A DNA stretch of 31,624 bases from the NCBI GenBank assembly GCA_000934665.2, contig KZ538027.1:124001-155624 (forward strand). The letters run 5' to 3'. The translations under genes were made by a program, and so were the position numbers. Numbering within the stretch: position 1 is the stretch's first letter; each line of letters starts with the position of its first letter. The notes under the pieces were generated by a model. The model had not been told where the DNA came from. It did no database searches and saw only the letters and a list, made by a program, of their open reading frames with translations. This document shows positions 1 through 31,624 of the stretch, piece after piece. Source of the DNA: Catajapyx aquilonaris. Taxonomy: Eukaryota.

Positions 1-1889
1 GGGAAAAACGATACATTCGGACGGATTTATATATTATTTTACATTACATTATATCCACCTTGCGTTTCGTCCCCTTGATTGCGATTCAGGTGAAACATTT
101 TCGTCCAATTTTGATTCATCGCCTAAAATGAACAGTTTAATTTATATCTTTAATAATGACATATTTACTTTAACATCATTTCTTAATAGTGTTACGTATC
201 CGGTTTCCGTTTGAAAATGAATTCATTTGACATGATTAAACCTGGCCGCAAAGTCAGCCAGTTGGAAGGAATTGGTATATATAAGTGTCCCTAATCCACA
301 CTTGAACTTGGGCAATGAACCAGCCTGTATTTTTCACCGCATGGCACACGGTACAATGGCCGTAACCGTGCAGAAAGCAGAGGGGCAGTGACTCATCTGT
401 AGCCTGCAGTTAATAATAATAATAAAAACCAACATGCATATGCACAAAAATATCCACATGATGATGGAGTGCACCATTTTGCAATAATTTTTGCAAGGAA
501 AAGAGCCCTTTTCCGGCTTCGCTAATTACGAGAAAAGTGGGACTTCGTGACTCGTAATCTCCGCTGGTGCTCGCTGACTTTTAAATGATCAAGAAATGAG
601 TCGTAAACGTCTCTGGGCAGTGATTTGTGGTAAAAATTAAAAGTAGGCACCCAGGCGTGCCTATACTTGCTGGACTCTTAACACTATTAAAACCTAGGTG
701 CCAAGACCTATAGGTGGGATTACAAGAGATTGCATGAAAAAATCCCTTTAGGAGTGATGAATTATGCTGAGCCCTCCCAATGGGAGTCACGCCTCCTTTC
801 TCAAGATGACACTATCTGAAAAAGGAAGCGTGAGAAGACCCCGGAAACCCTCCGAAAGCTTCCTTGATGCTCGGCACTCTCGTGCTCTCTTCAAAAGAAG
901 AAGAAGTATGGAGCGAACACCTTTTGGGCATGTATATGTATATTATCCTCTCCCTCATCCCGATGCAGCGAAGGTTAAGGTCCTCGGCGCGAATTCCAAA
1001 GGAGAAGGTCACCTCAAGAGGGCAACAGTATTATATAGGAGGTTTTGTCCTTCTTCACCGCACATTTTTGCACCTTGAGGCTAGCAATTGCACATTCACG
1101 TGTGGGCAGGACATTCCAAACAAGCAATTATATTCATGCCACTTGGTCACTTAATATTGAAGCAATAGCCACCTTTACTGCAGTAGGCCCTAGTGTAAAA
1201 AGTATTTGAGCCAATTCGGAGGAGGGTCTTACCATTGACAATTCCTGTTTACTGTCACGTTTGCCTGACTGAATTTGCACAGTTGACAAAACAGGTGCCC
1301 TGAGGGAGTCTATTCAGGTGCAGTTCGGCGGGGATATATTCCCTCTTTTTATTGCTTCCTCCCAGGTAGGGCTTTCTCCACCAACTTTTACTGTTCCTAT
1401 ATTTATAATAGGGGGGTAATGAAAACTCGCAGAGAGGAAGAGACCTGCTTTTACACCTGGATGAGAAGGTATATAGTCATGAAGAGAGTTTTTTTCCTTG
1501 CATGTGAGTTTGTACAGAGCAAATAAAAATTCCGCCTTGGAGGTGTCCGTGATTCAAAGCAACCGATGGTCACTTATCACGCCATAGCTTCCTGAAAATT
1601 GGCAGGTTCAGAGAGAGAGAGAAAAAACGGCACCTTCATTTGAATATACTGCAATTACAGCGGATTATTTTGCAGCACGACCCGAGTTAATGTTCGTAAT
1701 TTTGTGGACTAAAACCGTCGAACTTTCACCCTGTAGCTTCTTGGGAGGCGCGATTAATCCAGTAATTATCCTTACAGGGTCATATAAAAAGCACATAAAA
1801 GTGGCGGGTGTTGCACAAGTCTTTCTTTTTAATAGGCGGAAAATTTTTCCCACACTTAGCAACAGGCCGGTTTATTAGCTTGGAATACA

Positions 1890-2166
1890 TTTTAGCACTG
1901 CTTATAAAAGCTGCTAAAAGTGATTGACATTTTGTCAACAATTTATTTCGAATTTTTAAGCAATTATTTTTGACACGTGCCGATTTAAAGCCGCACTCAC
2001 TCATGTTTCATTACATTATTAGCTTACATTAGTTAGCACTGCTTATAAAGCCTGATAAAAGTGTTTAGTAAATTTAATTGAACATTCAGCCAACAATTAA
2101 TTTTTATGCATTTTTGACACTTGGACAAAATCCAGGCCGATATATGCCACTCACTCATTTTTCATT
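1890..2166. repeat. Diverged tandem duplication, two copies of about 140 bp
   Basis: TTAGCACTGCTTATAAA...TTTTTGACAC...GCCGAT...CACTCACTCAT..TTCATT occurs in the same order at about 1890-2012 and 2033-2166. Confidence 0.75.
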
Positions 2167-2879
2167 CAGCAAAAATGCGCATATAAAAAATTTTCACTGA
2201 ATCGAGGTTGCGTTCCAAATTTTCCAACTGGTTCGCAATTGCAACAGTTTTATTGCACCGTCATGACATTGGCAACATTGCTTGTTCGTACGATCCCTTT
2301 TTCAGATAAAAGCATTACACCATTGCAAATATCTGGATCGACAATCAGGGATTGAAATCCTATGCGTGCACCTCACAGCATGCAGCGGATCTTAATCTTT
2401 TTAAAGGAAGAAAAAAAAGGGGGGGCATGGCGGAAACATTGAGGAAGAAGCATGCTTCAAGTAGGGTGGGATCAAAATTGGCGAGCAATTATAGCAGACT
2501 TTGTGCTACCGTACAGTCTAAAGAATCCTGTTCGCACGAGGCCCCCATCCTTCAGATTTAAAAAATTTGCAGGCGGCCCAAGGGTAGATGACCTTGTCTA
2601 CCGGTTTTTGCACAAATCCGCGACTCATCTGATTCCGTATTATTATCAGTCTATGATAATATGTCGCATTAATTATTTTAAAGAGTCTGCTGCACCCGTT
2701 TAAGGAAGAGGCTATTTTTGATCCAACCCGCAGTCAACAACCAATAAATCTTGAGCTTATCCTGCAAGTTGTCACATAGTGATGGCCAAGGTATAGTTGA
2801 AGGCCTTCTTATACTTTAGAATTAACACCAACAACGGCCATGATCTAGTTGAACACCTTATTTAATACTGTCAATTTGT

Positions 2880-3545
2880 GGTGAGATTGTGCCACATGGG
2901 CCGGGGTGAGATTGTGCCAATAATATTTCAGAAGGAAGCAGCATACGCCATCTATTGATTTCATTCCCAACTTCTGCCGGTTCCATTGGGGTTAGATTGT
3001 GCCTGGTGGGGTGAGATTGTGACAACGCATTTTTGGACAACAGTGCGTCCTACTGGCAGCAGGCGAATTTAGGCATGTTTCATTATACATTGAGGGATGG
3101 TGAAGGTAGGCAATGATGTGTAAAATTCGCGGTAGGGCGCACTGTTGTCCCAAACCAATGCTCTGGCACAATCTCATCCCAATAGGACCGAAAGAAGTTG
3201 GGAAGGAAATCAGTAGATGGTGTATGCTGCTTTCCTTCAGTTAGCGGCACGACATGACAGATGCCTTTTAGTGCCTATAGCTAGACCCTGAATAGGCTAA
3301 GTATGGAAGGAGATCAGTAGATGGCTCTGCTTCCATCCGAAATTTTAGCGGCACGACATGACGGATGCTTTATAGTAAATACTTACAGCCGAAGTGTAGT
3401 TGAAGACCTCCCTTAAAATAACACTAGCACCTACTATAATTTGGGAAGGAAGTCAACAGATGGCGCATATGCAGCTTCCTGTTCCGAAATTAGTGGCACG
3501 GCGTGACGGATGAACGTTAATGTGGCTCCGTCATGTCGTGCCGCT
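2880..3545. repeat. Complex inverted plus direct repeat cluster (probable nested MITE/foldback remnants)
   Basis: 2929-3003 is the imperfect reverse complement of 3165-3240. A unit GGAAGGA..TCA.(T/C)AGATGG...GCTTCC...TTAG.GGCACG..(A/G)TGAC.GATG recurs near 3200, 3305 and 3443, with a partial inverted copy at 3527-3545. A GTGAGATTGTG-type motif recurs near 2881, 2906, 2991 and 3011. Confidence 0.75.
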
Positions 3546-3565
3546 GCTTATAGTATTTTACTCAC

Positions 3566-3626
3566 CAGATTTGCCAACTCTTCTTCCTCCCAGGACCACA
3601 ACCCGGATGCGGTTTAGATTGGTCAT
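3566..3626 (-). CDS. First coding exon of a Ras-family small GTPase (RERG/RASL11/12-like); remaining exons not found in window
   Basis: ATG at 3626 reads MTNLNRIRVVVLGGRRVGKS, the beta1 strand plus GxxxxGKS P-loop, followed immediately by a phase-1 donor G|GTGAGT at 3565. Upstream pyrimidine-rich (TTC)n tract on the minus strand looks like 5' UTR. Confidence 0.8.
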
Positions 3627-4300
3627 CGCGCCCCGAATATTTAGAAAAAGAGTAGCCTAAGGTCAGTTCAAAGAGCTGGCTGGGTCTACCACGTGGGTTG
3701 TTGAGAGGATAGGTTGCAGGAAGTGGTCGGACAAGAGGCCGCGGATCAACTGGCTGGAAGAAGGATCAGCTCCGGCCTTTTTACAATGCTGGGTTGGCCC
3801 AGCAGCAGCAGCAGCCAGCAACCAGTTGGGAGAGATGGAGGAAGAAGAAGGAAGGTGGAGGTGGTTGGTTGGTGGTAAGGGTAGTGTGGGGAGAAGACCA
3901 AGAAGAAGAAGGAGGAGAAGAAGAAGAAGCCAGCTGATCTTTGTTGTGGTGGACCAGCATGGGAGCCCTGGCAAAACACGTTTTCTGATGGCCAATTGGC
4001 GAACCTTGGAAGGCACGTAGGAGGAACTGGATGCATGAGTTGCATAACTTACGCAATGAAGGAGTCTAAACCTGGGTGAAGAGTCGCATGTTGCTCAGTA
4101 GTGAACGCCCGAAGAAAAAATTCGAGACAAAAATATGAGGTGCCATGAAAATCATATATAGATTTGGCTAAGCGTGACTCTGTCCCTACATGTGTTGACT
4201 CATCACCAACGTGCATGTAGTACTCCCTTTCCCCTGAGAGCGGCAGTAGTGCGCAGAGAGGGACGATGCGCGTCATCTGTCTGTGGCATTTCGTAGTATA

Positions 4301-4463
4301 CAGTTGAATCCGAATATAGCAGCCTTTGGCTATAACAGACTCGACAGGCCGGTCCTGACATACATCCATGTATGGCTTGTGTATTCGACTATAACATACC
4401 TCGGTTATAACATACAAATTTCCGTGACGGTTACTTGAAGTCTGTTATATCCGGATTCAACTG
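4301..4463. mobile_element. 163 bp Tc1/mariner-pogo-type MITE
   Basis: TA|CAGTTGAATCCGAATATAGCAG ... CTGTTATATCCGGATTCAACTG|TA: 22 bp TIRs (20/22 match), TA target duplication on both sides, internal TATAACA repeats. Confidence 0.85.
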
Positions 4464-4679
4464 TAGGCATACATCCAAGTTGAGGGGGGGGGGGCAGTGT
4501 TGCCAAATGTCAGCAACGGGTTTACTACTAGTTGATAGTAAATTACAGAAAGTGAGACTTATGCTTCTTTATTCCAACAAGTCGCTGAATTGAAAGTTGA
4601 AGTGCAGCCTGATCTAAATTTTTTTTTGGCAAATTTTGGAAACTTCCTAACTCGAACTCATTACGTTAATTGGCTCTTA

Positions 4680-4814
4680 NNNNNNNNNNNNNNNNNNNNN
4701 NNNNNNNNNNNNNNNNNNNNNNNNNNNNNNNNNNNNNNNNNNNNNNNNNNNNNNNNNNNNNNNNNNNNNNNNNNNNNNNNNNNNNNNNNNNNNNNNNNNN
4801 NNNNNNNNNNNNNN
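4680..4814. other. Assembly gap (N run) next to a G homopolymer
   Basis: 135 N bases followed by a run of G. Confidence 0.99.
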
Positions 4815-5813
4815 GGGGGGGGAAGCGAAGGTTTAATGGACTCGACTCGAAAGATCGGGATTTTCTTTTTTTTTCGCACATCACTTTGCCCGTAGAATGA
4901 TCTAACCTTTCGATGCTTTACATGAGAATGAGCTGCTCTAAAGGCAACCACACACACTCTTGAGTACACTTTACACACAAAAAAATAGGGGGTGTGCGGA
5001 ATTTTTAAAACCAACCTGTCCAGATGTTTACATCAGGAAGAGTTCCTGTTTCCAAGCCCCCTACTCTGGAACGATTTTTTTTTTTTTGCAAGAATTTTCC
5101 ACGCATTCCATCCATTGGCGGGTAGCACAGTAGGCGCCGTATATCCTATATATGAGGAGGGAAATAATGGCATCTTGTCAGGGTAATGTCTTCGCAAAAC
5201 AGGTTGGTGACGTCACACTGGGAGATTCGCATGCAAATAGTCGCTTAACGCTGCTCACATTGTGTTAATGACAGTTGACTAAATGCTAATTAATTTATTG
5301 CCGGCTGCAGTTTACCAAATTTTACAATGTGCCCCACCCTGTACAGTAGTACATACACGCCGTAAATGAATAACCGTGTCTTAAATTAGCGAAATGATTT
5401 AGAACAAAAGGAGCGAAAAATTAGCAATTTCATATTTTGGGCGCGCTTTTTTATGTCAACTGCATTGTGCTGCCACCTGATGGACGTAACTCAAATTAAA
5501 TGATTCCCGAAGATGCACTGCCACCCCATCTAGTGAGCATCTTGGCGTTAACGGACATTTCTAAACATTTGAAAATAATAACAATTTATTAATATGATAA
5601 AACTTAAATAATTTTAATCTAGCACGCAATTAGAATGCGCAACTGGCCGAAGTAACACAGCTGTTACAAGTAGCCGCGGTTGTATGTCATCAGTTGCGCT
5701 ACATTCGGCTCCCCGGTCGCCATTTTGGTTCCGATGTTTTCTCATCAGATATCCGATTAATTATTTTTAAGAGCTCGAATTTTCTTCCCTTCGGACACGT
5801 CCAACACGGGACG

Positions 5814-6268
5814 ATGCTTCTGTCCCGGATAGCCCGTCCGGTCCTCCGGGTCGGGAGGAGCTTCTCAACATCCGGAGCACTCAGAGGAGGGTGAGTAGAC
5901 TGGGCACAGGGAAGAAGAAGTACCACAACTGTTTGTTCTATTTGTTGTCAACAAAAGGGCTTGGACGTACCGAGAACCGCCTCAGCTACCGTCGAAAAAG
6001 AGCATAATTAAGGCTGAGCTGGTCGGAGGCTTCATGTGGTGGTGGATCTTGTGGCACCTGTGGCACGAGCCTGAACATCTCACGGTAAAGTGCCAGCCGG
6101 AAACAACAACATCGTCAATGAATATCATAAGTTTTATTATTACAAACTTTGCCAAACATTGCACGTACAAAGTAATAAAATAATATCTATCCCCAGGGCG
6201 AGTTTCCATACCCGGACCCAACTCAGTGGACGGACGAGGAGCTTGGAATACCTCCGGACGAAGAGTGA
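5814..6268 (+). CDS. NDUFB2: NADH:ubiquinone oxidoreductase subunit B2 (AGGG), 3 exons: 5814-5890, 5958-6084, 6197-6268
   Basis: Spliced product MLLSRIARPVLRVGRSFSTSGALRGGAWTYREPPQLPSKKSIIKAELVGGFMWWWILWHLWHEPEHLTGEFPYPDPTQWTDEELGIPPDEE*: mitochondrial transit peptide plus the family motifs MWWWILWH and YPDPxxWTDEELGIPP. GT-AG introns keep frame. Confidence 0.95.
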
Positions 6269-6343
6269 TGCAGGCACACTGTTTATAAAATTGTTATAGT
6301 GCACTAGTCCTAATTAAAGCGCTGTCAAACGCAGAGTTTGTAC

Positions 6344-9300
6344 TCAAAACCGACGCCGAATCCAATCCTTGTCCTGGTAGTAGCGGGGGTTGGCGATGTA
6401 CAATCCGGCCCGCTTGTAGAAATAGTAGTGCAGGACTGAAACTGATTGTGCGATCAGTACCATTGCGTTTAACCACATGTAATTGAACGTACCTGCTCGC
6501 TGCAGTATGTACAGCACGTAGACGCCGTATGACCAGGTGTACTCCTTCAAGTGGCCCCACATCATGGACAGGTTGCACGCATGGTACGCAATCGACAGCC
6601 CAAGGTACACCACGACAAAGGACAACGAGTACCTGAACTCCCTGATCAATACTCCAACCAAACCAACCTGTTGGTAGAAATTACATTCATTTATGTCAAT
6701 TATGTACAGTACGTATATTGCACAAATTATTATGTACAGTATAATATATGTTGCAGTATAATTAATATGTATAAATTATGTACAGTAGAATTTGCAGAAA
6801 TTATTACGTTCCGTGTAATTAATGCGCACAAATTATTTTGTACGGTGTAATTAATTTGCAAAAATTATTTTACACAGTGTACTGTAATTGAATTACATCT
6901 TAGTTCTTTCATAGAGTGTAATTAATTTGCAAAAATGATTTTACACAGTATACTGTAATTGAATTGTATGAATTACATCTTAGTTCTTTCATAGAGTGTA
7001 ATTAATTTGCATAAATTATGTACAGTACATTCCACAAAATATTTTGTGCAGTATAATGAATTTGCCTAATTTATTTCGCACAGTCTAATTTACAATTTTG
7101 CATCAATTACTTCCCACAGTATAATTATTACGTAACAGTATAATTTGGACAAATAATTTACTGTAGTATGATTAATTTGCACCAAATTCATATCAGTGTA
7201 ATTAATTTGCATAAATTATTTTTCACAGTATACTGTAATTGAACTGTATACATTATTTCTTAAGTTATTTCATATAATCTAATTACTTTGCATAAATTAA
7301 TTCGTGTAATATTATTAATCTTCATGAATAATTATTTCGTGTAGTACCAGTATGATTAATCTTCATGAATTATTTTCGGTAGTATGATTAATTTGTGCGA
7401 ATTATTTTGTGCAGTATAATAATTACAATGCAGTTCGCAATAATTTAATAATAATATATTGTTCACACAGAAGAGGACTTTTAAAAAAATTCGAATCAAT
7501 TAGCTTCGAGGTGTGCCGGTAGATGGCAGGCCTGTCGACATTCTCTAATATGCCCGATAGATGGCGGGCCAATCGGCTTTCGCCCCCACAAATTAAGAGT
7601 CGAAACCAGTGCAGCTTCCCTCCCCCGCCTCTCGCTGGAGAACCAGATGGACTGGCCCGACCGCCAGGCCACGCAACGCTCGATATCGATAACGCCTCCT
7701 CTCGACCTCGCACACAACTCGTGAGCAGGGAGGCAGCCGCGACAGAAGAAGGAATTCCGCGTTCATCTGACAGCGATTATCGCAAATTTATCGCAATTTC
7801 ATCGTGGATATGGACAACATGGGGTCACCAGGGTTCGGTAAGCACAGCTACAGTACTATAGTACATAGCATTGAACGATCTATGATAGTACACACACGAG
7901 TACTATCAGTTCATAGACCATTGCAAGTGGCGTTGCCTATAGTTCGCATTGTGGCCAACAGGTGGCAGGGGTGGCGCCATCAAATCAGGCGGGAAGTTTG
8001 AACTAGTGTTATTAATTCCCTCAATTTTTTGAACAGATTGGTCTGCGAGGCATCACCAACAGCAGCAGCAGCAGGAGTCACCGTCGCAGTCGGTTATACC
8101 ACATTTTGACAAGCTGATTGTGCCGCCCAGTATGCGCTCTATCTACTGGAAGTACTTTGGGTTCCCGGGGTCGTCCGAGGGTCAGATCATCACCAGGATG
8201 AAGATAGTGTGCACCATTTGCCAGCAGCTGATTGTGTACAACCGGAATACTAGTAACCTACGTGTGCACCTCCAAACGCACCATCCGCATGAGCTGCGGG
8301 ACCTCGAGGTCAGCTCCTCCCTGGCTCTGGGGTCCAGGGTCAGTAATAGCATTACGGGTGCAGAGGGAAGGGTCAGTAACAGCATTCAATCCCAGGGTGC
8401 GGAGGGGAGAGGCGCCGGATTCCCAAATCTGCTGGCAGTCCCGCAACCGGCTATGGTCACAGTCAAGGAGGAATTTAGGTCGGTATCAGTATCCGATATT
8501 AACCGGAAGTTCAGTCACTACACGAATCTTGTTTTTAGGTTGTCTGAAGATTCAGGCAGTGGACATATTGGATCGAGGCTCTCGGAGGATTCCGGAAGTG
8601 GCCACGTTGGATCCAGCTGGATGGAATCTGAAGGTGACGACCTCACGATGCAGGTGTCGGACTTCCTGTTGCAGGATCTACTTCCGCTGGACATTGTGGA
8701 TGGACCGGGGTTCCGCCGTCTCCTAGGCAGCTTGTCACCATCTGGCCATATCCCAACAGCCGCCAGACTTGAAGAGGGCGTGTTGCCCCATGCGTACGCC
8801 ACACTCCACTCCGACGTACAAGAATACGTGCGGGAAACACCACACGTCTCATTATGCTTGGAGACCTGGGAGTCGTTAATGCTTCACACTCACATTACAG
8901 CATCTGTAACCTGTGTAGGAAATGAGGCTAAAGTACTGCGTACAATTCGGTGCCACAATTGGAAAGCATCAAATTTCCGCCGGTTTGTGTAATGACAGAT
9001 TCGGTATCGTAATGAAATCCTAATGCTGCTTGTTCATTCCCAGATTTATAGTGGAGGTGATGGAAGAGTGGGGCATCAAGAGCAAGATAATCGTTGTTGC
9101 CTCGTCCGAACCGCTGTTGAGGCATGCGATACAAGTGCTGGACATGACCGCAGTTCCATGCTTAGTTCACTCCATACAGAAAGCTGTGGAAGAGCTTTTC
9201 TTCATCCCAGAAGTGGCCACCACGTTACGAGTGGCTCGTTCCATCCAATTTTCTGAAGTCGATTACCCGCCTATGTGGACCACAACGTACGCGATACTCG

Positions 9301-11050
9301 AGAGATGCAAAGGACACGACAACATCGCTCAGGGATTCCTCAAGGACATCCTGGACGTGCTGTGTCCACTGACGGTCGCCATGGCCACGCTCTCCAACAC
9401 GCCCATGTCCATAATTAAACCTTTGCTGTCTCAGCTGGAGCGTGTGCACATGCGTCAGGCTGAAGGAGACTCCCCTCTGTCCAAGCGATTGAAGGCGACT
9501 GTCCTGTCATGCCTCACTAGAGATTACGACAGTGAGCAATTACAGGTGCGCTTCTGATTTCTCCAAATATTGCAGCATGTTTTACTGAGAAAGTTGTTTA
9601 CAGGTTGCCCTCCAGACGGCCTCATTTTTGGATCCTCGCTTCCGGGCAGCGTCCGAGTCCAATCCAGATGCTCGTCAGCTTATCCTCTCACGGCTAAAGA
9701 CAGTGATGGACGAATCTGGTCCGCAACTGAAGCGTGCAAAGGCTAGTGCTTCCAGTTCCCCCAGTAGTGAGGACAAAAAATGTGGTGCTTCTTCGTCAAC
9801 TGCTACTGGAATGGCCTTTTTACTTGGCGACCTTGTGGGAAGCAGTTCTGAGGCCTCGGTGCAGAAGAAAGTGGAGGTTGAACTTGCACAGTACACGATA
9901 GAAGAAGGGCCGTCGCTTGAGTCATGTCCGCTGCAGTGGTGGGAGAAGACTAAGGGGAAGTGTCCATATCTGGCCTCCATGGCCACTGAGTTCTTGTGTG
10001 TTCCAGCTGCCGTCCTGTCTGGGGTAGCGACCGATGAGGCCATCATGTTTCATAGAAGGAGAGCCGCGCTTCCAGTGATTCCAGAGAGAGACAGCACGGA
10101 TCGGATTCTCTTCCTTCACTGGAACTCAAAGCGGACGGTTCCGACGTGATATCCAAACAGGCTTCTGCCTTTCCGTTAGTGCGTGTCCGCATGTGTACTG
10201 ATCATACATTCAGTATTAGTGACTAATGGATATTTTTAGCATACTGTGAAGCGGATCTCAAGTGCATGTGTATACAAGTGTACAGGGTGAGTCAGAACTG
10301 CAGGTGCAATGTGCATGCAGCCTAATATTTTTGGCAGGTTTAACACAGTGTATGATAACAGTGCGGCTGTGGACCTCGCATTAAATTATGTAATTTTATG
10401 TCAGACTCATTTGTATATAAAAAAACATGTCCTTATTTCTATTGTGGGTTGAAAATGATGTAGAGCAAGTGCGTACTTCAAATAAGACTGTTACTTGTGA
10501 TAGCATGGTACTCGCAAAATCTTCACATTGTCGTCTGAATGTACGATACGTTTCTACAATCCTGCTCCGCAATCACACCAAGTCATTACCAGGCTCCGAC
10601 ATTAGGGGGAAAGTGCATGTAATTACAAGTAGCACATATCTATCTTTTTACACAATAAATATTTGTACATGTCAATGACACAGTTTGTATAAAATGCAAT
10701 AAGTAATCAATTTGTTCTCAGGTATGCAATGGAGATTGATATAATAGTAATGCTGCCTACCTGAAACACATATGTGGAGAAGAACGCCAGGAAGAGAACG
10801 ATGAACGAGAAGATTATGCAAACGTCTTGAACACTGCCGGAGAAAATTAGTATCGATCGATTGACCTTTTTTTTTTGCATTATACTCAATGTAAATGGTG
10901 TAACGATGCAAGTACTTACATATAAAGGCACAGGAGTATGACCGGCTCATTGCGTATGAAGTCACTGGAGGCGTTAATGAGCAGATCTAAGGTGACGAAC
11001 AAGTACTGAGACCACAGAATCCATTGGTAACGAGCAACACTTAACATCAT
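6344..11050 (-). CDS. TMEM138: Transmembrane protein 138 (ciliary), 4 exons: 11050-10920, 10833-10761, 6667-6493, 6441-6344
   Basis: Spliced MMLSVARYQWILWSQYLFVTLDLLINASSDFIRNEPVILLCLYI/VQDVCIIFSFIVLFLAFFSTYVFQ/VGLVGVLIREFRYSL...LYILQRA/VSVLHYYFYKRAGLYIANPRYYQDKDWIRRRF* matches TMEM138 motifs as I recall them (QD....FxTxVFQxGLV, YFYKR, PxxYQDxxW). All junctions are GT-AG and in phase. Confidence 0.92.
6680..7460. repeat. AT-rich degenerate minisatellite, unit about 29-30 bp, in TMEM138 intron 2
   Basis: Recurring AAATTATTT..CACAGTATAATTAATTTGC variants; exact 41 bp duplication AATTACATCTTAGTTCTTTCATAGAGTGTAATTAATTTGCA at 6891 and 6971. Confidence 0.85.
7810..10149 (+). CDS. BED zinc finger / hAT transposase-derived (ZBED-like) protein, nested antisense in TMEM138 intron; exons 7810-7837, 8037-8982 (probable 60 nt in-frame intron 8479-8538), 9044-9545, 9604-10149
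   Basis: N-terminal BED finger (SIYWKYF...CTIC...NTSNLRVHLQTHH), DLLPLDIVDGPGFRRLL motif, CxxH motif (CLVH), ASFLDPRF and C-terminal hAT dimerisation region (PLQWWEK...PYLASMATEFLCVPA). Canonical in-phase splice sites join the three ORF-track fragments. No TIRs seen. Confidence 0.88.
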
Positions 11051-11083
11051 TTTTTTTTGTGAAAAAAAATCCCGCCTCAGAAA

Positions 11084-11115
11084 GTCACGTGATTGTTACG
11101 TCACTGATGACGTCA
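11084..11115. promoter_or_regulatory. TMEM138 proximal motifs: E-box GTCACGTGA and CRE palindrome TGACGTCA
   Basis: GTCACGTGA at 11084-11092 and TGACGTCA at 11108-11115, 34-65 bp upstream of the TMEM138 ATG. Function is inferred only. Confidence 0.45.
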
Positions 11116-11960
11116 CTGTCTGCCAAATATTCGAACACGTATAATCGACACCTGAGAAAAACCTGCTTGATTTTCGAGGCTGTCACCCAAAAGTGATCGT
11201 GATCTTCTGCAACGGCGATGGCTGGTTGGACTCACGAATCACTAATCACGAACACCAGCAGCGCACGAAAATCAACAGACGTGTATAACAACAACCGAAC
11301 AGAGAACATGTTCGCCATACTTGTTTACTCTTAATAATTAACGAGGCAAATACCTGCAAATTTCACGAATTATTGTGAAATTACCCACATTAAATGCGAA
11401 TATTCAAATAATTACGTTAAAAAATGGTAACATTGTTGTGTATATATATTTTTGTGCAGTGAATAGGCGAGGGTTGGAAATAATACCTGGCAGGTGCTGG
11501 GGGGGCTAATATCGATTTGCAATTAAGCTTTTGAACCTCTTTGCATCAGAACCACGTCATCCACCAGGTGTTTCATGCATTGATTTTACCTTCCCCCCCA
11601 TCTTTTCATGGTGTACTCATTACAATAATAATTAAGTACATTATATTATGACATGTTGCACAAAGATCAGGTATAATTGTTTCTAGAGCACGTGAGTAAA
11701 AATGTGTCACGATTTGTCAGATATGATTTCATCTTTTTAAAAATGTTTGTTTATTATAATTAATTTATATATTTTGTTTTTCATTTACTGTATTTAAAAC
11801 ACATGTCACATTCTTTTGTGTTAGGTAAGTACAACAGGTTTTTTCTTCCCTGCTGAGATGAATATGAGGAAGCTCTTCTGTAAAAACCTGTTTTCCTGAA
11901 CGTGATTTTCTAGCAAGGTGGCGCATATTTTTTTCAGGTTCAAGTACTACACGTACACAG

Positions 11961-11968
11961 TATAAAAA
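11961..11968 (+). promoter_or_regulatory. TATA box of the small secreted peptide gene
   Basis: TATAAAAA at 11961, initiator-like CCATTTC about 33 bp downstream, ATG in ACCATG context at 12054. Confidence 0.7.
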
Positions 11969-12053
11969 GAGATGGTAACAACCTGCTTCGTGGCCATTTC
12001 CACTTCAGACTCTCAACAGAAAAGACGAGCCACACATATACAATAATACGACC

Positions 12054-12334
12054 ATGAACTTCCAGACACTGGTAAGCTCCACCCACTAATTGTTTGGTGC
12101 AGCATTTAAAGTGCAATGTGATGTACTATTTTGGCGTGTAATTTGCAATGCTTTTTTATGTACTCGTACCAGTTGTGCCTGTTGGTGTTTCTGATGACAG
12201 TGCTGCTAACAATGGTGGAAGGAGGCATTGTTGTGAAGCATCCGAGCCATTTCAAGCGAAACTCTGGAGTTCACAAGAAGCTCAAGTTGATCACCACCAT
12301 TACTCATCCTGTCAAGAAGCGATTCAGACATTAA
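12054..12334 (+). CDS. 59-aa secreted cationic peptide precursor (antimicrobial-peptide-like), exons 12054-12071 and 12173-12334
   Basis: MNFQTL|gtaagc...accag|LCLLVFLMTVLLTMVEG-GIVVKHPSHFKRNSGVHKKLKLITTITHPVKKRFRH*: hydrophobic signal peptide ending V-E-G, phase-0 GT-AG intron, upstream TATA box. Confidence 0.8.
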
Positions 12335-13749
12335 TAATGTTGAACACTGCTGCTGTAATAATGAAGATGTGACAATAATAGAAATACAAAGTATGTGAAT
12401 CCAGAGTGATTTATTACTTCACATTAGTACAACATGAACCAAACAGCTTTTCCAAACAAAGAGTCTTGAATTTTTATCCCCGCCATTTTACTGGAGGACG
12501 GAACATTTATTACATTTTTTTAAAATTATTATTTAGATGTAATTAAAAAGAAGGGTTTAGAAATTGTCACGTGAGAGATGAATTTGACCAATGTTTGTTT
12601 GTTTTTGTGCAGAAAAAGGGAGGGTAGAATCACGTTTGGTGTCCTTTATTATTAATAATTATCGATCATTTGATTGATATTTAATAAATATCGAAGGCAT
12701 CGTATTTCAGTCTTGATAGAATCCGATCTACTTATAATCGCTATCAGGACTGCAACTATAATTATTATTTGGTCAGAGTTGGGAAAATACGTTAGTTTAT
12801 TATTTTGCTTTCAAGTTATCGTATTCAAGAGGTGAAAAATAACCATTTGTTTAATTAATAATTACCCTGCTCATATAGAGTGAAGTTATGTTTACTCTGT
12901 ATGCGGCAAAAAATAATGTTAAAAGTTGGCAAAGTTTTTAAAGTAAATTTTTTTTTGCCACACACTTTGCAAATCACATTTTGTCTGGAAGAGGTTTTGG
13001 TCTGCTCATTTTTTCAAGTGAAGTAGGCCATCTTATCACACGAGAGAAGAAAAAAAAATGTTTGACGTCTCACACTTTTTGTTTTACAGAGTTTACGGAG
13101 GGTTTTTCACAATTAAGCTCGAGTATTGTTTGCGTCTACTTCAATAAATAGTTAGTTAACAAGCGTGTTTTTTTTTGGAGGGGCTTTGTTTGTACAGTAA
13201 TTTTTTTTCTATGCTACAAATTGGCGAACAAATACCGGTAAACACGTACCACTTTTTTGGCATACAGTTTACACCACGGACGCAAGGTTAATTAAAAAGG
13301 TGGGTAATTGCGTTATGAAGCAGTGACATTTAAGGGCCATTCACATAAGCCATGATTGTCTTTGATTAGATCACAAAATGGGCCAGCTTTTTCATGAGAG
13401 ATAAGCAAGGATGCCAACTTGTGTTAAAGTTTAACCTATGTTTAAAGTTTGGGTCTTTGAATAGCCCAATTTGACCCAAACTCTATGTGTTACTATAGCC
13501 CAGTGTGAATGACCCTACTGGAAAAACACGTGGTCAACAAAACATGAAAAAAGGTTGAGCTCTGATTTGGCACACAGCCTCTCTGACATGTATTGGCTGA
13601 GGGAAAAAGTCATGAAGCTTTTTGTTTTATATGTACCCGGTATAGTAGTTGTGAGGTGGGTTGTAGCCAGGAAGGATGGGAATGTGTATAGGAAGCACAT
13701 GGATGAAAAAAACATGGCAGGTTAGTTTTTTTTAATAGGTTAAAATAGT

Positions 13750-16700
13750 TTAAGAGAGTGGGTCTTTTCCCACGCCTTTGCTCTTGAGGAATTCCCTGGC
13801 CTGAAGGAGGATGTCGAGATGGTCTGAAGTCGCCTTCTTCAGCCAAGCTTTTGCCTTGTTGACCACCAGCTCCCAGTCTTCCTTACGTGAGTCCAATCCC
13901 AACTCGATGAAGTTGATAGCCAGAGATGTAATCCAAATGGGGCCGTCAATTTCTCTGGTTCTTCCCTCTGAGAATCGTACGAATAATTTATTATTAAAGA
14001 ACGGACCACACAGTCAGGAAAGGATGATCCATAGGTGAAAAAGTGCTGTACCATCCTCCACTTCGGTCCATTCCACCCCCATTGCATCTGCCAACTTGGA
14101 ATCGGCAGTGAAGCACCCGTCGAACTTCTGCAGTCCGACGATGACCTGCAGGACATCCTCCTCAATCTGTGTGTCCAACAGATGCCCTCCGAGCTTTGGA
14201 CTGCCACCGTCCACCTGGATGGACTTCTTCCGCATCATCTTTCCGACCTTGTGAAGAGAGGCTTGTATTCCGGAGCATGTTGCGGTGAAGAAGGTGGCCG
14301 GAAGTGACTTTCTCCTCATGGGACTTCCTCTGATGTTTCCTTCCATGCATTTCTCCACCGAAGTCATGTGAATGGATGGTCTCGACGACTCCAGAGCTCC
14401 GAGTCCATCCGTTTCAGAGTTGATGTCCGCTCCTTGCCAACCATGCGGAAACTGGCTTGGAACCATCCTGCTCTGGAGTGCCCAGCTTTTCTCTACAGGA
14501 TCGTTCTTCTCTGGGTCGACAGCCAAGAACGACGTGTGTCGAGATATCAAGCCTGTCAAAAAAAAAAAAACCATGAAGAGGATCCTATAACTAATTAATA
14601 AGGAAACCAAAAGGATAATCACCATATTTGCATCCCAGCCGGATCATCTCATTCTTGATTCCCTCGAGCCTGTCATCACCGTCAGGCAAACACGAAGCCA
14701 GATCATCCAGTTCTTGTAGCAGCTTGCGTGCAGACAGTCTGTGGACATGCAATGTAGATTGCAGTAATTAGTCCAGGGGTAATCACAAATTCAGATTGTG
14801 CACTCTTCATCATCCTGCACGTATGTTAAGACAAAACCGCCAGCACTTTAACAAAAATTTCTTCTCGTAAATTATTGCTGATGGCTGCCACACAGGCGAT
14901 CCATGGACAGTTTCTGAAGCACTACAGTTTGATACAGATGATTTAACGAGCGCAACAGAGTGCGCACCACAGTTTGCGCAGGTTGCACGGTTGGAATTAT
15001 CAATGATAGTTGGTATGCACTTACTTGTGGATGAGATCTCCTTGGAAAATATCATTTTCTGAGACTGTGACCTTTGCCTCTACTGGTCCGTCAGGGGTCA
15101 TGGCAGTGACACATGCGCCTGTTGGACAAGTTCCGTCTGTCCAGGTCGAGTAGACCAACAGTCTGGATCCGTCAAACACTGGGGGGATCTGCAATTAGGC
15201 ACAATTAGAGTTGGGGATTATGGTGTAATTATAACGAGCTTGTATACCTTGAGAGGAGCTTGGACTGGCTGGCTGGATATGCATTTTTCCATTTCCTTGA
15301 TTGTTTCGGGTGTGGTCAGATCCATTGATTTACCGCCGGATATCCATTTCACAGTGATGTCTATAAAGAGAGCGAAAGTAATTAACGTGTAATTAAGGTG
15401 TAAACTAATTAGTATCTAGGCTATACCTTTCATGGCTGGATGCAAGGCGTTTTTGAGCTGTCTCTGGACTTTGGACTCCAGCCTCTCTTTGTACGTGGCA
15501 AATTCGGCCATTCCTCCGCCAGCTCTGGCTACTCCCTCGACCAGATAATGAGACGCACTGTCTCCAATTCCCAAAGCAAACACACGTGCTTTGGACGAGT
15601 TCAGGTGAACTAATCGTATGACCTCTTCAGTATTGCTCACCTGCACAGAAATTTGAAATAATTATTTTGTCTGTCATAATTATCTCGAATTATTTGAGCC
15701 GTACCTCTCCATCTGTGAGAAGCAACAGTTGTCTCAAATAATCCTTCGGAGGATCGGTTGCAAATATGGCCTTCAATGGTGCTAATATTTCAGTACCACC
15801 AAGGTCTGAATCCACGTCTGAAACAATTCGACTCATACACTATATAAGCAATATTATTTTGATTGTGTTTTCTAACCTTTGACATGGTCCATTGCCTTTT
15901 TGAGCGTTTCTTCTCCGTACTTGACACTCTTTGGAAACAGAAATTGAAAGCTGCTGCCGAATCCTACAATATTGAAGTGACAATCCAACGGCAAAGAGTG
16001 AAGAAACAGCTGAAAAAATTGTTAACAATTTAGCAAAAGATAAACAGCTAAGGAGAAAAAAAACCAAGCTGGGAGCAATCAGTTTGCGAAATGTTTGCTA
16101 AATATTTTTGCTCTGAATATGTCGAATAAGGTAATTTATTTTGATATACACAAGAATTTGCCAGATGTTTTCTCTCATGTTTCGCTGACGTTTTTCGACC
16201 ATTTTTTTTTTCATAATCCACACACATAACGGTTATCCAAAAATTCGAAAACTCATATAAACCAGCTTATCTGGAGGAAATCCTTGGCCAGGAAAATCCT
16301 TCCAATTTCATTTTTTTTTTCTTTTTCTCGAAGAAGCGCCCAGCTTGATTTTCGTCACCCTTTTCACTACTCGATGGTAAATCCTTACATTCAGAGCTTT
16401 CTTGGCCTGCTGGATGCTAAGCCCGGACATAGAACCGGATCGATCCAACACAAAGATGAGCTCTACTTTATCGGCACGTAAGTCGAAGCTGGGCACCATG
16501 GAAACCATGGCGGCTGCACTTCCTTCTTTGCTACGCTGCAAATGGGGCAAGTGCAGTAATCAACATAATACACACTTCACATCATACTGTACATTCTCTC
16601 TTTTTTATGTTGTTGCAAGTATACGCTAATGGCATTGGTTAATTTGATGGAGAGAGAGCTTTGAGTAGAGTTAGTTGGAAATCGATTCTCAGCTTGAAAA

Positions 16701-17931
16701 GCATGCGAAAGCACGATCAAAGGCATGGCCTGCATGGCTCCTCTCCTACATAGCAAAATAGAGAGATCAAATAAAGTGATATACTCACCTCGACACAAAG
16801 CCTGGGCTTTCTAGGTTCTGCCAAAGACACCAGGAGGACGAAATCTCGGTCCATATCGCTGGTTTCGCTCGAAAGGGTCACTCTTCCTACGTAGATGCCT
16901 CCAGGCTGGAAACATTATCGACAATTTTAATTATTTCTGAATACACGAAAACTTGGCAACACTGCCCGGACCGAGTCACTACCAGATGGAACACTACTGT
17001 CGCTCTAAGGGGGAAAAGCACTATATGCACGTTGGTGATGAGTCACCCGAGACTTGGCAACGCTGCCCGGACAGCTCCACTTGGACGTAGTACGATATGC
17101 CACTACCATATGTAAGATAACATACCTTTCTTTCCTTTTCCACATTGGCTGAGATGGAATGCGTGGGCCATTCAAGCTTGAGGATCTCTGACTTCATCTC
17201 GCACTCCAGCTTGATGGATATGGGTGCGGGTGACGATCTTAAATAACATGAAAGGCTAAATAAAAACATAAGTGTGCATAATCGAGCTGTGTATGTTGTG
17301 TGTTTATATGTGGTCGCAATTTGAGGGACTTACAACGAGTGAGGGATGGCACCCGTTTCAATAGGCTCCTTCTTGTCCGGCTCGTATCTCGGAGCGATCG
17401 TGGTCGGCAAATAGAATCGGACAGAATCGCCTTCCATGGACAGTTCGGTCAGATATTTAATCTGGACAACCACTTGAGAAGCTGGAACCAGGTTGCCCAC
17501 TTTCATCTGTAAAATAAGTGTATGCAATTTGTCCAATTAACCTGCGTGTAGAGTCGTACCTTGAATGAATCCGGATTGTTTTCCTCCAACATGGCAACAG
17601 CCTGCCGATTGTCCAGCGCTTCCTGGTATTGTTGCCTGGCTTCCTCCTTGTCTCTGACCACCCCAACAATGGTCTTGTGTCCATCCAGTTTGACCTCGAA
17701 GCTGACCACACATGCTGATTGGTCCAATGGGAAGATGTATATGGCCTCGATGGGGTCAGTCTCCTCATTTATATACGTCTGCTCTAAGGTCACCTCTCCG
17801 ACCACGTCCAATATTCGGGCTTGAACTTTGACCCCTTTGAGAGGCACAGGCTCGTAGCTTCCAGGGTCCTTTTCGACAACCAAGCCGCAAACGCAGCTCA
17901 GGTAACGACCCAATTTGTTCACAAACGGCAT
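13750..17931 (-). CDS. VWA5A: von Willebrand factor A domain-containing protein 5A-like (VIT + vWA), paralog 1, multi-exon
   Basis: VIT domain (VPLKGVKVQARILDVVGEVTLEQTYINEETDPIEAIYIFPLD), LPTTIAPRY, MDRDFVLL, MIDAS motif LIFVLDRSGSM, DLGGTEI, LLTDGEVSNT, RVFALGIG, LISRHTSFLAVD and C-terminal DWELVVNKAKAWL, stop at 13752-13750. Start ATG at 17931 is tentative; a non-coding exon with a donor near 19485 is possible. Confidence 0.88.
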
Positions 17932-20829
17932 TATCAAAAAGCTGGAATTATTAATCAAAAAATGCAATTTAAAATAATTTCATATAGCCTGTTATTGATA
18001 CTCGATTAACAATGAAGCGACACCCCTCTTTGAAGCCAGTGGTAAATTAATAAACTCAATTTTTTTCATCGGATTTTCTGCAACTCCCTGATCATCAACA
18101 GCAGGTTAACCAACTAATCATTAGGATCGTGGACAGGGTTTAGTTGCGGTTTGAAACATCCCATGCTCCCTAAAGTGATCTAAACATCATATTAGCATGC
18201 AGATTAGCCCCCGCCAAAAAAAAAAACAACAGGGAAGCGAACTACTGAAGCAAAAAATCAGCCATAGTTTGTCTCCAAAAATATTATGCAGAGCTTTTTA
18301 TCATTTTTTAAAAAGAAAAAAGTTCAACCTCCCCACCTCCCACCCACTGTAAGCGCAGCGTAATTAGATGACCCGGATCGAAACTGTGCAAAAGTCTATC
18401 GGGTTGGCGTGCGCTAGTCCTTCACAGGTGCATGCATAATTCATGATTGATTTATCGCTCCACGCATCGAAGACAGGTCTTAAATAACACATTTTTTTTT
18501 ATATCACTCTTTCCCCCAGCAACAACCTGTTGTGCATTACTGCTAAATAACAGCTTAATTAGATATTTTTAAAATGGAATTTATAGATGCAACCTTGTTA
18601 TAATTAGTAACGAAAACTTCGAGGCTGTTTAAATGATTTTGTAATCGCTTTAATTAGTGAAAGTGAGTTTTTGTGTCTAAATGAGTTAGAGCTTTAATAA
18701 TTTTTATGCAATAATCAGAAACAACGCAAAAAGCTACTTCTGATGAGTATTAGTTGAATGTTTTTTTGTCACTTAATAAGATAATATGTAAATTAATTTT
18801 TATGTTAATAATCTCGTCAAGTGTACGTGTCAGTGGTCATCACATCAAGAATGGAAAATACTATATACTTTCACATAAATATTACAAGTAATCAAATCAC
18901 AATATTCAACATGTTTATTATCTCATTGAGTTAAGTGTTAGTTCATCCAGTGGCCTGCATTAATTTATACCGATTAAAAATTAATTAAAGCAAGTTATAG
19001 TTACTAGGCCCCACACACTTTTTATTACATTTATTACATTTATTACTTTTCTAATTTTAGTCTTGTAATAATACAAGTGCAACAACCTGCGTCGAAGTTG
19101 AGAAACATTCGTTAATCTATTTTAGTCTCATATTTAATTTAAGCCTTCATTACTGATGTAACATTTTTTTTGAAACACACTGTAAGCTACAAAATACGCC
19201 ATAGAAAGCAATGAAACGCATCAACTATAGTGTAAGCCTCCGATTTTGTGAGAGGTATGCCCCGGATTGATTAAGTGTACGCCGGATTAGCAATTAACGC
19301 TGATTTTTAATCCGGATTTTTTTGGCCAGCTTTATGACGTTGCAAAATATTACAAAAAATCATTCGTCCGAAACATCACATCAATGCCTAGAAAAAAACG
19401 ATGCACTGGTATCTTAAACGTCGCAATAACAGCCCTAGGTCACTTACAACTTGAACTGTGCGACAAATCGACAGGACACTTACCCAGCGATGAGCAATCA
19501 GTTGGAGAGGACACTTGACGTCTTTAAAACTCCACTTCCACTCACTCCAGACAGTCTCTTTAAATTATTTTCTATACTATTTTTTTTCTTCAAAATTTAA
19601 AACCCGGTTTTCTATAGACTGGAAGCAGGTTCCAGGTGCTTTAGGTGAGTTCTATCTGTAGTCTGGTCAATACGCTGACAACAAGAGAAGGGGTTGCTGC
19701 CGGGGAGTCTGCGCATCTCAATTTCCCTCGACTACTACTACATATACTACCAAGCACTCTGCTCTGTTATATCTACTGGGTATATAAGCACTCTCAACAT
19801 CCTTGTAGAACCCTCTTCCAAAATGCTGTGGGTTGGATGGATGCGAGAGATGGAAAGAAAAGGAAGGAAGAAAAAAAAAAACCTTTATTGTGCCCAGAAG
19901 CTGCAGGATGCCTGAGAGCTACATTATGCAAATTTTGTTATAGTCGGGGACGGGAGATATATTCCTACAGCTTCTGCCTCTGCGGAACGGATGAACAGAA
20001 ACGCAATTATTTAAATCTCTGCTGTGCAGCCAAGTCACCATTATTACGACGACTTATTTATACCGCTCGGTGTATGAAGAGTCATGTCCACTATGCAGAA
20101 AAAGTGACACACACGTTCAAAAAAAAATTGCGTATTTAATTATGTAAATAATTTGAATTTTTTAAAATAATTTAACAGTACATTGTACGTTTTGACATAA
20201 TATTGAAATATTATTGGAAAATCAGGTCGTTGAAGCTATTTTTTTGCATCGCACTGCAGATGTGCCTCTGCTAATTTTTTTTCTATTGTGACACTGAAGT
20301 ATGTTAAATTTTTTCTGCTGTGATATGACCAAGGATATGAACACACTATATGAGGTATGATACGGTTGTAGTGGGCGTTAGTAAGTTGCCCTCAAGCTCT
20401 GATTACAGTACAAAAAAAAGCCCCACTGAGGCTATAGTTTGAAAAAAAAACTCCCCGTGGCGATCGTTAATCTCTTGCTAATAATAAAACTGCAGAAACT
20501 AGAGAGAGAGGTGAAGTTCTTAGGAAGCTGGAAAAGCAACCCCCCCCCCCCCCCCCCCCCCNACTGCTACCTCTTCAGCTTATTGATTCGCTGTTGCGTA
20601 CAGACCATTTTAGACACTATACCTGCTTTGCGGTTTTTTTTTCATTTTTTTTTATTCCAGCTTTTTTTTTCTTCTGAGCAGCCAATTGGCCGCAGAAACT
20701 TCGTGTTCAATTGAATCTCAGAACGTGCCTGAGAGAATTTTTAGGGCTGCCACGTTCGTAGAATTGGGTCTATTGGGCGAGCTATAGGTGCAATGGATGC
20801 ATAGAGAAGCACAATTATTGCACTTGGGT

Positions 20830-21245
20830 ACATTATTTTCATCCTTGCATGATGCAACCCAAAAGACAATAATTTGCATGTTTTTACTACAGTATTTACA
20901 ATATGCAATTTTTACTGCTAAGATAATTATTTTGGGGTTGAAAACTTTTCATCCTTGCAATGATGCAACCCTGAGACAATTTGTTATGACAATTTATGCC
21001 ATCTTTAATTTTTAGTGCTCAGCAGCACTGGTCCTGAAGACTTTTCATCCTTTCCTGATGCAACCCAAATACAATATATTATTACAATTTATGCTATCTA
21101 CATGCTTAGCTAATTATTCTGGTCCTGAAGATTTTTCATCCTTACATGATGCAACCCAAAGACAAAAAAAAATCTTTTGCATGTTTTTATATGCCATCTG
21201 CAATTTTGTGATAATTATTCTGGGCTTGAAGACCTTCTCCGGATG
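20830..21245. repeat. Degenerate minisatellite, about 90-110 bp unit, 4+ copies
   Basis: Core TTTTCATCCTT.C.(A)TGATGCAACCC...ACAA near 20836, 20947, 21042 and 21133, with a degenerate fifth start near 21228. Confidence 0.85.
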
Positions 21246-22206
21246 AATAATTAATCGTCTGTATACATTTTTTGCAAAAAAAAATATTTCAAGGTTGTAC
21301 CTAGTATTTTGTAGACCCTGAAAAGGTAAAAATCTATGATCCTTTCCCCTTTACCCGCGGCGTCAAGAGTATTGATTGGCGCCCCGCAAATAGGTCCAAA
21401 AAAACCTGTCGATTTGGCCTCTTCCCCACATTTCAATTTGACATGTCAAAACCGCTTAATCTGCTAGGTCATCTCAGCACAAAAAAATAGTACAGGCCAA
21501 CATATAGGTCATACCCACACCTTTTTGGCATTTTTTTTTCGCGAGCTCTAAAATGGGCTAAATCAGGTCTCCCCCGCCCTTCTCTACTCCCCTGAACGCG
21601 CTAATTAAATTCGGACCGGTATTAAAAGGCGAACCCTTAATGAAGTTAGCTTGGTGAAATTCCGTCTGATGGTTAGGGCCTTCATTAGAGAGCCATGAAT
21701 TTTAGAGGAAAAAAAAAGGGGGGGACCATAGTCGATGGGGGAGGAAAATGTGTAGTACCACATCCATCACATACATGGCGCGCATATGGCTCGCCTCCTA
21801 TTTTTTTTTCCGACTCTTCAAACACATTTTGACTCATCAGCCCCGGGAACTTGTCGAAATCGATCAAAAAGCGTCTGAAGTGCGCCAGGAAATCAGATTT
21901 CCCGGGGACAATAATTTGTGCGCGCAAAAAAAATGTTTCGTAGCGTATTTCCAACACTAGATTTCGGACATCGAATCGGGGAAAATCCAAGATGGCGGCG
22001 CCCATGAATTTTGCCGCAGTGCGAGTTTGAGTTGGAAAAAAAAAAAAGAAGCTTCTGTTTTTTTATTAATTAACTGTTGGGCATTTTCTTAGTGTAAATT
22101 AATTAATTAAGAGCTCCAGATTACAGCAGCGGATACAGGGTACAGGGTAAGTACACGTACATGTAAAATTTGGCATTTGCAAATTAGTTTTGTGTTTGCA
22201 GAAAAA

Positions 22207-23656
<1,450 letters not shown>

Positions 23657-24006
23657 GGGCTGGAAGTTATTATTATTTTTGATTATTTAGGGCTTCCAGG
23701 CGCCTCTAATTTATTGCAACGAAGGAGTTGTGGTTGAATCTCTTTTTCCCTTTCCACATCCCCTCTCGTAACCTATCACCAGTCTGCATTCAAATCATGT
23801 TTCACGGCTTTTTAGGCTGGTATTGACCAATAAATATTGTTGTGGTTAAATACTTGCACCATTTTCCTGCCATTTGCTTACAGTCCGAACTACGTGTCGT
23901 ACATTCAATATTAACGGAACATGCTGCATTTGGATTAGTGCCTTTATTTCTTTGATTGGTGTTCCTTCCTTAGTAATTATCCGCAGTTCAATTGGTTTAG
24001 AAATGT

Positions 24007-27000
24007 TCATTTTTTGGCAACTCTATCTTTCAGGAAGGCCTCGGCTTGGTTCAGAATTGAGTCTGAATTGGGCGTAGATTTTGACAGCCACTTCTTGCTT
24101 TTCGCAGCGGCCAGTTCCCAGGTTTCTTTCCGAGACGACAGGACTGTCTCCATGTACTTGATTGCCACGGCTGTCACCCACGTGCTTAGGTCAATTCCAG
24201 TTTTATTTCCAGCTGAAACAGGCAGCAGAATATTATTATACCAGTTATGGCGTTAAAACTAATGATAATTACCGTCTGTAATTTCTTGCCAGCTTATTCC
24301 TACGACCTGAGCAAACTGGGGATCAACACAGAAGCTTCCGTCAAAATTGATGAGTGACATTAGTTGCTCCAGTTTTCCAGGAAGTTGAGGTTGTTGCTGT
24401 ACTTGTCTTGGCCCAATTGTGATGCATTCGGATGCCAAAGGTGGGCTTTCTAAACTATCGACAGTGACGTAACTTGCATTTGCAGGAACATTTTTTTTGA
24501 GAAGGATATGCTTTTTACTTGCTGATCTGGAAAATGACTGGCCAAGGCTGTACGACCGCAGATTGTTAACTCCATGCCAACCATACGGAATCTGATTAGC
24601 CACCTGACAAGTCTGAAGTGGCCAGACTGAATGATCTGATTCGTGTTTTCTAGGATCTACGGCCACGAACGATGTGAGAGACGACACCAGACCGTATTTA
24701 ACGCCCAGCTTAACTACCTCTTCCTTCACTTTTTCCGTAGTAGGTTCTGGGACGACAAAATGCAACCAGCTAGACCCTTCCTCCAAATCACGGATCAATT
24801 TGCGGGCTGCCAATCTGTAATTGCATATCTTTATTGACTTGTTGCCTCAATAGGAAATGGTAGAATGCAGACCTGTGCACTATGTTGCCTTGTAGAATGT
24901 CATCCTGGCCGACATTGACAGTTGCGGCTAGTTCTCCGTCTGGTGACATGGCCTTGATCGTTACACCAGTGGGGACGCTGCCATCTTCCCAAATGCAGTA
25001 GACCAAAATTCGTGTTTCATTAAACACAGGTGGAACCTACAATCATAGTTGATTTTATCATTATTAATTTTGTGTTCTAATATAGTCGATTGTAGGCCAA
25101 TAACATGTGGTCTCGTTATACAAATCTCAGATTCTTGTAAGTTGAGGTAATAATGAGATGACGTACATGATACGGAGCCTGACGAGGTCCCTTGAAAGCG
25201 TCTCCTGCAGTGTGTTCTTGTTCAGCTGGCTTGCGGTACCCGAGAAGTGTCTTCTCACTTACAATTTCAGTCTTTGGTTGCATTTCTTCCCCAGGAATTC
25301 CCTCCCAGCTTATGGTCACCTCTAGAAATATGTAAAAACGTCCTTAACTGTATTCCGTCCATCGATAGAGTTCAGCTAACTTACCTGACAAGGCAGGGAA
25401 GAGTCCGTTCTTGAGCTGCCTCTGCACCTTTGGCTCCAGTGCCTCCTTGTATGTTGCGTACTCTGCTGTTCCTCCTCCAGCACGAGCTATCCCTCCAACC
25501 AGGTGGTGAGAGACACTCTCACCAATTCCTAGCGAGAACACTTGAGTGCTCTGGGAGTGATCTTTCACTAGCTTGATCACCGCTTTTGTGTTGCTGACCT
25601 GTTGTGCACGGATGAAAATAGATGCCATGCTAGTATAACATCAACATTTAATATCCACCTCGCCGTCCGTGAGAACAAATAGTTTTCGATGGTAGCCCTT
25701 GATTGGTTTCTGCTTAAAAATTGCTTCTAGTGGTTGATATATTTCAGTACCACCCATATCAGCATCAAGAGCTGAAAGAGTAAATATTGTGAGCAACGAA
25801 CCTGTTACGCATAAAAATAATAATGTGTGACTTGGAGGATTTCGTAACGTTTGATTTGAAAGCCTCGGACTTACCACGTGCGTGAGCCAGAGCTTCTCCA
25901 AGTGAATCATTGTCATACTTTCTGCTCTTACGAAACAAAAATTTGTGAAAGTTTCCAAACCCAACAATGTTGAAGTAACAATCCATAGGCAAAGATAGTA
26001 GAAACATCTGCAGTAATAAGGCCATTGTTACTGTATAATTTGCAGTTAATATGCGTTTAATACGACACTGAATTTCAGCTTACAGTAAGAGCCGCTTTGG
26101 CCTGTCGAATACGCTGTCCCATCATAGATCCTGATCTGTCCAGCAGGAAAATTAATTCTGCCGGCTGCTCATCCAGGTTGAAACTAGGAACGAGGCTCAC
26201 AAAGGCAGCCACACTTTTCTCAGATTTCTGTTAAATAAGTCATTAGCATGTGATGATTGTTAGTTAGGACCACTCATTAGCGGTACTTACTTCAATGCAG
26301 ACCCGCGGTAGGTGCGGATTTTCAGTCGTCACCAGAAGGACAAAATCTCTGTCCATATCGGTGGTATGCCCTGCCAACGTTGCATTTCCCAAGAAATAGT
26401 GTCGTCCACTATTGTCAATATGTGTCGTGACTGTATGTGTTGGTGACTCAATGCTAATAATCTTGGACTTCATTTCGCATTCAACAGAAATCATCATAGG
26501 AGCAGGTGATGACCTAAGTGGTTTTTTAAAAAAGAAGATAGCCTCACGGATGTTGTTTGTAATTTTTTGAGTCTTTCTTTCAGTGCAGTATGCGAGTGGA
26601 CACTTACATGGAGTACGGTATTTCTGCAATTTCCTTTGCCTCCTGGCTGGAATCCGACTCTGGAATGTACCGAGGGGCAATGGTGGTCGGAAGGAAAAAC
26701 CGAAGCGCTTGTCCTTCAACAGACACCTCCGTCAAGTAGGTTAACTTGATCTTTGCCTCACTTCCAGGTGACAAGTTACCCACCTTTACCTGTGCAATTA
26801 CTGCTGATTAATAACACATTAATCCGATGTACCATGAGCCGCTACCTTAAAGATGTCAGGCTTGTTCTCCTGGGCCAAGAAAGCTGTTTGCCTATGTTGG
26901 ATGGCCTGCTGGTACTGTTTCTCAGCCATTTCATTTTCCATGACCATACCATGAATGGTCCTTCCGTCCAGCTCAGCTTCAAACTGGACCACACTGGCCG

Positions 27001-27335
27001 CTTCATCTAAAGGGAACATGTAGACGGCCTCGATCGGACCATCCTCTTCATTTTTGTAGGTCTGCTCCAGCGTGACTTGAGTGGCAAAATCAACTAGACG
27101 AGCCTTCACGGACACTTCCTTCAACGGAAGAGGCACAGTTCTCTCTTTCTCCATAAATATTAACCCATATAAATCGATGCATGTGGTGATTAGGGTAGGG
27201 CCTGGATCTGGCATGGTAATGGGACGGCCTGAAGTTAAATCAGGAAATTAATTAAATATAATATGTTGGTAATAAATTAATGAAAATTACAAATGGCTTA
27301 CTTTTTGACTTAACAATGTTGCGCAACCAATCCAT
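24007..27335 (-). CDS. VWA5A: VWA5A-like (VIT + vWA), paralog 2, multi-exon
   Basis: Exon 1 MDWLRNIVKSK (27335-27302) splices in frame to ...LPLKEVSVKARLVDFATQVTLEQTYKNEEDGPIEAVYMFPLDE; LPTTIAPRY, MDRDFVLL, LIFLLDRSGSM, FNIVGFG, DMGGTEI, VLTDGEVSNT, KYGLVSSLTSFVAVD, TWELAAAKSKKWL, TGA at 24009-24007. Confidence 0.88.
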
Positions 27336-27437
27336 AGTTTCAGGTGTAATTAAGATGCACTTGACCAATAAATTTCCAGATTAGTCAGAGCAATTGAGTC
27401 TGTAATAATAATTGAAGAATTATCCACCTTTTTGCGT

Positions 27438-28085
27438 AGGACGCATATTTCACGAATAATTCTGATGTAAATAATTAGGCAGAAACCGCTCCTATTATTA
27501 TCCCTAAAAGTATATGAATTACAGGTTACAATAATGTGTTAGTTGCATGTGATATGAGCGAAAAAAAATATATTTCGTAATATTTCGCGCAGTTTTATTA
27601 CTTACTTATCGCAAAAAAAAATTGACGTATGAAGCATGACCAGAAATTTCGCAAACTCCTCAATTCAAATAATTTGCACATAACGTGACTCATTCTGAGT
27701 CAGGATTTTATCTGTGTCTCTTTGCACTGCATGGTGTAATTAGTCTACCAATTGGTACGAATTGACAGCTACTGTTAATCAATTATTATATTACCTGTCA
27801 GATGTGGTAGTGTTATGAACTTGTTGAAACTTAACAAATCGGGAGGGGAAAATCGTCCTTGTGCTGCACAGACAGACTGTATACTTTGGGAATACTTTTC
27901 TTGCGCTACTGACATCAAAGATAACTTTTCCTTAGTATCTTTGACTGACAAGAGATATAATCGTGTTTCCAAGCTCTTCCCGTCGAAATATTCAAGGACA
28001 AAAGTTGGAAATACACGGTACGTAATCTGATAAGGTTGACTATAACTTGTGAGAATCCCATTCAATTTGTAATTAGAAGAGTAGG
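27438..28085. repeat. Direct repeat copy A (about 650 bp), upstream of VWA5A paralog 2
   Basis: Collinear with 29651-30249, from AGGACGCATATTTCAC through AACTTGTGAGAATCCCAT...AGAAGAGTA, with substitutions and small indels. Confidence 0.9.
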
Positions 28086-28468
28086 CCCTACTACGATATA
28101 TTCATTAGTAAGAACTAAGATACACTGTGTTGTGGCTGTACTGCTGGGCGCTTGTTGGAAAACATAACAGACACCAACTATATACGGTAGTATTTTCCTT
28201 CTCCCCTATATAGTTTACAATAACTGGTACACTACCAATAACCTTAACCTGTAGTTAGTGCATCCTAATAAGGACTCTCCTACGAGCCCTCCTACCGAGG
28301 TCGCAATTATCAACAAAAAAAAAGGGTGGGGGGTGGGGGGAGGGGAAAAAAATTCGGAAACTTTTTTTATTTTTTAAATCGTGACAGGGGCTACTTGTAT
28401 ATTTTTGCTTCACTCAAAGTTCAGAACATTTTGTGGTTGTGATGGTTTCCTCAGATGCAGCCACTGCA

Positions 28469-29337
28469 CTAGCTATAGTACAGAAGGCGGGCCAAGCAGA
28501 TGACTAGGGGCAGGGGCACGGGGACGACGACGGAAGGTAGGGCATGGGCAGGTGCTCCGTTGTGGGGATGACGGTCCACACCAGGTCGTGCACCGCCGCC
28601 GGAGGAACGACCATCGCCACCGGAGGAACCATCGCCGCCGGAGGACGAACCACCACGCGGAGGATCCGGGGCATAACCGCCGTTGCACTGCTGTTGATCG
28701 CAAGCGCATACCTTCGTTGGCAGAGGCGTGGCAGGCATGGTAGCAGGAACCACATCGCAATCCTTCAACAAGTTGTACATCGTCCGTGACGCATACATGC
28801 AGGTGAAGACAGAGACGCCTGGAGAGAAAGCATGGGGAAACCAGGTCACTTATAATTTGAAAAGGATCTTCACGTGACCCCAATGTTTCGAACAACTGTT
28901 CGTCTTCATTGGGGTGCACTAGCAGAGAGTGACACACCAATAATACATAGTTCGCCAAACATAATTGGCACTGCTTACTTGTGTTGGCCGTGGAGACGCA
29001 GTACCAATTACAATCCACCATCATACCAGTACCGCTGGAACAGGTTCTATGTTCGACTAAGTAGTTTTTCCCGGGCATTTCCTTTATCTCGGTGCAATTC
29101 TTTATATCCCCATTTGTGCCCTTACAACGATCACCAGCATCTGTCCGCGGGCACACCTGAAAATAGCACATGCGACCGGTGGCTGCCGACAATAGCCATC
29201 GTTGTTGAGTGTTATCAAAAAGCACGGAACCTGCACAGTGTGCATAATAATTATTGTGGCTCACCAGGCGTGGCCATCATGGCGAGGACGAGGAAGATGA
29301 CGAGGCTGCTGCCTCCATCAAACCAGGGGGAAGCCAT
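28469..29337 (-). CDS. GPI-anchored cysteine-rich Ly6/three-finger-like protein; exons 29337-29265, 29182-28979, 28818-28469
   Basis: Signal peptide MASPWFDGGSSLVIFLVLAMMATPATG, then RMCYFQVC... with 12 Cys ending in VCACDQQQCNG (Ly6-type CxCxxxxCN), Gly/Ser linker and hydrophobic C-terminal tail (HNG-APAHALPSVVVPVPLPLVICLARLLYYS*). Two phase-1 GT-AG introns. Confidence 0.8.
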
Positions 29338-29650
29338 CCTGGACCCTGCTCTTTTGGAGTAGATTGATACTGATAACAACCGGCTTGTCGGCAAAACTGA
29401 ATGGAACTGAGCAGAATGCCATAATAATCAACATCAACAAACCAGGGGGCAAAGGGCAAGGCAAAGGGTCAATCGCATGGGAATGGGACGAAAGGGACCC
29501 CTGAAAATGTCAGCGTATTCCTTGGGCCAAAACAAGTCGAAAATGTAGGGGGGGGGGGGGGNGGGGGGGGGGAAATGTCGAGACGTGGTTTAGCAGTGAT
29601 GTAATAACCATTCACCCTTAATTAGTATCGTCAATCTGAGCAACAAGTCC

Positions 29651-30249
29651 AGGACGCATATTTCACTTATAATTTATTCCGATGTAAAAATGCAGTAACC
29701 TCCTCCTGTTTCATTATCCCTAAAAATATATGAATTATATACAGGTTACAATGTGTTAGTTGCGTGATATGAGCGAAAAACTGGCTATTTTCTAATATCG
29801 CGGTTTTGTTACTTATCGCCGCAAAAAATTGACGCATGAAGCATGACCAGAAATTGCGCAAACTCCTCAATTCAAATAATTTGCACATGACAACGTGACT
29901 CATTGTGAGCCAGGATTTTATCTATGGCTCTTTGCACTGTGGTGTAATTAGTCTACCAATTGCTACGAATTGACACCTGTTAATATTACCTGTCAGATAG
30001 TGTTATGAACTTGCTGATTCTAAAAACAAATCGGGGGGAAAATCGTCCTTTGTGCATAATACAGACAGACTTTGGGAATACTTTTCTTGCACTAGTAGGC
30101 TACACTGATAATGAGAGATAGTATATAGTTTTTCCAGGCTCTTTTTCCAGGCGAAATATTCAAGGACAAGCGGTTGTGGAAGTATGTAATCTGATAAGAA
30201 TGACTTAACTTGTGAGAATCCCATGAAATTTTTAATAAGAAGAGTAAGG
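29651..30249. repeat. Direct repeat copy B (about 600 bp), upstream of the Ly6-like gene
   Basis: Diverged copy of 27438-28085 in the same orientation. Confidence 0.9.
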
Positions 30250-30289
30250 AGGTTGTCATATTCGTTATAGTAGAATACCCACTGGGCTT

Positions 30290-31342
30290 GGGTGCAGTTT
30301 AGAGCCGCAAAAATCTTGCAGGTTTCTATACATTTTCTGAATCTACTCGATGAGCTGAGTCGGATGACACTATTCCTAGTGTGCGGAAATGTGTGGTTCA
30401 AGAGTAATTGAATTTTGAAATTGCATGTAATAACAATGAGTAAAATGAAAGTAAACAAGTGTTCCTTTGTTGAGAGTGTTCACTCCCATTGTTGCGTCAG
30501 GTGATTCTCCGTGGAAACGTGAGAGATTCCATGGAAACGTGCTGTGAGGGATGCTGAATGATGTAAATAAACGGTTGTTCTTGGTTCGTTGGACATAGAA
30601 CGGGAGTGAAGGAGTTTAATTTAACATTATTCAGGAGCGTCCATGGCCGAGGCATTGCATCGGTGCTTATCAGGAATAATTGGGCAAGCCTTCCTGGAAG
30701 TAATGAGGGAGGTTGCTTGGTATCTCCTGGGCCACTGCTCGAGGCCTTCTTGCCCGCCAACAAGTGTGGCCGTAAAATGAATCCTAAGCTTTTACTCAAG
30801 GCATGCCCCACTCTGATTGTGTTGGTGTTATCTGTGAGGCGTTGGTGTGACCGCACCAGTGCTGTCCGTCTTGTGGCCCTGCCAGGCACGGTACGTCGCC
30901 TGTGCGTGATATTTTTAGTTTTTGCGGAGCGAAAGCGGAGCTGGGCGCTTATTGTGGGTTTCTGTATCCGCAACATTTACTGTCCGTCTTGTGGCGCCGC
31001 AGGCCAACGAACGTTATTGTGGCTTTGCCACATCCACATCCGCAACACCCACATCTACGCCACCACAAGGCGGACAGTATTGCTGCAAACACACAACCCC
31101 CAAACTACGTTTAAAATTGCCATGGATATTCGTTCACTCAACAATGGGAGTAAACTGTTTCAACAAAGGAACACTTGTTTATTTTCATTTATTAATTGTT
31201 ATTACTTGCATTTACAAAGTTCAATTACTCTTGCACCAAGCATTTCCGCACACTAGGAATAGTGTCATTCGACTCATCTCATCGAGTAGATTCAGAAAAT
31301 ATATAGAAACCTGGAAGACTTTTGCGGCTCTAAACTGCACCC
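30290..31342. mobile_element. Non-autonomous DNA transposon with about 205 bp TIRs (PIF/Harbinger-like termini)
   Basis: 30290-30494 (GGGTGCAGTTTAGAGCCGCAAAA...CTCCCATTGTTG) is the imperfect reverse complement of 31139-31342. Termini GGG...CCC, flanks CTT and TTA (imperfect TSD). No transposase motif in the interior. Confidence 0.8.
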
Positions 31343-31624
31343 TTACCATACACTGCATTAAAAAGTTGGAAAAACTGAAAAAAATGGTAGACGATTTCCA
31401 AGACCTTTTTAATTTATTTAAAAATCGTCACATGGACTACTCATCACTCGAAAAATATGTGTGGTTGATGGTTTAACTATAGCGGAACCGGTCGTTATTT
31501 TCTTCAATGCAGCACTGCACCTAGTAGTACAGTGCTGGACACAATAGCATATAACAAGTGTAAACAACGACTTTGGCGTTACCTGGCAACTGGTCGTGTT
31601 CGGACATCGTCATGTGGAGAGTGC

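What the first reader, a model, noticed from the sequence alone, without database searches (positions are those of the whole stretch)
11961..12334. Unrecognised two-exon gene for a secreted, highly cationic His/Lys/Arg-rich peptide (candidate new antimicrobial peptide family)
Seen: TATA box, ACCATG start, an 18 nt first exon with a GTAAGC donor, and a second exon completing a 23-aa signal peptide followed by the 36-aa GIVVKHPSHFKRNSGVHKKLKLITTITHPVKKRFRH (7 K, 3 R, 5 H, no D/E, no Cys; net +10 before His). Known: many invertebrate linear AMPs have a signal peptide, a short cationic mature part often starting with Gly, and a TATA promoter. Inference: an AMP, possibly pH- or metal-responsive through His. 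The KR and KKR sites also allow a prohormone-type reading. I do not recognise the family, and a gene this small is easily missed by annotation.
Basis: partly seen in the sequence, partly recalled or inferred. Interest (0 to 1): 0.8.

Follow-up and report, generated by a model that had tools for sequence, protein, structure and literature searches.

The report
Spliced orphan cationic peptide gene
A tiny two-exon gene in a soil-dwelling forcepstail (a wingless relative of insects) is really spliced and encodes a secreted, very basic 36-residue peptide with no known relatives; it looks most like an antimicrobial peptide, but that job is untested.

Summary
The gene is real. One contig of public run X1 skips exactly that intron and covers the whole coding sequence. 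Mitochondrial COX2 places the animal among japygid Diplura (92% to Japyx). The product is a 23-residue signal peptide plus a 36-residue mature part: net +10, five His, no Asp, Glu or Cys. That composition is far from chance. I found no relative in this genome, the protein collections, Pfam, PDB or metagenomes, and this scan has not noted it on other DNA. It is therefore one orphan gene, not yet a family. A linear cationic host-defence peptide is the best reading (about 0.5). Against a classic pore-former: only 31% hydrophobic residues, amphipathicity no higher than shuffles, one kB-like site only. It fails the cecropin and moricin tests, and the prohormone marks I could test (amidation, repeated peptides) are missing. 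Function is inferred, not shown. Interest 0.4.

The parts
11961..11967 (+). TATA box
   Evidence: Sequence; 93 nt before the ATG. A defensin gene of this genome has the same box 90 nt before its ATG. Use as promoter is inferred; contigs cannot show a start site.
11998..12071 (+). Exon 1 as covered by the spliced contig: 5' UTR plus 18 coding nt (12054-12071, residues 1-6)
   Evidence: record 3
12072..12172 (+). 101-nt phase-0 GT-AG intron
   Evidence: Skipped by one contig of run X1; sequence
12173..12223 (+). Exon 2, rest of the signal peptide (residues 7-23); hydrophobic core with 7-residue hydropathy up to 3.5; likely cut after Gly23
   Evidence: only the cuts after residues 19 and 23 of 11 tested fit the -3/-1 rule. 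Cleavage is inferred.
12224..12331 (+). Mature peptide, 36 aa, about 4.2 kDa, computed charge +9.7 at pH 7.4 and +13.8 at pH 5.5, 31% hydrophobic, Cys-free
12239..12250 (+). HxxH pair (His6, His9 of the mature peptide), possible metal site
   Evidence: Motif scan; metal binding untested
12254..12259 (+). KR dibasic site (mature 11-12), possible convertase cut, no preceding Gly
12263..12304 (+). Predicted short helix, mature 14-27, holding an XBBXBX-type basic cluster
   Evidence: Single-sequence AlphaFold2 model, mean pLDDT 68.8, pTM 0.30: low confidence. Motif.
12314..12331 (+). Basic C-terminal tail: KKR followed by three residues ending in His; no amidation Gly
12332..12337 (+). Tandem TAA stop codons
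12338..12388 (+). 3' UTR; contig reaches 12366; variant poly(A) signal AATACA at 12383-12388
   Evidence: use of the signal is inferred
11377..11386 (-). The only kB-like site in 800 nt upstream of the TATA box (574 nt away)
   Evidence: consensus written from recalled knowledge; the defensin upstream region also has just one (palindromic) site, at about -730
11825..11937 (+). Possible upstream 5' UTR intron (perfect donor, strong acceptor), not supported by RNA here; a transcript using it would carry a 24-codon upstream ORF at 11972-12046
   Evidence: 1 of 7 perfect donors in the contig has such an acceptor 50-160 nt downstream

Best explanation
A lineage-restricted, linear cationic host-defence (antimicrobial) peptide gene of a japygid dipluran. 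Shown: the gene is spliced and the open frame is intact. Inferred: the 23-residue signal peptide is cut after Gly23 and a 36-residue peptide is secreted without a pro-piece or amidation. Inferred: its ten Lys/Arg bind anionic microbial surfaces (LPS, teichoic acids, anionic lipids), and five His add about four charges at acid pH and may bind Cu or Zn. Inferred: the middle third folds into a short helix on membranes while the Pro-broken ends stay extended. Because hydrophobicity and amphipathicity are modest, it more likely acts by coating surfaces or crossing them to reach polyanions than by forming cecropin-like pores.
For: Exact splice junction and whole coding sequence in one contig. Clear signal peptide. 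Net +10 with 5 His is met by 0 of 3399 other stop-free 36-mers of the contig and 0 of 20000 base shuffles; GC3 matches neighbouring genes. Size (59 aa) and TATA-to-ATG spacing match a defensin of the same genome. Taxon-restricted AMP families and poor homology detection are the rule in insects (PMC4874388, passages). Binding to anionic LPS or teichoic acids is described there as essential for cationic AMPs. Basal hexapods are suspected to hold AMPs unrelated to described ones (PMC10051947, Collembola, passage). His protonation raises activity at low pH in several AMPs, one of which acts in extended form (PMC5198042, passages).
Against: No activity, induction or tissue data. Maximum helical hydrophobic moment is matched by 886, 784 and 594 of 2000 shuffles for 11-, 14- and 18-residue windows; only 11 of 36 residues are hydrophobic. 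Single copy with no tandem paralogue in 155.6 kb, and the flanking genes are not AMP genes (NDUFB2, TMEM138, a BED-finger/hAT gene, two VIT-domain genes, PRMT6). Only one distant kB-like site. No match to any AMP model in Pfam. The gene layout is shared with an unrelated secreted precursor. His residues are not sufficient for pH-dependent action.
Confidence: 0.5

Rival explanations
1. A fast-evolving exocrine peptide with a non-immune main job: reproductive (accessory gland, spermatophore, egg coat) or salivary/prey-handling secretion. It could still be antimicrobial on the side.
For: Secreted, tiny, single-copy, no homologues. TATA promoter without a kB cluster suits a gland-specific gene. 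Japygids are predators (10.64898/2026.07.16.716246, passage). That such gland peptides are often orphan and basic is recalled knowledge.
Against: No tissue data and no similarity to any described peptide of this kind. The search for japygid gland secretions gave 0 papers, so there is nothing to compare with.
Confidence: 0.2
2. A prohormone or neuropeptide-like precursor cut at KR and KKR into a 10-mer, an 18-mer and a tripeptide that act on receptors.
For: Signal peptide plus dibasic sites at mature 11-12, 18-19 and 31-33.
Against: No Gly before any basic site or the stop, no RxKR/RxRR, no acidic spacer; the likeness of the two halves is matched by 1707 of 5000 shuffles. Basic pairs are expected in a sequence that is 28% K/R. 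Neuropeptides of wingless hexapods mostly stay within the insect range of variation (PMC4770511, abstract and part 1 of 5), yet no homologue was found.
Confidence: 0.12
3. A small cuticle or matrix peptide whose His and Lys side chains are cross-linked by quinones or bind metal during hardening, for example of forceps or mandibles.
For: 12 of 36 residues are His or Lys. A short first exon within the signal peptide is common in hexapod cuticle genes and His/Lys are the usual cross-linking residues (both recalled).
Against: No chitin-binding or other cuticle-family match. No Ala/Pro/Gly/Tyr repeats, no Tyr at all. Single copy.
Confidence: 0.1
4. A young, de novo transcribed frame with little or no selected function.
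For: No homologue anywhere searched, so purifying selection could not be tested. Signal-peptide gene models arise by chance at about 1.4 per 155 kb in my crude scan.
Against: Exact splicing, gene-like GC3, good start context, double stop, and a composition outside both null sets.
Confidence: 0.08

Closest known systems
His-rich linear AMPs with pH-dependent action (clavanins, gaduscidins, chensinin-1, histatins; PMC5198042, passages)
   Same: Short, secreted, cationic, several His, charge rising at acid pH (computed +9.7 to +13.8). Chensinin-1 is described as Arg/His-rich and acting in extended form.
   Different: No sequence similarity found. Already +10 without His, so pH gating would be modest. 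No His-His pair as in gaduscidins, no HExxH, only two Phe. From a hexapod; the review's terrestrial invertebrate list has no hexapod peptide.
Cecropins (Pfam PF00272)
   Same: Linear, Cys-free, about 35 residues, cationic, secreted.
   Different: No Trp, no long amphipathic N-terminal helix, no hydrophobic C-terminal helix, no amidation Gly (features from PMC4874388; tests). No Pfam match.
Moricins (Pfam PF06451)
   Different: No match to the model; 0 candidates in this genome. Reported only from Lepidoptera. Predicted helix is 14 residues and weakly amphipathic.
Insect-type defensin of the same genome (G000:C206, locus L024)
   Same: 59-aa precursor, TATA box about 90 nt before the ATG, two coding exons, no long pro-piece.
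   Different: The defensin has six Cys, a phase-1 intron near the end of the signal peptide, and a neighbouring defensin-like exon. No sequence relation.
Heparin-binding (XBBXBX) cryptic antimicrobial peptides (PMC12223310, listing and start of abstract only)
   Same: One XBBXBX-type cluster at mature 16-22.
   Different: Those are fragments of larger proteins; this is a dedicated small gene. The motif is easily met by chance in a K-rich peptide, and I ran no control for it.

Membership tests
Linear cationic AMP (functional class) | Secreted precursor with signal peptide | tested here: met
   Hydropathy and -3/-1 rule only
Linear cationic AMP (functional class) | Short, Cys-free, net positive mature peptide | tested here: met
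   36 aa, +10, no Cys; beyond chance
Linear cationic AMP (functional class) | Amphipathic arrangement | tested here: inconclusive
   Maximum moment 0.60, reached by 886 of 2000 shuffles; low-confidence helix 14-27
Linear cationic AMP (functional class) | Kills or inhibits microbes | not testable with these tools
   Needs synthetic peptide
Linear cationic AMP (functional class) | Induced by infection or made in barrier or immune tissue | not testable with these tools
   Only contigs of one run; one kB-like site
Cecropin | Match to PF00272 | tested here: not met
   0 Pfam families at E<=1 and E<=10; the genome's only match (E 5.5, under cut-off) is elsewhere
Cecropin | N-terminal Trp, hydrophobic C-terminal helix, C-terminal amidation | tested here: not met
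   No Trp, basic tail, no terminal Gly; features from PMC4874388
Moricin | Match to PF06451 | tested here: not met
His-rich pH-dependent AMPs (clavanin, gaduscidin, histatin types) | His-rich composition | tested here: met
   5 of 36 residues
His-rich pH-dependent AMPs (clavanin, gaduscidin, histatin types) | Sequence homology to a named family | tested here: not met
   Pfam, PDB and protein collections blank; dedicated AMP databases were not available
His-rich pH-dependent AMPs (clavanin, gaduscidin, histatin types) | Activity rises at low pH or with metal | not testable with these tools
   His alone is not sufficient
Neuropeptide prohormone | Basic cleavage sites | tested here: met
   KR, KK, KKR
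Neuropeptide prohormone | Amidation Gly, repeated peptides or a conserved ligand motif (typical, not universal) | tested here: not met
   Not compared residue by residue with the 39 precursor types of PMC4770511: the one supplement held as text lists contig ids
Cuticular protein families | Chitin-binding or other cuticle domain or repeat | tested here: not met
   composition

The most novel reading that the evidence does not exclude
The first Diplura-specific immune effector, built as a tiny polyprotein. Cuts at KR and KKR would release a 10-residue HxxH peptide, an 18-residue basic helix, and a free C-terminal tripeptide with His in third place. That is the Xaa-Xaa-His pattern of ATCUN-type Cu/Ni-binding sites (recalled definition). 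One 59-residue gene would then deliver a membrane-binding peptide together with metal-binding partners, tuned by pH. Nothing found here excludes this; nothing shows it.
Probability: 0.07. Interest if true: 0.75.

Novelty: new variant of a known kind. Interest (0 to 1): 0.4.

Why it matters
My searches found no paper that describes AMPs of Diplura: 10 papers hold both terms, and none of the 5 I opened reports one in the passages seen. The Campodea genome paper never uses the words antimicrobial, immun- or defensin. A confirmed peptide would be a first non-homologous immune effector from the sister lineage of insects and a cheap, synthesisable His/Lys-rich lead. It is also an example of a small spliced gene that homology-based surveys miss. 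Lineage-specific AMPs are expected, so a specialist would find it useful rather than surprising, unless the processing or metal chemistry proves unusual.

Tried and rejected
Relatives, all blank: DNA in own genome, 1 match, itself. Exon-2 protein, itself plus 1 match at E 1.17 with a stop inside, judged noise. Mature peptide, itself only. Exon-1 pattern with 3 mismatches, 2 hits against 2 controls; the second hit lacks the ATG. C-terminal pattern, 15 hits against 16 controls; the 14 others show no signal peptide in frame, though a tail on a separate exon was not excluded. tblastn on the whole contig, next best E 0.15. 5.8-billion collection, no candidate of 29-93 aa. 1.84-billion phmmer, 2 hits, both long acidic repeat proteins, rejected. 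PDB 0. ESM Atlas best 0.78, low recognition, lead only. Metagenomes 0 of 597 candidate stretches and 0 pattern matches. Rfam 0 in 10000-14000. One 8-residue motif in full-text papers, 0. These collections hold few diplurans (a conserved neighbour, PRMT6, had best hits at 45%), so blanks do not show absence from other japygids. Viral contigs were not searched. A 10-nt motif after the TATA box shared with the defensin promoter: 4 genome hits against 6 controls, the 2 others not gene-like; rejected. Internal duplication of the peptide halves: not significant. No run is on record as RNA, and the gap in contig cover at 10655-11997 is not used as evidence; contig depth cannot rank expression. No fold search was run because the model is low-confidence. 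bioRxiv supplements were closed, and the sequence files of PMC4770511 were not among the supplements held as text; both could bear on the 'not in print' claim.

Full report
Observation. TATAAAA lies at 11961-11967, the ATG at 12054 in ACCATG context, the 18-nt coding exon ends at 12071, a 101-nt GT-AG intron follows, and exon 2 runs from 12173 to two TAA codons at 12332-12337. The precursor has 59 residues. Hydropathy shows a clean hydrophobic core, and of 11 cut positions tested only those after residues 19 and 23 fit the -3/-1 rule; the cut after Gly23 gives the 36-residue peptide described. It has 7 Lys, 3 Arg, 5 His and no Asp, Glu or Cys; computed charge is +9.7 at pH 7.4 and +13.8 at pH 5.5. 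SignalP could not be run.

Is it a gene? One public run holds the stretch. Of its 4 contigs on 10200-13500, one of 268 nt covers 11998-12366 without other letters and skips exactly the predicted intron. The run type is not on record. A precise GT-AG skip, no second copy in the genome and 31.8 Mb of contigs against a 285.6-Mb genome make RNA the simplest reading. It is one contig from one study and may come from the genome's own sample; contigs show neither start site nor level. Supporting signs: GC3 of 0.63 against 0.60-0.61 in three neighbouring exons. My crude TATA + signal-peptide scan found one cationic model in the 155.6-kb contig, this one, against 1 in 20 shuffled contigs; signal-peptide models of any charge arose 28 times in those 20 shuffles, so the layout alone is not rare. 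Net +10 with five His was met by 0 of 3399 other stop-free 36-mers and 0 of 20000 base shuffles; the thresholds were set from the peptide itself.

Organism and surroundings. Mitochondrial COX2 from the same assembly is 92% identical to Japyx solifugus, 85% to Occasjapyx japonicus and 79% to Parajapyx; the best named non-dipluran hit is 76%. The animal is a japygid dipluran. The gene stands alone between a BED-finger/hAT-dimerisation gene on the + strand and a VIT-domain (VWA5A-like) gene on the - strand. NDUFB2, TMEM138, PRMT6 and a second VIT-domain gene are nearby. None is an AMP gene.

Relatives. None was found. In the genome, DNA, exon-2 protein, mature peptide, exon-1 pattern and C-terminal pattern searches returned only the locus itself or chance-level hits, and tblastn over the whole contig found no paralogue. 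The 5.8-billion collection gave no candidate. phmmer over 1.84 billion representatives gave 2 hits, both long acidic repeat proteins that I reject. Pfam, PDB, Rfam and metagenome scans were blank, and the ESM Atlas gave only leads under 0.8. These collections hold little from Diplura: the conserved neighbour PRMT6 had best hits at 45% identity. So 'orphan' means orphan in what could be searched, and other japygid genomes were out of reach. Earlier notes of this scan show no look-alike. They list other small orphan secreted-peptide genes in this genome (unchecked), a reminder that such genes are not rare here.

How it most likely works. Shown: splicing and an intact frame. Inferred: secretion of a 4.2-kDa peptide with no pro-piece and no amidation, which binds anionic microbial surfaces through ten Lys/Arg and gains about four charges in acid. 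Insect AMP reviews describe binding to LPS or teichoic acids as essential for cationic AMPs, and describe taxon-restricted families as common and homology as hard to detect (PMC4874388, passages). Work on Collembola found five known families and suspects further AMPs without described orthologues (PMC10051947, passages). Several His-rich AMPs gain activity at low pH, one in extended form, but His alone does not guarantee it (PMC5198042, passages). A single-sequence AlphaFold2 model puts a helix at residues 14-27 with low confidence (pLDDT 68.8). Results against a classic pore-former: 11 of 36 residues hydrophobic, and a maximum helical moment matched by 30-44% of shuffles. I therefore favour surface coating or translocation to polyanions. 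I give the AMP reading 0.5.

What does not discriminate. A defensin of the same genome has the same precursor length and TATA spacing, which fits. But the TATA + 18-nt phase-0 exon + signal peptide layout also occurs on an unrelated Gly/Lys-rich precursor: of 7 pattern hits (6 controls), 2 gave clear signal-peptide models, this gene and that one. A 10-nt promoter motif shared with the defensin is not enriched (4 hits, 6 controls). There is one kB-like site 574 nt upstream, and the defensin has no more, so this neither supports nor excludes immune induction.

Rivals. A gland secretion for reproduction or prey handling (0.2) fits the same anatomy, and I found no literature on japygid secretions to test it. 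A prohormone (0.12) has the dibasic sites but no amidation Gly, no furin-type site and no significant repeat (1707 of 5000 shuffles). Neuropeptides of wingless hexapods are mostly recognisable by homology (PMC4770511, abstract and part 1 of 5), though I could not compare sequences directly. A His/Lys cross-linking cuticle peptide (0.1) has no family match. A de novo frame (0.08) cannot be excluded without an orthologue.

Comparison and novelty. It works, if the best reading holds, like His-rich linear AMPs. It is not a cecropin (no Trp, no hydrophobic C-terminal helix, no amidation, no PF00272 match) or a moricin, and has no homology to clavanin, gaduscidin or histatin types in the libraries searched. 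AMP databases were not available, and in-silico AMP predictors vary by taxon in any case (PMC8429723, abstract). The search for Diplura and antimicrobial peptide gave 10 papers; I read passages of 4 of them and of the Campodea genome paper, and none reports a dipluran AMP. An 8-residue motif of the peptide is in no paper of the library. I rate it a new variant of a known kind: a real, apparently undescribed gene, but one sequence in one species with no functional evidence. Interest 0.4; 0.75 if the processed, metal-binding reading proved true (probability about 0.07).

Noticed in passing
G000:C142:96826 onward (locus L039, from 1501): Gene with the same layout (TATA, 18-nt phase-0 first exon, signal peptide) encoding an acidic pro-piece, an RVRR furin-type site and a Gly/Lys-rich mature part that runs into an assembly gap; candidate Gly-rich AMP or cuticle protein.
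   Followed up: partly
G000:C206 about 38900-40520 (loci L024, L029): Defensin pair: a complete 59-aa two-exon defensin without a long pro-piece, and a second, divergent six-Cys defensin-like exon about 1.4 kb upstream.
   Followed up: partly
window 11825-11937 and 11972-12046, + strand: Perfect donor directly preceded by an acceptor-like tract, and a strong acceptor 113 nt later; could be an alternative 5' UTR intron, whose transcript would carry a 24-codon upstream ORF. No RNA support seen.
   Followed up: partly
window 11085-11115: TCACGTGA (CLEAR/E-box-like) and TGACGTCA (CRE) 23 nt apart, about 860 nt upstream of the TATA box; 7 and 14 copies in the 155.6-kb contig. Motif names are recalled.
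   Followed up: no
window 8033-10149, + strand: BED-finger plus hAT-dimerisation gene, probably a domesticated hAT transposase (ZBED-like); contigs of run X1 reach into its 3' end up to the AATAAA at 10654.
   Followed up: no
window about 13700-18000 and 23850-27250, - strand: Two VIT-domain (VWA5A-like) paralogues in the same direction, flanking a PRMT6-like gene on the + strand at about 22100-23660. A contig of run X1 from 12465 onward may be the long 3' UTR of the nearer one.
   Followed up: no
window 28470-29360, - strand: Cys-rich frames followed by a Gly/Ser repeat and a hydrophobic end, suggesting a Ly6/uPAR-like GPI-anchored protein; no Pfam match on two single frames.
   Followed up: no
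G000:C5905 (loci L019, L022): Mitochondrial COX1/ND2 sequence with frame breaks in COX1, probably a nuclear copy or an assembly error.
   Followed up: no
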